Part shown: positions 1 to 64,000 of the stretch, one piece after another
How positions within the stretch are numbered: position 1 is the first letter of the stretch
Layout: each line of letters begins with the position of its first letter
DNA from: Flavobacterium sp.
Lineage (GTDB): Bacteria; Bacteroidota; Bacteroidia; Flavobacteriales; Flavobacteriaceae
Assembly (NCBI RefSeq): GCF_034111225.1
Contig: NZ_JAWUXR010000014.1
Coordinates: forward strand, 10,102-74,101
Direction: 5' to 3'
Length of the DNA stretch: 64,000 bases
Translations under genes and position numbers: made by a program
Notes under the pieces: model-generated
Seen by the model: only the letters and a program-made list of their open reading frames with translations
Told to the model about the DNA's origin: nothing
Database searches by the model: none

Positions 1-38
1 TATAAATCTAATCCTTACTAACTAATAATAAAAAATCT

Positions 39-46
39 TACCTTTG
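39..46 (+). promoter_or_regulatory. Bacteroidota sigma70 -7 element (TACCTTTG)
   Basis: Matches TAnnTTTG, 23 nt before the ATG at 70. Confidence 0.6.
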
Positions 47-69
47 TTGGTTAGACATAATAAATATAA

Positions 70-1758
70 ATGAAAGAAATCAAAAACATTTCGCGCTCTA
101 GAGCGCAAGAGTCGTCAGCAGCTATTGAACGACTGTACATTACAATGAGGCATTTATTTAACAGAGGTTTTTATAAACCAATGGGTATTTCAGGAGAAAC
201 CTTAAGAGAAGCTTTATTATCGCTTCGACCAGAAATTTACGGAAGTATTGCTGAAGAAAAGGTTGAGTTAAGCGGATTATTGTATGTAATTGAACGATTA
301 CCAATTGGTATTGAGCAATGCAGATACATTAATTTAACTTCAGATGAGGGATATTCTAATTCTCATTTTAAAGCGATTGTTCCTCCAAAAAGAAGAAGAA
401 ACTGTTATCGAATAGATGACGAACAAATGAATATTGAAATTACTCGTGGTCGTTCAGATATCTATGATATTTTAACCCATTTGACTTTTATTTTTATAGA
501 ATCACATAAAATAAAAGACCGCGTTTTAATTGATGAAGAAGGAAAAGTATCTCGCGATTGGCAAAAACTTGAAGAAACGGTTTTAAACACTAAAAAATTA
601 ACTTTAATTGAAAGAGAAAAAGCCATTTCTCATGCAGCTAATATTTTAGGGCGAACATTTGCGGAAGTACAAAACATTTATCAAGATTTCGCTACTGCAG
701 ATGCGCCTGAACGATTTTTACATATTGTTTATTGGCTAGGAAAACTTGCTATTGAAGAAGTTGTAGACAACAATAAAAGAACAATTACTTTTAGTCCTAT
801 ACTTAGAGAACGTTTAGGTCACCATATTTATGGAGAAATATGGGCTAACAACATAAAAGAAGTTTTAGAAAAAAATGATTTATTGCAAAGACCTATTCAT
901 GTTATTAGTGCAAACATGCACAGTGTAATGAATTCTATTTTTGCTAAACCGGTTTTAGAATCAAAGTACAAAGGAAAATCAGATTATGTTATTTTTGAAG
1001 ACTTAAGCAGCTCTTCAAATAATGATTTACGTAAAAAAGTAGAAACTGTTGCAATGCAACAAGGAATGGTTTTTTTACCTGATACATCAGGAACAAACAT
1101 TGATGTTCAAATTTTTGATACTGCTAAAATTGATTTAAAAAATTCAGCATTTCCTACAGCGCAAATTAATGGTGAAAAACCAGTTTTAATTGTAATGGAT
1201 TATGCTTTTGGAGAACAAGCTTATGAAACGATTGACGAGCTATTAAAACCTTATAAAAAAGGAAAAGAGAAAACATTTATTAATGTAGAGTCAGTTTCAA
1301 TAATGGGTAAAGCAGGAATTCTTCAAGGAGGAAAAGGAGACATCATGATTCCAAACGCACATATTAATGAAGGAACAGCAGACAATTACCCTTTTGAAAA
1401 CGAACTAACAGCTGAAATGTTTAAAGGAAATGACATGCCTGTTTTTGCAGGACCGATGGTTACGGTTCTTGGAACGTCATTACAAAATAGAGATTTATTA
1501 AAGTTCTTTCATGAATCTACATGGAAAGCAATAGGCTTAGAGATGGAAGGCGCATATTATCAAAAAGCCATCCAATCAGCATCTAAGATTAGAAAAAGCA
1601 TCAACCCTAACGTAAAGGTGCGTTATGCTTATTATGCTTCAGATAATCCTTTAGAAACAGGAAGCACTTTAGCGTCTGGAGGCTTAGGAACAACAGGAGT
1701 AAAACCTACCTATTTAATTACAATTAAAATATTAGAACAAATTTTCAACGTAAAATAA
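70..1758 (+). CDS. DUF6909-like conserved protein with C-terminal nucleoside phosphorylase/nucleosidase-like domain
   Basis: 562 aa; C-terminal half has IMGKAG, GLEMEGA and YAYYASDNP motifs resembling the PNP/AMP-nucleosidase fold. Confidence 0.6.
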   Translation: MKEIKNISRSRAQESSAAIERLYITMRHLFNRGFYKPMGISGETLREALLSLRPEIYGSIAEEKVELSGLLYVIERLPIGIEQCRYINLTSDEGYSNSHFKAIVPPKRRRNCYRIDDEQMNIEITRGRSDIYDILTHLTFIFIESHKIKDRVLIDEEGKVSRDWQKLEETVLNTKKLTLIEREKAISHAANILGRTFAEVQNIYQDFATADAPERFLHIVYWLGKLAIEEVVDNNKRTITFSPILRERLGHHIYGEIWANNIKEVLEKNDLLQRPIHVISANMHSVMNSIFAKPVLESKYKGKSDYVIFEDLSSSSNNDLRKKVETVAMQQGMVFLPDTSGTNIDVQIFDTAKIDLKNSAFPTAQINGEKPVLIVMDYAFGEQAYETIDELLKPYKKGKEKTFINVESVSIMGKAGILQGGKGDIMIPNAHINEGTADNYPFENELTAEMFKGNDMPVFAGPMVTVLGTSLQNRDLLKFFHESTWKAIGLEMEGAYYQKAIQSASKIRKSINPNVKVRYAYYASDNPLETGSTLASGGLGTTGVKPTYLITIKILEQIFNVK

Positions 1759-1763
1759 TAACT

Positions 1764-2729
1764 ATGAGCTCAAACCCTCAAGATCAAGAAATAGACTTAG
1801 GTCAAGTTTTTAATAAAATAGGAAATCTGTTTCAAAAAGGAATAGATTCTATTTTTGATTTATTTTTATTTCTTAAAAGAAATTTTTTAATACTAATGAT
1901 TTTGTTAATCTCTGGAATAGTTTTAGGTTATTTTTTAGACAAAAACAACAAGTCTTATACTCATGAAATTATTGTGACTCCTAATTTTGCAAGCGTAGAC
2001 TATTTGTATTCTAAAGTTGAATTATTAAAGTCAAAAAAAAATGAAAACGACACTACTTTTTTAAATTCTTTAGGCATTAAAAATGTAAAAAATTTGAATT
2101 CAATTGAAATTGACCCAATAGTTAATATTTATTCATTTATAGGTCAAAATAATACAAATTTCGAATTCATTAAATTGTTAGCAGAAGACGGTGATCTTGA
2201 AAAAATCATTAAAGAGGAGACTACAAGTAAAAATTATCCATATCATATAATAAAGATTACCACAAACGAACAATCATCAGAAGATAACACAACGCAACCA
2301 ATAATATCGTTTCTAAATCAATCAGAATATTACTCTAATTTTCAGAAAGAATTTGTAAACAATATTTATATTAAAATGAAGGCAAATGATAGCGCTATTG
2401 CTCAAATAGATAAGCTTTTGGATGGGTATTCAAGTAGTATTGCGAGTAGCCAAAAAAGCGAAAACTTAGTTTATAATAACGAAAACAACCAAGTAAATGA
2501 TATTTTAAAAACGAAAGATGGTTTAATTTCAGAGCAGGGTTCATTAAGAATGAGTTTAGTTAATAATGATAAAATAGTAAAATCACTTAGTACTACAATT
2601 AATTTAAAAAACACAAAAGGTTTAAATGGGAAAATGAAATTAGTATTCCCAATACTTTTTATTGGATTGTTTTTTATTTTCTATTTATTTAAGCTCTTTT
2701 ATATAGCTCAATTAACAAAAAGACTTTAG
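1764..2729 (+). CDS. Wzz-like polysaccharide chain-length determinant
   Basis: 321 aa; N-terminal EIDL motif, one TM helix near each end, periplasmic loop between; precedes rfb genes. Confidence 0.65.
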   Translation: MSSNPQDQEIDLGQVFNKIGNLFQKGIDSIFDLFLFLKRNFLILMILLISGIVLGYFLDKNNKSYTHEIIVTPNFASVDYLYSKVELLKSKKNENDTTFLNSLGIKNVKNLNSIEIDPIVNIYSFIGQNNTNFEFIKLLAEDGDLEKIIKEETTSKNYPYHIIKITTNEQSSEDNTTQPIISFLNQSEYYSNFQKEFVNNIYIKMKANDSAIAQIDKLLDGYSSSIASSQKSENLVYNNENNQVNDILKTKDGLISEQGSLRMSLVNNDKIVKSLSTTINLKNTKGLNGKMKLVFPILFIGLFFIFYLFKLFYIAQLTKRL

Positions 2730-2735
2730 TTTAAA

Positions 2736-3749
2736 ATGAAGAATATTTTAATAACAGGTGGTGCAGGTTTTATAGGCGCAAATTTTATCCCCTATTTTAT
2801 TGAGAATAATCAAGATTATAATCTAGTTAATTTAGATTTATTGACTTACGCTGGAGATTTAAATAATTTAAAAGAAATTGAAAACCACGATAGGTATGCT
2901 TTTATTCAAGGAGATATTTGTGATGGCGAGTTTATAAAAGAACTGTTTATAAAATATCAATTTCATGATGTCATTCATTTTGCTGCCGAAAGCCATGTTG
3001 ACAATTCTATTTCAGGTCCAGAAGCATTTATTAAAACAAATGTATTAGGGACATTTAATTTATTAGATTCAGCAAGAAAACTTTGGATGAATGGTCCAAA
3101 TGACTATAAAGATAACTTCAAAAACGCACGTTTTCATCACGTTTCTACTGATGAGGTATACGGAACGTTAGGAGAGACAGGTTTGTTTGAAGAAACAACG
3201 CCTTATGCGCCAAATAGCCCGTATTCTGCTTCAAAGGCAGGTTCAGATATGATTGTGCGTAGTTATTTCCATACTTATGGAATGAATGTAGTTACTACAA
3301 ACTGTTCTAATAATTATGGTCCAAAACAACATAATGAGAAATTAATTCCAACAATTATTCGAAAAGCTATTGCAGGTGAAAACATTCCTATTTATGGAGA
3401 TGGAACAAATGTTAGAGACTGGCTATATGTTCTAGATCATTGTAAAGGAATTGAATTAGCATTTAAGACTGGTAAATCTGGTGAAACTTATAATATTGGC
3501 GGAAGAAACGAAAGAAATAATTTACAGATAGTGGATACAATTTGTGAAATTTTGAATTCTGTAGTTCCTCGTAAAGAAGGGAAATACCAAGATTTAATAA
3601 TTTTTGTAAAAGATAGACCAGGGCATGATATGCGTTATGCTATTGATGCTACAAAAATTGAAACAGAATTAGGTTGGAAAGCAAATGAAAATTTTGAAAC
3701 AGGTATTCGTAAAACGATTACGTGGTACTTAGAAAAATTTCAAGCTTAA
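2736..3749 (+). CDS. rfbB: dTDP-glucose 4,6-dehydratase
   Basis: GGAGFIG, HFAAESHVD, STDEVYG, YSASK, RPGHD motifs. Confidence 0.97.
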   Translation: MKNILITGGAGFIGANFIPYFIENNQDYNLVNLDLLTYAGDLNNLKEIENHDRYAFIQGDICDGEFIKELFIKYQFHDVIHFAAESHVDNSISGPEAFIKTNVLGTFNLLDSARKLWMNGPNDYKDNFKNARFHHVSTDEVYGTLGETGLFEETTPYAPNSPYSASKAGSDMIVRSYFHTYGMNVVTTNCSNNYGPKQHNEKLIPTIIRKAIAGENIPIYGDGTNVRDWLYVLDHCKGIELAFKTGKSGETYNIGGRNERNNLQIVDTICEILNSVVPRKEGKYQDLIIFVKDRPGHDMRYAIDATKIETELGWKANENFETGIRKTITWYLEKFQA

Positions 3750-3776
3750 GGCTATTTAAATTATAAAATAAAGAAT

Positions 3777-4640
3777 ATGAAAGGAATTATTTTAGCTGGA
3801 GGTTCAGGAACACGTTTGCACCCCTTAACATTAGCAGTAAGTAAGCAATTAATGCCTATTTATGATAAACCAATGATTTATTACCCTTTATCAACTTTAA
3901 TGTGGGCTGGAATAAGAGAAATTTTAATAATATCGACTCCTCAAGATTTACCTTTATTTGAAAAATTATTAGGAGACGGAAGTAATTTAGGTTGTCGTTT
4001 TGAATATGCAGTTCAAGAAAACCCAAACGGTTTAGCCGAAGCTTTTATTATTGGAAAAGAATTTGTTGGAAATGATAAAGTTGCTTTAATTTTAGGAGAC
4101 AATATTTTCTACGGAACTGGTTTAGCAGAATTATTACAAACAAATAATGACCCAGAAGGAGGAATTGTTTATGCTTATCATGTAAATGATCCAGAACGTT
4201 ATGGTGTTGTAGATTTTGATGTGAATGGAAAAGTTTTATCAATAGATGAGAAACCAACTCACCCCAAGTCAAATTATGCAGTTCCAGGAATTTATTTCTA
4301 CGACAACTCTGTACTTGAAGTAGCCGCAAACATTAAACCGAGTCATAGAGGTGAATTAGAAATTACCGATGTAAATAAAGAATATTTAAAACAAGGAAAG
4401 TTACAAGTAAGTATTCTGGACAGAGGAACAGCTTGGTTAGATACAGGAACGTTTCAATCGTTAATGCAAGCGGGTCAATTTGTAGAAGTAATAGAAGAAC
4501 GACAAGGTTTAAAAATTGGCGCTATTGAAGAAGCTGCATATAAGATGGGCTTTATTGATGCAGCACAATTACAAAAATTAGCCGAACCCTTACTAAAAAG
4601 TGGTTACGGAACTCACTTAATGAGTTTGATTAAAAAATAA
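3777..4640 (+). CDS. rfbA: glucose-1-phosphate thymidylyltransferase
   Basis: [33 protein letters not shown] motifs. Confidence 0.97.
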
Positions 4641-4642
4641 GA

Positions 4643-5194
4643 ATGAATTTTATTACAACTAAATTACAAGATTGTTTCATTATTGAGCCAAAAATAATTT
4701 CTGATGAAAGAGGTTATTTTATGGAAAGTTTTAATGAAAATGCGTTTGCAAACGGTATAGGACAGAAAGTTCATTTTGTACAAGACAATCAATCATTTTC
4801 AACAAAAGGCGTTTTGCGTGGTTTACATTATCAATGTGGCGAGTATGCACAAGCAAAACTAGTTCGTGTTTTACAAGGAGAAGTTTTAGATGTTGCGGTT
4901 GATATAAGACCAGAATCTGAAACCTATGGTCAACATGTTTCAATTCTTTTGTCAGCAGAAAATAAAAAACAATTTTTTGTACCAAGAGGTTTTGCACATG
5001 GTTTTTTAGTATTAAGTGACACTGCTACTTTCTTCTATAAATGTGATAATTTTTATAATAAAGAAAGCGAAGGCGGACTTATGTATAATGATAAAAAAGT
5101 AAATATAGATTGGAACTTTCCTATAGATGAATTAATTATTTCAGAAAAAGACCAAGTGTTACCAACATTAGAAAATGCAAAAAAAGTATGGTAG
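4643..5194 (+). CDS. rfbC: dTDP-4-dehydrorhamnose 3,5-epimerase
   Basis: DERGYF, LRGLHYQ, VPRGFAHGF, YKCDNFY motifs. Confidence 0.97.
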   Translation: MNFITTKLQDCFIIEPKIISDERGYFMESFNENAFANGIGQKVHFVQDNQSFSTKGVLRGLHYQCGEYAQAKLVRVLQGEVLDVAVDIRPESETYGQHVSILLSAENKKQFFVPRGFAHGFLVLSDTATFFYKCDNFYNKESEGGLMYNDKKVNIDWNFPIDELIISEKDQVLPTLENAKKVW

Positions 5195-6054
5195 TATTAG
5201 TCACTGGAGCTAAAGGTCAGTTAGGACAAGCTATACAATCGATTGTCGGAAATCAACCTTCAATTGATTTTGTTTTTTGTAATTCTTCAGAATTGGATAT
5301 TACCAATTTAGTGAATTGTGAAGCTATCTTCAAACAATACAAGCCTAATTTTTGCATTAATACAGCCGCTTATACAGCTGTTGATAAAGCCGAAATAGAA
5401 CCAGAAAAAGCAAAACTAATTAATATAATTGGTGCAAAAAATATAGCTGAGGTTTGTAAAAACAACAACACAATTTTACTGCATATTTCAACTGATTTTA
5501 TTTTTGACGGTAATTCTAAGAAACCTTATACCGAGACCGATATTCCAAATCCATCAGGTGTTTACGGAAAAACAAAACTTGATGGTGAAATTGCCATTCA
5601 AAACACTTGGGGAAAGCACTTTATTATTAGAACATCCTGGGTTTATTCTCAATTTGGGAATAACTTTATGAAAACCATAATACGTTTAGGCTCAGAAAAA
5701 GATTCACTTTCTGTGGTAAATGATCAAATAGGAACACCAACCTATGCAGTTGATTTAGCTGAAGTTTTAATTCAAATAATACTTTCACCAATAACGAATA
5801 ATACTTTATCCAACACTTTTGGAATTTATAATTTCAGCAACGAAGGAAAGTGTTCTTGGTTTGATTTTGCTAGTGAAATTTTGACATTAAACAATATTAA
5901 ACTTAACATGAAAGGAATCCCAACTGAGGACTATCCAACTCCTGCCAAAAGACCAAAATACAGTGTTTTGGATAAAACAAAGATTACAACTACATTTGGA
6001 ATTCCAATAAAAAAGTGGAAAGAAAGTTTAAAAGAGTGTACCCAATTGCTATAA
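5188..6054 (+). CDS. rfbD: dTDP-4-dehydrorhamnose reductase
   Basis: GAKGQLG, AAYTAVDKAE, STDFIFDG, YGKTK, DQIGTPT motifs. Confidence 0.96.
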   Translation: MVVLVTGAKGQLGQAIQSIVGNQPSIDFVFCNSSELDITNLVNCEAIFKQYKPNFCINTAAYTAVDKAEIEPEKAKLINIIGAKNIAEVCKNNNTILLHISTDFIFDGNSKKPYTETDIPNPSGVYGKTKLDGEIAIQNTWGKHFIIRTSWVYSQFGNNFMKTIIRLGSEKDSLSVVNDQIGTPTYAVDLAEVLIQIILSPITNNTLSNTFGIYNFSNEGKCSWFDFASEILTLNNIKLNMKGIPTEDYPTPAKRPKYSVLDKTKITTTFGIPIKKWKESLKECTQLL

Positions 6055-6061
6055 AATAAAA

Positions 6062-7159
6062 ATGAAGAAAGTCTGTCTATTCTTTTTACTCCTTGCAACA
6101 GTTCCTATTCTAGCTCAAGAAAACGGAAATCAGTCATATATAGACGCACAATTTTTTAGGGGAAATGTATATAAGCACACAAATGATATTGGACATTTGA
6201 TAACTGGTCACCCAGATGGTTTTATGTTGAGTTATAACTGGAAAACCCATGGGAAAAAAGAATGGGAACAAGTATATAACTATCCAGATTATGGAGTTTC
6301 TTTTCATTATTTAGATTTTAAAAACCAATATTTAGGTCATAATGTAGCACTAGGTGTTCATTACAACTTTTACTTTTTAAACCGTCATTTAATCTTTAGA
6401 ATTTCGCAAGGTATAGGGATGACATCTAGCCCTTATAATAAAGAAACAAATAATAAAAACAACGCTTTTGGAACAAAAATAATGGACAATAATTACTTTT
6501 TATTACAGTATAAAAAGGAAAATATTATTGATAAAATAGGTTTTCAAGCAGGATTTATGTTGACTCATTTTTCAAACGGGAGATTTAAAGCTCCTAATAG
6601 TGGAATCAATACAATTGCTTTAAATGTTGGGTTAAATTATAATTTTAGTGAAACAAAAGAATTTATAATTGATTCATTACCTCCAAAACAATTTTACAAA
6701 GAAAAAATAAAATACAATATAGCTTTTAGAACAGGTATTTCTGAAGGACCAGTTCCGGGTTTGGGACAGCGTCAGTTTTATCATATTGGCTTATATGCCG
6801 ATAAAAGAATAGGTCGAAAAAGCGCCTTACAATTGGGTACTGATGTCTTCTTTTCTAGATATTTAAAAGATTACATTGAGTTTTCATCAGTGGCTTTTCC
6901 TGATAAACCTCCAGTTGACCCTAATACTGATTATAAAAGAATAGGCTTGTTCGTAGGACATGAATTGTTCATTAATAAACTATCTATTGAAACACAATTT
7001 GGTTATTATGTTTATAAACCATTTGATTATGAGATAGACATTTATCAACGATTAGGAGTAAAATATTATATTTACAAAAATATATTTACGGGAGTTGGTT
7101 TAAAAACTCATGGCGGAAGAGCAGAAGCAATAGAAGCTTCAATAGGTATTAGATTATAA
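6062..7159 (+). CDS. acyloxyacyl hydrolase / PagL-like outer-membrane lipid A deacylase
   Basis: Signal peptide, amphipathic beta strands, THFSNG (HxSNG) motif, C-terminal strand GIRL. Confidence 0.7.
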   Translation: MKKVCLFFLLLATVPILAQENGNQSYIDAQFFRGNVYKHTNDIGHLITGHPDGFMLSYNWKTHGKKEWEQVYNYPDYGVSFHYLDFKNQYLGHNVALGVHYNFYFLNRHLIFRISQGIGMTSSPYNKETNNKNNAFGTKIMDNNYFLLQYKKENIIDKIGFQAGFMLTHFSNGRFKAPNSGINTIALNVGLNYNFSETKEFIIDSLPPKQFYKEKIKYNIAFRTGISEGPVPGLGQRQFYHIGLYADKRIGRKSALQLGTDVFFSRYLKDYIEFSSVAFPDKPPVDPNTDYKRIGLFVGHELFINKLSIETQFGYYVYKPFDYEIDIYQRLGVKYYIYKNIFTGVGLKTHGGRAEAIEASIGIRL

Positions 7160-7164
7160 TAATT

Positions 7165-7929
7165 ATGAAGAAGTTAATTAAAATAGTTCTTACCCTTTCG
7201 TTTTTAATAACGATAAGCTGTGGTATTTCTGAAGACTGTTTTAAAGGAAACGGTAGCAGAATAACACAAACATTTCCTTTAGAAAATTTTACAAAAATTA
7301 AAGTTTATGATGGTGTTGGACTTGTTATTAAAGAAGGTCCAAATTATGAGGTTAAGGTTGAAACATCTGACAATATTATTGACAATTTAGAAGTTTATTT
7401 ACAAGATGGTATGTTAGTCGTAAAAGACAATTCAACTTGTAATATTGCCAGAGATTATGGTCAAACTATAGTTTATGTTACAGTACCAGATGAAAACTCT
7501 ACTATACTAATTCAAGAACTAGAGATACACAGTAAAACGGACCAGAAAATTCAAAGTGAAGGCACGCTTCACTCTCCAATTATTCGGTTATTTTCAATTG
7601 ATGTATCAGATGGGGCGGGAACAGGAGATTTTAATATTGAGGTTGATAATGGTCAATTAGTGGTTGAAAGCAATAATGTTTCTAATTTCTACATAAATGG
7701 TCATGCAAATGAGATGTTATTGAATTTCTATTTTGGTAATGGTCGTTTTTACGGAGAAAATTTAGAAGTCGAAGTAATTAAAATTTTTCAAAGAGGTTCA
7801 AATGATATGTTTGTATATCCTGTTCAAAAAATAGAAGGTACAATTTATGCTACAGGAGATGTGATTTTAAAAAATGTTCCTCCTATTGTTGATGTTGAAG
7901 AGGTTTTTACGGGTAGAATTATTTATTAA
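7165..7929 (+). CDS. head GIN domain (DUF2807)-like lipoprotein
   Basis: Lipobox TISC; beta-helix-like repeats; ends ATGDVILKNVP. Confidence 0.75.
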   Translation: MKKLIKIVLTLSFLITISCGISEDCFKGNGSRITQTFPLENFTKIKVYDGVGLVIKEGPNYEVKVETSDNIIDNLEVYLQDGMLVVKDNSTCNIARDYGQTIVYVTVPDENSTILIQELEIHSKTDQKIQSEGTLHSPIIRLFSIDVSDGAGTGDFNIEVDNGQLVVESNNVSNFYINGHANEMLLNFYFGNGRFYGENLEVEVIKIFQRGSNDMFVYPVQKIEGTIYATGDVILKNVPPIVDVEEVFTGRIIY

Positions 7930-8062
7930 AATAATAATTAAACAAAAAATCTAGAATCTTTATTCCTAAAATTGTGTTAAAACAATAATGCTTACTTATA
8001 AACAACTGATTATCAGATATTAAATTTTTTAGTTTTTTGTGTTAATAATTTGAAAAATTACA

Positions 8063-8070
8063 TATTTTTG
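8063..8070 (+). promoter_or_regulatory. -7 element (TATTTTTG)
   Basis: TAnnTTTG 18 nt before ATG 8089; TTTG at 8036-8039 as possible -33. Confidence 0.55.
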
Positions 8071-8088
8071 TTGAAAATTATAATTAAA

Positions 8089-8664
8089 ATGAAAACAAGA
8101 ATATTATTTACAGTTTTATTTTCTTCATTTGCTTTTATTTCTTGTAAACAAGAAACAAAAGTTGACGAAACATCAACAGAGGTTCAACAAGAAGAAATTA
8201 AAGAAAACCCTGCAACTTTTAAAGTTATATTTGAAGTGGTTGCAAAAAAAGATGATAGATTCCATTTGTATTTTTCCGAAGATGGTACAATTAATTTCCC
8301 TGAAGAAGGATCTCTTTGGGTTGACGTTAAAGGTAACGAGAACAGTCAAGAAGTAGTTTTTGAATTTGAAGAAGATGTTATACCAACACAATTAAGAATT
8401 GATTTTGGTACTAATAGAGATCAAGGTCAAATGGAAATTAAAAATTTCAAAATGAAATATTTTGACAATATTTTTGAAGCAAAAGGAAATTTGTTTTTTG
8501 ACTATTTTGGACCAGACGTTAACACTGTAACAGTTGATAAAACAACATCGTTAATAACTCCAATAGTTAAAGAAGGAAAAAATTACGTTCCGCCATCATT
8601 TTACCCGTCAGAACAAGCTTTATCTGCTCAAATAGTTAAATTAACTCAGACAGTAGTTAAATAA
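8089..8664 (+). CDS. hypothetical lipoprotein
   Basis: Start moved to ATG 8089 (MKTRILFTVLFSSFAFISC = signal II with lipobox); the ORF-track start at 8050 overlaps the promoter. Confidence 0.75.
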   Translation: MKTRILFTVLFSSFAFISCKQETKVDETSTEVQQEEIKENPATFKVIFEVVAKKDDRFHLYFSEDGTINFPEEGSLWVDVKGNENSQEVVFEFEEDVIPTQLRIDFGTNRDQGQMEIKNFKMKYFDNIFEAKGNLFFDYFGPDVNTVTVDKTTSLITPIVKEGKNYVPPSFYPSEQALSAQIVKLTQTVVK

Positions 8665-8671
8665 TAAAACT

Positions 8672-8721
8672 ATAATTATAAAAAAATAAGGAGCTATAGC
8701 TCCTTATTTTTTTATAATTAT
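8672..8721. terminator. bidirectional terminator, perfect 50-bp palindrome
   Basis: ATAATTATAAAAAAATAAGGAGCTA|TAGCTCCTTATTTTTTTATAATTAT between convergent genes. Confidence 0.85.
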
Positions 8722-9483
8722 TTTTATATAGCACTTAGTCAACGACATTAAAAAGTCGTAATAAATTAAGGCTTTAGCCGTATACTTATATTTTAACTTA
8801 ACAACCATTGCCTCTTTTAGGGCTTTAAAAATCTGATTACTTACGCCTCCATTTTGCATTTTAGCAGTTATGCTTTCAAAAAATTCTGGAATTATAATGC
8901 TTTTTGATCGAATGTAAAAATCTAAATCACCTACAATTTTATATTCAGTACTAAAAAAACCATTCTTTTCAAACAATTCATCTTTATGGAATGAGCCTAC
9001 TTGGGCAATGTTCATTCCGCGAATCATTTCCCCCCAAACATATAGGCTTCCAATAACTCTTATGGGATTGTAATTAGAGTCAATAATTTCAACTTTTGAA
9101 GAAATATAATTAACATTAACTGGACAATTTAAAATAGAATTATAATATTTAGTTAGTGCAAACGGTAAATACATATCATCAGAACCTATGAAACTTATCC
9201 AATTACCTTTACTTAATTTAACACCTTTATTCCAGGCATCATAAATACCTTTATCAGGTTCAGAAATATAAGAGAAAGTAATATTTTTTTCCAAAAACTT
9301 TGATTCAAAGGATTTTATTATTTCTAATGTCTTATCTGATGAGTTTCCATCAATTATTATGTATTCAAATGGTTTTTCGGTAAAATCTAAATTTAATATT
9401 GATTCAATTGTTTTATATATGGTTTTTTCACTGTTGAAAGAAGCGGTTATAATACTAAAAAAAGGTTTTTCTTGATTCATCAT
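8704..9483 (-). CDS. GT2 glycosyltransferase
   Basis: SIITASFN, IDGNSSD, EPDKGIYDAWNKG, GSDD motifs. Confidence 0.9.
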   Translation of the reverse strand: MMNQEKPFFSIITASFNSEKTIYKTIESILNLDFTEKPFEYIIIDGNSSDKTLEIIKSFESKFLEKNITFSYISEPDKGIYDAWNKGVKLSKGNWISFIGSDDMYLPFALTKYYNSILNCPVNVNYISSKVEIIDSNYNPIRVIGSLYVWGEMIRGMNIAQVGSFHKDELFEKNGFFSTEYKIVGDLDFYIRSKSIIIPEFFESITAKMQNGGVSNQIFKALKEAMVVKLKYKYTAKALIYYDFLMSLTKCYIKIIIKK

Positions 9484-10979
9484 TTTCGGGCTACTATTTG
9501 TTTCGCGTGTTGTAATAAGGTTTTGAAATTCTTATTTTTTATTAAAAGAGCCACAAATACAATAAAACAAAGAGTAAAAATAGTAATAAATATAAAATCA
9601 ACTGTATAATTTAATAGATATCGATATAAAGAAAGACATCCGAAAGAGGCTAAAGGTGAGGCGACACAAATAAAAACAAAATCTTGCTTCCCTAAAACCG
9701 TCTTTAAGGCTATTGAATTAAGTTTATGATATGATTGTAGTATAATTATAGAACTTACCAAAAAAGACACATTCCAAGCAATTACAACACCATAACCATT
9801 ATATACACTCCCTAATAAAAAACCCAATAATGGATTTAAAATACTTATTGCAAAATAAGAGTAAATAAGCCAGTTTAATTTCCCTTCGCCTAAATAACTA
9901 AAATAAGCAGGATTGCTTAATATGTTGATAAAAACTACAACACTATTTAATATTACTACAAATACAAAAAATGGAATTAATTTACCAATCCACAAGTAGG
10001 AAACTAATGGGGCAAAAATTATAACCCCAGTAATTAAAAGAATATCAAAAAATAAAACTATTGAAAAAGACTTAATGTAAAGTTCTTTGACATAACCTTC
10101 ATTAGTCTCTTTTGCACCAGCAACAACAGGAATTACTACTTGATTTGCACTAACAATTAAACTTCTTAATTGAGTTACTAACCTGCTAGCCATTTCATAA
10201 TACCCAACCATACTTAATCCACCAAATTTACTTAGCAATCCTTTTGTAATAGGCTCAAAAGACATTTGCATAATTGATAATGCTTGCATTTTTAAACCAT
10301 AATTAATAATTTCTTTAAATAATTTTTTTGACCAATTCCAACGTAATGAAACTACGCCTTGTAAATAATTATTTAAGAAAAATAATGAAGCTATTAATAC
10401 AACAATACCTTGTGCAATTTGTGCAAAAACTAAGCCTTTAAGTCCATAATTAGGAGTCAACAGAACGCTTAATAGGAATAATAAAACAGCTGTAAAACTT
10501 AAAATATAACTTTTAATATAATTTTTTTGAATTCCATCTAAACTACTACTAATAACACCACCCAAGGCATTTATTATTAAGCTGATTAATGAAAAAGGCA
10601 ATATTTCTAAGGCTATGGATAAATACTTAGGCTCAATAAAATAAGGTAGAATGGAATTCCCTAAAAACAATAAAACGATTGAAATAAAAGAATAAGTAAG
10701 AATTATAAAGACTGATGATGTGAACAATAATTTTTTTAAGCTTTCAATATCGGAACGAGCGTGATAAGTTGCTACAAATTTGATTATACTAGTACTTATA
10801 CCAAAATTTGCTATTAACGCTAATGAAGTTGAAGCAATTATAAGAGACCACACACCTAACAATTCTATTCCAATAGTATTTAAAAGGTATTTGTACAAAA
10901 CTAAATATACAACCCCCACAATTACCACTTGTGCAATTGCCATTATAGAATTGAATACTATTTTTGATTTTTGCACCAA
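9480..10979 (-). CDS. wzx: polysaccharide flippase (Wzx/MOP family)
   Basis: About 12-14 TM helices; LGVWSL...NFGISTSIIKFVA and GYYEMASRL patterns; TTG/GTG start. Confidence 0.85.
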   Translation of the reverse strand: MVQKSKIVFNSIMAIAQVVIVGVVYLVLYKYLLNTIGIELLGVWSLIIASTSLALIANFGISTSIIKFVATYHARSDIESLKKLLFTSSVFIILTYSFISIVLLFLGNSILPYFIEPKYLSIALEILPFSLISLIINALGGVISSSLDGIQKNYIKSYILSFTAVLLFLLSVLLTPNYGLKGLVFAQIAQGIVVLIASLFFLNNYLQGVVSLRWNWSKKLFKEIINYGLKMQALSIMQMSFEPITKGLLSKFGGLSMVGYYEMASRLVTQLRSLIVSANQVVIPVVAGAKETNEGYVKELYIKSFSIVLFFDILLITGVIIFAPLVSYLWIGKLIPFFVFVVILNSVVVFINILSNPAYFSYLGEGKLNWLIYSYFAISILNPLLGFLLGSVYNGYGVVIAWNVSFLVSSIIILQSYHKLNSIALKTVLGKQDFVFICVASPLASFGCLSLYRYLLNYTVDFIFITIFTLCFIVFVALLIKNKNFKTLLQHAKQIVARK

Positions 10980-11927
10980 TTATAATTTATAATTTAAAAT
11001 AAATTTTTCCATTTGAGTCACCCTATTATCCCAATTATGAAACTCTTTTACAGTTTGATAATTTTTTTCTATTAAAGGGACATAGTTTTCAAAGTTATTT
11101 AATATTTCTTCTATTTGCTTTATTGGGTCAGCCTCATCTATTTCAATAATAGGATTATAATCAAAAACCGCCAACATGTCTGAAGGTAATTTACCTAAAA
11201 TTAAGCATTTTGAAGCCATAGATTGTAAATACCTATTTGTAATAGTTGAAATGTTTCCTGAAATTTCGGGATGAGTAATGTTTGAAGGAACACAAATTGA
11301 TATTTTAGAGTTTGCCAACCCCCATAAAAAGTCTTCTCTTGTTTTAAAAATAATTTGCCCTCTTACCTTTTCATATTTATAAGTAAAATTCTCTTCAATA
11401 GGTAAAATTCTCTCATGAAACTCATTCCACTTTCTTCCTAATTGCAGTACATCAGTTGTTCTATTATTGTAGTTTACAAACTTATACTGAGAGTAATCTA
11501 CTGCTTCAGGAATCCAATGTGATTTGAAATTAGGAATATTTAACGCATTAAAATATTCTGAAGATTGCTTACTAGCAGTAAAAACTATGTTTATTTTATA
11601 CTGTCTAATGGTTTTTTCAATTTCATCAAATAATGGCTCCCAAGCATCATACATCCAAAGAACCTTTAATCGAGAGTGATAATGGAAATAAGGAAAGAAT
11701 TTCTCTTTTTGGTAACCAATTACAACGTAAGTTTCCTTTTTTGTAATTGGAAAAAGTAATGGAGGAAACACCTTTAAAAATTGACGAATACAAATAGCCC
11801 AAAAAGAGTTCACACCATTTTTGATGTTCCAATTGGGCTTTTTGGCAATGCTTTTTTCAAACTCATGATACAAATCCATAGAAACATGGTTTTTGTAGTT
11901 GGTTTTAACCAAAGTAAATGGTTTCAT
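10980..11927 (-). CDS. putative glycosyltransferase (CgeB/Glyco_trans_1_2-like C-terminus)
   Basis: LANSKISICVP, TNRYLQSMASKCLILG, FHNWDNRV resemble the GT-B C-terminal domain. Confidence 0.6.
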   Translation of the reverse strand: MKPFTLVKTNYKNHVSMDLYHEFEKSIAKKPNWNIKNGVNSFWAICIRQFLKVFPPLLFPITKKETYVVIGYQKEKFFPYFHYHSRLKVLWMYDAWEPLFDEIEKTIRQYKINIVFTASKQSSEYFNALNIPNFKSHWIPEAVDYSQYKFVNYNNRTTDVLQLGRKWNEFHERILPIEENFTYKYEKVRGQIIFKTREDFLWGLANSKISICVPSNITHPEISGNISTITNRYLQSMASKCLILGKLPSDMLAVFDYNPIIEIDEADPIKQIEEILNNFENYVPLIEKNYQTVKEFHNWDNRVTQMEKFILNYKL

Positions 11928-11944
11928 AGGTTTGAAATATAAAA

Positions 11945-13111
11945 TTATAATGAAGTTAGAACTTTATGTAAATGATAAATTTCTTCAGTTAAATTGACTT
12001 GGTGATTCCCTACGAAGAAACCATTTTTATCTAGATATTGTGCATTTTTCATTTCCCCAAAAATTTCATAGTCAAAATACTTCAACACTTCGTTTTTAGT
12101 AAAATCCCCAGTTACAATAGGTCTACAATCGATATGATTTTCTTCTAATGCTTTTACAATTGCTTCTCTTTTTAATTTAGATGTTGGTTTAATGATAAAA
12201 CTAAACCCAAACCAACTGCTATTGTCAATATCTTTTTGAATGAAGAAATTGTCATTATTTTTAAATAACGAAACGAATAACTCAGCATTTTTTCTTCTTT
12301 GGTCTAAAAATGAAGGTAATTTGATTAATTGCTCAACACCAATTACGCCACTCATTTCAATAGGTCTAACATTATATCCGGGCAATAAAAAGCGGAATGA
12401 TTCCTCAAAATTATTATCACTTTTGTTTGAAACAAAATTTACTTTTGGTAAATGTCTTGTCCAGCCATGTGCACGTAAACATACCATAACGTGGTACATT
12501 TCTTCATCGTCAGTGACAATTAAACCACCTTCCATTGTCGCCATATGATGGGAGAAGAAGGTAGAATATGAACCTACTAAACCAAAAGTTCCCGTTTGCT
12601 TTCCTTTAAATTCAGCACCCATCGATTCGCAATTATCTTCCATTAAAATAATATCACGCGAACCAATAATGTTATTAATAGCATCAAAATCATTTGGATT
12701 CCCCAATAAATTCACTGCTAAAATCATTTTAGTATCTTCAGTAACGGCTGCTTTTAATTGGTCTAAGTCAAAATTTAACGTATGTAAATCTACATCAACA
12801 AATTTTAGTTTTAAGCCATATTGATATAAAGGGTAATAAGTAGTTGACCAAGAAACTGCAGGAACAATAACCTCGTCACCGCGTTTTAACTTTGGATTTT
12901 TTGTGTAAAACAAAGCAGCAACTGCAATTAAATTTGCAGAAGAACCTGAATTGACCATTACAGCATATTTTGAACCAACAAATTTCGCAAAATTGTCTTC
13001 AAATTGCTTGACACCTTCACCCATAGTGTACATGTCTTTTGCAATAACGCCATTAATGGCTTCTATTTCTTTTTCATCCCAAGTTGAGGATGCTAATGGA
13101 TATTTAATCAT
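11945..13111 (-). CDS. colD: GDP-4-keto-6-deoxy-D-mannose 3-dehydratase (ColD; DegT/DnrJ family)
   Basis: [12 protein letters not shown] start, NSGSSANL, EDNCES; FFSHHMATMEGG has His where aminotransferases have the PLP Lys; ATG 13111 coupled to the upstream stop. Confidence 0.88.
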   Translation of the reverse strand: MIKYPLASSTWDEKEIEAINGVIAKDMYTMGEGVKQFEDNFAKFVGSKYAVMVNSGSSANLIAVAALFYTKNPKLKRGDEVIVPAVSWSTTYYPLYQYGLKLKFVDVDLHTLNFDLDQLKAAVTEDTKMILAVNLLGNPNDFDAINNIIGSRDIILMEDNCESMGAEFKGKQTGTFGLVGSYSTFFSHHMATMEGGLIVTDDEEMYHVMVCLRAHGWTRHLPKVNFVSNKSDNNFEESFRFLLPGYNVRPIEMSGVIGVEQLIKLPSFLDQRRKNAELFVSLFKNNDNFFIQKDIDNSSWFGFSFIIKPTSKLKREAIVKALEENHIDCRPIVTGDFTKNEVLKYFDYEIFGEMKNAQYLDKNGFFVGNHQVNLTEEIYHLHKVLTSL

Positions 13112-14039
13112 GTAAAACAACGTTTTTAAAATATTCGACCGTTTTTTTAATTCCTTCTTCTAAAGAGGTTTGATGTTGCCAGCCAAATTTCTTTAACTTA
13201 GAGTCATCAATCAACTTTTGTTTCATGCCTATAGGCTTGCTTAAATCGTGAATAAATGTACCTTCAAAACCAATCACTTTTGCAATGGTTTCATAATATT
13301 CATTAATGGTATAATCAAAACCTAAACCTACATTTATATTTTGCGGCATAGTTTCAAAATGATTCAACGCATAAAAAACAAAATCGGCTAAATCACCTGT
13401 ATACATAAACTCACGTCTGGCTAAACCATCACCCCAAATATCAATAGAAGCGGCATTTTTTTCTTTAGCTTCCACTATTTTTTTAATTACGGCTGGAACC
13501 ATGTGTGAATGTTCAGGCGAAAACTTATCATATTTTCCATATAAATTACATGGAATTACCGTTTTGTATTGAAGTACTGGATTTTCTTTTACTATATATT
13601 CACACAAACGAGTAGCAACCACTTTTGCAATAGCATATCCTTCGTTTGTAGGCTCTAATTCTCCTTTTAATATCAATTCTTCTTGTAACGGATTTTGCGC
13701 TGCTCTAGGGTACATACAAGAACTTGCCATGTTCATAAACTGTTTGACACCATTTTCTTTTGCGGCCATAATAATGTTTCTGCCCATATCTAAATTATAG
13801 ACTAGAAAATCAACCGGGCGTGCCATATTTGCTTGAATTCCGCCTACCAAACCCGCAGCATGAATAATGCAATCGGGTTGGTGTTTTTGGATATACGCAT
13901 TTACAGTATTATAATCGCGTAAATTTAATTCTTTACTAGAAGGCGCTAATAAAATGTGCTGACTAGCTTCTGGATGTTCCAAAATATTTTTACCCACCAT
14001 TCCGTTACCACCGGTAATTAAAATCTTCATTTTACTCAT
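13104..14039 (-). CDS. colC: GDP-L-colitose/GDP-L-fucose synthase family epimerase-reductase
   Basis: [34 protein letters not shown]; lies between gmd and colD. Confidence 0.75.
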
Positions 14040-15117
14040 ACAATCTTACAGAGTCACGATCTTTAAAACGAACTACATATTTTAAATCGTGTTCCATCAT
14101 AATAGAAACTAATTTTTCGATAGAAGTACGACTTGGATCCCAGCCTAATTGTGTTCTTGCTTTCGTTGGGTCACCTAATAAACTTTCTACTTCTGCTGGG
14201 CGATAATAGTTTTCATCTACTTCAATAAGTATTTTACCAGTGGCTTTGCAAATTCCTTTTTCATTTTCTGCACTTCCTTGCCATTCTAATTCAATTCCAG
14301 CTTCTCTAAATGCTAATTCACAAAAATAGCGAACAGAATACTGAACACCTGTTCCTATTACATAATCTTCTGGAGTATCTTGTTGCAACATCAACCACAT
14401 ACATTCTACATAATCTTTTGCATAACCCCAGTCGCGTAAAGAATCTAGGTTTCCTAAATATAATTTATCTTGAATACCGTGTTTGATACGTGAAGCAGAA
14501 AGTGTGATTTTTCGAGTAACGAAAGTTTCACCTCTTCTTTCAGATTCATGATTGAATAGAATTCCATTTACAGCATACATGTCATATGATTCACGGTAAT
14601 TTTTCGTTATCCAATACGCATATAATTTTGCCACACCATAAGGAGATCTTGGGTAAAAAGGCGTAGTCTCTTTTTGAGGCACTTCTTGCACTTTACCATA
14701 TAATTCTGATGTAGAGGCTTGATAAATTCGTGTAGTTTTTTCTAAACCACATATACGAATGGCTTCTAGCAAACGCAATGTTCCCACTGCATCAGTTTCG
14801 GCAGTATATTCAGGCATATCAAACGAAACTTTTACATGCGATTGAGCTGCTAAATTATAAATCTCTTCTGGTTTTATTTGCTGTACTAAACGAATTAAAT
14901 TCGTTGAGTCAGTCATATCACCATAATGTAATTTTATCTTTTTATCAATATGTAAATCTTGTAACAGAGAATCTATATACAAATGTTCTATACGCTCAGT
15001 ATTAAAGGTTGAGCTCCTTCTTATTATTCCATGAACCTCATATCCTTTTTCAACTAATAATTCAGCTAAATATGACCCATCTTGTCCATTAATACCTGTT
15101 ATTAAAGCTTTTTTCAT
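14032..15117 (-). CDS. gmd: GDP-mannose 4,6-dehydratase
   Basis: [40 protein letters not shown]; start set at MKKALIT (15117). Confidence 0.96.
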
Positions 15118-15141
15118 TGCAATCTTTTTAAGAAATAAATA

Positions 15142-15211
15142 CAAATATATCTTTTTAAAAGTAAAAGAATAATTTAATGAAGAATATATTACTATTTTTG
15201 GGCTATATTTG
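15142..15211. promoter_or_regulatory. divergent -7 elements for gmd operon and wzy-like gene
   Basis: TATATTTG on - strand (15142-15149) and + strand (15204-15211); extra TATTTTTG at 15193-15200. Confidence 0.6.
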
Positions 15212-15229
15212 ATAGTTAAATAAGTAGTT

Positions 15230-16474
15230 TTGATTTCCAAAAAACATTTTTATTCCTGTATTTTTTCAATTATTATTTTATGTGAGATATATTTACCTTC
15301 ATATAAATTAAATTTTGGTATCCAAGGCTTAACGCTCATTTTATTACTCCTTAACTCTAAGCCAATTATTTCAGTTAAAACGTTAAAACTCATAACTCCA
15401 TTGTTTTTAATTTTTGGGATAGGCTTTATAAGTTTAATTTTTAATAAGTATACTGTTTCAAATATATTAAAAGATATTACTTACTTTTTAAAACCAATAA
15501 TTGCATTACTTGCTAGTTATTTTTTAGTAAGAAAAATTAATGATTTCGAATTTTTTTTAAAAAACGTCTTGTATTTAGGTGTTTTTACAGCTTTTATACA
15601 TTTAACTGGTGTTTTTGTTGTTGGTGACTTTATTAATAACTCTATTAATTCTATAAGAGGAGATTTCGGCTTTGATAACTTCATAGAGATATTTTCATTA
15701 TATATATTAATTTTTTATAAAAAAATTTTAAAAGTTAATTTGATAGAAAATAGAACGTATAGAAATACGATAATTTTTATATTGTTATCTTCTATTATAT
15801 TGTATTTTTCTAGAACAATGTTGGTTACATTTGCTTTAGTTGGTTTTTCCATGTTTGGATATGCAAAAATCACTAAAAATACGATGAAAATAATTGGCGT
15901 TATGATTATTTTATTTGGGTTATTTTTCGCGTACCTACATACAATGAAAATTGACAGAAATTCTCCGGGACTTGAAGGTTTTTTGTATAAAATTAAAATA
16001 TCTCCCGAAGAAATTTTTAAAACAAAAATCAACAGAGATGACCATAAAGACTTATGGGATCATTGGAGAGGGTATGAGGCTAAAAGAGCTTTAGCTCTTT
16101 TAAACGAAAAACCTGTGAGCTATTTAACAGGAACAGGTTTTGGCTCTATGGTTAATTTAAAATTTAAAGCCCCCTTAGGAGAAAACGGAATGAAGTACAT
16201 TTCAAGGTTGCATAATGGGTATGTTTTTACTTTTTACAAGACTGGTTTTTTTGGACTACTATTATTACTTATTTTTTTGGTTAATTTATACATTAAAGTA
16301 TATGTATCAAACTTTCAAGCTCCAAAAATTGTGTTTACAAAAAAATTCATTTCCTCAATAGGTTTGTTTTATATATTTAGCACGTTAATTATAACAGGTA
16401 TTTTTATACCAGCAGATGCTATAATATTTATATTGGGAGGTTTTTTGTTTTTTAATGAAAATAAAATTACTTAG
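15230..16474 (+). CDS. Wzy/O-antigen polymerase-like integral membrane protein
   Basis: 414 aa, many TM helices; YFSRT, large periplasmic loop (WRGYE) and HNGY motif of the Wzy_C/WaaL type; TTG start. Confidence 0.65.
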
Positions 16475-17621
16475 TAAGTTTGTCGTATTCAGATTTTATT
16501 CCTTCAATAAATTTTCCAGTATTAAACTTTTCAACAACTCTCAAGTAACCATTTTCACCAAATATTCCTCTTTTTTCTTCAGATTGGATAAGCTCATCTA
16601 GTTTTTGAGCTAAGTCGTCAATGTTATTTGGTTCAAAAAGAAAACCGGTATGATTATGAACAACGATTTCAGAAAGGCCTCCGTGATTTGCTGCAACAAC
16701 AGGTTTTGCAGAAAGCATTGATTCAGTTGCCACTAAACCAAATGATTCTTTTTCCTTTGATGGAACTACAGAAATGTCAATTGAATCATAATAAGGCCAA
16801 ATATCTTCTTTAAAATCAATAAATGTAATGTGATTTTGTAATGATTCTTTATTAATCAAAGCGTTGATTTTTTTTAAAAAACTTTCTTTTCCCAAAACGG
16901 TTGATCCTATAAATACTAAATGAATGTTTTTATGCTTTTTCAATAAAACAGAAAAAGCCTTAATCATAAGATCTTGCCCTTTTATTTCACTTATTCTGCC
17001 AACCAGTCCAATGATAATTTTTTCGTCCTTAGTAATTGACTGTCTAATTAACTTTATTTTTTCAAATGATGTCTTTTGCGAAGTTCTTTCTTGTCCATTG
17101 TAAATAAGAATGGATTTAGGACTTATATTTGGTTTAATAGATGTAAAATGCTTTTCTGTTGCCATTGAATTAAAAACAATTCTATTAGCAAAAAAACTTA
17201 TAACTTTAGGATAAACTAAGGCTATTCTTTTTGGCTTCTCTATTATCTCATGTACATGCCATAAGTGCGGTATCCTAAAGAAAAACGCATAAAATGCTCC
17301 AATAAAAACCGAGGTAGCATTTGAATGAATAACACTTATTTTTTGCCCATTTAGCTGTTTTTGAATATTTCTTATTGAAGAAAAAATTTCAAACGGAAGG
17401 TTTAGTAAAAAGGAAGGTTTTAATATACCTCTTTTTACTTTAATAACAGAACTTTTAATTACTTGAATGTTTTTTTTTTCAAGCAACTCTTTCAAAGGAC
17501 CTTCCTCGTGAAGAACAACAATCGGATTGTAATCTTTTGGAAAGTTTTCAATTAATTCTAAGATTACTTTATCAGCACCATACAATTCAGCAGATTGATT
17601 AATAATTAAGACATTTTTCAT
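16467..17621 (-). CDS. GT4 glycosyltransferase
   Basis: LYGAD, WHVHE, VGRISEIKGQ, ESFGLVATESM motifs. Confidence 0.9.
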   Translation of the reverse strand: MKNVLIINQSAELYGADKVILELIENFPKDYNPIVVLHEEGPLKELLEKKNIQVIKSSVIKVKRGILKPSFLLNLPFEIFSSIRNIQKQLNGQKISVIHSNATSVFIGAFYAFFFRIPHLWHVHEIIEKPKRIALVYPKVISFFANRIVFNSMATEKHFTSIKPNISPKSILIYNGQERTSQKTSFEKIKLIRQSITKDEKIIIGLVGRISEIKGQDLMIKAFSVLLKKHKNIHLVFIGSTVLGKESFLKKINALINKESLQNHITFIDFKEDIWPYYDSIDISVVPSKEKESFGLVATESMLSAKPVVAANHGGLSEIVVHNHTGFLFEPNNIDDLAQKLDELIQSEEKRGIFGENGYLRVVEKFNTGKFIEGIKSEYDKLTK

Positions 17622-17628
17622 GATTTAA

Positions 17629-18405
17629 TTATTGATTTTTAGCAGTACCACTTCCAAAAAGTTTGTTTTTAGTTTGAACTAAAAAATTATAATTTTTTGC
17701 CAACTGTTTTTTAAAAAAAGAAGCATCATCTTTTGGAAACCAATCTGTAGTTCTTGGAGCTTCTAAAATCCTGTTATGAATTTGATAAGCATAAGTTGCA
17801 ATTGACGTCCTAAACTTCCCTTCAGGAAAATTAGTCATGTCATACCCATGTAATGTATAAGGGGCACATTGTTGAATTACCATTCTATTGAACGGAACGT
17901 CAATTTCATTTTCTTCGTTAGTTCTTAAATCTTTAATTTTTAAACCGCCTTTATATTCAGGTTTCCATTCTTTATTTAAGTATAGCAATAAATTAAGTTC
18001 TCTATACCAGTTTTTATTAATTGGATGGTAATTAAAGTCTAAATGCATGTCTAGAAAACTATTCTTCTTACCTTGATGTAAGCCTCCGCCATGATTTTTA
18101 GGATCAACAAAAATTTTCTTTGCAGTAATGAAGGATAGAATTGCATTAAACCTTTCTGAAGACAAATCATTATATAGTTCTTCTAACTCAGGTGCAATAA
18201 CTTTGTAGTTAGACTTTTCAAATTTATTATTTGCAAAAGCATAATCACGACTTTTATTTTCTAATTCTGGAATAGCATTATGTGCTCTAGTTAGTTTAGT
18301 AACGTCACAAAAATCATCTATTACTAAATATGGAAAAGGTTGTGCGGATAAATATTGAGACCTTAGTTGATTTAGGTTTTGTTCTAAGTAGTTAAAGTTA
18401 ATCAT
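17629..18405 (-). CDS. 2OG-Fe(II) oxygenase (prolyl-hydroxylase-like)
   Basis: GGGLH, HLD (HxD), NLLLYLN, distal His in TLHG, RTSIA co-substrate motif. Confidence 0.85.
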   Translation of the reverse strand: MINFNYLEQNLNQLRSQYLSAQPFPYLVIDDFCDVTKLTRAHNAIPELENKSRDYAFANNKFEKSNYKVIAPELEELYNDLSSERFNAILSFITAKKIFVDPKNHGGGLHQGKKNSFLDMHLDFNYHPINKNWYRELNLLLYLNKEWKPEYKGGLKIKDLRTNEENEIDVPFNRMVIQQCAPYTLHGYDMTNFPEGKFRTSIATYAYQIHNRILEAPRTTDWFPKDDASFFKKQLAKNYNFLVQTKNKLFGSGTAKNQ

Positions 18406-18430
18406 AGTAATTTTCTATTTCAAGAGAAAA

Positions 18431-18520
18431 CAAATTTAATAATATTAAAAACAATAATAACTGATTTAGGAATAAAATAAACTTAAATCGTTTGAATTCA
18501 TTATTTAGTTTTTATTTTTG
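18431..18520. promoter_or_regulatory. divergent promoters for the oxygenase-GT4 and GT-ligase operons
   Basis: TAAATTTG on - strand (18431-18438); TTTG-N18-TATTTTTG on + strand (18491-18520). Confidence 0.65.
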
Positions 18521-18539
18521 TTAAAGATAAATTAATAAA

Positions 18540-19628
18540 ATGAGGATAGGGATACTTGGAACAAGAGGGATACCAAATTATTACGGAGGATTTGAACAGT
18601 TTGCCGAATTTTTTTCTGTATTTCTTGCAAAAAATGGACATGAAGTATCTGTATACAATTCTCACAATCACCCTTGTCAAGAAAAGGAGTTTAATGGAGT
18701 GAAAATCATTCATTGTTTTGATCCAGAATATAAAATTGGTACAATTGGCCAATTTGTATATGATTATAACTGTATAAAAGATTCTAATAAAAGAAAGTTC
18801 GACATTATACTTCAATTAGGCTACACAAGTAGTTCTGTTTGGTATTCTTTACACCCTAAAGATACAGTTGTGATAACAAACATGGATGGTCTAGAGTGGA
18901 AAAGAACTAAATACTCAAAACTTGTTAGAAAGGCATTGTTACTTGCCGAGAAAAGAGCTGTTAAAAAAAGCAACTTTTTAATTTCGGATTCATTAGGCAT
19001 ACAAAAGTACATTTCTAATAAATATAAAAAAGAGTCACAATATATAGCTTATGGAGCAAACGTATTTAAGAAGCCAGATATAAATATATTGTCTGAATAT
19101 GAATTAATCAAAGATGATTTTAATATGATTATGGCTCGTTTTGAGCCTGAAAACAATATTGAGATGGTTTTAGACGGGGTTGTGCTTTCAAAAACTACAA
19201 CACCAACAATTGTAATTGGTAACTATAACACTAAATACGGTTGTTTTTTAAAAGAAAAATTTAAAAGTTATTTAAATATCAAATTTTTAGGCGCAATCTA
19301 TAACTTAGAACATTTAAATAATTTGAGGTTTTTTTCTTCTGTTTATTTTCACGGTCATACGGTAGGAGGTACAAACCCATCTCTTTTAGAGGCAATGTCA
19401 TCTCAAGCATTAATTGTTGCTCATGATAATGATTTCAATAAAGGAGTGCTAAAAGAGAATGCTTTTTATTTTTCAAACTCTATAGATGTAAAAAATATTT
19501 TATTAACTACAAAAAAAAGTGATAACTTGCAGTTTATAAAGAATAACCTAGAAGCGATTCAATCTGATTTTAATTGGGATAAAATAAATGAACAATATTT
19601 ACAATTTTTTCAAAAATGTTTACAATAA
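18540..19628 (+). CDS. GT4 DUF1972-domain glycosyltransferase (WchF/Cps2T rhamnosyltransferase-like)
   Basis: GTRGIPNYYGGFE, NMDGLEWKR, ARFEPENN, HGHTVGGTNPSLLEAM. Confidence 0.88.
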   Translation: MRIGILGTRGIPNYYGGFEQFAEFFSVFLAKNGHEVSVYNSHNHPCQEKEFNGVKIIHCFDPEYKIGTIGQFVYDYNCIKDSNKRKFDIILQLGYTSSSVWYSLHPKDTVVITNMDGLEWKRTKYSKLVRKALLLAEKRAVKKSNFLISDSLGIQKYISNKYKKESQYIAYGANVFKKPDINILSEYELIKDDFNMIMARFEPENNIEMVLDGVVLSKTTTPTIVIGNYNTKYGCFLKEKFKSYLNIKFLGAIYNLEHLNNLRFFSSVYFHGHTVGGTNPSLLEAMSSQALIVAHDNDFNKGVLKENAFYFSNSIDVKNILLTTKKSDNLQFIKNNLEAIQSDFNWDKINEQYLQFFQKCLQ

Positions 19629-20928
19629 TGCTAAAAATTTAAATAAAGAAAACTCTTTTGTACTCCCTTTTACATTACTTCTTGTTACTATTCCATTTCC
19701 ATTAGGAGTTAACAATATTGCTTTAATTTTTTTTTTAACAACGCTGTTTTTATATTTTAAAAAAATAGAGGTTAAGGCCTCTTACTTTTTATTAATACCG
19801 ATTTTACTTTTTATTTGGTCATCACTTTCTTTTTTTTGGAGCGTTGATCAAGATAGGACTTTAGGGTCAATATCAAAAGGATTAATCTTATTATTAGTCC
19901 CTTTGGCATTTATGTTAATACCAAGATTCAGCAATGGTCAAACAAAGAAAATTATTAAGTTATACAGCTATTCTATTGTAATTTTAGCGACTTTATTTTT
20001 AATCAGAGCATTACTAAGGTTTATTCTCTCAGGAGATAAGCGATCTTTTTTTTATCATGGCGAGTATGATAATGATTACGGTTTAGTTCCGAAAAGTTTA
20101 AATGCAATACATGTTTCGGTTTATGTTGTTTTAGCTTTTTTTTATTTTTTTCAAAAAGAGATTAAATCTAAAAGAGATTATGTGTTTTCTCTTTTGCTAT
20201 TTGTATTTACACTGCTTCTGTCTTCTAAAAACATTATTTTGGTTTTTATTATTTTAATTCTAGTTCAGATATTATTTTACTCTAAAATTGCTAATAAATT
20301 AAGGTTAAGAAACATTACAATAATTATTTTTTTAATTGGGTTCATGCTTTCTTTTTCGAATATTAAAAATAGATTTTTAATTGAATTTCAAACTAATACA
20401 GGTAAAAGTTTAAGTCATAATGTTTCAATTGATCAAAATAAAGGCATAAACAATATTAGTATTGCTGACGCTTGGTGTAAAGAAGAGTTTCACCCATCAG
20501 ATTATTTCCCTGGAACAGCATTTAGAGTTTATCAAGCTAGGATGTTTTTTGAACTATTAAAAGAAGAGCCAATTTTCCTTAAAGGACTTGGATTAAACGC
20601 TTCTTATAAAAAATTATTAGAAAAAGAGAAAAAATACAATCTTCATGAAGGTTATGGTACATTTAATTTTCATAATCAATATTTTCAAAATTTCGCCGAT
20701 TTGGGTTTTGTGGGCTTTTTAATTTTAATTCTCCTTTTGATTATTAACATTAAAAATGCATTTAAAAATAAAAATTTTATACATATTACTTTTGCTATTC
20801 TAATGATAAGTTTATTTTTGACGGAATCATTTTTATATAGGCAAAGAGGAGTTGTCTTTTTTACTCTGTTTTATTGTATTTTTAATTTTAATAATGATTT
20901 ATTTTTTTTTAATAAAAAAACAAAATGA
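19588..20928 (+). CDS. O-antigen ligase (WaaL/Wzy_C) family protein
   Basis: Multiple TM helices; LLSSK, periplasmic loop R motif, [17 protein letters not shown]. Confidence 0.8.
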
Positions 20929-21908
20929 AAAGAATATTAATTACAGGAGCGGCAGGATTTTTAGGATCACATTTATGTGATCGTTTTTTAGCAGAAGGAT
21001 ATTTTGTTATAGGAATGGATAACCTTATTACTGGGGATTTAAAAAATATTGAACATTTATTCAAAGAAAAGAACTTCGAATTTTACCATCATGATATCAC
21101 TAAATTTGTTCATGTTCCAGGAGAATTAGATTATATTTTGCATTTTGCATCTCCAGCAAGTCCAATTGATTATTTAAAAATTCCAATTCAAACTTTAAAA
21201 GTTGGATCACTCGGCACTCATAATTTATTAGGACTAGCGCGTGTTAAAAAAGCAAGAATTTTAATTGCTTCAACTTCAGAAATATACGGAGATCCATTAG
21301 TCCACCCTCAAACGGAAGAATACTATGGTAATGTAAATACTATTGGTCCAAGGGGTGTTTATGATGAGGCAAAACGTTTTCAAGAGTCAATTACAATGGC
21401 GTATCATACTTTTCACGGGGTTGAGACACGCATATTAAGAATATTTAACACTTATGGCCCTAGAATGCGATTAAACGATGGTCGTGTTATACCAGCATTT
21501 ATTGGACAAGCATTACGTGGAGAAGATTTAACTGTTTTTGGAGACGGTGGTCAAACACGTTCTTTTTGCTATGTTGATGATCAAGTTGAAGGAATTTGGA
21601 GATTATTGCATTCTGATTATCATATGCCAGTAAATATTGGAAACCCTGACGAAATTACGATTAGAGATTTTGCCGAAGAGATAATTAAGCTAACGGGAAC
21701 AACTCAAAAGATTATTTATAAAGACCTTCCTATGAACGACCCTTTGCAGCGTCAACCTGATATTACAAAAGCAAGAGAGATTTTAGGATGGGAACCAAAG
21801 ATTGGTAGAGAAGAAGGGATGAAAATAACTTATGACTATTTCAAATCATTATCTGCAGAGGAATTAGCAAAAGAAGAACATAAAGATTTTACTAAATACA
21901 TTTACTAA
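20925..21908 (+). CDS. UDP-glucuronic acid decarboxylase (UDP-xylose synthase)
   Basis: [42 protein letters not shown]. Confidence 0.93.
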
Positions 21909-23261
21909 TTGTCAACTAAAACAGGAAGATATTCTGGTTATATTAGACCTACATTAATATTTTTAGATTTACTAATTATAAATCTAATGGTATTATTGTG
22001 TTTGCGTTCTGCAATGAGTAATTTTGGGTATCATAGTATATTGTCGATTTTTTGGCTAGTTATTTCTTATTACTCTGGCTATTATGAGGTGTATCGATTT
22101 ACGAAAGGAATTGAAATTTCAGGTAAATTATTTAAACAATTTTTATTTATAAGTTTAATTACTTTTGCATACGTAGGATTTAAATACAAATATGTAACCA
22201 CTAAAGAAATAGGACTTTATGTGTTTTACTCATTTATAACGGTAGCGTTTTTAAAATTTGCAGTTTTTTATTTTTTAAAAAAGTACCGGTTATTTTATGG
22301 TGGAAATTTCAGAAGAGTTATCATTTTAGGAAACGGAAAAAGTGTTGATGAATTAAAGTTTTTTTTTACAAAAAATCCCGATTATGGATATAATTTAACC
22401 AAAATATTTGATTTAAAAGTTAATAAAAAATTAGAAATTAATGAATGCAATAAATATGTTATTGATAATAAAATAGACGAAATATATGCCTCTATTAACT
22501 CTTTAACTAATAAAGAAATTGACGACTTAATTCATTTTGCTGACAACAATTTAAAAACAATTAAATTTTTACCTGATAGTAAAAATACTTTTTTACGGAA
22601 TTTAGCAGTTGAATATTATGGGTATATTCCAATTATTGCATTAAGAACCATTCCTTTAGATAAAGAAATAAACAAACGCTTAAAAAGAGTTTTTGACATC
22701 GTTTTTTCTATATTAATCATTATTTGCCTTCTTTCGTGGTTAACCCCTGTAATTGCTCTATTGATTTTAATAGAATCAAAAGGACCAATATTTTTTAAAC
22801 AAAAGCGAAACGGATTGAATTATGAAGAGTTTTATTGTTATAAATTTCGCTCTATGCATTTAAACCCTATTGCAGATATAGAGCAAGTCCAAAAAAACGA
22901 TCCAAGAATCACAAAAATCGGCAAGTTTATTAGGAAAACAAGTATTGATGAATTACCCCAGTTTTTTAATGTTTTTTTGGGAGAAATGTCTGTAGTTGGT
23001 CCAAGGCCTCATATGGTAAGTCATACAGAAATGTATGCGAAAAGCGTTGATAAATTTATGGTTAGACATTTTATTAAACCCGGAATCACTGGTTTGGCCC
23101 AAACAAACGGCTATCGAGGAGAAGTAGAATCGGATAAGGATATAATTAACAGGGTTAAATATGATATTTTCTATATTGAGAATTGGTCTATTTTACTTGA
23201 CTTTAAAATTGTAATTAACACTATTTTCAATGCAATTAGAGGTGAAAAAAAAGCATATTAA
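21909..23261 (+). CDS. wcaJ: undecaprenyl-phosphate glucose phosphotransferase
   Basis: 4 N-terminal TM helices, KRVFD, YKFRSM, RKTSIDELPQ, VGPRP, KPGITGLAQ; TTG start. Confidence 0.9.
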   Translation: MSTKTGRYSGYIRPTLIFLDLLIINLMVLLCLRSAMSNFGYHSILSIFWLVISYYSGYYEVYRFTKGIEISGKLFKQFLFISLITFAYVGFKYKYVTTKEIGLYVFYSFITVAFLKFAVFYFLKKYRLFYGGNFRRVIILGNGKSVDELKFFFTKNPDYGYNLTKIFDLKVNKKLEINECNKYVIDNKIDEIYASINSLTNKEIDDLIHFADNNLKTIKFLPDSKNTFLRNLAVEYYGYIPIIALRTIPLDKEINKRLKRVFDIVFSILIIICLLSWLTPVIALLILIESKGPIFFKQKRNGLNYEEFYCYKFRSMHLNPIADIEQVQKNDPRITKIGKFIRKTSIDELPQFFNVFLGEMSVVGPRPHMVSHTEMYAKSVDKFMVRHFIKPGITGLAQTNGYRGEVESDKDIINRVKYDIFYIENWSILLDFKIVINTIFNAIRGEKKAY

Positions 23262-24013
23262 TGAACAACTTAGTTTCTATAATAACACCAAGTTATAATT
23301 CTGCAAAATATATTGCAGAAACAATAGAATCAGTACAAAGTCAGACTTACACAAATTGGGAAATGCTTATTGTAGATGACGCTTCATCAGACAACACGGA
23401 GCAAGTTATTAATCAATTTCAATCAACAGATAAAAGAATTCGTTTTTTTAAATTAACTCAAAATTCGGGAAGTGGCGTTGCTCGAAATGTTGGAATTGAA
23501 AATGCATTGGGTGATTACATGACTTTTATTGATGCAGATGATATTTGGTTTTCAACTTTTATTGAAAAAAGCATCCAAACAATTCAAACCAAAAAAGTGT
23601 CTTTTGTATTTTCATCCTATAAACGTTCAAACGAAGATTTAGAATTTGTTTTTTCTGATTTTATTGTGCCTCAAAAAGTAACTTATACTGATATTTTAAA
23701 ATCTAATTCAATAAGTTGTTTAACAGCGTTTCTAGACATAAAAATTCTTGGAAAGAAATACATGCCAAAAATTAGAAAACGACAAGATATGGGCTTGTGG
23801 CTGCAATATTTAAAAGAAATACCATTTGCTTTTGGAATTCAAGAACCTCAAGCAATTTATAGAATCCGCGAAAACTCTTTGTCTAGAAAAAAGACAGATT
23901 TATTAAAGTATCAATGGGAATTTTATAGACAAGTAGAAAAATTATCAATTATTAAATCTACTTATTATATGGCTCAGTGGATGTATAGAGGTTTTATGAA
24001 ATATCGCAATTAA
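23261..24013 (+). CDS. GT2 glycosyltransferase (TuaG-like)
   Basis: SIITPSYN, VDDASSD, FIDADD, KRQDMGLWL. Confidence 0.9.
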   Translation: MNNLVSIITPSYNSAKYIAETIESVQSQTYTNWEMLIVDDASSDNTEQVINQFQSTDKRIRFFKLTQNSGSGVARNVGIENALGDYMTFIDADDIWFSTFIEKSIQTIQTKKVSFVFSSYKRSNEDLEFVFSDFIVPQKVTYTDILKSNSISCLTAFLDIKILGKKYMPKIRKRQDMGLWLQYLKEIPFAFGIQEPQAIYRIRENSLSRKKTDLLKYQWEFYRQVEKLSIIKSTYYMAQWMYRGFMKYRN

Positions 24014-25320
24014 AGTAAAGACTGAAATTGCTTTAATTTACCTCGTTTAGTTCGTTCAAGCACATTTTTTCGATGATAAGTAAAATGCAACCCAGTTTCT
24101 AAATATTTGGCAATTGCTTTTTCAATTTCTGCTATTTGCTTAGAATTTAATTCTGTTTCACTTACATAATCTACTTCAAAACTATCTATTTTCGTTTGGC
24201 GAATGATAAATTCTTTTACATTACCATCATCTTCAATAATACTTTTGGTAACATAATAAAACGTTAGTCCAGGAGATTTTTTTCCGCTTGGTAAAATTGC
24301 TAAATCACTTGTCCTTCCAATTAACTTTTTTAAAATTGGTTTTTTTGCGGTACTATTTTCATCTAAAACACCTATATCGCCAATTTCATATCTAATAAAT
24401 GGATGTGCTTTATTGTATAATGAAGTAATAACGATTTTTCCTTCCATTCCATTTGGAACAGATTGGTTGTTTTCATCTAAAATTTCTACAAATAAAGTTT
24501 CAGAGTTTACTTGCCATTCTCCTTTTGGATTTTGAAAAGCAATTAAATCTAGTTCTGAAGCCCCATATTCATTTACAATAGGAATCCCTAAGTGTTTTTC
24601 TAACAAAATTTTATCTTCTTCAAATAACATTTCAGAAGTAACCATACATACCTTTAAAGTTGGACAAACATCTTTTAAAATAATATTTTGACTTTTTAGA
24701 TATTTTCCAAATAATACAATGGAGCTAGTATAGCCGTTTATATAATCAAATTTTTTTGCTTTGAAATGTTTTAAAACCTCTTCTAATTTTTTGTCAGATA
24801 AATCAAAAATTGGAAATCGATAACGTTTACTTAAAAAATCTTTCAAACGTTCTTTATGATAACCCATAAAGTCTAATGGAATTCCGTAAAACCGAGCTTG
24901 ATATGATTTATTAAAATTAACTCCGTACCAACCAAATCGATAAATAATGGAGGCCCAAGTTATAGCATGTGCTTCTTTATCTTTTGCAAAAACAAATGGA
25001 TCGCCACTAGATCCAGAAGTTTTATTTACAAACACCGATTTTTCTGAATAACCATTTGAAATTCTTTCTTTAAGTGGTTGTTGTAAATCTTTTTTAGTTA
25101 AAACAGGAAGTTCGTTCCAATTTTCCAAAATATTTGTTCCAACTATCTTATTATAAAATAAATTATTTTTCAAATGAAATTCAACAATTTCTTTCCTTTT
25201 AAGTTCAATAAATTTAGAGTAATCTCCTTCAGAAACATTCAATATTTCATTAAAGTTAGCTTGCGCTTTCTTAATTGGAAAACCATTTAGTTTTAAAGAA
25301 AGATGAAATAGATTAAACAT
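24010..25320 (-). CDS. phenylacetate-CoA ligase/CapK family ANL adenylating enzyme
   Basis: TSGSSG, NEYGASE, PFIRYEIGD, GRTSD motifs. Confidence 0.85.
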   Translation of the reverse strand: MFNLFHLSLKLNGFPIKKAQANFNEILNVSEGDYSKFIELKRKEIVEFHLKNNLFYNKIVGTNILENWNELPVLTKKDLQQPLKERISNGYSEKSVFVNKTSGSSGDPFVFAKDKEAHAITWASIIYRFGWYGVNFNKSYQARFYGIPLDFMGYHKERLKDFLSKRYRFPIFDLSDKKLEEVLKHFKAKKFDYINGYTSSIVLFGKYLKSQNIILKDVCPTLKVCMVTSEMLFEEDKILLEKHLGIPIVNEYGASELDLIAFQNPKGEWQVNSETLFVEILDENNQSVPNGMEGKIVITSLYNKAHPFIRYEIGDIGVLDENSTAKKPILKKLIGRTSDLAILPSGKKSPGLTFYYVTKSIIEDDGNVKEFIIRQTKIDSFEVDYVSETELNSKQIAEIEKAIAKYLETGLHFTYHRKNVLERTKRGKLKQFQSLL

Positions 25321-25336
25321 TGAAAGTTATTTGAAT

Positions 25337-25410
25337 CAAAAATAAAAAAACCAAAATCCTTAAACTATTAACTTCAAACTTTTTTTTAAAAATAAAACAA
25401 AGTATTTTTG
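25337..25410. promoter_or_regulatory. divergent -7 elements (CapK-like gene / purD)
   Basis: TATTTTTG on - strand (25337-25344) and + strand (25403-25410). Confidence 0.55.
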
Positions 25411-25431
25411 CAGCAACAAACAACACACAAC

Positions 25432-26703
25432 ATGACTATTTTACTTTTAGGTTCTGGCGGAAGAGAACATGCTTTAGCTTGGAAAATGTTACAAAGCGAT
25501 CAATGTACTAAACTTTTTGTAGCGCCAGGAAACGCAGGAACTGCGTCTATAGCAACTAACGTTTCTTTAGATCCAAACGATTTCGGAGCGGTTAAAAAAT
25601 TGGTTCTAAGTGAAAACATTCAAATGGTGGTTGTAGGTCCAGAAGATCCGTTGGTAAATGGAATCTACGATTTCTTTAAAAACGATTCAGAATTAAATGC
25701 AATTCCAGTAATTGGTCCGTCTAAAGTTGGAGCACAATTAGAGGGAAGTAAGGAGTTTGCAAAAGAATTTTTAGTAAAACATAATATTCCAACAGCTGCT
25801 TACGATAGCTTTACTAAAGATACCGTTGAGGCAGGTTGTAGGTTTTTAGAAACTTTACAAGCGCCTTATGTTTTAAAAGCAGATGGTTTAGCAGCGGGTA
25901 AGGGAGTTTTAATACTTAATGATTTAGAGGAAGCTAAAGCAGAACTTAGAAACATGTTATTGGATGCGAAATTTGGCGATGCCAGTTCAAAAGTGGTTAT
26001 CGAAGAATTTTTAGACGGAATTGAATTAAGTTGTTTTGTTTTAACTGATGGGAAAAACTATAAAATTCTTCCAACGGCTAAAGATTATAAAAGAATTGGC
26101 GAAGGCGACACGGGCTTAAATACAGGTGGAATGGGAGCAGTTTCTCCAGTTCCTTTCGCTGACGCTGTTTTACTTGAAAAAATTGAAACCCGAATTGTAA
26201 AGCCTACAATCGAAGGTTTGCAAAAAGACAATATTGAATACAAAGGCTTTGTGTTCATAGGCCTTATTAATGTGAAAGGCGAACCAATTGTTATTGAGTA
26301 TAACGTAAGAATGGGTGATCCTGAAACTGAAGTGGTAATGCCAAGATTAAAGTCTGATTTAGTTGAAGTTTTCAATGCGATGGCAAAACAAGAATTAGAT
26401 AAAATTCAACTTGAGATTGACGAAAGAAGTGCAACTACAATTATGATTGTTTCTGGAGGATATCCAGAAGATTATGAAAAAGGTAAAGAAATTACCGGTC
26501 TAGATACAATTGAAGACTCTTTAGTTTTTCATGCAGGAACTAAATTAGAAAACGGAAAGGTACTAACTAACGGAGGGCGAGTTTTAGCAATAACTTCATA
26601 TGGCAATACCTTTGAAGAAGCCATAAAAAAATCTTATCAAAATATAAACAAGTTACATTTTGATAAGATGAATTACCGAAAAGACATCGGATTTGATTTA
26701 TAA
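25432..26703 (+). CDS. purD: phosphoribosylamine--glycine ligase
   Basis: LLLGSGGREHAL, LEGSKEFAK, KADGLAAGKGV, NTGGMG, RMGDPE; start at MTILL. Confidence 0.97.
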   Translation: MTILLLGSGGREHALAWKMLQSDQCTKLFVAPGNAGTASIATNVSLDPNDFGAVKKLVLSENIQMVVVGPEDPLVNGIYDFFKNDSELNAIPVIGPSKVGAQLEGSKEFAKEFLVKHNIPTAAYDSFTKDTVEAGCRFLETLQAPYVLKADGLAAGKGVLILNDLEEAKAELRNMLLDAKFGDASSKVVIEEFLDGIELSCFVLTDGKNYKILPTAKDYKRIGEGDTGLNTGGMGAVSPVPFADAVLLEKIETRIVKPTIEGLQKDNIEYKGFVFIGLINVKGEPIVIEYNVRMGDPETEVVMPRLKSDLVEVFNAMAKQELDKIQLEIDERSATTIMIVSGGYPEDYEKGKEITGLDTIEDSLVFHAGTKLENGKVLTNGGRVLAITSYGNTFEEAIKKSYQNINKLHFDKMNYRKDIGFDL

Positions 26704-26708
26704 TATAT

Positions 26709-26740
26709 AAGCTCCTCTGTTTTAAGAGGAGTTTTTTATT
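26709..26740. terminator. intrinsic terminator after purD
   Basis: CTCCTCT-loop-AGAGGAG followed by T6. Confidence 0.7.
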
Positions 26741-26969
26741 TATTTAAAAAAGAATGTGCAGTTGTGTCCTGGTCATCTTCATTGTTTGCTTTGAAAAGGT
26801 TCAATTGTTTAATCCAATAAACCATAGCTCCACAACAAATAAGAATAAAGAACCAGTTGATGAAGTTTGCAGCCCACCAATTAGTTAATTCCAAATCTCT
26901 TAATGCGTTAAACGGTAAAAATAAAAAGTCTGTAAAAAGACTACCTATAGCTTCAAAAAATGATTTCAT
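26736..26969 (-). CDS. small membrane protein (DUF6341-like)
   Basis: 77 aa with one TM helix; NWWAANFINW and TTAHSFL resemble a conserved Flavobacteriaceae family; -7 motif at 26995-27002. Confidence 0.7.
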   Translation of the reverse strand: MKSFFEAIGSLFTDFLFLPFNALRDLELTNWWAANFINWFFILICCGAMVYWIKQLNLFKANNEDDQDTTAHSFLNK

Positions 26970-27014
26970 TATATAAAATGTTATATTTACATCACAAAAG
27001 TATAAAATATCTTT

Positions 27015-27944
27015 ATGATAGCAAGCGTTTTTAGTAAAACAAGACCAATTAATTATTTATTAATTGGATTTTTTATAGTTATTTCTTTTATTGCTTATAT
27101 TATAAGCAAAGAAAAATTCAATTTAGATTGGTTAAATGTGATTAATCAATCATTGTTTTTAGGTTTAATTATTGCCTCAACGGTTTTAGTAAATTTTATA
27201 TCGTTAAAGAATGATTTAACTAAAAACAACACCTATGCAGCGTTTTTGTTTTTTACTTTCATGTTGTTTTTCCCGTCAATCTTTGAAAATAAAAACATTC
27301 TTATTTCTAACTTTTTATTATTGTTAGCTTTAAGAAGGTTGATTTCTTTAAAATCCATGATCAGCACAAAAGAAAAAATATTTGATGCCTCTTTTTGGAT
27401 TTTCTTATCAGCTCTATTCCATTTCTGGAGCGTTTTTTATATTATATTAGTATTTATTTCAATTATACTTGACGTTTCAAGAGATTTCAAAAACTGGTTA
27501 ATTCCTTTTATTGCTTTATTTACAGTAATTATTTTATTTTTTCTTTTCAATGAAATTTTAGATAATTCACTATATGAGAGATTGTTAAACAAAACATACA
27601 TTGGGTTTAATTTTTCTTATTTTGAAAATGTATACCAAAATTTGGCACTTGCCATTTTCACCTCAATATCATTATTATTATTTGTTAGTTTTATAACGGG
27701 AATAAACAAGAAAATGTTGAACATGCAAACCTCTTACAAAAAAATACTTTTTTCTTTTGTTTTAGGTGTTGGAATATACATTCTTTCTGCAAATAAAAAC
27801 AATGGGTATTTGGCATTTAGCCTTGCCCCGTTAGCTATTATTGGAGCAAACTTTTTGGAAGATTTAAAAACAAATTGGGTAAAAGAAACAACGTTGTATA
27901 TTTTCTTTTTTCTAGGTGTTTTCTTTTTTATAACTCAATTATAG
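27015..27944 (+). CDS. integral membrane protein (DUF6427-like)
   Basis: 309 aa, about 10 TM helices, EKIFDAS motif. Confidence 0.7.
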   Translation: MIASVFSKTRPINYLLIGFFIVISFIAYIISKEKFNLDWLNVINQSLFLGLIIASTVLVNFISLKNDLTKNNTYAAFLFFTFMLFFPSIFENKNILISNFLLLLALRRLISLKSMISTKEKIFDASFWIFLSALFHFWSVFYIILVFISIILDVSRDFKNWLIPFIALFTVIILFFLFNEILDNSLYERLLNKTYIGFNFSYFENVYQNLALAIFTSISLLLFVSFITGINKKMLNMQTSYKKILFSFVLGVGIYILSANKNNGYLAFSLAPLAIIGANFLEDLKTNWVKETTLYIFFFLGVFFFITQL

Positions 27945-28592
27945 TTTGTCACCATAAGCTAAATCACCAGCATCGCCTAGACCAGGAATGATGTAATTTT
28001 TTTCATTTAATTTTTCGTCTAAAGCAGCAACCCATAAATGACAATTTTCAGGCAAATTTTCTTCTAGAAACTTTATTCCTTCTGGAGCAGCAATAACAAC
28101 TGCAATGTGAATTTCTTTTGGTTTTTGTTCTAAATGCAATTTATTTAAAACAGCAACTAATGATTGACCTGTTGCCAACATAGGGTCAATAAGAATTAAG
28201 TTTTTATCTTGAAAAGAAGGAGCAGCTTGGTATTCTACTAAAATTTCAAACTTATCGTCGTTATTATAATGATGTCTATAAGCAGAAACAAAACCGTTTT
28301 CGGCATCATCGAAAAAATTCATAAAACCAGTATGAAGGGCTAAACCTGCTCTTAAAATGGAGCATAAAACGACATTGTCTGCAATGGTTGTAGTGTGTTT
28401 TATGCCTAATGGTGTTTGTACACTAATTTCTTTGTATTCTAAATTTTTACTTAATTCATAAGCCATAATTTCACCTATACGTTCTATGTTTTTTCTAAAA
28501 CGCATGCTGTCTTTTTGGATGTTTACATCTCTTATTTGAGTTAAAAAATGATTTAAGATACTGTTCTGCTCAGAGATATAGTGAATTTGCAT
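27939..28592 (-). CDS. upp: uracil phosphoribosyltransferase
   Basis: SILRAGL, LIDPMLATG, YIIPGLGDAGDLAYG; start set at MQIHY. Confidence 0.95.
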   Translation of the reverse strand: MQIHYISEQNSILNHFLTQIRDVNIQKDSMRFRKNIERIGEIMAYELSKNLEYKEISVQTPLGIKHTTTIADNVVLCSILRAGLALHTGFMNFFDDAENGFVSAYRHHYNNDDKFEILVEYQAAPSFQDKNLILIDPMLATGQSLVAVLNKLHLEQKPKEIHIAVVIAAPEGIKFLEENLPENCHLWVAALDEKLNEKNYIIPGLGDAGDLAYGDKL

Positions 28593-28666
28593 TTGAATAA
28601 AGTTTAATTTTTCAGGATAAAAGTACAAAAAATCCTTATTTTTGTAGAAATTAAAACCATTTAATC

Positions 28667-29272
28667 ATGTTTGCAGAATTAGCCTTCCCTATTTTTGAAG
28701 AGAGTATAAAACTATATCATGTAATTGATGATGCGTATCAGCCTAGTCAAAACCCTTATGATAAAGGTTCAATAGAACATTTATTATTTGCTAAAAACTG
28801 GGTTGACACAGTACAATGGCATTATGAAGACATTATTCGTGACCCGAATATTGACCCTGTTGCAGCTTTGGTTTTAAAGCGTAAAATTGATGCTTCAAAC
28901 CAAGTTCGTACGGATATGGTTGAATATATTGATAGTTATTTTTTAGACAAATATAAAGATGTTCAAGTAAAACCAAATGCTAAAATTAATACCGAAAGTC
29001 CGGCATGGGCAATTGATAGGTTATCAATTTTAGCCTTAAAAATTTACCATATGAATGAAGAAGCGACTCGTACTTCTGCTTCAGCTGAACACAAAGCAAA
29101 ATGTCAAGAAAAGTTAAATGTACTTTTAGATCAAAAAAACGATATGTTTATTTCTATTAGTCAATTGATTATCGATTTTGAAAATGGCGATAAATTCATG
29201 AAAGTATACAAACAAATGAAAATGTATAACGATGATGATTTAAATCCTGTTTTATATCAAAACAAAAAATAG
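28667..29272 (+). CDS. DUF4254 domain protein
   Basis: QWHYEDIIRDP, KRKIDASNQ, TESPAWAIDRLSIL. Confidence 0.85.
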   Translation: MFAELAFPIFEESIKLYHVIDDAYQPSQNPYDKGSIEHLLFAKNWVDTVQWHYEDIIRDPNIDPVAALVLKRKIDASNQVRTDMVEYIDSYFLDKYKDVQVKPNAKINTESPAWAIDRLSILALKIYHMNEEATRTSASAEHKAKCQEKLNVLLDQKNDMFISISQLIIDFENGDKFMKVYKQMKMYNDDDLNPVLYQNKK

Positions 29273-29282
29273 TCATCATTTG

Positions 29283-30317
29283 ATGCCTAAACCAAAACAT
29301 ATATTAGTTATAAGGCTCTCAGCTATGGGTGATGTCGCAATGACAGTTCCAGTGTTGAGGGCTTTTTCTGTTCACCATCCTGATGTAAAAATCACAGTTG
29401 TTTCAAGATCGTTCTTTGAGCCTTTTTTTAACGATATTTCAAATCTTACTTTTTTCCCAATTGATTTAAAACAAAGACATAAAGGGTTTTTAGGTTTGTG
29501 GCGTTTGTTTTTAGATTTACGAAAGTTAAAAATTACTGCTGTTGCTGATTTACACAATGTGCTTCGTTCACAAGTTGTTCGAACTTTTTTTAAATTATCA
29601 GGAAAAAAAGTTGCGGCTACAAATAAAGGAAGAGCAGATAAAAAAGCGTTAACAAGAGCAGAAAATAAGGTTTTTGAACCCGTAAAATCGATGTTTGAGC
29701 GTCATGTAGAAACATTTGAAAAGTTAGGTTTTTCGGTAGATTTATCAAATCCAACTTTTCCAAAAAAAGCGAACTTATCTAATGAAATTGTTGAGATAAT
29801 TGGTTCTAATTACCAAAAATTAATTGGAATTGCGCCTTTTGCACAATATAAATCTAAAGTATATCCTTTAGATTTAATGCAAAGTGTAATTGATGAATTG
29901 GCTAAGGAAGAAAAATATAAAATTCTTCTTTTTGGCGGCGGAAATGAAGAAGTACAAAAACTGAATCAGTTAAAATCAAACCATTCAAATGTAATTGTTA
30001 TTGCAGGTAAAATAAAATTGAAGCAAGAGTTAGAACTTATATCAAATTTAGATATAATGTTATCCATGGATAGCGGAAACGCGCACATAGCGGCAATGCT
30101 AGGTGTAAAAGTAATTACACTTTGGGGAACCACACACCCTTATGCGGGTTTTAAACCATTTAATCAACCATTAGAAAACTGTATTACATCTGATAGAAAA
30201 CAATATCCATTATTACCTACTTCTGTTTATGGAAATAAAAATGTAGAGGGTTATCATGATGTTATGCGAACAATTTTACCAAATACAATTGTGGAAAAAG
30301 TAAAAAGGCCGACGTAA
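29283..30317 (+). CDS. GT9 heptosyltransferase-like glycosyltransferase
   Basis: IRLSAMGDV, DLHNVLRS, SMDSGNAHIAA, WGTTHP. Confidence 0.9.
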   Translation: MPKPKHILVIRLSAMGDVAMTVPVLRAFSVHHPDVKITVVSRSFFEPFFNDISNLTFFPIDLKQRHKGFLGLWRLFLDLRKLKITAVADLHNVLRSQVVRTFFKLSGKKVAATNKGRADKKALTRAENKVFEPVKSMFERHVETFEKLGFSVDLSNPTFPKKANLSNEIVEIIGSNYQKLIGIAPFAQYKSKVYPLDLMQSVIDELAKEEKYKILLFGGGNEEVQKLNQLKSNHSNVIVIAGKIKLKQELELISNLDIMLSMDSGNAHIAAMLGVKVITLWGTTHPYAGFKPFNQPLENCITSDRKQYPLLPTSVYGNKNVEGYHDVMRTILPNTIVEKVKRPT

Positions 30318-30331
30318 AAACATCGACCCTT
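30305..30331 (-). terminator. intrinsic terminator of the tail-fibre-like gene
   Basis: Minus-strand RNA AAGGGUCGAUG-UUUUUA-CGUCGGCCUU folds to 11 bp using G-U pairs, followed by a U tract. Confidence 0.65.
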
Positions 30332-30356
30332 AAACCAATCTAACATCTTAATATTT

Positions 30357-32066
30357 TTATTTGTTTTTCAACAAATTTATTGCTTCTTTTAAAAGTGCGA
30401 TTTCTGCTTTTAGTTCTTCAATTTGAACTTGTTGTTCTTGTATAGCTTTAACAGTAACCGGTATTATTTGATAAGGCATAACACCTACGGGTTTGTCATA
30501 AGTAACATAAGTTCTATTTCCACTTTCATCTAAACTTACCCAATCCGATGTTTTTACAGCTTCTGGAATTAAAATACCTAGTTCTACAGCATCAAAACCT
30601 AATTTATCTGCTTTTAAGTTTTCAGGGACTTCTTTTTTACCATTTAATGGTGTATTTTCTTTGTAAGAGATTGGTTTTAATTGCATTAAAATTTTAAGAC
30701 CTTTATTTTTCAGAGCTGTATTTCTAACACTATTTCTAGAATAAGTAGCTGTTGGAGTAATAAAATCGTCTGCATAAACATCGTCCCATCGTCTTGTTAC
30801 GCCAGAAAAAGGAGAGGCCCCTAAATCTGCTCCAAAGTCAGACATTGGACTAAAACCACTACCTTCATAAAACAATTCATTTGTACCGTCAACTATATAT
30901 TCTATAGAACCTAAAGCTATTGCAGTACCTCCTGAAGACCCTTTGTAAAATCCTGCAACAAATTTCTTTGTATATGGACCGCCACTATATGTATCCGAAA
31001 ATGTTTGACCTTCATCGCTATCTATAAAAGCGCCACCAGCACCAAAATTCACATAATCATCCCCAAAATTAGTTTCCATAACAGGGCTTCCGCTATTACC
31101 TTCGAAAGTAATATCACCAGTACTTGTTCCTTCAAACCATAAACCTCTTGTATTTAGGTCTATAAATGTGTTTTGCGTTAAAGCGCCACCTAATCTTACG
31201 GTTCCAGCTGAAAGGTTTAATCCGTTTTCTGCCGCAACACTACCGCTACCAGAAGGTAAGATAACTGTATTCCCATTAGAAATACTTAAATTATTTCCAG
31301 AAATACTTAATGTTTGACTATCTGTGCCACTCCCACCACTTGTTGGAGTTTGCCAATATCCATTTCCGTTAATATCTGAAGTTAAAACTTTTCCAGCTGC
31401 TTGAGTACCATCTTCTAATCTAAAAGAGTAGGTTCCAGGTGAAGCTACCGAGGTTTCTGTTACTAATACATTATCTACGGAAGCTCCATAATCATAGTTT
31501 CCTTGGTATTCAAATCGTAATGAATAACTATTTCCGGCAATAACAGTCGCAGTTCCTGAATATGTAGTATTGGCATCTGTAGTTAGATTAAAAAAATTAG
31601 CACCAACTTGGGTAGATGTTGTATTGTTATATAAATAAGCTCTAAATGAATCTGGAGCAGCACCGAAATTATTATATCTATACGCAAAACCAATAGATAT
31701 ACTTGTAGCTGAAGGCGCGGTTGTAAAATTCATAATTGCTGTTGAATTTAATCCACAACTTAATGCGTCAGATGAAATGTATAATCTGTTTCCTGTACAC
31801 GAAGTACAATTAACGTTTGCATTTCCTGCTCCCACCACCCAACCTTGAGTTGCATTACCAGTACAATCTGCATCAGTTGTGTGATTTTGAGTAATAGTAT
31901 ATGTTGTAAAATCTTGATTTATTAAGTTACTTGTCCCGCCAGTAGTTCCTGGAACTGTAGTTCCATAAACATGTAACATTGCAGATGGCGAAGTCGTATT
32001 TATACCTACTTGTCCAATAATGATGTTAGAAATCAACAACAATACAATAAAAAATAATTTTTCCAT
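30357..32066 (-). CDS. secreted tail-fibre-like protein with C-terminal peptidase S74/chaperone-like domain
   Basis: Signal peptide, QVGINTTSPSAMLHV, DGTQAAGKVLTSD, then GL..L..LKPISY, GFDAVEL, YQIIPVTVKAIQE and a terminal coiled coil. Confidence 0.75.
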   Translation of the reverse strand: MEKLFFIVLLLISNIIIGQVGINTTSPSAMLHVYGTTVPGTTGGTSNLINQDFTTYTITQNHTTDADCTGNATQGWVVGAGNANVNCTSCTGNRLYISSDALSCGLNSTAIMNFTTAPSATSISIGFAYRYNNFGAAPDSFRAYLYNNTTSTQVGANFFNLTTDANTTYSGTATVIAGNSYSLRFEYQGNYDYGASVDNVLVTETSVASPGTYSFRLEDGTQAAGKVLTSDINGNGYWQTPTSGGSGTDSQTLSISGNNLSISNGNTVILPSGSGSVAAENGLNLSAGTVRLGGALTQNTFIDLNTRGLWFEGTSTGDITFEGNSGSPVMETNFGDDYVNFGAGGAFIDSDEGQTFSDTYSGGPYTKKFVAGFYKGSSGGTAIALGSIEYIVDGTNELFYEGSGFSPMSDFGADLGASPFSGVTRRWDDVYADDFITPTATYSRNSVRNTALKNKGLKILMQLKPISYKENTPLNGKKEVPENLKADKLGFDAVELGILIPEAVKTSDWVSLDESGNRTYVTYDKPVGVMPYQIIPVTVKAIQEQQVQIEELKAEIALLKEAINLLKNK

Positions 32067-32082
32067 GATTTATAATTTGATC

Positions 32083-32162
32083 CAAAACTATTGAAGTTTA
32101 ATATAACAAGTTTTTTAAAAGAGTCTAATATTACGGAAACAGGACTTTTTTCCTTATTTTTG
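32083..32162. promoter_or_regulatory. divergent -7 elements (S74-like gene / AraC gene)
   Basis: TAGTTTTG on - strand (32083-32090); TATTTTTG on + strand (32155-32162). Confidence 0.55.
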
Positions 32163-32185
32163 TCCTTCAAAACCTTACAAATCAA

Positions 32186-33244
32186 ATGGAATTAGTATTA
32201 ATAACTATTTCTACATTTATATTTTTTATTTCTCTTTTTCAATATTTGAAAAAGAAAAGTAGCGCTATTGAGGTTGTTTTTTACTTTGTTTGGGTGCTTT
32301 TGTTTACGAGTTTAGTTATATCAACTGATTATAAAGAAGTATTTACAGAAAGTATAATTAACGGTTTTTCTTTATTGTTTTTTGTCTGGCTAATTTTACT
32401 AGCACCTTTATTATATAGCATTGTTCACAATAATTTAGAAGGAGGTAGTATAGACTTAAAACACTACTACATTTCATTCATTATATTTTTTACAAATATT
32501 TTTTCTTTAATTTATTTTTCTATTCAAAAAGATGAAAAGGTGTTTACGTATGAAGTAGTGGAAAATGTAATGACTTACACAAATTATATAGCTATACTAT
32601 TTGTTTTTCCTATTTCTACCATTTATTTCAGCTATAAATCTTTTCAAATTATAGGTGCATTTCCTAAGAAACAACTTTTATTTAATGCTCCCGAAAAATT
32701 TTACTTAGCTCTTTTTGTATTGTTTTTTGATTTGTATATTTTAATTTGGTTTTTTCAAAATTACATCATAACAAATACAAGTATTAAAGTAGCATTAAAG
32801 CCGTATTATATTATTTACTTTATAATATCTCTTTTTGTTTTATGGAAAGCAAAAAGGATTATTAATGCAAAAAATAATTCTGAATCTGACTCTATTTATG
32901 GATTGTTTTCTGAAATAGATGAAAAATTAACTTTTAAAATGGAAAAGGAAAAAGTATTCACTAATTCTAATCTAAATTTAAAATCACTTGCAAAAGAAAT
33001 TGAAACAAATGAGAAATATTTATCTCAATTAATAAATAAAAAGCACAATGTTAACTTTTCAAACTTCATAAACAATTATAGAATTGAACATTCAAAAAAA
33101 TTGCTTTTGGATGAACAACATTCTAACTATACTATTGAAGCAATAGGAAATTTATCAGGATTTAATTCTAAATCAGGATTTAATGCAACATTTAAAAGGA
33201 ATACCGGGATTACACCTACAGACTTTAAAAAAGGAGCTAATTAG
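32186..33244 (+). CDS. membrane-anchored AraC family transcriptional regulator
   Basis: About 6-7 N-terminal TM helices; C-terminal YLSQLIN, FINNYRIE, GFNSKSGFNATFKRNTGITP double HTH. Confidence 0.88.
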   Translation: MELVLITISTFIFFISLFQYLKKKSSAIEVVFYFVWVLLFTSLVISTDYKEVFTESIINGFSLLFFVWLILLAPLLYSIVHNNLEGGSIDLKHYYISFIIFFTNIFSLIYFSIQKDEKVFTYEVVENVMTYTNYIAILFVFPISTIYFSYKSFQIIGAFPKKQLLFNAPEKFYLALFVLFFDLYILIWFFQNYIITNTSIKVALKPYYIIYFIISLFVLWKAKRIINAKNNSESDSIYGLFSEIDEKLTFKMEKEKVFTNSNLNLKSLAKEIETNEKYLSQLINKKHNVNFSNFINNYRIEHSKKLLLDEQHSNYTIEAIGNLSGFNSKSGFNATFKRNTGITPTDFKKGAN

Positions 33245-33255
33245 CTCCTTTTTTA
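33226..33255. terminator. bidirectional terminator, perfect 30-bp palindrome
   Basis: TAAAAAAGGAGCTAA|TTAGCTCCTTTTTTA; contains the AraC stop codon. Confidence 0.85.
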
Positions 33256-33271
33256 TTATAAAATGATAATT

Positions 33272-34324
33272 CTAAACATCGTCAAAATCAATTTTTATCA
33301 CATCAGATGTTGGTACTGCTTGACAAGCTAAAACCAAACCTTCCGCAATTTCAGAATCGGTTAAAATAGAATTCTTTTTCATCACTGCAGACCCTTCTGT
33401 GACTCTACAAATACAACTCGAACAAATTCCACCTTGACAAGAATACGGAGCGTCTAAACCTTGTTTTAAAGCAGCTTCTAATAAGGTTTGTTTCTGACTC
33501 ATTTCAAAAGTTGACTCTTCATCATCCACTAAAACCGTAATTTTAGTATGTCCGTCTAAAGTATTTGCATCTTTGTTTTCAGCAGTAGAAGCAGTAAATA
33601 ATTCAAACTTCACATCTTTTTCAGCAACATTGTTTTCTTTTAAAACCTCTGCTACTAAGTTGATCATTTCTTCTGGTCCACATAAATAATGTTTATCGAA
33701 AGACTTTTCACTATGCTTGTTTTTAAGCACAAAATTTACGGCTGATTTATCTATTCTACCAAACAATTCACCTTCTACATTTGTTTTACTGTATACATAA
33801 TGCACAAAGAAACGCGCTACATTTTGTAAATGTAATTGGCGTAACTCTTCATGAAAGATAGTTTCTTCAGTATATTTATTACCATAAACTAAAACAAAAG
33901 TACTTTTTGGCTCTTCTTCTAAAACCGTTTTTATGATAGATAAAACAGGAGTAATTCCACTTCCCGCAACAAATGCAACATAGTTTTTTTGTTTTTCAAA
34001 ATTAGGTTCAAAAGTAAATTTTCCTTCTGGTGTTCCTACTTCGATAATATTTCCAACGGCTAATTTTTCGTTAGCAAAAGTTGAAAAGAAACCATTTTTA
34101 ACTGCTTTTACCGCAATTCGCAATTCGCCACTTTTTGGAGAAGAGCAAATAGAATAAGCCCTACGAACTTCTTGTCCGTCTAAAGTTAGTTTTAAAGTAA
34201 CATATTGTCCTGCAATAAAGTTGTAGTTTGGTTGTAACTCTTCAGGAATATTAAAAAGAATAGAAACTGCACTTGTAGTTTCTCTTCTAACTTCCTTAAC
34301 TGCGAGTTTATAGAATGTTGACAT
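33272..34324 (-). CDS. FAD/2Fe-2S ferredoxin-NAD(P) reductase (PaaE-like)
   Basis: RRAYS, GSGITP, LCGP, C-terminal CQGGICSSC...C cluster motif. Confidence 0.9.
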   Translation of the reverse strand: MSTFYKLAVKEVRRETTSAVSILFNIPEELQPNYNFIAGQYVTLKLTLDGQEVRRAYSICSSPKSGELRIAVKAVKNGFFSTFANEKLAVGNIIEVGTPEGKFTFEPNFEKQKNYVAFVAGSGITPVLSIIKTVLEEEPKSTFVLVYGNKYTEETIFHEELRQLHLQNVARFFVHYVYSKTNVEGELFGRIDKSAVNFVLKNKHSEKSFDKHYLCGPEEMINLVAEVLKENNVAEKDVKFELFTASTAENKDANTLDGHTKITVLVDDEESTFEMSQKQTLLEAALKQGLDAPYSCQGGICSSCICRVTEGSAVMKKNSILTDSEIAEGLVLACQAVPTSDVIKIDFDDV

Positions 34325-34367
34325 AGTTTAATTTTTTACAAAAATAGGAAAACTCTCTTATATTCAA

Positions 34368-34877
34368 TTATGCAAATAACGCTTTTAATTCTGTTGCTTC
34401 ACTAGCTTTCATTTTTCCAGCCAATACTAAACTTAGTTGCTTTCTTCGTAAAGCAGCATCAAAGCGTTCTTTTTCAAGGTCGGTTTCAGGAATAACTGCT
34501 GGAACAGGAACTGGTCTTCCGGTTTCATCAACAGCAACAAAAGTATAAATGCCTTCGTTTGCTTTGTTTTTAATTCCAGATTCACGGTCTTCAATCCAAA
34601 CATCAATGTAAATTTCCATTGACGAATTAAAAGTTCTAGACACTTTCGATTCAACAGTTACAACGCTTCCTAAAGGAATTGCTCTGTTAAAAGCAACATG
34701 ATTTACAGATGCCGTTACACAAATTCTTCTAGAATGACGACGAGCAGTAATACTTGCAGCTCTATCCATACGAGCTAACAATTCACCACCAAATAAATTA
34801 TTTAATGGATTGGTTTCGCCAGGTAAAACTAAATCAGTTAAAGTAGTAAGAGAATCAGAAGAGAATTTTGCTTCCAT
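34368..34877 (-). CDS. acyl-CoA thioesterase (YciA-like hotdog fold)
   Basis: NPLNNLFGGELLARMD, VTASV, FVAVD. Confidence 0.9.
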   Translation of the reverse strand: MEAKFSSDSLTTLTDLVLPGETNPLNNLFGGELLARMDRAASITARRHSRRICVTASVNHVAFNRAIPLGSVVTVESKVSRTFNSSMEIYIDVWIEDRESGIKNKANEGIYTFVAVDETGRPVPVPAVIPETDLEKERFDAALRRKQLSLVLAGKMKASEATELKALFA

Positions 34878-34921
34878 TTGTTTTTTTTACAAAGATAATA
34901 AGCATAGAAAAAACAAGGCAT

Positions 34922-34950
34922 AAAAAAATCCCAAATTTTGGGATTTTTTT
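34922..34950 (-). terminator. terminator after the SPOR gene
   Basis: AAAAAAATCCCAAA-T-TTTGGGATTTTTTT inverted repeat. Confidence 0.8.
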
Positions 34951-34951
34951 G

Positions 34952-35881
34952 TTATTCTATTAAAAGCCAAGCTTCGGTGTTTTGTTCTGTTTGAATTTTT
35001 TGTTTGGCAAGTTGTGCCTCCACTAAAGAAGAAAAACTTTCGTAAGCAACAGGAATTAAGCCCGATTTATTTTTTTCTAAAAGTCGTGCAGTAAAACCTT
35101 TTTCTTTTAAGTTGTTTAAAGCCGTTTGAGCATTTTCTTCATTTCTAAAAGCTCCAGCAATAATATGATAAGGCTTTAGCTCTTCTTTTACAGGTAATTC
35201 AACAGCTTTAAGCGGATTGCTTATAAAAAAAGTTGCCTCTTGAATCTTGTGGTTTACTTTTTCTTGCACTTGCTTTTCTACAAATAAAGTTTGATTAGCA
35301 ACTTGTTGGTTGTTATATAATACATAACCAAATGTTCCTGCACTCAAGAATAATAAAACAGAAGCAGCGTATTTTATGTAACTATAATTCTTTTTTCTTT
35401 CTGGAGTAAAGATAATTGGTGCTTTTTCTTCAAGTTGTTCTACTTGAGTTTTAAGATCTTCTCTTGTAACTTGAGGAGAAATAAAACCTGAGAGTCCAAA
35501 AGATGAAGTTAAATAATTTATTTCTTCATAAGGCTCGAAAACCCAATTGAAATCAGCGTTTGTAGAAATTTCACCTATATTTTTTAATACTACTTTATCT
35601 CTTTGTTCTAAAGAAGTAATCCATTTTGATACTTCAAAAGCAATAACTTCAGTAGCTTTCTCAAAACTAATGTTTTCTTGTAAAGCTATATGATTAGCTA
35701 ATAAACCATCGTTATTTTTAACGTTTGGATTAAAGGTTGTAATTTTTCTTGGCGGATTAAATGTACTAGCACTTCCAGCAACTTTAGCAGACTGTATTTC
35801 GCTAATAAAAGCGCCAAAACCTGGTAAAGTAACACATTGAAATCTATACAATAATGCTGCTATGTGTTTTTCTATTATCAT
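34952..35881 (-). CDS. HU-CCDC81-like N-terminal domains, TM helix and SPOR domain protein
   Basis: CVTLPGFGAF, LANHIA, LKNIG HU-like motifs; TM helix; YHIIAGAF...VAY...AWL SPOR pattern. Confidence 0.85.
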   Translation of the reverse strand: MIIEKHIAALLYRFQCVTLPGFGAFISEIQSAKVAGSASTFNPPRKITTFNPNVKNNDGLLANHIALQENISFEKATEVIAFEVSKWITSLEQRDKVVLKNIGEISTNADFNWVFEPYEEINYLTSSFGLSGFISPQVTREDLKTQVEQLEEKAPIIFTPERKKNYSYIKYAASVLLFLSAGTFGYVLYNNQQVANQTLFVEKQVQEKVNHKIQEATFFISNPLKAVELPVKEELKPYHIIAGAFRNEENAQTALNNLKEKGFTARLLEKNKSGLIPVAYESFSSLVEAQLAKQKIQTEQNTEAWLLIE

Positions 35882-35885
35882 AGAG

Positions 35886-35915
35886 CAAAGTTAATTAAAC
35901 AAGGGTAATCACAAA
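35886..35915 (-). promoter_or_regulatory. promoter of the SPOR gene
   Basis: TTTG-N18-TAACTTTG on - strand. Confidence 0.6.
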
Positions 35916-36027
35916 ATTTTATTAACAAAAATTATTAACAATTATTTTGATTGTATTTCTTGATTCTGATAATTGTCATATTTTTGAATTGAAAATGTAA
36001 TTATCTTTGAATATTAATACTTAGTAA

Positions 36028-36411
36028 ATGAAAAAAAACAATTTGTTTATCGTTGTTGTCGCTGTTTTCAGCATGATGAGTTGTGGAAAAAAAACAGAAA
36101 AAGAAGATTTTGGAACTTCAGCTACTGTTGTGTTAGTTTCGGCTGAATTGGGAAAAACATTATTTGAAGGAAAAGGAACTTGTGTTGCTTGTCACAATCC
36201 AGACACAAAAATAATTGGCCCAAGTATTATTGAAATTGCCTCTATTTATAAAGAGAAAAAAGGTGACTTAGTTGCTTTTTTAAAAGGGAAAGGTGAACCA
36301 ATTGTTGATGCGTCTCAGTATGAAATTATGAAAGCAAATTTTACAATTACAAAAAACATGACTGATGAAGAATTAGAATCTATAAAATTATATATCAACA
36401 GTTTTAATTAG
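36028..36411 (+). CDS. c-type cytochrome lipoprotein
   Basis: Lipobox MMSC, CVACH heme motif, IGPS, distal Met. Confidence 0.9.
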   Translation: MKKNNLFIVVVAVFSMMSCGKKTEKEDFGTSATVVLVSAELGKTLFEGKGTCVACHNPDTKIIGPSIIEIASIYKEKKGDLVAFLKGKGEPIVDASQYEIMKANFTITKNMTDEELESIKLYINSFN

Positions 36412-37091
36412 TCTATAGTTAATTTGAACCCAACACGTGGAATATTTTCAATGCGAACATTTTTTTCGTCCTTGAATATTTTTCTCAATCTAGAAATAAA
36501 AACATCCAAACTTCTACCAGAAAAGTAATCGTCATTTCCCCAAAGAGCATTTAAAATCTTCTCTCTTTTTAAAACGCTATTTACATTGTCTAAAAACAAT
36601 TTTAGTAGCGTTGTTTCTCTTTCGGTTAATGTTATTTTTTTGGAATTTGTTTTTAGCACAAAATTTCCCGGCTCAAATATATATGAACCTATATTGTAAT
36701 TTTGATTAGTTCCAATGTTGTTTTTTTGACTTCTATTTAAGAATACTTCTATTTTTAAAATAAGCTCTTCAATAGAATAAGGCTTTATCAAGTAATCATC
36801 TGCACCAAGTTTTAAACCGTTAATTCGGTCTTCTTTTAATGTTTTTGCTGATAAAAAGATAATTGGGACTTCTTCGTTTCTTTTTCTAATTGCGGTTACA
36901 ATTTCAAAACCATCCATATCTGGCAACATAATGTCTAAAACGCATAAGTCAAACTCTGAATTACAAAATAAGTCAAATGCCTCTTTTCCATTGTTTGAAT
37001 GAGTAACATCAAAATGTTGTTCTAAATTATCGGCCGTTAAAAAAGCTAGTGTTTCATCGTCTTCAACATATAAAATCTTTTTCTTATTCAT
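36408..37091 (-). CDS. OmpR-family response regulator
   Basis: YVEDD, LDIMLP, FLSAK, KPY, winged-HTH RSLDVFISRLRK. Confidence 0.95.
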   Translation of the reverse strand: MNKKKILYVEDDETLAFLTADNLEQHFDVTHSNNGKEAFDLFCNSEFDLCVLDIMLPDMDGFEIVTAIRKRNEEVPIIFLSAKTLKEDRINGLKLGADDYLIKPYSIEELILKIEVFLNRSQKNNIGTNQNYNIGSYIFEPGNFVLKTNSKKITLTERETTLLKLFLDNVNSVLKREKILNALWGNDDYFSGRSLDVFISRLRKIFKDEKNVRIENIPRVGFKLTID

Positions 37092-38358
37092 AGATGTCTT
37101 TTTTTGGAATTTCTATGGCAACCAACAAGCCAGTGTTATCTGTTTTGTTAGATAACTTTATTTTCCAGTTATGGAATTCACATATTTTTTTAACATAAGC
37201 AAGTCCAATTCCGAAGCCTTCAATGTCCTTGTTATTTTGCCTAGCTACTCTATAAAATTTATCAAAAACAAAAGGCAAGTCTTTTTCTGGAATTCCAGAA
37301 CCATTATCACTAATAGTTAAGTTATAATTTTTTTCTGTTTCTACTAGATTAATTTCAATGACGGGTTCGTTAATTGAGTATTTTACAGCATTTTCTAAAA
37401 GGTTAAATAATAAATTATAAAAATGAAATTCATCAGCATTTATGAAATATTTATTTTGAAATAAAAGATTAAAAACCACTTCTTTTTGATGCTTAAGTTC
37501 AACATTCTCTTTGATTAAATCTAAATTTTTAATAATATCGACTTTACTTTTTTGGAGCTCAATAGAGTTATTACTTGATTTTGCAACAGTTAAAATGTTC
37601 TCAATATGTTCGTTAAGTTTAGCACTTTGGTTAATGATAATCTCAACATATTTCGACAATTTAGGGTTTTCAATTATTTCTTGTTGACTTTTTGCATAGT
37701 TTGAAGCAATTAATATTGATGACAATGGTGTTTTAAATTCATGCGTCATATTATTAATAAAATCGTTTTGCAATTCGGTATATTGTTTTTGCTTTAATAG
37801 TAAAAGAACAGAATACACATATATAATTAGCACAATGAAAAGCACAAAACTATACGCCCAATATTTATACAAACTACTAAATAGGTTTTCACTTAAACCA
37901 GGAAATCTTAAGGCAAAATAATAAATTAAATCCTCGTTTTTTGTAAAACAATCTTCACACTTATTACTCGATTTGCCATTTGTAGAGATATAATTACCAT
38001 ATACCATTTTGTTAGTTCCACAGTCATATATTGCATATTCAAAATCAAGATCTAGTTTTACTTTGGTGAATTCAGTTTTTAAATAATGTTCTAATATTAC
38101 ATTTTCAAAAACATTTTGTACATTAACAATATAATAATTAGAAGATGTTTTTTTAATGAAGTCTACGTGTGGTATATCGTTATTATTGTCAGCATAAATA
38201 CGTGAAACTACCTTTAATAAAGAAGAATGGATCTTATCTTCAGTTTCCCTTTTTTCAAACAAATAAGCTTGATTCAATAAAAACAACTGCATTATCATTG
38301 TGCCTATAATTGCAAGGAACCCTATAATAATGACTACATTTAACCTGTTTAGTTTCAT
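37084..38358 (-). CDS. sensor histidine kinase
   Basis: Two TM helices, NMTHEFKTPL, NLLENAVKY, DNGSGI, GFGIGL. Confidence 0.95.
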   Translation of the reverse strand: MKLNRLNVVIIIGFLAIIGTMIMQLFLLNQAYLFEKRETEDKIHSSLLKVVSRIYADNNNDIPHVDFIKKTSSNYYIVNVQNVFENVILEHYLKTEFTKVKLDLDFEYAIYDCGTNKMVYGNYISTNGKSSNKCEDCFTKNEDLIYYFALRFPGLSENLFSSLYKYWAYSFVLFIVLIIYVYSVLLLLKQKQYTELQNDFINNMTHEFKTPLSSILIASNYAKSQQEIIENPKLSKYVEIIINQSAKLNEHIENILTVAKSSNNSIELQKSKVDIIKNLDLIKENVELKHQKEVVFNLLFQNKYFINADEFHFYNLLFNLLENAVKYSINEPVIEINLVETEKNYNLTISDNGSGIPEKDLPFVFDKFYRVARQNNKDIEGFGIGLAYVKKICEFHNWKIKLSNKTDNTGLLVAIEIPKKDIYE

Positions 38359-38370
38359 TTGGAATTAGTG

Positions 38371-38408
38371 TTAACATGTCATTAACAACTATTAATGAAT
38401 GCTTAACA
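38371..38408 (+). promoter_or_regulatory. four TTAACA-like direct repeats, putative OmpR-family operator
   Basis: TTAACA 38371, TTAACA 38382, TTAATG 38392, TTAACA 38403 (period 11/10/11). Confidence 0.65.
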
Positions 38409-38409
38409 A

Positions 38410-38437
38410 CAAATCTACTATTTAGTTATTAGATTTG
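38410..38437. promoter_or_regulatory. divergent -7 elements (kinase operon / DUF1573 gene)
   Basis: TAGATTTG on - strand (38410-38417) and + strand (38430-38437). Confidence 0.6.
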
Positions 38438-38471
38438 TATATCAAAATTATAAAAAATAAAAAATTATAGT

Positions 38472-38900
38472 ATGAAAACATTAAAATTAACAATTGCAAC
38501 TTTATTCATATCAGCAATTTCTGTTGCTCAACTAGCACCAAATCAAGAAGCTAAAACTTCTATTGCTACACAGGCTGTTAAAACGGAAGTAGCTTCAGGA
38601 ATGAAATGGCAAAATGAAACGCATGATTTTGGAGATCTTGAAAAAGGTAAGCCTGTAACTTATGAATTTACTTTTACTAATACTACAAAAGAAACAATTT
38701 TACTTACTAATGTAAAACCATCTTGTGGTTGTACGGCTGCAAATTATACAAAAACTCCAATTAAACCAGGAGAAAAAGGTGTTGTTGAAGCAACGTATAA
38801 TGCTGCTGCACCAGGAGATTTTCATAAAACAATTACTGTAACAACTAATGAAGAAGGAGCTGCTCCAAAAACATTAATAATAAAAGGTTCAGTAAAATAA
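38472..38900 (+). CDS. DUF1573 domain periplasmic protein
   Basis: Signal peptide; HDFG, FTFTN, VKPSCGCT, IKPGEKG. Confidence 0.9.
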   Translation: MKTLKLTIATLFISAISVAQLAPNQEAKTSIATQAVKTEVASGMKWQNETHDFGDLEKGKPVTYEFTFTNTTKETILLTNVKPSCGCTAANYTKTPIKPGEKGVVEATYNAAAPGDFHKTITVTTNEEGAAPKTLIIKGSVK

Positions 38901-38935
38901 AATATATTAATTCAACTATTACATCTTAAGGTTAG

Positions 38936-38965
38936 AAAACCACTCATTTATGAGTGGTTTTTTTT
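38936..38965 (+). terminator. terminator after the DUF1573 gene
   Basis: AAAACCACTCA-TTTA-TGAGTGGTTTT followed by a T tract. Confidence 0.85.
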
Positions 38966-38976
38966 ATATTTATAAA

Positions 38977-39447
38977 ATGGAAACAGTTTTTATAAATACG
39001 CCACTAGGTACAGCCAAAATAAAAGGAGATGAAAATGGCATATGCCTTATTTCAATACTTCAAGAAGGTGAAATTTCTAAAACAATTCCTTTAGAGTTAA
39101 AGTCTGCAGTTAAAGAAATAAACGAATATTTTAAAGGTAAACGAACACATTTTACATTTTTAATGAATCCAAATGGAACTGATTTTCAAAAGAAAGTTTG
39201 GAAATCACTTTTAGAAATACCTTATGGAAAAACAGTTTCATATCTCGACTTATCTAAACAAGTAGGCGATGTAAAAGCGATAAGAGCAGTTGCATCTGCA
39301 AATGGCAAAAACCCTCTTTGGATAGTTGTTCCTTGCCATAGAGTAATTGGTTCAGATGGCTCACTTACAGGTTATGCTGGCGGACTTTGGCGTAAAAAAT
39401 GGCTCATTGATCATGAAAATCCAGTTAAGCAACAAAGTCTTTTTTAA
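38977..39447 (+). CDS. ogt: methylated-DNA--protein-cysteine methyltransferase
   Basis: IPYGKTVSY, VPCHRVIG active site, GYAGG; start at METVF. Confidence 0.95.
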   Translation: METVFINTPLGTAKIKGDENGICLISILQEGEISKTIPLELKSAVKEINEYFKGKRTHFTFLMNPNGTDFQKKVWKSLLEIPYGKTVSYLDLSKQVGDVKAIRAVASANGKNPLWIVVPCHRVIGSDGSLTGYAGGLWRKKWLIDHENPVKQQSLF

Positions 39448-39505
39448 ATTAACACTTTTGAAAACTTCTTTTTATTATTTTTATTCCACATTATAAATAT
39501 AATTC

Positions 39506-40666
39506 ATGAAATTCCTTAAAAAATTCTTCAAGTGGTTTGCTATACTTTTGGTTTCCATTATTGTTTTAATGTACATTTTTGATATTGATTACTTACTTCG
39601 TGCTGTAAAAACAATTTATTTCAAAGGATATACAACTGCTTTTTTAGAAGATTACAAAGACTTCCCAAATAGAGAAATAAAAAAAGGAACAGCTCAACCT
39701 TGGACAATTGCAAAAGATTATAACAGAATAGATGTGACACCAGTTTTAGAAAAAACGCATGCTGCATTACAAACAGCTGCTTTTTTGATTATTCAAAACG
39801 ATAGTATTTTTCACGAGAGTTATTTTGATGGTTATTCTAAAGATTCAAAGTCTAACTCTTTTTCAATGGCAAAAAGTGTTATTACAATGGCGCTTGGTAA
39901 AGCCATTATGGAGGGGAAAATTAAAAGTTTAGATCAAAAAGTAATTGATTTTATTCCTGAATTAAAAGGCGAATTTGCAAAAGAAGTTACTGTTGGCGAT
40001 TTATCATCCATGGCTTCAGGTTTGAATTGGGATGAAAAATATTACAGTCCGTTATCTATAGTTACGCGTGCTTATTTTGATGATGATTTAAAAAAAGTTA
40101 TGCTAGGTTTAGAAATCAATGAAAAACCTGGAGAATCGTTCAAATATTTAAGTGGTGCCACACAATTGCTTGCCATGTGTATTGAAAAAGCAACGGGCGA
40201 ATATGTTTCAGATTATGTGTCTAAAAACTTTTGGCAACCAATGGGCGCAGAAAACGAAGCACTTTGGCAATTAGACCACGAAGAAGATGGAATTGAAAAA
40301 GCCTATTGTTGTATTGCAAGTAATGCTCGTGATTTTGCTCGTTTTGGAAAACTATATTTAAATAATGGAAGCTGGAACGGACAACAAATTCTTGATTCAA
40401 CCTTTATTAAAAAATGCATTACACAACGTTTTCCTGAAAGCCCACAATATGGTTACGGTTGGTGGTTGCATAACATAAACGGGAAACAATTATTTTATAT
40501 GCGTGGACATTTAGGGCAGTTTGTTATTGTAATTCCTCAAGATAATTTAATAATTGTACGATTAGGGCATTTAAAGGGATTACAAACGAAAACAGACCCA
40601 CATAGTAATGATTTATATGTTTATGTTGAAGAAGCGTATAAAATGTTAGAAAAAAGAAATAAATAA
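39506..40666 (+). CDS. serine hydrolase, beta-lactamase class C-like
   Basis: N-terminal anchor, SMAK (SxxK), FKYLSG, YGYGWW. Confidence 0.88.
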   Translation: MKFLKKFFKWFAILLVSIIVLMYIFDIDYLLRAVKTIYFKGYTTAFLEDYKDFPNREIKKGTAQPWTIAKDYNRIDVTPVLEKTHAALQTAAFLIIQNDSIFHESYFDGYSKDSKSNSFSMAKSVITMALGKAIMEGKIKSLDQKVIDFIPELKGEFAKEVTVGDLSSMASGLNWDEKYYSPLSIVTRAYFDDDLKKVMLGLEINEKPGESFKYLSGATQLLAMCIEKATGEYVSDYVSKNFWQPMGAENEALWQLDHEEDGIEKAYCCIASNARDFARFGKLYLNNGSWNGQQILDSTFIKKCITQRFPESPQYGYGWWLHNINGKQLFYMRGHLGQFVIVIPQDNLIIVRLGHLKGLQTKTDPHSNDLYVYVEEAYKMLEKRNK

Positions 40667-40686
40667 CAACTCACTATTAATAAACC

Positions 40687-41400
40687 ATGATCGAAAAAAT
40701 TAATCTTAACAATATTCTATTTTTAGATATTGAAACGGTTCCTCAATATGATTCTTATTTAGGAATGGATGAAGAAACCAAAAAACTTTGGGAAAATAAA
40801 ACACAATACCAACGCCGCGACGAAGTAACTGTCGAAGATTTTTATGAACGTGCAGGTATTTGGGCAGAGTTTGGAAAAATTATTACCATTTCGGTTGGTT
40901 ATTTTACCAACAAAGCGGATGTTAGAAACTTTAGAGTTACTAGTTTTTGGGGAGAAGAAAAGAAAATTCTGCAAGATTTTTCTAATTTATTGAACGAACA
41001 TTATAATGGTGCACAACATGTTTTATGCGGTCATAATGCAAAAGAATTTGACATTCCTTTTATTGCACGTAGAATGATAATCAATTCAGTAGCATTACCA
41101 GATAAGTTGAATTTATTTGGCAAAAAACCTTGGGAAGTACCACATTTAGATACTTTAGAATTGTGGAAATTTGGCGATTATAAACATTTTACTTCACTAA
41201 AATTACTGACTAAAATTTTAGGCGTACCTTCTCCAAAAGACGATATCGATGGGAGTGAAGTAGCACGTGTTTTCTATATTGAAAACGATATTGATAGAAT
41301 TATTACCTATTGCGAAAAAGACGTTATTGCGGTTGCACAAGTATTTCTTAGATTTAGAAGAGAAGAGCTTTTAATTGAGGATGAAATAATTCACGTATAA
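40687..41400 (+). CDS. PolB-like 3'-5' exonuclease (DnaQ superfamily)
   Basis: ExoI DIET, ExoII GHNAKEFD, ExoIII YCEKD. Confidence 0.9.
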   Translation: MIEKINLNNILFLDIETVPQYDSYLGMDEETKKLWENKTQYQRRDEVTVEDFYERAGIWAEFGKIITISVGYFTNKADVRNFRVTSFWGEEKKILQDFSNLLNEHYNGAQHVLCGHNAKEFDIPFIARRMIINSVALPDKLNLFGKKPWEVPHLDTLELWKFGDYKHFTSLKLLTKILGVPSPKDDIDGSEVARVFYIENDIDRIITYCEKDVIAVAQVFLRFRREELLIEDEIIHV

Positions 41401-41434
41401 AAAAACTGCCAACATATTTATGTTGGCAGTTTTT
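41401..41434. terminator. bidirectional terminator
   Basis: AAAAACTGCCAACATA-TT-TATGTTGGCAGTTTTT. Confidence 0.9.
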
Positions 41435-41454
41435 ATTTTAAGAATAAAAGTTAT

Positions 41455-44406
41455 TTATTTTTTTACCACAATTTTATGAGTGCTTTCTAAGTCACCATTT
41501 TTAACTGATAATAAATAAATTCCATCATTTAATTTCTCAATATTTAATGTTTCAGAAGTAGTACTAGATTTTTTATCTAATACTTTTCTTCCTTGAACAT
41601 CATATAATGTATAAGTTGTTTCACCAGAAACCGCTCCATTTAAGTTAATGTTTACAATTCCTTTTGAAGGATTAGGGTATATAACTAAATTAGATAAAGC
41701 ATTTGATGGAGAACTCAAAGATTGTTGAATATTACAAAATGATAAGGTAACTGCATTAATTGCACCACCATCACCATTATACGCATCGACAACTCTTAAT
41801 ATCCAAGTACCATCTGCAGATAAACTGTTGAAATTACTTAAATTTTCGAAAGGCTTAACTATTCCAGTTATAGAAGGTACACCTGCTCCACAAGTAAAAG
41901 CAACCCCAGCATCATCAAGAGTACAAGCAATATCATCATTATCACCACATGGTTCACTAAATAAGATAACAATAGGACTTCCTATAGCTGCAGGCCCTTC
42001 TAGATAGTATTTCATATCTTGAATGTAAGTATGAGAAATGTTAAGTGTAACATTAAGATCACCTATTAACAAGCCTCCAGTCACATTAATGGGCACTGTT
42101 GCAATACTGTTTGCAGTTGTACCTATAGTTGCATTTGAAAAATCTGTAGCAGTAAATGCACTTCCACATGTTAATTTCCCAGTTTCAAAGTTTTGAACTG
42201 TTGCGTTTCCAGGAATTCCATTTCCACATCTATTTGATGGGACTACTCTCCAATAATATTTAGTTTCTTCACTTAAACCAGAAATAGAATAACTAGTTTG
42301 AATAGTATTTATGTTCGTATAAAAAGTTGCAAATACAGGAGAAGTTGAAACCTGTAAATTATAAGATTCTACATTAATATCTGAATTCCATTTTAATGAA
42401 ACGGTTGTTGGAACAGTGTTTTGTCCATTAACAGGAGTGTTTAAAGTAGTGTTTTGGAATGTACTAGAGTATACTTTTAACCCTTTTAATCTTGTTTCAG
42501 TTTCTGTGCCATTATCTCCTTTAATACCAACACTATAATCTCCTGGTTGAACCGAAGATAAGTTCAAAACAGTCATTGTAACAGTTCCATTTACACCTAA
42601 GCTTGTAGGGCTAAAAGAAGCTGTAGCTCCTGAAGGAAGACCAACAGCAGTAAAGTTTGTAGTCATTGAACCAATTTGCTTGTAATCAAACGTATAAACT
42701 GCATTTTGATTTGTACAAACTATTAAATCATCAGATTTTGAAGTAAGAGCAAAATTAGAAGTTATCCCTGTAATTACTAGTGAAAATCTTTGAGAACCAT
42801 TAATCAATGTGCCTTTATGAGTAATTGCGACATCGTAAATTCCAGCTACAGGTACATCAATTTTAATTACTTCTACATTATCTACATTATTATCTCCAGT
42901 TCTTATAGCTAAACTGTTTGGGTTAGATTGAAGCTTCCAAGGATAATAGGTAGTGGTGCCATCTTTAGTAACTCTAATATCTAAATCGTTTACTAACGCT
43001 GGAGTCGGATCATTTGCCGGTAAGTTTCCGTTATTTATAACTCCAGGTAAATCAGTCCAAGTAATTGAAGCAATTAAAGGGTTCGTAGATCCACCAATAG
43101 CATTAACGCTCATGTTGTAAGTTTGACCTTGTACTAGTTTTTCTTCAGAAACCCAAGAAGTTAAACCATTGTTAGTTAAAGTTTCTGCTGCCTTTTTCGC
43201 ATTTAATAATCCCCAACCAAATTTAGCATCTGGACCAACATTTCCAGCATCATCTGCAGTATGGCAAGCCAAACCTTTTAAGGTAGCAGCTTTCATAAAA
43301 CTATTGGTTAAATTTTTATTGTGCTGTTGTAAAAGCAATAATGTTCCCGCTACATTAGGACTAGACATTGATGTACCCGTCATAGTTGTAGTAGCGGTAT
43401 TACTTGTACTAGTTGTAGAAGTTAAAGAAGTTCCGTTACCTGTAATGTCCGGTTTTATTCTTAAATCATCTGTAGGCCCTTGGCTGCTTGAGGTATTTAT
43501 TGTAACGCTAATCAATGTGCCGTCTGCTGCTACGTTTGCATCATTTGCATTTGCAACTATTAATGAGTTTTTAGAAGTTTTATTTCCTGTAAGTTTATCA
43601 AACCCTGTTGCTATAGGATTTGTATTGTTATTATTTCCTCCATCATTTCCAGCAGACATTACGGGTAAATAATATGGAGATAAATAAGCAATTTCATCCC
43701 AGTTTGCTGCATCATTAGTATAGGCTCCAATGTACCATGCCGGTAAAGATGTTCCATTACTAGTAATTGGCACTCCATATGAATGGTTAGAAATCAACAT
43801 TCCGCCTAGTACTTCTGAAAGTGCCTCTGATTCGTCATCTGTCCATTCAAAGGCTCTTGCTGTAGCTTGATACGCCATCCCTTTAGCACTAGCAGATGCG
43901 TCAGATGCCATTATAGTTCCTGTTACGTGAGTTGCGTGTGCAGCATATGTAGTTCCTGAAGGATCATCAACAGTTGTAACTCTATTAGAAAATAAATTAT
44001 GTGTTCTTCTAACTGTTCCTCCATCCCAAACTCTTGCCACCATCCCTTGTCCATTTAGATTTAATCCTAAATTTCCTCCTGTGTTTAAGTGGTTTGCTCT
44101 TGTCGATTTTGCTGCATTAGCATTAGTAGTTGAATAATACACCGGAAAACCATCTGGCGTTAATTTCATAAGCTCTTGATAAGAACCGTCAGCACCTTTA
44201 ATAGTTAGTGGCCAACCATTTTTTGTTGCAGCCTCAATTGCTTTCTTTTTTTCAATTTTTTCCAATACTTTAAATTTTTCAATTTTTTCTTGGATTTTTT
44301 CTACATCATATTGCTTCACAATTTTTTCTACATCAGATTTATCTTGTCCGTATGAAAAAATTGAAAAAATAAAAAACAGGGTAAGTGTAATTTTTTTAAA
44401 TTTCAT
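41455..44406 (-). CDS. S8 subtilisin-like protease with Fn3-like and P-proprotein domains and T9SS type A CTD
   Basis: Triad VWDGG / HATHV / GTSMS; C-terminal IYPNPSKG...GIYLL...KIVVKK. Confidence 0.92.
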   Translation of the reverse strand: MKFKKITLTLFFIFSIFSYGQDKSDVEKIVKQYDVEKIQEKIEKFKVLEKIEKKKAIEAATKNGWPLTIKGADGSYQELMKLTPDGFPVYYSTTNANAAKSTRANHLNTGGNLGLNLNGQGMVARVWDGGTVRRTHNLFSNRVTTVDDPSGTTYAAHATHVTGTIMASDASASAKGMAYQATARAFEWTDDESEALSEVLGGMLISNHSYGVPITSNGTSLPAWYIGAYTNDAANWDEIAYLSPYYLPVMSAGNDGGNNNNTNPIATGFDKLTGNKTSKNSLIVANANDANVAADGTLISVTINTSSSQGPTDDLRIKPDITGNGTSLTSTTSTSNTATTTMTGTSMSSPNVAGTLLLLQQHNKNLTNSFMKAATLKGLACHTADDAGNVGPDAKFGWGLLNAKKAAETLTNNGLTSWVSEEKLVQGQTYNMSVNAIGGSTNPLIASITWTDLPGVINNGNLPANDPTPALVNDLDIRVTKDGTTTYYPWKLQSNPNSLAIRTGDNNVDNVEVIKIDVPVAGIYDVAITHKGTLINGSQRFSLVITGITSNFALTSKSDDLIVCTNQNAVYTFDYKQIGSMTTNFTAVGLPSGATASFSPTSLGVNGTVTMTVLNLSSVQPGDYSVGIKGDNGTETETRLKGLKVYSSTFQNTTLNTPVNGQNTVPTTVSLKWNSDINVESYNLQVSTSPVFATFYTNINTIQTSYSISGLSEETKYYWRVVPSNRCGNGIPGNATVQNFETGKLTCGSAFTATDFSNATIGTTANSIATVPINVTGGLLIGDLNVTLNISHTYIQDMKYYLEGPAAIGSPIVILFSEPCGDNDDIACTLDDAGVAFTCGAGVPSITGIVKPFENLSNFNSLSADGTWILRVVDAYNGDGGAINAVTLSFCNIQQSLSSPSNALSNLVIYPNPSKGIVNINLNGAVSGETTYTLYDVQGRKVLDKKSSTTSETLNIEKLNDGIYLLSVKNGDLESTHKIVVKK

Positions 44407-44555
44407 TAGTTCAGTTTGTTAAGGTTTGGCAGAAACAAAAATATTCTTTTTTTTGAAATAAAAAACATATTTTTTATTTATAAGTATTCTTAAAAAAGTG
44501 AAAGATTATTTTTTTATTAAATGGCTTAAATAGTACATTTACAAAAATTAGAATT

Positions 44556-45995
44556 ATGGTATTAAGCAGATTTTGGTTAGCAATTTTTATTTCGTCAATT
44601 GCCTTTGTGGTAATCAGTTTGTTTTCTGGCACAACATATACCATCGATTATGTATTGAATGGCGAAAGAGGTAACCCTATATTAATTTCTGAAAAATATA
44701 TAGATCAAGTTCCTGCTTTTATAAAAGATAGTATCCAACTGAAAGACGACAAAACAATGATTGTTAATCGTAATGTATCAGATCCTGATACGACGTATGT
44801 TTACAAAAATCAAACGGTGCAAATTTACAGCGGTGTTCAAAAATCTGATGGATTGTTGGCAACCTGTAAAAGCAGTTTAGTTGATATAATAATTCCGCTT
44901 ATTGCTTATTTAGCTTTCTTTTGTGGATTGATGGAATTGTTAATCATATCTGGAGTTTCCGGAAAATTAGCCAAAGTTTTGAGTCCAGTTTTTGTAAAAG
45001 TATTTCCAAGTATTCCTAAAAATCATCCTTCTATTTCCTATATGACGTTAAATTTTGCGGCAAACTTTTTAGGATTAGATTCGGCTGCAACACCTTTTGG
45101 TTTAAAAGCTATGGAAAGTTTGCAAGAGCTCAATGAAGATAAAGATAGAGCCAGTGATTCGCAAATTATGTTTATGTGTTTGCATGCTTCGGGTTTAACT
45201 TTAATTGCAACTTCAATTATTGGATATAGAGCAGCAGCTGGTTCTAGTAACCCTGCAGATGTGATGTTGCCTTGTATCATCACTTCGTTTATTGGTACAA
45301 TTGCGGCTTTTTTAATTGTTGGAATTAAACAAAAAATTAATTTCAAAAGTGCTTCATTAGCAATTGGATTAATTACATTAATTGGGGCAATTATTGGCTT
45401 GTTGATGTATGTAAATCATTTGGATATTATTGGAAAAAATTATTTTACATCTAATCTTTCGGGATTAATATTATTAGCAATAATTGGTTTTACCTTGCTT
45501 TATGCATTCAAAAAAGAAAAGTTATTTGCCGAAGCGAGTACAACCGTTTTTGATGCTTTTGTAAAAGGAGCAAATAACGGTGTAAAAACTGGTGTTACTA
45601 TTTTTCCATATGTTTTAGGAATGTTAGCTGCCATTTCATTATTTAGAAATAGTGGATTGTTTGATATTATAAGTAATAGTCTAGCGTATGTTTTTTCAAC
45701 TATTGGTGTGAATAAACAAATTATCGATTCCTTACCGGTTGCTTTATTGCGACCTTTTAGTTCTGCAGGTTCAAGAGGGTTTTTGATTGATTCGATGAAT
45801 ACTTTTGGAGCCGATTCTTTAACTGGAAGATTGAGTAGTATTTTTCAATGTAGTGCCGAAAGCACTTTTTATGTAATTGCGGTTTATTTTGGTTCTGTGA
45901 ATATAAAAAATACACGATATGCTTTAACTACGATGCTTTTAGTAGACTTAATTTGTGTAATTACTGCAATTTTTGTGGCGAGTTGGTTTTTTTAA
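44556..45995 (+). CDS. fused SpmA/SpmB nucleoside-recognition-domain membrane protein
   Basis: NFLGLDSAATPFGLKAM, LRPFSSAGS, ESTFYVIAVYFG. Confidence 0.88.
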   Translation: MVLSRFWLAIFISSIAFVVISLFSGTTYTIDYVLNGERGNPILISEKYIDQVPAFIKDSIQLKDDKTMIVNRNVSDPDTTYVYKNQTVQIYSGVQKSDGLLATCKSSLVDIIIPLIAYLAFFCGLMELLIISGVSGKLAKVLSPVFVKVFPSIPKNHPSISYMTLNFAANFLGLDSAATPFGLKAMESLQELNEDKDRASDSQIMFMCLHASGLTLIATSIIGYRAAAGSSNPADVMLPCIITSFIGTIAAFLIVGIKQKINFKSASLAIGLITLIGAIIGLLMYVNHLDIIGKNYFTSNLSGLILLAIIGFTLLYAFKKEKLFAEASTTVFDAFVKGANNGVKTGVTIFPYVLGMLAAISLFRNSGLFDIISNSLAYVFSTIGVNKQIIDSLPVALLRPFSSAGSRGFLIDSMNTFGADSLTGRLSSIFQCSAESTFYVIAVYFGSVNIKNTRYALTTMLLVDLICVITAIFVASWFF

Positions 45996-46014
45996 ATTTC
46001 AAATGATTTTATAA

Positions 46015-46434
46015 ATGAAAAATAATATTTTAATACTTTCAATATTACTTGCATTTTCTTGTAATAAAATTGTTACTAAAGAGAATGATGAAATTGATTT
46101 AAAAGAAGCAAAAATTGTAACAAATGATTTTTATAATGAAATAATTTCAAAAGATACTTTATCCGTGATTAAAAACCTCGATAAAACTATTGATGAAAAA
46201 GAGTTTATTGATTTAATAGTAAGCAATTATAAAGATTTTGGTAAGATTACTGAGTTTAATATTAGCAGTGTTAATACTAAAAGTATTGAAAAGAATAATT
46301 CTACATTAATTGAATACAAAATATCAATTAATGTTAAATACGAAAATAAAAATTGTATTGAATATTTAATGTTTACAAATGAGAATAATGAAAAGCCACT
46401 TTTAAACAAATATTTGATAAACCCTGTAAATTAA
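46015..46434 (+). CDS. hypothetical lipoprotein
   Basis: Lipobox AFSC; 139 aa. Confidence 0.6.
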   Translation: MKNNILILSILLAFSCNKIVTKENDEIDLKEAKIVTNDFYNEIISKDTLSVIKNLDKTIDEKEFIDLIVSNYKDFGKITEFNISSVNTKSIEKNNSTLIEYKISINVKYENKNCIEYLMFTNENNEKPLLNKYLINPVN

Positions 46435-46637
46435 TGAGTTTTTATGAAGAATTAATTGCAACATTTTTTCAAGAAGTTTTATATAAGGCTATAAAATTCA
46501 TTGGCACAGTTATAAAATGGATTTTTTATTTAGGCAAGAGACCAATTAGCCAAATTAGAAAAGAAAATTGGAATACAAGAGTTGGTTTCGCAGTCTTTAT
46601 TTTGCTAATTCTTTTTATAGTGTATTTGATAAACTAG
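46434..46637 (+). CDS. hypothetical small membrane protein
   Basis: 67 aa; start overlaps the previous stop; C-terminal TM helix. Confidence 0.5.
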   Translation: MSFYEELIATFFQEVLYKAIKFIGTVIKWIFYLGKRPISQIRKENWNTRVGFAVFILLILFIVYLIN

Positions 46638-46691
46638 AATTTCACAAATACTTCAATTATCCTTAACTTTACGTTTTTAAAAACAACACAC

Positions 46692-48296
46692 ATGGATTTT
46701 ATATACCAAGACCCGTATCCCATTTTAAAAGACGATACACAATACAAAAAAATTTCATCTGAATTTGTAAAAGTTAAAAAGCTAGGCGACAGAGAAATTT
46801 TGACTATTGACCCAAAAGGATTAGAGTTATTATCAGAAGTTGCAATGAGCGATGTTTCGTTTATGTTACGTACTAAGCATTTAAAAAGTTTAGCCAATAT
46901 TTTAGATGACCCTGAAGCGACGGATAACGATCGTTTTGTGGCGTATAATTTGTTGCAAAATGCTTCCGTAGCTATTGAAGGAGAATTGCCTTCTTGTCAA
47001 GATACCGGAACGGCTATTGTAATGGCTAAAAAAGGAGAAAACGTATTTACAGGTGTTAATGATGCAGAATGGCTTTCTAGAGGGATTTTCAATACCTACG
47101 AAAAGAAAAACCTTCGTTATTCTCAAATTGTGCCAATCAGCATGTTTGAAGAAAAGAATTCGGGTTCAAACTTACCTGCACAAATAGATATTTATGCTAA
47201 AAAAGGAAGTTCTTATGAGTTTTTATTTTTAGCAAAAGGAGGAGGTTCTGCTAATAAAACATTCTTATATCAAAAAACAAAATCATTATTGAATGAGAAA
47301 GGAATGGAAGAGTTTGTTCGTGAAAAAATCAAAGATTTAGGAACATCAGCTTGTCCGCCTTATCATTTAGCTTTGGTAATTGGAGGAACTTCTGCTGAAG
47401 CTAATTTAGCAACAGTTAAAAAAGCATCTGCTGGTTATTTTGACGAATTACCAACTTCAGGAAATATGGCTGGTCAGGCTTTTCGTGATTTAGAATGGGA
47501 AAAAAGAGTACAAGAAATTTGCCAAGAAAGTGCAATTGGAGCACAATTTGGTGGAAAATATTTTACACATGATGTTCGTGTAATTCGTTTGCCACGACAT
47601 GCTGCTTCTTGTCCGGTTGGTCTAGGAGTTTCTTGTTCTGCCGATAGAAACATTAAAGGTAAAATTACCAAAGATGGAATTTTTGTAGAGCAATTAGAAA
47701 CAAATCCTGCTCAATTTTTACCAGAAGTTGCGCCACATTTAGCTCCAGCTGTAGAAATTGATTTGAACAGACCAATGGCTGAAATTTTAGCGGAATTGAC
47801 TAAGTATCCAATTAAAACACGTTTAAAATTAAGCGGAACTGTAATTGTAGCTCGTGATATTGCACATGCAAAAATTAAAGAACTGTTAGATGCCGGTAAA
47901 CCAATGCCAGAATATTTTAAAAACCACCCAGTATATTATGCTGGACCTGCTAAAACACCAGAAGGAATGGCTTCAGGAAGTTTCGGACCAACAACTGCTG
48001 GGAGAATGGACCCTTATGTAGATGAGTTCCAAGCTGCAGGTGGAAGTATGATTATGTTGGCAAAAGGAAACCGTTCGCAACAAGTTACAGATGCTTGTGC
48101 ACAACACGGCGGTTTTTATTTAGGTTCCATTGGAGGACCGGCTGCGATTTTAGCAAAAGATAATATTCTTAAAGTTGAGGTTGTAGATTTTGAAGAATTA
48201 GGAATGGAAGCTGTTCGTAAGATTACAGTTAAAGATTTCCCAGCTTTTATCATTACCGATGATAAAGGAAATGATTTCTTTGCGAATTTGAAGTAA
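46692..48296 (+). CDS. class I (Fe-S) fumarate hydratase
   Basis: [40 protein letters not shown]. Confidence 0.96.
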
Positions 48297-48330
48297 TTTT
48301 TAATAAAAATAGAGAAAAGAAAATTATGAA

Positions 48331-48360
48331 AAACTGTTAGCGAAAGCTAGTAGTTTTTTT
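48331..48360 (+). terminator. terminator after the fumarase gene
   Basis: AAACTGTTAGC-GAAA-GCTAGTAGTTT (GNRA loop) followed by a T tract. Confidence 0.8.
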
Positions 48361-48460
48361 GTTTTAATAAAACACCTTCTTATCAAACGTTCAAAAAATA
48401 AGTTATTGAAAAAAATTTTTTTTAAAAAAAATATTTAACTTATCTGCTTTTATTTAAATT

Positions 48461-49885
48461 TTAAGAAATATTTATTGTTGCAATTGCCCATTGAGATTGG
48501 TTTGTGTCAATATATTTAACTAATACAAAAAACTTTGTTCCATTTGAATTAAAAAACCCAAAATAACCATAAGATGATCTAAAAGAAACTTCACCGTTTG
48601 AATTAATGGTCCTGTGTTTTGGAATTTCAATTTCGCTTAAATTTAAAAGTTGAGTGTTGAAAATTCTAATTTTATTACTACGTACAAAAGCATAATAATC
48701 TGGGTTATATGTAAAAAGAGCACAGATTCTATTTGAAACAGAATTAATATCCATAATATCTATAACCTTATTATCATCTCCTACTAATTCCTCAAAACTA
48801 GATAAATAAACTAAGTCATTATTTTGAATTACGGAACTACTAAAAACATTTTTACTATTTGCAAATATTTTATTTCCATTTTCAGAAAACCAAAAATTTT
48901 TACCAAAATCATAATTTCCATGATAATATGAGTCATAAAGATATTGTGCTGTACCATTTGTTATATCATATTTATAAATATCAGATGGTATTACTTCATT
49001 AGTTGTATAAATATAATTTCCTGAAGGGTGAAGTTTAGCTTTTACATGGTTAGGGTAATTAGGTGCTGAATTAGTTTGACTAAGTGTTTCTTGTCCATTT
49101 GATAAATTCACACTTCTCAATTTTTGATTTGAAACATTAGAGGTGATGTATACCCAATTATTAGGCGCAAGAACAATATCAAAAATATCCGTTGATACAG
49201 GGTAATTGTTTTCAAGGGTCATTGAATTTAAATTTACATAGCTGAAACTACCATTATGTCCAACAACGGCATGGTTCCCTCCTTGACCAATAGAAACACA
49301 TTTAGGTATATTATTTAATGATAATGATTCTTCTGTGTTATTAGTTATATTAAATCTTCTAATTTGATTTGGGTTTTCCGAAACAATAATCAATACATCA
49401 TTTACTCTATCATACTCTGCATCTAAAACATTACCTTCAATAAACCATTTATCTTCTGTGTAATTATTTATTTGAATAATTTGAGAATATGATTGCCCCA
49501 TATTATTATTTACTTTTGTTGTCAAATTATAGATTTGTGTGATCATATTTGACCTATCTAAAGTTAAAGTAACTTCGATTGAAGCCCCAGGCTGTAAAGT
49601 TCCTGAATTTGGACTTGCAGATATAAAAGTACTTGGGTTTGTTTCAGCCCAATTCCAATCAAATGAAGTATTGCCTAAGTTTTTTATTAAAAACGAATTT
49701 GTGTTCTCAAGGTAATCAAATGTTATATTGTTTTTAGAAACTGACATAACTGTAGTTACCTGATCAGCAGGATTGTTGTTTTCCGGATTGTTTATATCCT
49801 CATCTTTACTACAGCTTAAAAGAAGAATAGTAAAAATAAGTAAACAAAAATGAATTATTTGGCTATTTTTATTCTTTTCCATCAT
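48461..49885 (-). CDS. surface lipoprotein with BACON/Ig-like domain and beta-propeller-like region
   Basis: Lipobox LLSC followed by SKDED; ISASPNSGTLQPG Ig-like motif; repeated aromatic beta strands; -7 element at 49924-49931. Confidence 0.7.
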   Translation of the reverse strand: MMEKNKNSQIIHFCLLIFTILLLSCSKDEDINNPENNNPADQVTTVMSVSKNNITFDYLENTNSFLIKNLGNTSFDWNWAETNPSTFISASPNSGTLQPGASIEVTLTLDRSNMITQIYNLTTKVNNNMGQSYSQIIQINNYTEDKWFIEGNVLDAEYDRVNDVLIIVSENPNQIRRFNITNNTEESLSLNNIPKCVSIGQGGNHAVVGHNGSFSYVNLNSMTLENNYPVSTDIFDIVLAPNNWVYITSNVSNQKLRSVNLSNGQETLSQTNSAPNYPNHVKAKLHPSGNYIYTTNEVIPSDIYKYDITNGTAQYLYDSYYHGNYDFGKNFWFSENGNKIFANSKNVFSSSVIQNNDLVYLSSFEELVGDDNKVIDIMDINSVSNRICALFTYNPDYYAFVRSNKIRIFNTQLLNLSEIEIPKHRTINSNGEVSFRSSYGYFGFFNSNGTKFFVLVKYIDTNQSQWAIATINIS

Positions 49886-49946
49886 GATTAACCCTTATTT
49901 AATGTAAATTTTTTTATAAAATTCAAATATAAATAAAATTCTACAT

Positions 49947-50294
49947 TTTTTACTAGAAGTTGTAACGCAATTAGCACCAGCTGTAGAAATTGTTTTGAAC
50001 AGACTAATGGCTGAGGCTTTAGCGGAATTGACAAAATATCCAATTTAAAAACGTTTAAAATTAAGTGGAACAGTTATCATGATTCGTTATATTGCTTGTG
50101 CAAAACACGGTGGTTTCTATTTAGGTTCAATAGGAGGGCCGGCTGCCATTTTAGCAAAAGACAATATCTTAAAAGTAGAGGTTGTAGATTTTGAAGAATT
50201 AGGAATGGCAGCGATTCGTAAAATTACAGTTAAAGACTTTCCAGCGTTTATTATTACCGATGATAAAGGGAATGATTTTTTTGCGAATTTGTAA
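49947..50294 (+). pseudogene. second, decayed copy of the fumarase 3' end
   Basis: Aligns to 47715-47861 and 48093-48296; TAA at 50046; in-frame 231-bp deletion. Confidence 0.92.
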
Positions 50295-50315
50295 TGAATA
50301 AACACATATAATTAA

Positions 50316-50348
50316 AAAAGGCTGCCTAGATAACTAGAGCAGCCTTTT
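50316..50348. terminator. bidirectional terminator
   Basis: AAAAGGCTGC-CTAG-ATAA-CTAG-A-GCAGCCTTTT. Confidence 0.85.
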
Positions 50349-50370
50349 CATTTACTTAACTAAAGTAAAC

Positions 50371-53300
50371 TTATTCTTTAATGAATTTTTTAGCTATTTT
50401 TTCTTTATAAGTATTCGTTTCAATTATGAAAAATCCAGTACTTAAAGAACTAACATTAATTTGGCCATTTCTTATTTTTCCTTGTAAAACAAGTTGTCCC
50501 ATAATGTTATAGATTTTATAATCTTCTAAATCTTTACCAATTTGAACATTTAAAATAGCTCCTTTAACAGGATTTGGATAAATTGAGAATGCAATTTCAT
50601 TTTGTGTTTCCGTTGTGGTTGATACATTTGAAATTAATGAAGTTGTTCCAACACAGAAACTTGTTGATTCACTTGCTCCAAAAGTTCCGCCACTTGCAAA
50701 AGTTGTTCCGTTTGAAGTTACAGTATAACTACCATTTCCATAAGAACAACACATTCCGTCTCCATAAGAATCTTTAATTTTAAAAGTATAACAACCAGCA
50801 TCTAAACATTTTGTCACTGTTAACGAAGATCCGTCAGCTTGACTTCCGTATGTTCCTCCTGAGAAAACAACTTGATTACTCGCATTTAAAATTTCCCAAC
50901 TTGTTTCTTCTGGGTAGTTGTCAAATGTCATGTTAATATTTACGTTAGTACAAACTGGAGTAGAAGTAGTAGTTAACGAAACGTCATCTACAGCAATATC
51001 TCCTTGCCAAGTTGTAGCTGTTGTCCCTACGAAACGCAATTGAACTGTGTTTCCGCTGTAACTTGTTAAACTTACATTTGCTGTTAACCAACTGTTTCCT
51101 TGGTTACCCGATTTGCTCCAAATTTCAGTCCAAGTAGTTCCATTATTTGTACTAGCTTCTAATTTTAATGCTCCCATAGTTGATGCGCCATACATGTGGT
51201 ATTTGAAATTAAATACTGCAGATGGAGCATTTGTTAAATTGAAACAAGGTGATTTTAAAATAGTTTTTTTGTTAGAATAGTTAGGGCTTGAAGCTTCCAC
51301 ATATACATAATATGTTCCTTGTGCTGCTGAAGATGGACCTGTGTTACTTGACGGAGTTCCGTTTGCATCTACAATCCAGTCAAAATCATCTGCTGAATCT
51401 TGTGTCCATGCTCCTAAAGTGTTTTCAAATCCTTCAGAGTATGGGAATGTTGAAATAGCTCCAGTACATCCAGAAGAAGAGCCAGTTGTAGTTACGCTTA
51501 CACTATTACTTGAAGCGGAAACATTTCCAGCAACATCTTTTGCTTTAACCGTAAAAGCATAAGTAGTACTTGCAGTTAAACCAGTTATGTTTGCTGAAGT
51601 TGTTGTAACTGTTCCAAGATTTGTAGTTCCTCTGTATACATCATAACCAACAACACCAACATTGTCAGTTGATGCTGTCCAGTTTAAAGTAGTAGTAGTA
51701 CTTGTAGTTCCACTAGCAACTAAGCTTGTTGGCGCTGTTGGCGCTTGTGTATCTGTAGCGCCTTGGTAAGCACTACCAATTCCTACAGCATAAAATGCAT
51801 TTGTAGTAGCAATTGTTTCGGCAGAAGTTGCACCGTATAAATCAGTAGCAGCTTGAATTCCATAGGTTCTTGCATTGGCAAAAGTAGAGTTAGCAGATAA
51901 ATAAACACTTTCTAAACGATAAGCAATATTAGCAGCTTTGTCCATCCCTATTCCCGTTACACTATAAGAACTTCCTATGTCATTTGTTCCTGATTTCCCT
52001 TGAACTAAAATATAAAACCAGTGGTTTAACACTCCTGAATTTGTATGTACCCCGCAGTAATCATTACTTTGTGTAGGAGTTCCACAATTTGGGTTTTGCC
52101 AATAAGTACCTCCGTAAGTATCAGGTTGTCCTTCACTTTTCGGATTGCTCATTGAACGTAAAGCCAAATGTCCAGAACGTCTTTCAATATCTTCGCCAAT
52201 TAACCAAGTGCTTTTTGTAGGCGCTGCATAATATTCAACAGCAGCTCCCCAAATATCTGAAAAACCTTCATTCATAGCGCCAGATTCTCTTTGGTATGCT
52301 AAATTAGCTGTGTAAGTACAAACTGCATGCCCTATTTCATGTGCAGCAACGTCTAATGATGTAAGAATATCAAAATAAGTGCCACTTCCATCACCATAAG
52401 TCATTCGAGAACCATCCCAAAATGCATTGTCATAATTCGAACTATAATGAACATAACTATTAATTGCCGCTCCAGAATTATTATAACTATTGCGATTGTG
52501 TTTTGTCATTAAATAATCGTAAGTCATTTCTGCTCCCCAATGTGCATCTAAAGCACCATTGTCTTTATTAGCCGAATGTTCTGATGTTGTCCAGTTGTTG
52601 TCATTATCTGTAAAGTTCACAGCTGAATTATAATTAGTCCCCGTATTTAAGTCATAAGTATTCACCCCACTACCACGCGTAGCGTCTTTTAAAACATAAC
52701 TAGAGCCAGAAAGAGTTGTTTGAATAGTTCTTGAACCACTATAACGAGTTGCCGCTGTTCCAGACACTAAGGCATCAAAGCCGGTTACTATTTTACTGGT
52801 TTCTTCTTGAGTTAATAAATTGTCACATTTAGTACCTTTATTAAATAGTGAAGAAGAATAACCAAAATGAGTTGCGTGCTTTATAGTAGCATTATAAAAC
52901 AAAACATCTCCAGTTTGAGCATCTACATAAACATCGCCTCTGCTTAAAGGTTGTGTTGCATAAATATCAAATTTATAAGCTAGTTTTAAATTTGAGGCAT
53001 CTGATAACTTTTGTGAATTATCATTAAAAATCGGTAATAAAACTAGTTCTCCTTGAGGTTTTTTGTAATTATCTAATTTTGCAGCTTCTGAAGCATTGTC
53101 CCAAAGATATTGTGTTGCATTAAGATGTTGTGTTGCTTTTTGTAATGCATCTTGAGCAGTGATTTCTGGAACAAGTGAAACTGAATTAGTTTTATACATT
53201 TCGCCGTTCATAGCGGTTATTTTACCATTTTTTGAATGTAAAGTATAAGTAGCAAATTCAACTTTAACCCCATTTTGATAGATTTGGTATTTATCATGTT

Positions 53301-53559
53301 TAAAACCTAATTTATCAGTTTCGGTATATATTTTTAAAAATTGAGTTCCGTCCTGAATTTTAAATTGTTCTTTAAATACTTTTTCAAAGTCATTAGACTT
53401 ATAAACTGAACTTTCATTAAACGACAAATAACTTATTTGCCCAAAAGCATCTGTTTTTTTAAGCTTAATGTTTTTGTCTGCTTCTTGTGCAAAGGTTGCG
53501 CAAGAAAACAATGAAAATGCTGTAAACAAGGCAATTTTCTTGTGTAAATTTTTTCCCAT
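50371..53559 (-). CDS. M4 thermolysin-like metalloprotease with FTP/PepSY propeptide, Fn3, MAM-like domain and T9SS CTD
   Basis: HEIGH, NEGFSD, GVHTNSG; DTQAPTAP Fn3; WIVDANGTPSSNTGPS MAM-like; IYPNPVKG...KKFIKE. Confidence 0.93.
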   Translation of the reverse strand: MGKNLHKKIALFTAFSLFSCATFAQEADKNIKLKKTDAFGQISYLSFNESSVYKSNDFEKVFKEQFKIQDGTQFLKIYTETDKLGFKHDKYQIYQNGVKVEFATYTLHSKNGKITAMNGEMYKTNSVSLVPEITAQDALQKATQHLNATQYLWDNASEAAKLDNYKKPQGELVLLPIFNDNSQKLSDASNLKLAYKFDIYATQPLSRGDVYVDAQTGDVLFYNATIKHATHFGYSSSLFNKGTKCDNLLTQEETSKIVTGFDALVSGTAATRYSGSRTIQTTLSGSSYVLKDATRGSGVNTYDLNTGTNYNSAVNFTDNDNNWTTSEHSANKDNGALDAHWGAEMTYDYLMTKHNRNSYNNSGAAINSYVHYSSNYDNAFWDGSRMTYGDGSGTYFDILTSLDVAAHEIGHAVCTYTANLAYQRESGAMNEGFSDIWGAAVEYYAAPTKSTWLIGEDIERRSGHLALRSMSNPKSEGQPDTYGGTYWQNPNCGTPTQSNDYCGVHTNSGVLNHWFYILVQGKSGTNDIGSSYSVTGIGMDKAANIAYRLESVYLSANSTFANARTYGIQAATDLYGATSAETIATTNAFYAVGIGSAYQGATDTQAPTAPTSLVASGTTSTTTTLNWTASTDNVGVVGYDVYRGTTNLGTVTTTSANITGLTASTTYAFTVKAKDVAGNVSASSNSVSVTTTGSSSGCTGAISTFPYSEGFENTLGAWTQDSADDFDWIVDANGTPSSNTGPSSAAQGTYYVYVEASSPNYSNKKTILKSPCFNLTNAPSAVFNFKYHMYGASTMGALKLEASTNNGTTWTEIWSKSGNQGNSWLTANVSLTSYSGNTVQLRFVGTTATTWQGDIAVDDVSLTTTSTPVCTNVNINMTFDNYPEETSWEILNASNQVVFSGGTYGSQADGSSLTVTKCLDAGCYTFKIKDSYGDGMCCSYGNGSYTVTSNGTTFASGGTFGASESTSFCVGTTSLISNVSTTTETQNEIAFSIYPNPVKGAILNVQIGKDLEDYKIYNIMGQLVLQGKIRNGQINVSSLSTGFFIIETNTYKEKIAKKFIKE

Positions 53560-53679
53560 AATTAGTAGTTAATGTTAAAATTGGTTTGAATTTCAAATAT
53601 ATCTACACTAGTTGGTAAAAATTTACAGAATAATCATAAAAAATGTTAAAATTTAATAAATAATAAAAATTACTAAACA

Positions 53680-53707
53680 AAAAACCCTGCAATATTGCAG
53701 GGTTTTT
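53680..53707 (-). terminator. terminator after scoB, perfect 28-bp palindrome
   Basis: AAAAACCCTGCAAT|ATTGCAGGGTTTTT. Confidence 0.85.
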
Positions 53708-53728
53708 AATTTTCACTTTATAAGTAAG

Positions 53729-54385
53729 TTAGAAACTCATTTCAGGTATATTACCTTCAATAATTAAAGTTCCTTCTGTTGCTTTTTTAATTTCTTCAAC
53801 ACTAACACCAGGAGCTCTTTCTAAAAGCTTAAACCCTTTGTCAGTGATTTCTAATACTGCTAATTCCGTTACTACTTTTTTTACACAACCAACACCAGTT
53901 AATGGTAAGCTACATTTTTTAAGTAATTTAGATTCACCTGCTTTATTCACGTGCATCATAGCTACAATAATGTTTTCAGCAGAAGCTACCAGGTCCATAG
54001 CGCCACCCATACCTTTTACCATTTTTCCAGGAATTTTCCAGTTGGCAATATCACCATTTTCTGAAACTTCCATTGCGCCAAGAATTGTTAAATCAACTTT
54101 TTGGCTTCTTATCATTCCAAAACTAAAAGCAGAGTCAAAAAAACTTGCTCCCGGTAATGTTGTTATGGTTTGTTTTCCTGCATTTATAATATCGGCATCT
54201 TCTTCTCCTTCAAAAGGGAAAGGCCCCATTCCTAGAACACCATTTTCACTTTGAAATTCTACAGAAATATCAGTTCGAACATAATTTGCGACTAAAGTTG
54301 GTATTCCTATTCCAAGGTTTACATAATAACCATCTTTTACTTCTTTTGCTATTCGCTGCGCAATTTGATTTTTATCTAAAGCCAT
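53729..54385 (-). CDS. scoB: 3-oxoacid CoA-transferase subunit B
   Basis: NLGIGIPTLV, QSENG (catalytic Glu), GMGGAMDLV; start at MALDK. Confidence 0.95.
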   Translation of the reverse strand: MALDKNQIAQRIAKEVKDGYYVNLGIGIPTLVANYVRTDISVEFQSENGVLGMGPFPFEGEEDADIINAGKQTITTLPGASFFDSAFSFGMIRSQKVDLTILGAMEVSENGDIANWKIPGKMVKGMGGAMDLVASAENIIVAMMHVNKAGESKLLKKCSLPLTGVGCVKKVVTELAVLEITDKGFKLLERAPGVSVEEIKKATEGTLIIEGNIPEMSF

Positions 54386-54386
54386 T

Positions 54387-55088
54387 TTATTCTTTTTTTC
54401 TTGTGGTACGTTGCTCAATTCTTTTTTCAAACTTTTCTCCTTGGAAAATTCTGTTTACCATGATTCCTGGAATATGAATTTCATTTGGATCTAAAGTTCC
54501 TGCAGGTACTAATTCTTCTACTTCTGCAATAGTAATTTTAGCAGCTCCAGCCATGCAAGCATTGAAGTTACGTGCTGTTCCTTTGAAAATTAAATTTCCA
54601 GCTTCGTCACCTTTCCATGCTTTAACAATAGAGAAATCAGCTTTGTAAGCTAATTCTAAAATATGTTTTTTACCATCAAATTCTCTTACTTCTTTTCCTT
54701 CAGCAACTTCAGTTCCATAACCTGCTGGTGTAAAAAATGCTGGAATACCTGCTTGAGCAGCACGGCATTTTTCTGCTAATGTACCTTGAGGAGTTAATTC
54801 TACATCTAGTTCTCCTGAAAGCATTTGACGTTCAAATTCTGCGTTTTCTCCAACATATGAAGAAATCATCTTTTTAATTTGTTTCTTTTGTAATAATAAA
54901 CCTAATCCAAAATCATCTACACCTGCATTATTTGAAATACAAGTAAGCTCTTTAGTATTTAGTTTTACTAATTGTGCGATACTATTTTCTGGAATTCCAC
55001 AAAGGCCAAAACCACCTAACATGATAGTCATTTTGTCTTGAATACCTTCTAAAGCTTCCTGAACATTATTAACTTTTCTGCTTATCAT
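54387..55088 (-). CDS. scoA: 3-oxoacid CoA-transferase subunit A
   Basis: [29 protein letters not shown]. Confidence 0.95.
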
Positions 55089-55106
55089 TTTTTTCTTTTT
55101 AATATA

Positions 55107-57392
55107 TTATAATCCAAATTCGTCCATGTCTGGTTCATCAATTTTAGTTGAATCGACTTGTGGTTTTTTCCAACAATCTACTTTTATGGATAATTTTGCA
55201 GGTCTATCAAACTCCGCTTTTGATACATTTAAATCAGGATCTTTATAACATTTTTTCATAAATAAACCCCAAATAGGTAATGCCATAGTTGCACCTTGAC
55301 CGTAAAAAGTTGATCTAAAGTGAGCCGAACGATCGTCGTTTCCAACCCATACTCCAGCAGCTAAATTGGGAACCATTCCTACGAACCATCCATCACTATT
55401 GTTCTGAGTAGTTCCTGTTTTACCAGCAATTGGATTTGAAAAACTATAGTCATAATTTCTAAAACCTGCACCACCCCAACGAAGTCTCTTACCAGAACCA
55501 TCTTCGGTAACACCTTCTAATAACTTTAAAATAGCATAGGCAACATCTGTATTTACTACATCTTTGCTTACAGGTACAATTTGGTCAATAACCACATCGT
55601 TCTTATCAGCAATTTTAGTTACAAATGTAGGCTTTACATAAACTCCTTGGTTTGCAAATGTACTATATGCGGCTACCATTTCTTCTACAGTAATTTCTAC
55701 AGCACCTAATGCAATAGCTGGTCTTTCTGGAATTTCAGAAGTTACTCCTAATTCATGAACCATATCAACAACTGTTTTTGGCCCAATTCTATCCATTAAT
55801 TTTGCTGAAATTGTATTTACAGAATTTGCTAAAGCACTCTTCAAAGTAATAAGTCCTCTAAATTTTCCATCAGAATTTTGTGGAGACCAAGCTTCGTCAA
55901 TTCCCCATTTTCCTTTTGGCATTGTAAATGGTGTGTCTATAATAGAATCACAAGGAGACATGCCTAATTGTTCAATTGCAGTTGCATAAACAAAAGGCTT
56001 AAATGTTGACCCAACTTGTCTTGCACCTTGCCCTACATGGTCGTATTGAAAATGCTTATAGTCTATTCCGCCAACCCATGCTTTAATATGTCCGGTTTGT
56101 GGCTCCATTGCCATCATACCCGTTTGTAAAATATGCTTGTAGTATAAAATAGAATCTTTAGGAGTCATTATAGTATCTCTTTCGCCTGCCCAAGAAAATA
56201 TTTTCATTTTTGTTTTTACATCAAACGATTTAATAATTTCATCTTCAGTTTTGCCATCACCTTTAAGTAACCTCCATCTTTCAGAAGATTTCATAGCATT
56301 TTTTAAAATACTATTTGTTTGATCGTCGGAAATGTTTACGAAAGGCGCATTCTTTTTACCTTTAGCATTTTTAAAAAATTCAGCTTGAAGATTCGGAAGG
56401 TGTTCTGCAACCGCTTCTTCAGCATATTTTTGCATTCGGGAGTCAATAGTTGTATATATTTTTAAACCATCTCTATAGATATCATATTCAGTACCATCTT
56501 CTTTAGGATGGTCTTTTACCCATTTTTTCATATAGTCACGCAAATATTCTCTAAAATAAGTGGCGCTTCCTTCACTATGACTTTCTGGTTTGAAATCTAA
56601 AACAATAGGTTCTTTTTCTAATTTTTCTTTTTCTTCTTTTGAAAGCAAGTCGTTTTTTACCATTTGACCTAAAACGGTATTTCTTCTGTCTGTTACTCTT
56701 TGAATTCTTTTTTCTCTATTTGGGTTATAAAGAGATGGGTTTTTTAGCATTCCAACGAATACGGCTGCTTCATTTATTGTTAAATCTTTAGGTTCTTTAT
56801 TAAAATAAATTTTAGAAGCAGAACGAATTCCTACTGCTCCGTTTACGAAATCTACTTCATTTAGATACATTGCAAGAATTTCTTTTTTTGCATATTGACG
56901 CTCTAAACGTACAGCAATAACCCATTCTTTTATTTTTTGGAGAACTCTTAAAACAATATTTTTTGATCCATCAGCACCATGAAACAGGTTTTTAGCTAAC
57001 TGTTGTGTAATTGTACTTGCACCACCACTGCTACCTAATGTAAGTGCTGCTCTAAATGTTCCTTTAGCATCAATTCCTGAATGTTCGTAAAAACGCTCAT
57101 CTTCAGTAGCAACTAATGCATCTACAAGGTGTTTAGGTAAGTCGGTATATTTTACGGGCACTCTATTTTCTAAATAAAACTTCCCAATTACCTCACCGTC
57201 TGATGAAATAATTTCGGTTGCAACATTTGAATCTGGATTTTCTAATTTTTCAAAACTTGGCATTTCACCAAAGAATCCCCATGAAGCAAATAAGAATAAT
57301 AAAATTACACCTATTACACCACATAAAAACAACTTCCAAAAGGTTTTAATATATTTTGAAAAGTCTTGTTTATTAGTTTGATTCTTTGCCAT
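55107..57392 (-). CDS. mrcA: penicillin-binding protein 1A
   Basis: TEDERFYEH transglycosylase, GASTITQQLAK, STFK (SxxK), SVN, KTG. Confidence 0.95.
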   Translation of the reverse strand: MAKNQTNKQDFSKYIKTFWKLFLCGVIGVILLFLFASWGFFGEMPSFEKLENPDSNVATEIISSDGEVIGKFYLENRVPVKYTDLPKHLVDALVATEDERFYEHSGIDAKGTFRAALTLGSSGGASTITQQLAKNLFHGADGSKNIVLRVLQKIKEWVIAVRLERQYAKKEILAMYLNEVDFVNGAVGIRSASKIYFNKEPKDLTINEAAVFVGMLKNPSLYNPNREKRIQRVTDRRNTVLGQMVKNDLLSKEEKEKLEKEPIVLDFKPESHSEGSATYFREYLRDYMKKWVKDHPKEDGTEYDIYRDGLKIYTTIDSRMQKYAEEAVAEHLPNLQAEFFKNAKGKKNAPFVNISDDQTNSILKNAMKSSERWRLLKGDGKTEDEIIKSFDVKTKMKIFSWAGERDTIMTPKDSILYYKHILQTGMMAMEPQTGHIKAWVGGIDYKHFQYDHVGQGARQVGSTFKPFVYATAIEQLGMSPCDSIIDTPFTMPKGKWGIDEAWSPQNSDGKFRGLITLKSALANSVNTISAKLMDRIGPKTVVDMVHELGVTSEIPERPAIALGAVEITVEEMVAAYSTFANQGVYVKPTFVTKIADKNDVVIDQIVPVSKDVVNTDVAYAILKLLEGVTEDGSGKRLRWGGAGFRNYDYSFSNPIAGKTGTTQNNSDGWFVGMVPNLAAGVWVGNDDRSAHFRSTFYGQGATMALPIWGLFMKKCYKDPDLNVSKAEFDRPAKLSIKVDCWKKPQVDSTKIDEPDMDEFGL

Positions 57393-57395
57393 AAT

Positions 57396-57887
57396 TTATT
57401 TGATTTTTTCTATTCTAAACCCAAGGTCTATAATTCCTTTTAAGTTCTCAACACCTTTAACTTCACCGGTTTCTCTTACGGCTTGTGAAATAGAGATATT
57501 ATATTTTCCGTTTTTTTTAAAAACAAATCCTTCTTGATACCAAAGCTTACTTTCTTTAACATCAGAAAAGCCTTCTCCCATTAATGAGCCATCTGGGTTG
57601 GCCATTAAATATTCTAGAGTATCGGTCTTAACCAAATTATCAGGTTGTTTTAATGATACAATTAAATATAAATTATTGTAAGGGTAATCATTATTACTTC
57701 TTACGTTCAAGAATAAATTAAAAGGATTAATAGTGTCATTCTGTTCAAATGAAAAATTAATGGTATCTGTTTTTTTCCATGAACCATTAATATTTTCATA
57801 TTTGTCAAACACCCTGTCTTCGTCACAAGAAATGAAAGTTAGGGCAACTAATAGTATAAAAACAAACTTATTTTTTCTTAATAACAT
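57396..57887 (-). CDS. gldH: gliding motility lipoprotein GldH
   Basis: Lipobox FISC, YPYNNLYLIV, DTLEYLMA, G.Y...ISQAVR; start set at MLLRK. Confidence 0.9.
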   Translation of the reverse strand: MLLRKNKFVFILLVALTFISCDEDRVFDKYENINGSWKKTDTINFSFEQNDTINPFNLFLNVRSNNDYPYNNLYLIVSLKQPDNLVKTDTLEYLMANPDGSLMGEGFSDVKESKLWYQEGFVFKKNGKYNISISQAVRETGEVKGVENLKGIIDLGFRIEKIK

Positions 57888-59031
57888 TTTTGCTAATAGT
57901 TGGTTTAGTTCTTTTTTTATTTTTAGTGCTTTTCTTTTTTGGTTTGTCAAAACGAGTTAAACTGTCTTGTCCTACAACGTTCTGATAGTTTTCTGCATTT
58001 GCTTTTGGTTGCTCAATTACAAAATCTTCAATAGCTAAAACTTTTTTCTTTTCTTTGTTAGATTCAATAATTTCTTTTACCTGTTTTACCGATAAAATAT
58101 GCCATTGCGAAGATTGATTTTCATAAGAAAACCACATCAATTCTTTAAAAATATCTATTTTCTGACAAACAGCAGTTCCTTTTTCTGTATAAAGCTTAGT
58201 GTCCATATCTGGAATGCTTTTTAAAGCATCTAAATATGTGTCTAACTCGTAATTTAAACAACATTTAAGTTTTCCACATTGTCCCGCAAGCTTTTGAGGA
58301 TTTAAAGAAAGTTGTTGGTAACGTGCAGCAGCAGTGTTTACACTTCTAAAGTCGGTTAACCATGTAGAACAACATAATTCTCTTCCGCATGAACCAATTC
58401 CTCCAAGACGCGCTGCTTCTTGACGAAACCCAACTTGCTTCATTTCTATTCTTATTTTGAATTCTTGTGCAAATTCTTTAATAAGTTGTCTGAAATCTAC
58501 TCTATCGTTTGCAGTATAGTAAAATGTAGCTTTAGAAGCATCTCCTTGAAATTCAATATCAGAAATTTTCATTTCTAATTTTAGAGAAATGGCTAATTCA
58601 CGTGCTTTTACTTTTACTTTTTCTTCTTTTGCACGAGAGTCACTCCAGATATCAATGTCTTTTTGAGAAGCTTTCCTGTAAACCTTAGGGACTTCACCTT
58701 TTGGATCAACATGCTTTTTTTTCATTTGAATTTTAACTAATTCTCCTGAAAGGCTTATAATACCAATGTCATGCCCTGGGGAAGATTCAGTAGCTACAAT
58801 ATCACCAATAGACAAGGGTAGCTTTTCTGTGTTTCTATAAAACTCTTTACGTCCATTTTTGAAACGCACTTCAACACAATCAAAAGGCTCTTGGCCTTGT
58901 GGTAAGCTCATGTTTGAAAGCCAATCGAAAACAGTTAATTTGTTGCAGCTATCGGTGCCGCAAGTCCCATTATTTTTACATCCTTTTGGAGCGCCACCAT
59001 CGGTCCCCGTAGAACAGTTTGTACATGCCAT
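57868..59031 (-). CDS. ricT: PSP1/RicT domain protein
   Basis: EVRFKNGRKEFY, FYYTANDRVDFRQL, GGIGSCGRELCCS, KLAGQCGKLKCCLNYE. Confidence 0.9.
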   Translation of the reverse strand: MACTNCSTGTDGGAPKGCKNNGTCGTDSCNKLTVFDWLSNMSLPQGQEPFDCVEVRFKNGRKEFYRNTEKLPLSIGDIVATESSPGHDIGIISLSGELVKIQMKKKHVDPKGEVPKVYRKASQKDIDIWSDSRAKEEKVKVKARELAISLKLEMKISDIEFQGDASKATFYYTANDRVDFRQLIKEFAQEFKIRIEMKQVGFRQEAARLGGIGSCGRELCCSTWLTDFRSVNTAAARYQQLSLNPQKLAGQCGKLKCCLNYELDTYLDALKSIPDMDTKLYTEKGTAVCQKIDIFKELMWFSYENQSSQWHILSVKQVKEIIESNKEKKKVLAIEDFVIEQPKANAENYQNVVGQDSLTRFDKPKKKSTKNKKRTKPTISKNVIKKK

Positions 59032-59143
59032 AATTTTGAATATATAGTGATTGTTCTGTTTAAATCAGAACTACTTTTCTTTAAAACGTATTTGTTCGTA
59101 AAGATAGTATATTTTTCGACTTTTAATAAACGATATAAAATAC

Positions 59144-59176
59144 AAAGTCTGTTTCTTTTATAGAGAAACAGACTTT
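59144..59176 (-). terminator. terminator after trhO
   Basis: AAAGTCTGTTTCT...AGAAACAGACTTT inverted repeat. Confidence 0.8.
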
Positions 59177-59198
59177 AAAACGATTTATTCACTTTGTA

Positions 59199-60554
59199 TT
59201 AGTTCAAAATCTTATATAATTTATCCGATAAACGAATTCTAAAAGGAATTTCAAAAGTGATTTGATCTCCTTTTTTTGCTGTTTCAGAAGATTTTCCATC
59301 TACGAAAAGATTAGTGATTGTTAATTCTTGCTCGCCCGTTGTAGGTCCAGAAATAAGGATTTTATCACCAATAGTAAGTTCTTTATTTTCAATTAAAAAC
59401 TGTGCAACTTTAGATTTCGTAAAATAATGTTCCGCTTTTCCAACCAATACTTTTTTGATGGTAATTTTTTGGCGAATATTTTTTGAAGTAGCTTTTGCTA
59501 ATGGTTTGTTAGGTAATTCGCCTGAGTTTTTAAATTTCAAAGCTTCGGATTTTCCTTTTCGGAAAACTTTATTTCCAACTTGCGCTCCTTTTCTTAGCTT
59601 TACTTGTTCCGCTAGTGGTAAATGTGTTGTTTCTAAACATTCTGTAGAGCAACAGTTTTCCATAGCAGCTTGACATTCGTCACATTGTATGAATAACAAA
59701 TGACAACCGTCATTAAAACAATTGGTGTGATTATCACAAGGTTTTCCACATTGATGACATTGCGAAACGATATCGTCTGTAATTCGTTCGCCTAATCTAT
59801 GGTCAAACACGAAGTTCTTACCTAAAAATTTGCTTTCAATTTTATCTTCTTTTATTTGACGTGTGTATTCAATAATTCCACCTTCCAGTTGATATACGTT
59901 TTTAAAACCTTGGTGTTTAAAATAAGCACTGGCTTTTTCACAACGAATTCCACCTGTACAATACATTAAAAGATTTTTATCTTCTTTATGATTTTGTAAT
60001 TGTTTGTTGATGATAGGTAAACTTTCTCTAAAGGTTTCCACATCTGGAGTTATAGCGCCTTTAAAGTGACCTACTTCACTTTCGTAGTGATTTCTAAAAT
60101 CAACAACAATAGTATTTGGGTCTTCTAGTAAATTATTGAATTCTTGCGCTTTTAAATGAATTCCTTTGTTGGTTACATCAAAAGTATCGTCGTTTAAACC
60201 GTCGGCAACAATTTTATGACGGACTTTTATGGTAAGTTTTAAAAAAGAATGGTCGTCTTGATCCACTGCAACATTTAGTCGAATGCCTTGCATGAATTCA
60301 TAGGCTTCTAGAGTTTCTTTAAAAGCTTCAAAATTATCTGCAGGAATACTCATTTGAGCATTAATTCCTTCATGAGCTACGTAAATACGACCTAGCGCAT
60401 CAAGTGCGTTCCAAGCTATAAATAATTCGTCGCGAAATTTTTTAGGATCTTCAATTTTGGCATACGCATAGAAAGATAGTGTAAGACGTTGCTCACCAGC
60501 TTCATCAATAAGTTGAGCTCTTTCTTCTGCGCTTAAGGTGTTGTACAGTTGCAT
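59199..60554 (-). CDS. trhO: oxygen-dependent tRNA uridine(34) hydroxylase (YceA/UPF0176 rhodanese) with C-terminal extension
   Basis: GRIYVAHEGINAQ, DFRNHYE, MYCTGGIRCEKAS, LEGGII, NFVFD; -7 element at 60589-60596. Confidence 0.9.
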   Translation of the reverse strand: MQLYNTLSAEERAQLIDEAGEQRLTLSFYAYAKIEDPKKFRDELFIAWNALDALGRIYVAHEGINAQMSIPADNFEAFKETLEAYEFMQGIRLNVAVDQDDHSFLKLTIKVRHKIVADGLNDDTFDVTNKGIHLKAQEFNNLLEDPNTIVVDFRNHYESEVGHFKGAITPDVETFRESLPIINKQLQNHKEDKNLLMYCTGGIRCEKASAYFKHQGFKNVYQLEGGIIEYTRQIKEDKIESKFLGKNFVFDHRLGERITDDIVSQCHQCGKPCDNHTNCFNDGCHLLFIQCDECQAAMENCCSTECLETTHLPLAEQVKLRKGAQVGNKVFRKGKSEALKFKNSGELPNKPLAKATSKNIRQKITIKKVLVGKAEHYFTKSKVAQFLIENKELTIGDKILISGPTTGEQELTITNLFVDGKSSETAKKGDQITFEIPFRIRLSDKLYKILN

Positions 60555-60699
60555 GCTATAAACAGTTTAAGTGAGAAAAATATTTTTACAAAGGTATGAT
60601 TTTTTATAAATTAGACAAAATATAGAGTTAAAAGGAAACATATTAACAATATTTGTTTGCCTAAAAAAAAGCAGTATTTTTACAAAAAATAAAGAGAAG

Positions 60700-61704
60700 A
60701 TGAGTTCAGAAAAAGACGCTAAATTAAAAGCATTACAACTTACATTAGATAAGCTTGATAAAACTTATGGTAAAGGAACCGTAATGAAATTAGGAGATTC
60801 AGCTGTTGAAGAAATAGAAACAATTTCTTCTGGTTCGCTTGGAATTGACATTGCTTTAGGTGTAAATGGATATCCAAGAGGTAGAATTATTGAGGTATAT
60901 GGTCCAGAATCTTCTGGAAAAACAACGTTAACATTACATGCTATTGCAGAAGCTCAAAAAGCTGGCGGAATTGCTGCTTTTATTGATGCGGAACATGCTT
61001 TTGATCGTTTTTATGCTCAAAAATTAGGTGTTGATATTGATAATTTAATCATGTCTCAACCAGATAATGGTGAGCAAGCATTAGAAATAGCAGAAAACTT
61101 AATTCGTTCAGGAGCTATTGATATTGTTGTAATTGACTCGGTTGCTGCTTTGACGCCAAAGAGTGAAATTGAAGGAGACATGGGAGATTCTAAAATGGGT
61201 TTACATGCTCGTTTAATGTCTCAAGCATTAAGAAAATTAACTGGGACTATTCATAAAACGAAATGTACAGTTTTCTTCATTAATCAATTACGTGATAAAA
61301 TTGGAGTAATGTTTGGAAGTCCAGAAACAACAACTGGAGGTAACGCTTTGAAATTTTACGCATCTGTTAGAGTTGATATTAGAAGATCTACTCAAATTAA
61401 AGACGGCGATAGCGTTATTGGAAATAGAACCAGAGTTAAAATTGTAAAAAACAAAGTTGCACCGCCATTTAGAACAGCAGAGTTTGACATTATGTATGGT
61501 GAAGGAATTTCTAAAGTAGGAGAGGTTTTAGATTTAGCTGTAGAATTTGAAATTGTTAAGAAAAGCGGTTCTTGGTTCAGTTACGGAGAAACAAAACTTG
61601 GACAAGGACGAGACGCTGTTAAAGCTTTGATTAAAGATAATCCAGAACTAATGGATGAATTAGAGTTGAAAATTAAAGAATTATTAAAAGAGAAAAATAG
61701 TTAA
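60700..61704 (+). CDS. recA: recombinase RecA
   Basis: [34 protein letters not shown]. Confidence 0.99.
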
Positions 61705-61708
61705 ATAT

Positions 61709-61738
61709 AAAAATCACGTTGAAAAGCGTGATTTTTTG
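61709..61738 (+). terminator. terminator after recA
   Basis: AAAAATCACGTT-GAAA-AGCGTGATTTTT followed by T. Confidence 0.85.
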
Positions 61739-61747
61739 TTTTTAAAC

Positions 61748-61774
61748 GCAACCTTTTAAATGGTTTTGCATCTA
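61748..61774 (+). promoter_or_regulatory. putative ECF-type promoter
   Basis: GCAACC ... CATCTA with 16 nt between AAC and CAT, upstream of the ECF operon. Confidence 0.45.
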
Positions 61775-61797
61775 ATAAGTATAATATAAACTTAAGC

Positions 61798-62208
61798 ATG
61801 AAAAAATTTTCCGTTTTATTAATGTTTTTTTCGTTATTTTTAGTTTCATGTAACTTGGATGACGAACCTCGTTCTGTAGAAGTTACTCTGCCTATAGAAT
61901 CAGTAATAATTCCTCAAATAATGGAATTAAACATAGAACATGAAATATTAATTAAATATAGAAGACCAACAACGTGTCATTTGTATGATGGTTTTTATTA
62001 TCAAGCAGATGGATTGACGCGTATTTTGGCTATAAATGCAATAAAATTAAACGAAAATAACTGTCAAAATGCGGAGGATGAAGGCCCTTACGAGGTGATT
62101 TTTAGGTTTAAGCCAACCGAATTAGAAATTTATCATTTTAAATTTTGGACAGGAACGAATATAGATGGAGTTGAAGAATATTTAGAATATGATGTAGAAG
62201 TAAATTAA
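61798..62208 (+). CDS. hypothetical lipoprotein
   Basis: Lipobox LVSC followed by NLDDE; 10 nt upstream of the ECF gene. Confidence 0.75.
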   Translation: MKKFSVLLMFFSLFLVSCNLDDEPRSVEVTLPIESVIIPQIMELNIEHEILIKYRRPTTCHLYDGFYYQADGLTRILAINAIKLNENNCQNAEDEGPYEVIFRFKPTELEIYHFKFWTGTNIDGVEEYLEYDVEVN

Positions 62209-62218
62209 CAAAAAAGGA

Positions 62219-62761
62219 TTGATACTTGAACAAATCATAAATGATTGTAAGAAAGGAAATACTAATGCACAGGAGCAAATTTATAAGACGTTAAGTCCGA
62301 AAATTTTTTCAGTATGCCTTAAGTATTCGAGAAGTTATGAAGAAGCTCAAGATAATTTACAAGAAGGATTCTTATTGATTTTTGAAAAAATTGACAAATA
62401 CAATTTTAAAGGTTCTTTTGAAGGATGGTGTAAAAGGGTTGTTATAAATTACGTATTACAACAATATAGAAATCAAAATGTTTTTGAGATAGTTTCTGAA
62501 AACATTCCTGATAATAATGATATTGAAATTGACGACGAGAATGTTTCGTTAGATTTTTTAACAAGGATAATACAAGAATTGCCCGATAGGTATAGGTTAG
62601 TTTTTAATTTATATGTTTTAGATGGGTATTCACATAAAGAGATTTCAGAAATGTTAAACATTAACTCTGGAACATCTAAATCAAATTTAGCGAGAGCTAA
62701 AACGATATTGAAAGAAAAAATAGAGTTGAATTCGAAGATGTCAATTCCAAAAGTAAAATGA
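62219..62761 (+). CDS. ECF RNA polymerase sigma factor
   Basis: AQDNLQEGF, SFEGWCKRVVIN, VFNLYVLDGYSHKEI, GTSKSNLARAK; TTG start. Confidence 0.95.
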   Translation: MILEQIINDCKKGNTNAQEQIYKTLSPKIFSVCLKYSRSYEEAQDNLQEGFLLIFEKIDKYNFKGSFEGWCKRVVINYVLQQYRNQNVFEIVSENIPDNNDIEIDDENVSLDFLTRIIQELPDRYRLVFNLYVLDGYSHKEISEMLNINSGTSKSNLARAKTILKEKIELNSKMSIPKVK

Positions 62762-64000
62762 AAGAAATTAAAAGCATAGAACGTCTTTTTCAAGAGAAGT
62801 TTAAAGATTTTGAAGCAACACCTCCTTTAGAATCCTGGAACAATATTGAAGCACGTTTAAATAAAAAAGAAAAGAAAAGAAGGATTATTCCATTTTGGTT
62901 TAAATCAACAGGAATTGCTGCTTCTTTAGCAATAGCCTTTTTTCTTTTAATGAATAAAGGAAGTGATTCTAATTTGATAAAGAATGACTCAAAGATTATA
63001 AATAGTAATCCTGTGTCAAATGTAGAGGTTGAGCCTGAAAACAATACTTTTCAAACTAAATCAAATGAAGAAAACACAATTAAGAATGATAATCTATTAG
63101 ATGAAGAGTTATTTTTAAATGATGATGAAGATCTTGTTTTAGAAAATAATATTATTAATCAAAATGATAAATCTACTCAAAATAGTATTAATAATAAAAA
63201 CAACAGCTTTAACAAAAGAGTAGTTTCAATTAAAAAACAAAAAACAAATAAACCTTCTGTCAACAGCAATGAGAGATTTAACAATCAAGGTTTAGCAGTT
63301 AAGAATAAGACTCAAAATAAGACAAATAGTAAGAACGGAAAAAATTTGTTAGTTGACCAAGACACTAATCAAGGTTTAGCGGTTAATAATAAGACTCAAA
63401 ATAAATCAAATAGTAAAAACGTAAAAGAGTTGTTAGTTGACCAAGATATTAATCAAGGTTTAGTAACTAATAACAATTTGAATATTGACAATAGTAAAGA
63501 ATTATTTACTAATCAAAACAGTAACTCTTCTATAGGTAATCACTTGGTTTTAAATGATACAGAAGAAAAAAAGGCATTAATTGATAAGTCTAAACTAGAG
63601 TTGTTAAATTCAAATAATGGTCTTAATAATGAGGTTGTTATTTCTGAGAATTCTTCAGGTATAAAAAAAACAGATACTCTATTAATAGAGAATGAAAATA
63701 TAATCGCGAATGCGATTGAAGACAGTATCCTTTTGGCCTCGGTTGAAACTGAGGAAAACCCATTGGAGAAATTGCTTAAAGAAAAATTGGAAGGGAAGAA
63801 TGTTGATGAAAAAGAAAAAGAGAAAAGAAATAAATGGGCGGTAAGCACTGTTGCTTCGCCTGTTTATTTTAATTCTGTATCCAATGGTTCTTCGTTAGAT
63901 TCTAAGCTTGAAAATAACACTAAAGATTATGTAAGTAGTTTAAGTTTTGGTGTGGGCCTTGAATATGCAGTTTCAAAAAAATGGAGCATTAAAGCCGGAA
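62758..64000 (+). CDS. putative anti-sigma factor with TM helix, long disordered linker and start of an outer-membrane beta-barrel (3' partial)
   Basis: Hand-translated, open for 414 codons to the window end; ATGA overlap with the sigma stop; MKEIKSIERLFQEKFKDFEATPP; barrel-like strands from about residue 360. Confidence 0.85.
   Translation, partial: MKEIKSIERLFQEKFKDFEATPPLESWNNIEARLNKKEKKRRIIPFWFKSTGIAASLAIAFFLLMNKGSDSNLIKNDSKIINSNPVSNVEVEPENNTFQTKSNEENTIKNDNLLDEELFLNDDEDLVLENNIINQNDKSTQNSINNKNNSFNKRVVSIKKQKTNKPSVNSNERFNNQGLAVKNKTQNKTNSKNGKNLLVDQDTNQGLAVNNKTQNKSNSKNVKELLVDQDINQGLVTNNNLNIDNSKELFTNQNSNSSIGNHLVLNDTEEKKALIDKSKLELLNSNNGLNNEVVISENSSGIKKTDTLLIENENIIANAIEDSILLASVETEENPLEKLLKEKLEGKNVDEKEKEKRNKWAVSTVASPVYFNSVSNGSSLDSKLENNTKDYVSSLSFGVGLEYAVSKKWSIKAG
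63283..63473 (+). repeat. 84-bp (28-aa) in-frame tandem repeat, two full units plus a partial third
   Basis: AATCAAGGTTTAG starts at 63283, 63367 and 63451. Confidence 0.9.

Follow-up and report, generated by a model that had tools for sequence, protein, structure and literature searches.

The class I fumarate hydratase gene (fum) in the 64,000-nt stretch of Flavobacterium sp. DNA analysed here (the window) probably carries the scar of a 3'-end displacement, in which a foreign segment of about 2.0 kb (48102-50092) entered the native gene at a single point within 48092-48101. The insert comprises a foreign fum 3' end, a terminator hairpin, a lipoprotein gene, 58 nt of DNA from upstream of that gene and an old fum scar. 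In our best reading, the displacement would have proceeded by homology-guided or illegitimate recombination, as at the e14/icd and Rhs/T6SS loci.

Alignment resolves the direct repeat around this insert into two blocks, with both copies on the same strand and about 2 kb apart. In block 1, positions 47715-47860 match 49947-50092 at 121 of 146 nt (82.9%), and in block 2, positions 48092-48290 match 50093-50291 at 177 of 199 nt (88.9%). The alignment also shows that the downstream copy (copy B) is without the 231 nt that separate the blocks in the intact gene (copy A; 47861-48091, plus strand), an in-frame loss of 77 codons with GATATTGCACATGCAAAA and GATGCTTGTGCA as the junction context at its two sides. 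In addition, copy B contains an in-frame TAA at 50046-50048. A chance origin of the repeat is excluded by its length and identity because both copies are recognisable as fum coding sequence. The ten nucleotides TGCTTGTGCA (48092-48101 and again 50093-50102, plus strand) are common to both junctions and form the interval at which the native gene is interrupted. The longest exact match between the two block 2 versions spans 31 nt (48177-48207 and 50178-50208, plus strand); it is a break point of k=31 unitigs and a potential site for excision via homologous recombination. Over the last 66 codons the two copies differ at 21, with 22 of 198 nt changed. Synonymous differences make up 18 of these 21, which shows that block 2 evolved under purifying selection; in block 1 the corresponding fraction is 8 of 20.

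The intact gene (46692-48296, plus strand) encodes a 534-aa fumarase with Pfam Fumerase and Fumerase_C domains (PF05681, 1e-74, and PF05683, 3e-84) in one chain, which places it in class I (FumA/FumB type). The protein is 87-98% identical to Flavobacterium fumarate hydratases, and an exact-protein look-up returned no match. Compared with its relatives, the gene is a mosaic that is of backbone type through 48101 and has an imported 3' end from 48102. The relatives X9, X27 and X36, which are represented only by short k=31 unitigs (2-13x depth, mixed communities) that allow phasing over about 170 nt at most, all match copy A through 48101 and diverge from 48102. X9 differs from copy A at 2 of 170 nt over 47777-47946, and X27 at 0 of 134 nt over 47853-47986; block 1 of the intact gene (A1, 47712-47860, plus strand) is assigned to the backbone type from the alignment and these two pieces. 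Across 48046-48203, X9 is identical to copy A through 48101 and then shows 12 differences in 75 nt (48102-48176). From the position of 48102 onward the relatives' intact genes match copy B instead, X9 following it from 50093. These comparisons put the switch point within 48092-48101 and not at the left edge of the repeat. A maximum chi-square breakpoint at 47744-47792, obtained against the distant L088 and L085, was considered as a crossover at that left edge and was dropped because X9, X27 and X36 show copy A to be backbone-like through 48101.

The imported end (A2, 48102-48296, plus strand) is delimited by the relatives' divergence and by private sites. There are seven A-private sites in 48102-48170, whereas other stretches have 1-2 (at most 4) per 100 nt, and all seven are synonymous except one. 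A2 has a K-to-Q change at 48102 that is private to it and ends with an additional Lys codon ahead of the stop. Copy A passes from backbone-type to foreign sequence between 48101 and 48102 with no indel, as expected of an in-register homologous joint, and, as in an e14/icd-type insertion, the substitute 3' end leaves the 534-aa reading frame intact while TGCTTGTGCA is identical at both junctions. The distal part of A2 recurs in the X7 contig with 3 differences in 98 nt, joined there straight to the terminator T2 described below.

Copy B, with its 231-nt deletion, stop codon and non-synonymous changes in block 1, is a dead fragment, and its two parts differ in age. The old part, B1 (49944-50092, plus strand), is a decayed fum fragment of codons 341-390 that holds the TAA and derives from a different allele than A1. 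It has 15 B-private changes, 12 of them at codon positions 1-2 and most from G/C to A/T; 12-13 of the private changes are non-synonymous and none is synonymous. B1 shows 9 further differences from A1 at sites that vary among relatives. Local hypermutation as the sole cause of B1 was rejected, since B1 also differs at 9 polymorphic synonymous sites. The fresh part, B2 (50093-50294, plus strand), is a nearly pristine displaced native 3' end of 66 codons plus stop. It has 2 mismatches in 112 nt to the intact X9 allele and 8 in 201 to X8, and this resemblance of an orphan to the backbone-identical X9 allele is that of a displaced resident 3' end. Private non-synonymous changes number 13 in 144 nt of B1 versus 2 in 198 nt of B2 (Fisher p = 0.0006). 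A degenerate scan of one genome per species found no other fumarase with B2's two private residues; these changes are therefore probably decay that followed displacement. B2 lies inside a 71-codon reading frame (50079-50294); selection on this frame was considered as the reason for the intactness of B2 and is unneeded, B2 being a recent native allele. At the right joint, the end of B1 (equivalent to 47860) runs on to 48092 between the flanks GATATTGCACATGCAAAA and GATGCTTGTGCAAAA, an out-of-register joint of the microhomology kind. The two copies form a reciprocal mosaic, with native A1 followed by foreign A2 and foreign, old B1 followed by native B2. The B1 scar implies at least two events, and the two ages of the scar suggest repeated use of the site.

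The cargo is a single gene on the minus strand (48461-49885) for a 474-aa lipoprotein with a signal peptide and Cys25, both readable from the sequence, an Ig/BACON-like domain and a seven-bladed beta-propeller. An AlphaFold2 model (pLDDT 89) shows the Ig domain and the seven-bladed propeller, and its Foldseek matches are WD40-type propellers and 3hrp. BACON_2 scored 24.2 bits against the protein, below the cut-off of 25, and homologues are annotated as BACON-domain proteins. The gene is low in GC (24-30% in the GC profile) and its family is widespread in Bacteroidota; exact-protein look-ups of the homologues P0001 and P0005 gave no match. The 58 nt upstream of the gene (49886-49943, minus strand) were recognised as carried with the cargo by alignment with the scar-free relatives L082 and L083, and similarity to these two stops near 49927. 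Between the convergent fum and lipoprotein genes lies T1 (48328-48359), a hairpin terminator with a T run (-14.3 kcal/mol, z -3.5). T2 (50316-50348) is a bidirectional terminator of the original fum end and of the neighbouring M4 peptidase gene (-19.8 and -26.5 kcal/mol on the two strands; z -5.8 at -19.8 kcal/mol), and pattern scans found it kept in all relatives. The M4 (thermolysin-like) metallopeptidase gene of the right flank (50371-53559, minus strand) encodes MAM, fn3 and T9SS sorting domains. An earlier note on this DNA had described 47715-48296 as repeated in direct orientation at 49947-50294, with a lipoprotein gene between the two fum 3' ends and a terminator after each. This arrangement is borne out, in two blocks and with a 231-nt gap that the note did not mention, and both hairpins are real; its count of 21 differing codons among 66, 18 of them synonymous, at about 89% nucleotide identity was reproduced exactly.

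In close marine and estuarine metagenome relatives, the usual order is fum, T2 and the M4 peptidase gene in opposite orientation, without the lipoprotein gene. Cargo-free sister strains are represented by the metagenome contigs L085, L086, L088 and L166-L169, and the X6 contig joins 48289 directly to 50311. None of X6, X7, X8, X9, X27 and X28 has coverage of 48410-49819, and their fum and M4 peptidase pieces, among them the M4 peptidase pieces of X6 and X9, are 98-100% identical to the window. The lipoprotein gene does stand convergent beside fum in the metagenome-assembled genomes L083 and L082 and in F. cauense (L089), so that a donor-type order exists, and in another lineage it lies beside fum without a scar. 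The 150-nt spacer that stands in place of the fum fragment in L082/L083 has no residual similarity to fum (z = 2.5, beaten by 11 of 300 shuffles), which rules it out as a further-decayed scar. No second fum fragment was present in the other approximately 160 fetched loci. When distant relatives were compared over the M4 peptidase tail, no direction emerged. Across the genus, fum and the CoA-transferase genes are separated by 0.5 to about 7 kb.

These comparisons bear on the interpretation given in the earlier note, which favoured 3'-end replacement by incoming DNA over a simple duplication. That view is supported by the synonymous character of block 2 and by the variation of the cargo. Two patterns that the note had set against it, copies that are each other's closest relatives and a cargo invariant across strains, were not found: B2 is nearer to other strains' intact genes than to A2, and strains with a 98-100% identical backbone are without the lipoprotein gene. 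The note's further claim that both copies evolved as functional alleles holds for block 2, where differences are mostly synonymous and where both versions also end intact fum genes elsewhere (the B2 type in X9 and X8, the distal part of the A2 type in X7). Copy B as a whole is one half of a reciprocal mosaic and a dead fragment.

The same distribution would also follow, in a rather improbable history, from an older resident scar that was patched later. The lipoprotein gene and a full fum scar would then be ancestral, the cargo-free relatives would have lost the lipoprotein gene or never had it, and of two later imports from cargo-free strains, one would have overwritten fum through 48101 and the other the scar from 48092 onward together with T2 and the M4 peptidase gene. 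The fum gene and its surroundings recombine pervasively, with mosaic signals between many pairs, and identity to L167 amounts to 98% in the Gate-domain (nucleoside-recognition) membrane-protein gene upstream of fum (44556-45995), 93% in fum and 82% in the M4 peptidase gene. The lipoprotein gene also adjoins fum in F. cauense. These observations would suit repeated patching, but the two independent end points would have to fall within the same 10 nt, a coincidence of about 3% over the 585-nt repeat region, and the entry of one cargo-free molecule would remove the island instead of patching it on both sides.

No integrase, transposase, recombinase, phage-family or tRNA gene was found in the 64-kb window, where the Pfam scan covered open reading frames of at least 110 aa (at least 140 aa in the first 33 kb); the scan agrees with the earlier note on the absence of an integrase. 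Phage and plasmid collections gave no match except ordinary fum genes. The island, a single lipoprotein gene, is without the element-encoded integrase of an e14/icd-type insertion. A recA gene lies within the window (60700-61704) and says little by itself. It is distinctly improbable that the island is the remnant or satellite of a site-specific integrative element that targeted the core in fum and whose integrase was lost or acts in trans. Such an element would account for the attL/attR geometry, for one insertion point with the same 10 nt at both junctions and for a mostly synonymous replacement 3' end with a displaced pseudogene end, which matches icd/icdC (PMC13626634); it would also explain a 10-nt interval too short for comfortable RecA exchange. 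It is countered by the lack of any integrase, excisionase, transposase or phage gene in 64 kb and of any phage or plasmid match. Moreover, the cargo is a single ordinary chromosomal lipoprotein gene whose homologues lie beside fum without a scar in other species, and the far arm of the core is fum sequence (B1), unlike attP arms.

A k=31 assembly made independently from a public seawater run, the source run to which Logan contig SRR25824424_6170 belongs, contains a 2,030-nt unitig identical to 48178-50207, which stands at equal depth with its flanking unitigs (34, 39, 33). In the source run there is no joint contig, unitig depths are equal and the k=31 unitigs break at the 31-mer common to A2 and B2; the integrated form, as against a cargo-free chromosome plus a 2.0-kb circle, is attested by the window's own contig only. 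An artefact in which the metagenome assembly joined fum ends from two strains into one chimeric contig is very improbable. The metagenome source and the shared 31-mer, where k=31 graphs branch, would permit such a join, but the independent unitig runs unbroken from distal A2 through T1, the lipoprotein gene and B1 into B2, and the three unitigs are equally deep. In addition, B1, with its stop and 231-nt deletion, fits no strain's working gene, so the fragment is real. A local tandem duplication of the fum 3' end, with divergence in place and the lipoprotein gene caught between, is barely credible despite the direct orientation, shared strand and 2-kb distance of the copies: a dead copy should gather mostly non-synonymous changes whereas block 2 has 18 of 21 synonymous, B2 sides with other strains' genes, the A2 and B1 alleles are foreign to the backbone, and the whole insert is missing from near-identical strains.

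Under the 3'-end displacement reading, the host would be a marine or estuarine Flavobacterium population with the usual order fum, T2, M4 peptidase gene. The incoming segment would begin with another lineage's last 65-66 fum codons, and the reading frame would therefore run on and the fumarase remain intact. The host's own last 66 codons (B2) would be displaced downstream as a promoterless truncated fragment beside T2. Because no second genome with the same island was found, we infer the donor and its older scar; in this donor the lipoprotein gene would already have stood between fum and an old fum scar. Homologous pairing of fum with fum may have formed the left joint, which is in register, and illegitimate or microhomology-mediated joining the right joint (47860 to 48092, TGC...TGCA microhomology). 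Three routes would lead to this outcome: homology-facilitated illegitimate recombination, repair of a break in fum on the donor locus as template, or Campbell-type insertion of a circle that had been excised between the repeats of the donor. Recombination between the 203-nt A2 and B2 repeats, which are 89% identical with 31 nt exact, could in turn remove the cassette and leave a chimeric functional fum, and fum may plausibly act as a recombination anchor when cargo is exchanged. Against the displacement reading, the 10-nt crossover interval is short for RecA-dependent exchange and a site-specific enzyme would fit it equally. Furthermore, all sampled fum alleles are of intermediate similarity (88-93%), which points to frequent recombination in fum and thereby weakens a single-event history.

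Several known systems resemble this locus in part. In E. coli, e14 and phage 21 integrate into icd and leave the icdC pseudogene (Hill et al. 1989, PMC210168; PMC13626634). As with e14, the target of the fum insert is a TCA-cycle housekeeping gene, the substitute 3' end is mostly synonymous, the original 3' end is a pseudogene beyond the insert, and recombination of the ends would restore a chimeric functional gene. The e14 prophage, however, spans 15 kb, encodes an integrase and excises on SOS induction, whereas the fum insert measures 2.0 kb and has one lipoprotein gene and no recombinase; the insert also has an older decayed fum piece as its far arm, and a 231-nt gap puts its right joint out of register. 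C-terminal displacement at Rhs, CDI and T6SS effector-immunity loci (Jackson et al. 2009, PMC2935791; Kirchberger et al. 2017, PMC5361080) is similar in that a new 3' module with conserved upstream sequence recombines and the old end is orphaned downstream. Successive events at those loci stack relics, to which B1 and B2 may be compared. There, however, the variable 3' end of a polymorphic toxin is the selected cargo (toxin tip plus immunity gene), whereas at fum the cargo is a separate convergent gene and the two 3' ends encode nearly the same protein, a metabolic enzyme.

Homology-facilitated illegitimate recombination is described for transformable bacteria and for conjugation (de Vries & Wackernagel 2002, PMC122324; Prudhomme et al. 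2002, PMC122325; PMC3240628), and together with effector 'displacement' it provides a mechanistic precedent (PMC5361080, PMC3240628). It likewise produces one in-register joint and one out-of-register microhomology joint with foreign DNA between them. Laboratory cases usually delete recipient DNA, whereas at fum nothing is lost and both joints fall within 10 nt; the process is seen in transformable bacteria, and natural competence is not established for this Flavobacterium. In Campbell-type insertion-duplication, a circular molecule integrates by a single crossover. The fum locus is alike in having a left copy that passes from host to donor, a right copy that passes from donor to host and an insert between direct repeats. 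This route needs a hypothetical circular 2.0-kb intermediate bearing a fum fragment with a 231-nt gap, and a crossover at the extreme edge of the homology. A bolder and unlikely proposal is that the island (48092-50092) is a recombinase-free cassette that moves between strains as a unit, with fum as a dedicated docking gene for surface-protein cargo. A circle excised between the flanking fum repeats would then re-enter a naive fum at TGCTTGTGCA, the live arm A2 would repair fum, the decayed arm B1 would be a fossil left by previous hops, and the 3' end of each new host would become the fresh right-hand repeat. If the cassette does move in this way, it would represent a simple form of gene mobility for which a cassette-borne recombinase is unnecessary.

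Read as a 3'-end displacement, the locus would present a core metabolic gene as the landing site, resolved to the base, of an accessory surface-protein gene that arrived without mobile-element machinery, the incoming DNA offsetting the damage by supplying a working gene end. The event would be a natural case of a known route of gene gain. To our knowledge, such footprints are well documented for prophages (icd/e14) and polymorphic toxin loci and are rarely resolved for ordinary chromosomal genes in environmental bacteria. Because strains with 98-100% identical flanks differ in the presence of the insert, it can be used as a natural marker when recombination-driven gene gain is followed in marine Flavobacterium populations. 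It is worth scanning for truncated duplicate 3' ends next to accessory genes as a signature of the process, and k-mer assemblies break exactly at repeats of this kind.

The window derives from a Flavobacterium of low GC content, and T9SS-sorted peptidases, gldH and recA are among the genes neighbouring the locus. Its fum gene (46692-48296, plus strand) encodes an intact class I fumarate hydratase of 534 residues with Fumerase and Fumerase_C domains, and the best species-level matches of this protein are Flavobacterium genomes with 86-89% amino-acid identity. Downstream of fum are a hairpin terminator (T1, 48328-48359), a convergent gene for a 474-residue lipoprotein (48461-49885, minus strand), a fum-derived fragment (49944-50294, plus strand) and a second hairpin (T2, 50316-50348) that is stronger than T1. 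A convergent M4 metallopeptidase gene (50371-53559) and, beyond it, CoA-transferase genes complete the arrangement.

The earlier note described the fragment as a direct repeat of the fum 3' end. Alignment of the fragment to intact fum confirmed the orientation, but the second copy consists of two blocks. Block 1 (49947-50092 versus 47715-47860) matches at 121 of 146 nt and block 2 (50093-50291 versus 48092-48290) at 177 of 199 nt, while the intervening 47861-48091 (231 nt, 77 codons) is absent from the fragment. Over the last 66 codons the intact copy (A) and the fragment (B) differ at 21 codons, 18 of them synonymous, exactly as counted by hand in that note, with 22 differences in 198 nt on recount. 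Block 1 displays the opposite pattern, as 20 of its 48 codons differ and 12 of these changes are non-synonymous or nonsense; an in-frame TAA lies at 50046-50048. The fragment also retains an ATG-initiated ORF of 71 codons (50079-50294) encoding the last 66 fumarase residues, which is almost certainly a by-product.

Relatives demonstrated three arrangements: cargo-free, cargo without a displaced fum remnant (scar), and cargo with a scar, the last being found only in the window among the relatives compared. In the cargo-free order, seen in metagenome contigs L085, L086 and L088 and in L166-L169, fum is followed by about 20-30 nt, T2 and the M4 peptidase gene, and a cargo-free contig from sequencing run X6 joins 48289 straight to 50311. 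In two MAG contigs (L082 and L083) the lipoprotein gene lies next to fum in convergent orientation; T2 and the M4 peptidase gene come after a 150-nt spacer with no detectable fum similarity. A lipoprotein homologue in Flavobacterium cauense (67% amino-acid identity) is likewise convergent to fum, and more distant members of the family (30-48% identity) lie in unrelated genomic contexts. Other Flavobacterium species conserve the order Gate-domain gene (44556-45995 in the window), fum, 0.5-7 kb of variable sequence and CoA-transferase genes; the variation of this interval across species identifies the downstream side of fum as a variable region. In L082 (3201-6389) and L083 gene calling splits the M4 peptidase into a 786-residue and a 274-residue ORF, against a single ORF of 1,062 residues, which may reflect a frameshift, a pseudogene or a sequencing error. 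Contig L087 (Ga0136587_1002631, 1-4699) also has this T2 hairpin, together with the tail of the peptidase gene (90% identity over 123 nt). In place of fum, three unrelated ORFs and a truncated gene for an M4 peptidase adjoin them, another rearrangement at this terminator region.

Several marine and estuary runs contain strains nearly identical to the backbone of the window, these closest relatives being represented by short, low-depth unitigs out of mixed communities. The M4 peptidase pieces of run X9 show 0-1 differences per 150-220 nt and its fum piece (47777-47946) differs at 2 of 170 nt; run X27 is identical over 47853-47986 (134 nt), and the X6 M4 peptidase gene differs at 14 of 794 nt. 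Contigs over 48410-49819 were found in none of X6, X7, X8, X9, X27 and X28. A 158-nt X9 contig equals copy A at 48046-48101 and then departs from it at 12 sites within 48102-48176. Compared with the fragment, this contig differs from block 2 at only 2 of 112 positions, and upstream of this B-like part it carries normal, undeleted fum sequence. Contigs from X27 and X36 switch at the same base, and base 48102 is B-type in every covering contig of X7, X27 and X36. In a comparison with six sequenced alleles, the sites private to copy A are concentrated in 48102-48170, where they number 7 per 100 nt; elsewhere the density is 1-2 and never above 4. Only one site of this cluster is not synonymous. 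These comparisons indicate that A1 (47712-47860) and B2 (50093-50294) represent the strain's own allele and that A2 (48102-48296) is foreign.

The population is strongly mosaic around the fum-M4 peptidase locus. Compared with L167/L168, L166, X6 and X9, the M4 peptidase alleles are very unevenly related: L167 reaches 98% identity in the Gate-domain gene upstream of fum but 82% in the M4 peptidase gene, for which X6 and X9 reach 98% and 99.5-100%, with X6 fum at only 94%.

Native sequence extends to 48101 and continues from 50093, the equivalent of 48092, with at most 10 nt of native fum lost or duplicated and TGCTTGTGCA present at both junctions (48092-48101 and the start of block 2 in the fragment). 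All sequence between the junctions is foreign: A2, T1, the lipoprotein gene together with the 58 nt upstream of it, and B1 (49944-50092). About 2.0 kb has been inserted at a single site. At the left joint fum continues into fum in register; at the right joint 47860 is joined to 48092 out of register, at two similar short sequences, GATATTGCACATGCAAAA and GATGCTTGTGCAAAA. In addition, TGCACATGCA (47865-47874) lies immediately beyond block 1, at the left end of the missing 231-nt segment. It agrees with TGCTTGTGCA in reverse complement at 9 of 10 positions, so the end points of deletion and insertion are at the same time an imperfect inverted pair separated by 231 nt.

B1 and A1 differ at 26 sites. 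Fifteen changes are private to B1, 12 of them at codon positions 1-2, most from G/C to A/T and one creating a stop; nine fall at third-position sites variable among relatives, at most of which the B1 base also occurs in L083, L085 or L086; two are private to A1. Sharing relatives' variants while carrying private changes, B1 descends from another allele and decayed afterwards. B1 has 13 private non-synonymous changes in 144 nt, against 2 in 198 nt of B2 (Fisher p = 0.0006); the two segments have been non-functional for unequal lengths of time. Because B1 lies inside the foreign segment, beside the lipoprotein upstream DNA, an older displacement scar must have been present in the unsampled donor beforehand. 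The insert and its scar record at least two displacement events.

No integrase, transposase, phage or tRNA gene was found in the whole 64 kb, in agreement with the earlier note as regards integrase, and the island (48102-50092) matched nothing in phage and plasmid collections. The simplest family of mechanisms would be recombination guided by fum homology plus one illegitimate joint, whether by homology-facilitated illegitimate recombination, by repair of a break in fum on the donor locus as template, or by Campbell-type insertion of a circle arising from recombination between the donor's own repeats. That the cargo forms a cassette without its own recombinase, docking in fum and travelling with its own homology arms, we consider improbable. 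A site-specific enzyme acting in trans is possible and would suit an exchange interval of just 10 nt. A resident island whose flanks were both overwritten later is rated lower, since it requires two independent end points inside those 10 nt. The synonymous bias of the last 66 codons (18 of 21) and the relatives rule out a simple duplication. Replacement of the fum 3' end by incoming DNA, as first proposed from the sequence, is supported by that bias and by the cargo-free relatives, and is now sharpened to the insertion described here.

The fum locus belongs with the already known displacement-type cases as a further example. It shares its layout with e14 at icd/icdC in E. coli (PMC13626634, citing Hill et al. 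1989) but lacks the prophage and integrase of e14. Unlike in known displacement cases, the protein encoded hardly differs between the displaced and the incoming end, the cargo is a convergent gene in its own right, and a core enzyme of metabolism is the product of the host gene.

In an independent k=31 assembly of a public seawater metagenome, one unitig of 2,030 nt is identical to 48178-50207 and matches its flanking unitigs in depth (34, 39, 33). The source-run unitigs branch at a 31-mer common to A2 and B2 (48177-48207, 50178-50208), and by themselves fit equally the integrated form and a cargo-free chromosome plus a 2.0-kb circle. A 260-nt contig from run X2 (2025, unrecorded origin) is 98-99% identical to 48231-48488 and covers the junction of distal A2, T1 and the lipoprotein gene 3' end, placing the island's left side in at least one other sample.

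The lipoprotein gene has a GC content of 24-30%, below its neighbours. Its product carries a signal peptide, and after Cys25 it reads SKDED, an acidic stretch that we take to resemble the described surface-export signal of Bacteroidota lipoproteins, a role that is putative here. The match to BACON_2 is weak (24.2 bits, below the cut-off of 25). A confident AlphaFold2 model (pLDDT 89) consists of an Ig-like domain and a seven-bladed beta-propeller, and Foldseek returned generic WD40-type propellers and 3hrp, a Bacteroides structural-genomics protein of unknown function. Sequence and model suggest, at most, a putative surface binding protein.

Between the Gate-domain (nucleoside-recognition) membrane-protein gene and fum, 46015-46637 holds a 139-residue small lipoprotein ORF of very low GC (about 20%) and a 67-residue membrane ORF. 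This segment could not be aligned in L083 or L088, and L167/L168 have a 183-residue ORF at its place; fum thus has a second small variable spot on its upstream side. In a fumarase from another organism (P0119, ENA contig, 795 residues, 71% identity) a stretch of about 262 residues is exactly duplicated in tandem within the protein; this duplication is either genuine and in frame or an artefact of assembly. A large polysaccharide/O-antigen-type biosynthesis cluster (2736-24013) with rml-like genes, glycosyltransferases, two Wzy-like ORFs and a flippase occupies the first third of the window.

Follow-up and report, generated by a model that had tools for sequence, protein, structure and literature searches.

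The end of the analysed stretch very likely carries a self-activating operon of three genes for envelope signalling, of the ECF21/Dma type, in which a promoter is followed by the genes for a small lipoprotein, an ECF21 sigma factor and a Dma-type anti-sigma factor, and which would work by the mechanism proposed below. Directly seen are the gene order and coupling, the architecture of the proteins, the affinity of the sigma factor to ECF21, a remote homology to Dma1 of Bacteroides thetaiotaomicron (Bt), the conservation of the promoter and contigs from seawater RNA libraries. The lipoprotein gene as operon start, the invariant ECF21-type promoter and the metatranscriptome contigs bridging both gene junctions are new from this work.

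The window, which is the whole stretch of 64,000 nucleotides (64 kb) that was analysed, belongs to a marine Flavobacterium. The features of the locus, all on the forward strand, are the following.

61711..61738, + strand: recA intrinsic terminator, the upstream operon boundary (hairpin atcacg/cgtgat followed by a T-run)
61746..61774, + strand: predicted ECF21-type promoter, ACGCAACC(TTTT)-N14-GCATCTA, with a -35-like element at 61746-61757 and a -10-like element at 61768-61774
61798..62208, + strand: lipoprotein gene, first of the operon (136 aa; signal MKKFSVLLMFFSLFLVSC, lipobox Cys18)
62219..62761, + strand: ECF21-group sigma factor gene (180 aa, TTG start; Pfam r2 and r4_2)
62758..64000, + strand: gene of the putative Dma-type anti-sigma factor (residues 1-414 of 593, with ~540 bases more beyond the window)
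62758..62883, + strand: basic two-helix N-terminal domain, predicted to be cytoplasmic and presumed to bind the sigma factor (residues 1-42; AlphaFold2 helices 7-16 and 24-38)
62884..62955, + strand: single transmembrane (TM) helix, predicted signal anchor with the N-terminus inside (residues 43-66; the only hydrophobic segment, with basic residues before it)
62956..63825, + strand: disordered N/K/E/S-rich tether, predicted to be periplasmic (residues 67-356; pLDDT ~30)
63283..63463, + strand: 84-bp (28-aa) tandem repeat inside the tether, 2.2 copies (TRF score 292, 89% matches)
63721..63837, + strand: conserved charged helical pre-barrel segment, DS..LA....N.LEKLLKEK... (residues 322-360)
63835..64000, + strand: start of the predicted outer-membrane beta-barrel (residues 360-414 of 360-593, the rest lying past the window end)

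The operon truly starts at the conserved gene of a small Ig-like lipoprotein and not at the sigma gene. Of 84 related loci, 80 have this gene directly 5' of the sigma gene, from which it is 6-30 bp away, and in the related loci a hairpin equivalent to the recA terminator is present ahead of the promoter. The coupling of the next two genes is even tighter: the sigma gene lies directly upstream of the anti-sigma gene in all 84 loci, and in 71 of them the two overlap by 4 bp (the remainder range from -14 to +18 bp). On a public contig, the stop codon of the anti-sigma gene is followed by a hairpin terminator and then by a convergent acyltransferase gene.

Besides the lipobox cysteine, the lipoprotein has two more invariant cysteines, C60 and C89. 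Its AlphaFold2 model (pLDDT 88.9) is all-beta and predicts an Ig-like beta-sandwich. No Pfam family was found for this protein, and a fold comparison with the PDB returned only generic Ig-like sandwiches, none with E < 0.01. A relationship with NigD was considered in view of the NigD-like gene beside das1 in Bt, and was rejected, as the hhalign match was confined to the lipobox.

The promoter sits just past the recA terminator. Its CGCAACC and ATC elements are invariant in all 73 related loci compared, the promoter spacer measuring 14 nt in 68 loci and 13 nt in 5, while the adjacent lipoprotein in those loci is only 28-57% identical to the one in the window. In a scan with the position weight matrix, the site scores 37.2; no second copy is present within the 64-kb window, where no other site reaches 12. 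Written as ACGCAACC-N13/14-GCATCT, it resembles the published ECF21 promoter Pecf21_up4014, GGCAACCCTTTTT...CGTCTA, and the ECF21 promoter model and the flavobacterial promoter have a GCAACC-TTTT -35 element and a C(G/A)TCTA -10 element in common (the Das1, Dma1 and ECF21 promoter sequences were taken from the supplement of Rhodius 2013). Upstream of das1 in Bt, no obvious copy of the flavobacterial motif was found. Judged by its sequence, the promoter is probably specific to the ECF21 group and would activate its own operon. In three other Flavobacteriaceae loci, including those of Algibacter and Flaviramulus, a second copy of the promoter is present and points away from recA.

Seawater metatranscriptome contigs span the lipoprotein/sigma junction (62166-62331) and the sigma/anti-sigma junction (62559-62790 and 62266-64000); they are unstranded assemblies from strains 95-99% similar, may contain DNA, and come from runs whose RNA label was guessed. 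The first piece begins at 61794, and no contig covers 61338-61793.

In the product of the second gene, the domains Sigma70_r2 and r4_2 were found, together with a match to TIGR02937 (9e-26). It is 50% identical over 169 aa (E = 3e-63) to ECF21_2825, the flavobacterial reference of ECF21, with which it shares the same N-terminus, and 37% identical (E = 6e-40) to ECF21_1280, which is Das1 (BT_4720) of B. thetaiotaomicron. It is a two-domain (sigma2 and sigma4) ECF sigma factor that groups with ECF21, which is not known outside Bacteroidota; the assignment is based on comparison with these two ECF21 references. The closest solved sigma factors are SigW and RpoE, SigW being the best at only 59.7 bits. 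ECF21_2825 is the sigma factor of Flavobacteria bacterium BBFL7 (ECF21 group of Staron 2009 and Rhodius 2013). Its only known use has been as a part in an orthogonality screen in E. coli, and no anti-sigma partner is listed for it (Rhodius 2013).

The third gene is the one for which the original prediction made most of its claims: an ORF from 62758 overlapping the sigma stop, a basic N-terminal domain of ~42 aa, a TM helix at about residues 43-65, an N/K/E/S-rich disordered linker of ~290 aa, a barrel from about residue 360, and a C-terminus outside the window. All of these are borne out. Its start codon, the ATG at 62758, shares bases with the sigma stop codon TGA (ATGA), and the frame stays open through base 64000, giving 414 codons in the window, and runs ~540 bases past its end. 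A public contig (L001), identical to the window over 2829 overlapping bases (0 mismatches), completes the protein to 593 aa; on this identical contig, the gene caller predicted the ORF. The ORF is genuine and not due to chance, since relatives are encoded in at least 590 species genomes (in a contig scan dominated by Flavobacterium) and 7552 clusters of the representative library match it at E <= 1e-3, the best 150 of the 7552 cluster representatives being all close relatives. The relatives found through the anti-sigma factor all belong to Flavobacteriaceae/Bacteroidota, except for two MAG contigs that are probably mis-binned.

Residues 1-42 have a net charge of +4 and contain the motif KKEKKRR immediately ahead of the sole hydrophobic segment. 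Across representatives of the 50%-identity clusters, this domain is 45-68% identical and is the best-conserved part of the protein after the barrel; the tether is not conserved. The hydrophobic segment peaks at residues 46-64 on the Kyte-Doolittle scale, and its helix covers residues 50-66 in the AlphaFold2 model. In the tether (residues 67-356; N 20%, K 12%, E 10%, S 8%), the pLDDT is ~30 over residues 68-333, and its length varies from 161 to 359 aa among the 53 relatives that could be parsed. Just ahead of the barrel, the columns of D322, S323, N334, L336, L340 and K343 are nearly invariant; two helices (335-345 and 349-355) are modelled here by AlphaFold2, at low pLDDT.

The retrieved C-terminal part, residues 360-593, is modelled as a barrel at pLDDT ~85-90, so the lack of a barrel, one of the outcomes that the original prediction had named as refuting it, did not occur. 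It matches PF13505 with 29.1 bits, just over the cutoff of 28.7, and its best Foldseek matches are OmpA, OprG, OmpW, Ail and OprF-N, which are all 8-stranded (TM-scores of 0.5-0.6 on the target). Eight strands can likewise be read from the DSSP string, with turns of 2-4 residues on the periplasmic side and longer loops on the outer one, as deduced from the string and not from coordinates. The last residue of the protein described here is Phe, as it is in 261 of 262 relatives. Of the 142 new 50%-cluster representatives that were checked, 141 have both the N-terminal domain and the barrel; the exception, of 337 aa, aligns with no more than the C-terminal part of the profile.

Class I anti-sigma domains (RsrA/ChrR/RseA-like, zinc-binding or not) consist of four helices in ~80-90 aa, often with a HxxxCxxC motif. 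Residues 1-42 form only two helices, lack a His/Cys motif and gave no Pfam or NCBIfam match at E <= 1. Neither the N-terminus nor the full-length protein matches an anti-sigma model in Pfam or NCBIfam, the borderline OMP_b-brl match being the only one. A sequence search of the PDB with the family profile gave nothing meaningful, the N-terminal 42 residues having no match at all. The N-terminus does not look like a cleaved signal peptide, another outcome that the original prediction had named as speaking against it: its 42 residues are a conserved two-helix region, and the family consensus lacks a conserved AxA site after the hydrophobic segment.

The Dma design was described in gut Bacteroides in 2024 by Pardue et al. 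(PMC10927553). Members of this family have a short N-terminal region, a single TM helix, a long disordered tether and a small C-terminal beta-barrel, and an ECF21 sigma gene is located immediately upstream (PMC10927553). As far as sequence and predicted structure go, every architectural feature that defines the family is present in the anti-sigma factor described here. A single planned hmmsearch comparison of its family with Bt Dma1 gave three collinear pieces (E = 5.7e-6), and in hhalign the two families align with E = 8e-5 and a probability of 61%, collinear end to end at low mact. The similarity is remote (19-25% identity). When separate HMMs of the two domains are run against Dma1, they reach 18.9 bits (N-terminal) and 18.5 bits (barrel). 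In neither case did any of 2000 shuffles score as high, and reversed controls were silent; as simple shuffles do not keep the beta-strand periodicity, however, a share of what the barrel HMM detects may be common to outer-membrane proteins (OMPs) at large. Of the solved OMPs, none reaches E <= 1 against the same family profile. The N-terminus aligns with residues 1-59 of Bt Dma1, of which residues 1-40 suffice for Das1 binding (PMC10927553).

Dma1/Das1 (BT_4721/BT_4720) and Reo/EcfO share with the present locus the ECF21 sigma gene directly upstream; Dma1 and Reo also have the same order of parts, with ~40 aa at the N-terminus, then one TM helix, the disordered tether and, at the C-terminus, a barrel of 8 strands, and Dma1 is collinear with the anti-sigma factor from residue 1 to the last strand. 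Dma1 is shorter (419 aa vs. 593 aa), because the tether here, N/K-rich and with a tandem repeat, is about twice as long. Further differences are the barrel family (PF13505 here vs. PF13568 for Bt Dma1), the sigma/anti-sigma junction (a 4-bp overlap vs. an 8-bp gap in Bt) and the Ig-like lipoprotein gene that opens the operon, which has no counterpart in Bt; the Bt locus has a divergent NigD-like gene instead. The architecture, the ECF21 sigma factor, the remote collinear similarity to Dma1 and the adjacency of the pair in all 84 loci support the view that the locus is an expected relative of the Dma system, with a predicted single chain from the cytoplasm to the outer membrane.

By analogy with the work on Bacteroides and with RseA/RsiW-type systems, we infer that the protein binds its sigma factor, inserts into two membranes and releases the sigma factor by proteolysis. 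The first ~42 residues would remain cytoplasmic and retain the sigma factor at the inner membrane, where residues 43-66 would anchor the protein. The disordered tether of ~290 aa would then span the periplasm, and residues 360-593 would be inserted in the outer membrane as an 8-stranded, OmpA-like barrel. A disturbance of the outer membrane or the surface sensed at the barrel, or a failed assembly of the barrel itself, may act as the trigger. Cleavage of the tether would be followed by intramembrane proteolysis, and the freed sigma factor would transcribe from ACGCAACC-N14-GCATCT promoters, its own operon included.

What such a system would control is a separate matter. The original prediction matched the protein to the Dma-type factors that control vesiculation in Bt; the match itself is upheld by the architecture, the sigma factor and the Dma1 collinearity, but the link to vesiculation is not. 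B. fragilis Reo, the Dma1 orthologue, controls the oxidative stress response, unlike Bt Dma1 (PMC10927553), and Dma3 gave no hypervesiculation phenotype (PMC10927553). Hypervesiculation on loss is not a universal trait of the Dma family. There is close to an even chance that the architecture is as proposed and the output is not vesiculation but an outer-membrane/OMP-assembly response or an oxidative-stress response, in the manner of sigma-E or Reo/EcfO, with the protein's own barrel reporting on BAM function. This divergence between Dma1 and Reo, the lack of a NigD-like neighbour such as that in Bt and the second, outward promoter copy in three other Flavobacteriaceae loci point in this direction. 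On the other hand, vesiculation is the only phenotype shown for two Dma proteins (PMC10927553), and within the 64 kb no regulon member beyond the operon, nor a second promoter copy, was found.

It is improbable that the protein, while a true anti-sigma factor, has a constitutively cleaved tether, which would leave an inner-membrane stub and an independent barrel that is cargo or a by-product and not a sensor. The poor conservation of the tether, its variable length and its evolution by tandem duplication would fit such a cleavage, as would the Bt vesicles, in which only C-terminal fragments of Dma1 were detected (PMC10927553). In Bt membranes, however, full-length Dma1 was seen with both N- and C-terminal tags (PMC10927553). 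Moreover, the domains remain fused in all but one of the representatives checked and in at least 590 genomes, and the conserved helix ahead of the barrel suggests a functional junction. Very improbable indeed is the reading as an ordinary OMP whose signal sequence is unusually long, whose N-terminal part extends far into the periplasm and whose place beside a sigma gene means nothing for regulation: residues 1-42 lack a recognised anti-sigma domain and relatives are annotated only as 'outer membrane beta-barrel protein' or 'hypothetical', but these residues are strongly conserved, form two helices in the model and align with the Dma1 region shown to bind Das1, no conserved AxA site follows the hydrophobic segment, and the sigma gene adjoins in every locus, mostly with the 4-bp overlap.

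The proposed signalling from a tethered barrel to an ECF21 sigma factor can be compared with other envelope systems. RseA/sigma-E of E. coli and RsiW/SigW of B. subtilis likewise have a single-pass anti-sigma factor that keeps an ECF sigma factor at the membrane until its release via regulated proteolysis. In contrast, RseA and RsiW have a sensing domain that goes no further than the periplasm or the outside of a single membrane, and the signal from the outer membrane gets to them via separate proteins (DegS and RseB), whereas the sensor here is predicted in the outer membrane itself. The anti-sigma factor described here also differs from both in having no detectable class I anti-sigma domain. 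FecR/FecA-type signalling and RcsF-OMP-IgaA similarly bring information from the outer membrane to a cytoplasmic regulator, and RcsF, like the lipoprotein here, is a small lipoprotein, which works in the outer membrane together with a barrel. These systems, however, use a separate polypeptide per membrane, and no sequence or fold relation of the locus to the FecR/FecA or RcsF systems was found.

It is possible, though less likely than not, that the Flavobacteriaceae Dma system is a three-part module. The co-transcribed lipoprotein, in which a putative disulfide is conserved, would then cooperate with the barrel or the pre-barrel helix, either in sensing or by restraining the cleavage of the tether, much as RseB or RcsF do, and the promoter would in some genera also drive a short non-coding RNA. 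If true, this would make the locus a self-contained circuit of outer-membrane homeostasis in Bacteroidota, analogous to sigma-E with MicA/RybB.

The novelty of the locus is lower than the original prediction assumed, because Dma1 has been reported in 27 of 29 Bacteroidota (PMC10927553) and ECF21 has had a flavobacterial member since 2013 (Rhodius 2013). Its statement that no characterised Flavobacterium counterpart is known agrees with the literature searched, in which none was found; the rarity that it implied is overstated. The Dma concept itself is unchanged, since the family and its phylum-wide spread had already been published. To our knowledge, no regulators other than Dma proteins have been predicted to connect the cell surface with RNA polymerase via a single chain, and we know of studies on them only in gut Bacteroides. 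Here, the design turns out to belong to the core genome of a large environmental genus; it lies next to recA in at least 590 species genomes and is seen in seawater RNA libraries. The clean promoter motif is a possible readout of the regulon in any complete Flavobacterium genome, the conserved lipoprotein partner offers a handle that the Bacteroides model lacks, and the natural variation in tether length offers another, for finding out what distance the chain has to cover.

Rfam searches of the locus and of a candidate small RNA returned only sub-threshold chance matches. In the Algibacter and Flaviramulus loci, the second copy of the promoter precedes a predicted short, terminated non-coding transcript. 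This short transcript is reminiscent of the sigma-E-dependent small RNAs.

Three tightly packed plus-strand genes, 3' of recA, fill the final 2.3 kb of the window.

Features at the end of the window
60700-61704, recA, upstream of the three genes
61746-61757 and 61768-61774, predicted promoter elements
61798-62208, plus strand, small ORF of 136 aa
62219-62761, plus strand, ECF sigma factor of 180 aa with a TTG start
From ATG at 62758, plus strand, anti-sigma ORF, open at base 64000 (414 codons inside the window)

In a Pfam/NCBIfam scan, the sigma factor exhibits the Sigma70_r2 and r4_2 domains and a TIGR02937 match at 9e-26, and residues 1-414 of the anti-sigma matched no model of either database. 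The ATG of the third ORF overlaps the TGA of the sigma gene (ATGA), as described in the original prediction. A protein search retrieved an identical protein of 593 aa (P0001). The public contig encoding it (L001) is identical to the window across all 2829 overlapping bases, hence the missing C-terminus was taken from there. On this contig, a hairpin terminator lies after the anti-sigma stop, and the gene that follows, for a PlsC-type acyltransferase, is convergent; the anti-sigma is therefore the last gene of the operon.

The original prediction, made from the sequence alone, was of a single polypeptide crossing both membranes, and all the features it described are present in the complete protein. 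A single hydrophobic segment (Kyte-Doolittle peak at residues 46-64) is immediately preceded by KKEKKRR; residues 1-42 are basic (net charge +4), and the tether (residues 67-356) is 20% Asn and 12% Lys. The AlphaFold2 model, built on an alignment of 55 sequences, exhibits short helices at 7-16 and 24-38, a TM helix at 50-66, an unstructured region at 68-333 (pLDDT about 30), two low-confidence helices within 335-355 and, as had been proposed from the truncated ORF, a beta-barrel at 360-593 (pLDDT about 85-90). Eight strands are counted in the barrel, as read from the DSSP string and not from coordinates. In the same string, very short turns (405-408, 497-498 and 553-555) alternate with longer loops, the pattern of an OmpA/OmpX-type barrel whose two termini are periplasmic. 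The top Foldseek matches in the PDB are eight-stranded barrels (OmpA TM domain, OprG, OmpW, Ail and OprF-N), with target-normalised TM-scores of 0.5-0.6. The full-length protein matches the Pfam model OMP_b-brl with 29.1 bits, barely over the cutoff of 28.7. Of 262 relatives, 261 end in Phe, as expected of an OMP beta-signal. Directly before the barrel lies a conserved, charged helical segment (residues 322-360, window 63721-63837; consensus DS..LA....N.LEKLLKEK). As the sole conserved stretch of the periplasmic region, it may be a site of cleavage, a plug or a partner-binding site.

The N-terminus could alternatively be a cleaved signal peptide, a reading incompatible with the original prediction. 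We think it is not, on four grounds. Among representatives that share no more than 50% identity overall, the 42 residues ahead of the hydrophobic segment are 45-68% identical; together with the barrel, they form the conserved parts of the family, the tether not being alignable. Two helices are modelled within these residues, their charge distribution would place them inside the cell, and the family consensus shows no conserved small-x-small site after the hydrophobic core. This N-terminal domain and the barrel occur together in 141 of 142 new cluster representatives checked, the exception, 337 aa long, aligning solely with the C-terminal part of the profile.

As defined by Pardue et al. [quoted passage not shown] In Bacteroides thetaiotaomicron, the sigma factor Das1 is bound by Dma1(1:40); membranes contain full-length Dma1, and vesicles receive C-terminal fragments only (PMC10927553). 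For comparison, Rhodius et al. 2013 (PMC3817407) give three sequences: ECF21_1280 is BT_4720 (Das1), AS21_1280 is BT_4721 (Dma1), and ECF21_2825 is the sigma of Flavobacteria bacterium BBFL7. The window sigma shows 50% identity to the last of these (E 3e-63) and 37% to Das1 (E 6e-40); its best solved relative, SigW, reaches only 59.7 bits. For the anti-sigma, a second protein search led to the Bacteroides Dma1 orthologues (419 aa, PF13568). Three collinear pieces of Dma1 are matched by the flavobacterial profile: the N-terminus, one strand and the strand pair Q...Y..(I/V)PL....(L)LDKK. When the two families are compared profile to profile, E is 8e-5 and the probability 61%; at low stringency the alignment starts at residue 1 and reaches the last strand in the same order. 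On Dma1, the N-terminal profile scores 18.9 bits against 13.0 for the best of 2000 shuffles and the barrel profile 18.5 against 8.6 for the best of 2000; reversed sequences gave no signal with either. In a PDB search with the family profile, by comparison, no solved OMP came up at E <= 1. These results support the Dma-type assignment made originally: we conclude that the flavobacterial anti-sigma is a genuine, if distant, relative of Dma1, partnered by a clear ECF21 sigma. It differs from Dma1 in the conserved charged segment before the barrel and in the tether, which is about half as long in Dma1; the flavobacterial one contains an 84-bp (28-aa) tandem duplication (window 63283-63463; 2.2 copies, 89% identity). 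Tether length among relatives, from 161 to 359 aa, suggests changes through repeat gain and loss.

In a 50%-identity library, 7552 clusters belong to the anti-sigma family at E <= 1e-3, of which 1666 remain at the stricter E <= 1e-30, and relatives are encoded in at least 590 species genomes. The 80 loci kept from the genome search belong to Flavobacterium or other Flavobacteriaceae, like Algibacter and Flaviramulus. A sigma homologue lies immediately 5' of the anti-sigma in 84/84 loci, with an overlap of 4 bp in 71 (-14 to +18 bp in the remainder); the small ORF has a homologue in 80 of the 84 and recA is present in 76. By these counts, the order recA, small ORF, sigma, anti-sigma and convergent acyltransferase is a core-genome feature of Flavobacterium. 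Contigs L057 and L074, attributed to MAGs of Rhizobium and Variovorax, also carry the full block from recA to the anti-sigma, with a recA 86-88% identical to that of the window; these are probably mis-binned Flavobacteriaceae contigs, not family members outside Bacteroidota.

Just 3' of the recA terminator, ACGCAACC, usually followed by TTTT, then a spacer and (G)(C)ATCT(A), was found in all 73 loci with an extractable recA-to-small-ORF spacer. The promoter spacer measures 14 nt in 68 loci and 13 nt in five, and CGCAACC and ATC are invariant throughout. This invariance reflects selection, as the adjacent lipoprotein, encoded by the small ORF, is 28-57% identical to the window's in those same loci. 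The window promoter has a weight matrix score of 37.2, and no other site in the 64 kb reaches 12. The two elements are laid out as in an ECF promoter (a -35 that contains AAC, and a short -10) and resemble the ECF21 promoter Pecf21_up4014, ...GGCAACCCTTTTTCATCCGGCTTCGTCTATATC... (Rhodius et al. 2013). A gap of 10 bp separates the small ORF from the sigma start (6-30 bp in relatives); hence, the operon most likely comprises three genes and is self-activating.

The operon stretch was found in seawater and estuary metagenomes and in three seawater libraries labelled metatranscriptomic. The latter pieces are assembled contigs without strand from strains 95-99% alike, their RNA label is guessed, and DNA carry-over is possible. 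One begins at 61794, another (62166-62331) bridges the small-ORF/sigma junction, and two (62559-62790 and 62266-64000) bridge the sigma/anti-sigma junction; none lies over 61338-61793, and recA is covered thinly in the three libraries. The pattern, although soft evidence, fits a transcript from the predicted promoter across all three genes.

The lipoprotein, whose gene sits under the ECF21-type promoter, has a lipobox cysteine (Cys18) and two further invariant ones (C60 and C89). The gene caller on L001 starts it at the second ATG (61822; 128 aa); the first (61798) is the more likely start, as it gives a normal MKK... lipoprotein signal peptide. It has no Pfam family, and its model, a small all-beta sandwich (pLDDT 88.9), matches generic Ig-like domains only. 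A role as co-sensor or protease shield is possible but unproven. The gene 5' of das1 in B. thetaiotaomicron (L085, 2545-3264, minus strand) is divergent and encodes a NigD-like lipoprotein, whereas the flavobacterial lipoprotein shares nothing with NigD beyond the lipobox and was rejected as its relative. NigD1, encoded elsewhere in B. thetaiotaomicron, is the effector of Dma1-dependent hypervesiculation, and the paralogue beside das1-dma1 may thus belong to the same circuit.

By analogy with Dma1/Reo (Reo being the Bacteroides fragilis orthologue) and RseA/RsiW, residues 1-42 would sequester the sigma, with the barrel inserted in the outer membrane and the TM helix kept in the inner one. Tether cleavage, then intramembrane proteolysis, would release the sigma, which would positively autoregulate its operon. 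Vesiculation as the output is a reasonable guess, but Dma1 and Reo already differ in output (PMC10927553) and no NigD gene is linked to the flavobacterial operon. A literature search found no characterised Dma-type member from Flavobacterium, as originally claimed; the family itself is not new, since 27 of 29 Bacteroidota, drawn from several classes, were reported to have a Dma1 homologue (PMC10927553) and a flavobacterial ECF21 representative has been known since 2013 (Rhodius et al. 2013, PMC3817407). The locus is a new predicted member of this known family, and what it adds is modest: an operon of three genes, a promoter that is invariant, a partner lipoprotein and probable in-situ expression.

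Flaviramulus, Algibacter and an uncultured Flavobacteriaceae genome carry a second near-perfect copy of the ACGCAACC-N14-GCATCT promoter 5' of recA, facing away from it.

Second promoter copies on contigs with related loci
L071, 1200-1347, minus strand
L065, about 1085-1231, minus strand
L079, about 1326, minus strand

In Flaviramulus and Algibacter, it is followed by about 100 nt, conserved without a conserved ORF and ending in a hairpin terminator. This stretch, absent from the window and without an Rfam match, is a candidate ECF21-dependent small RNA.
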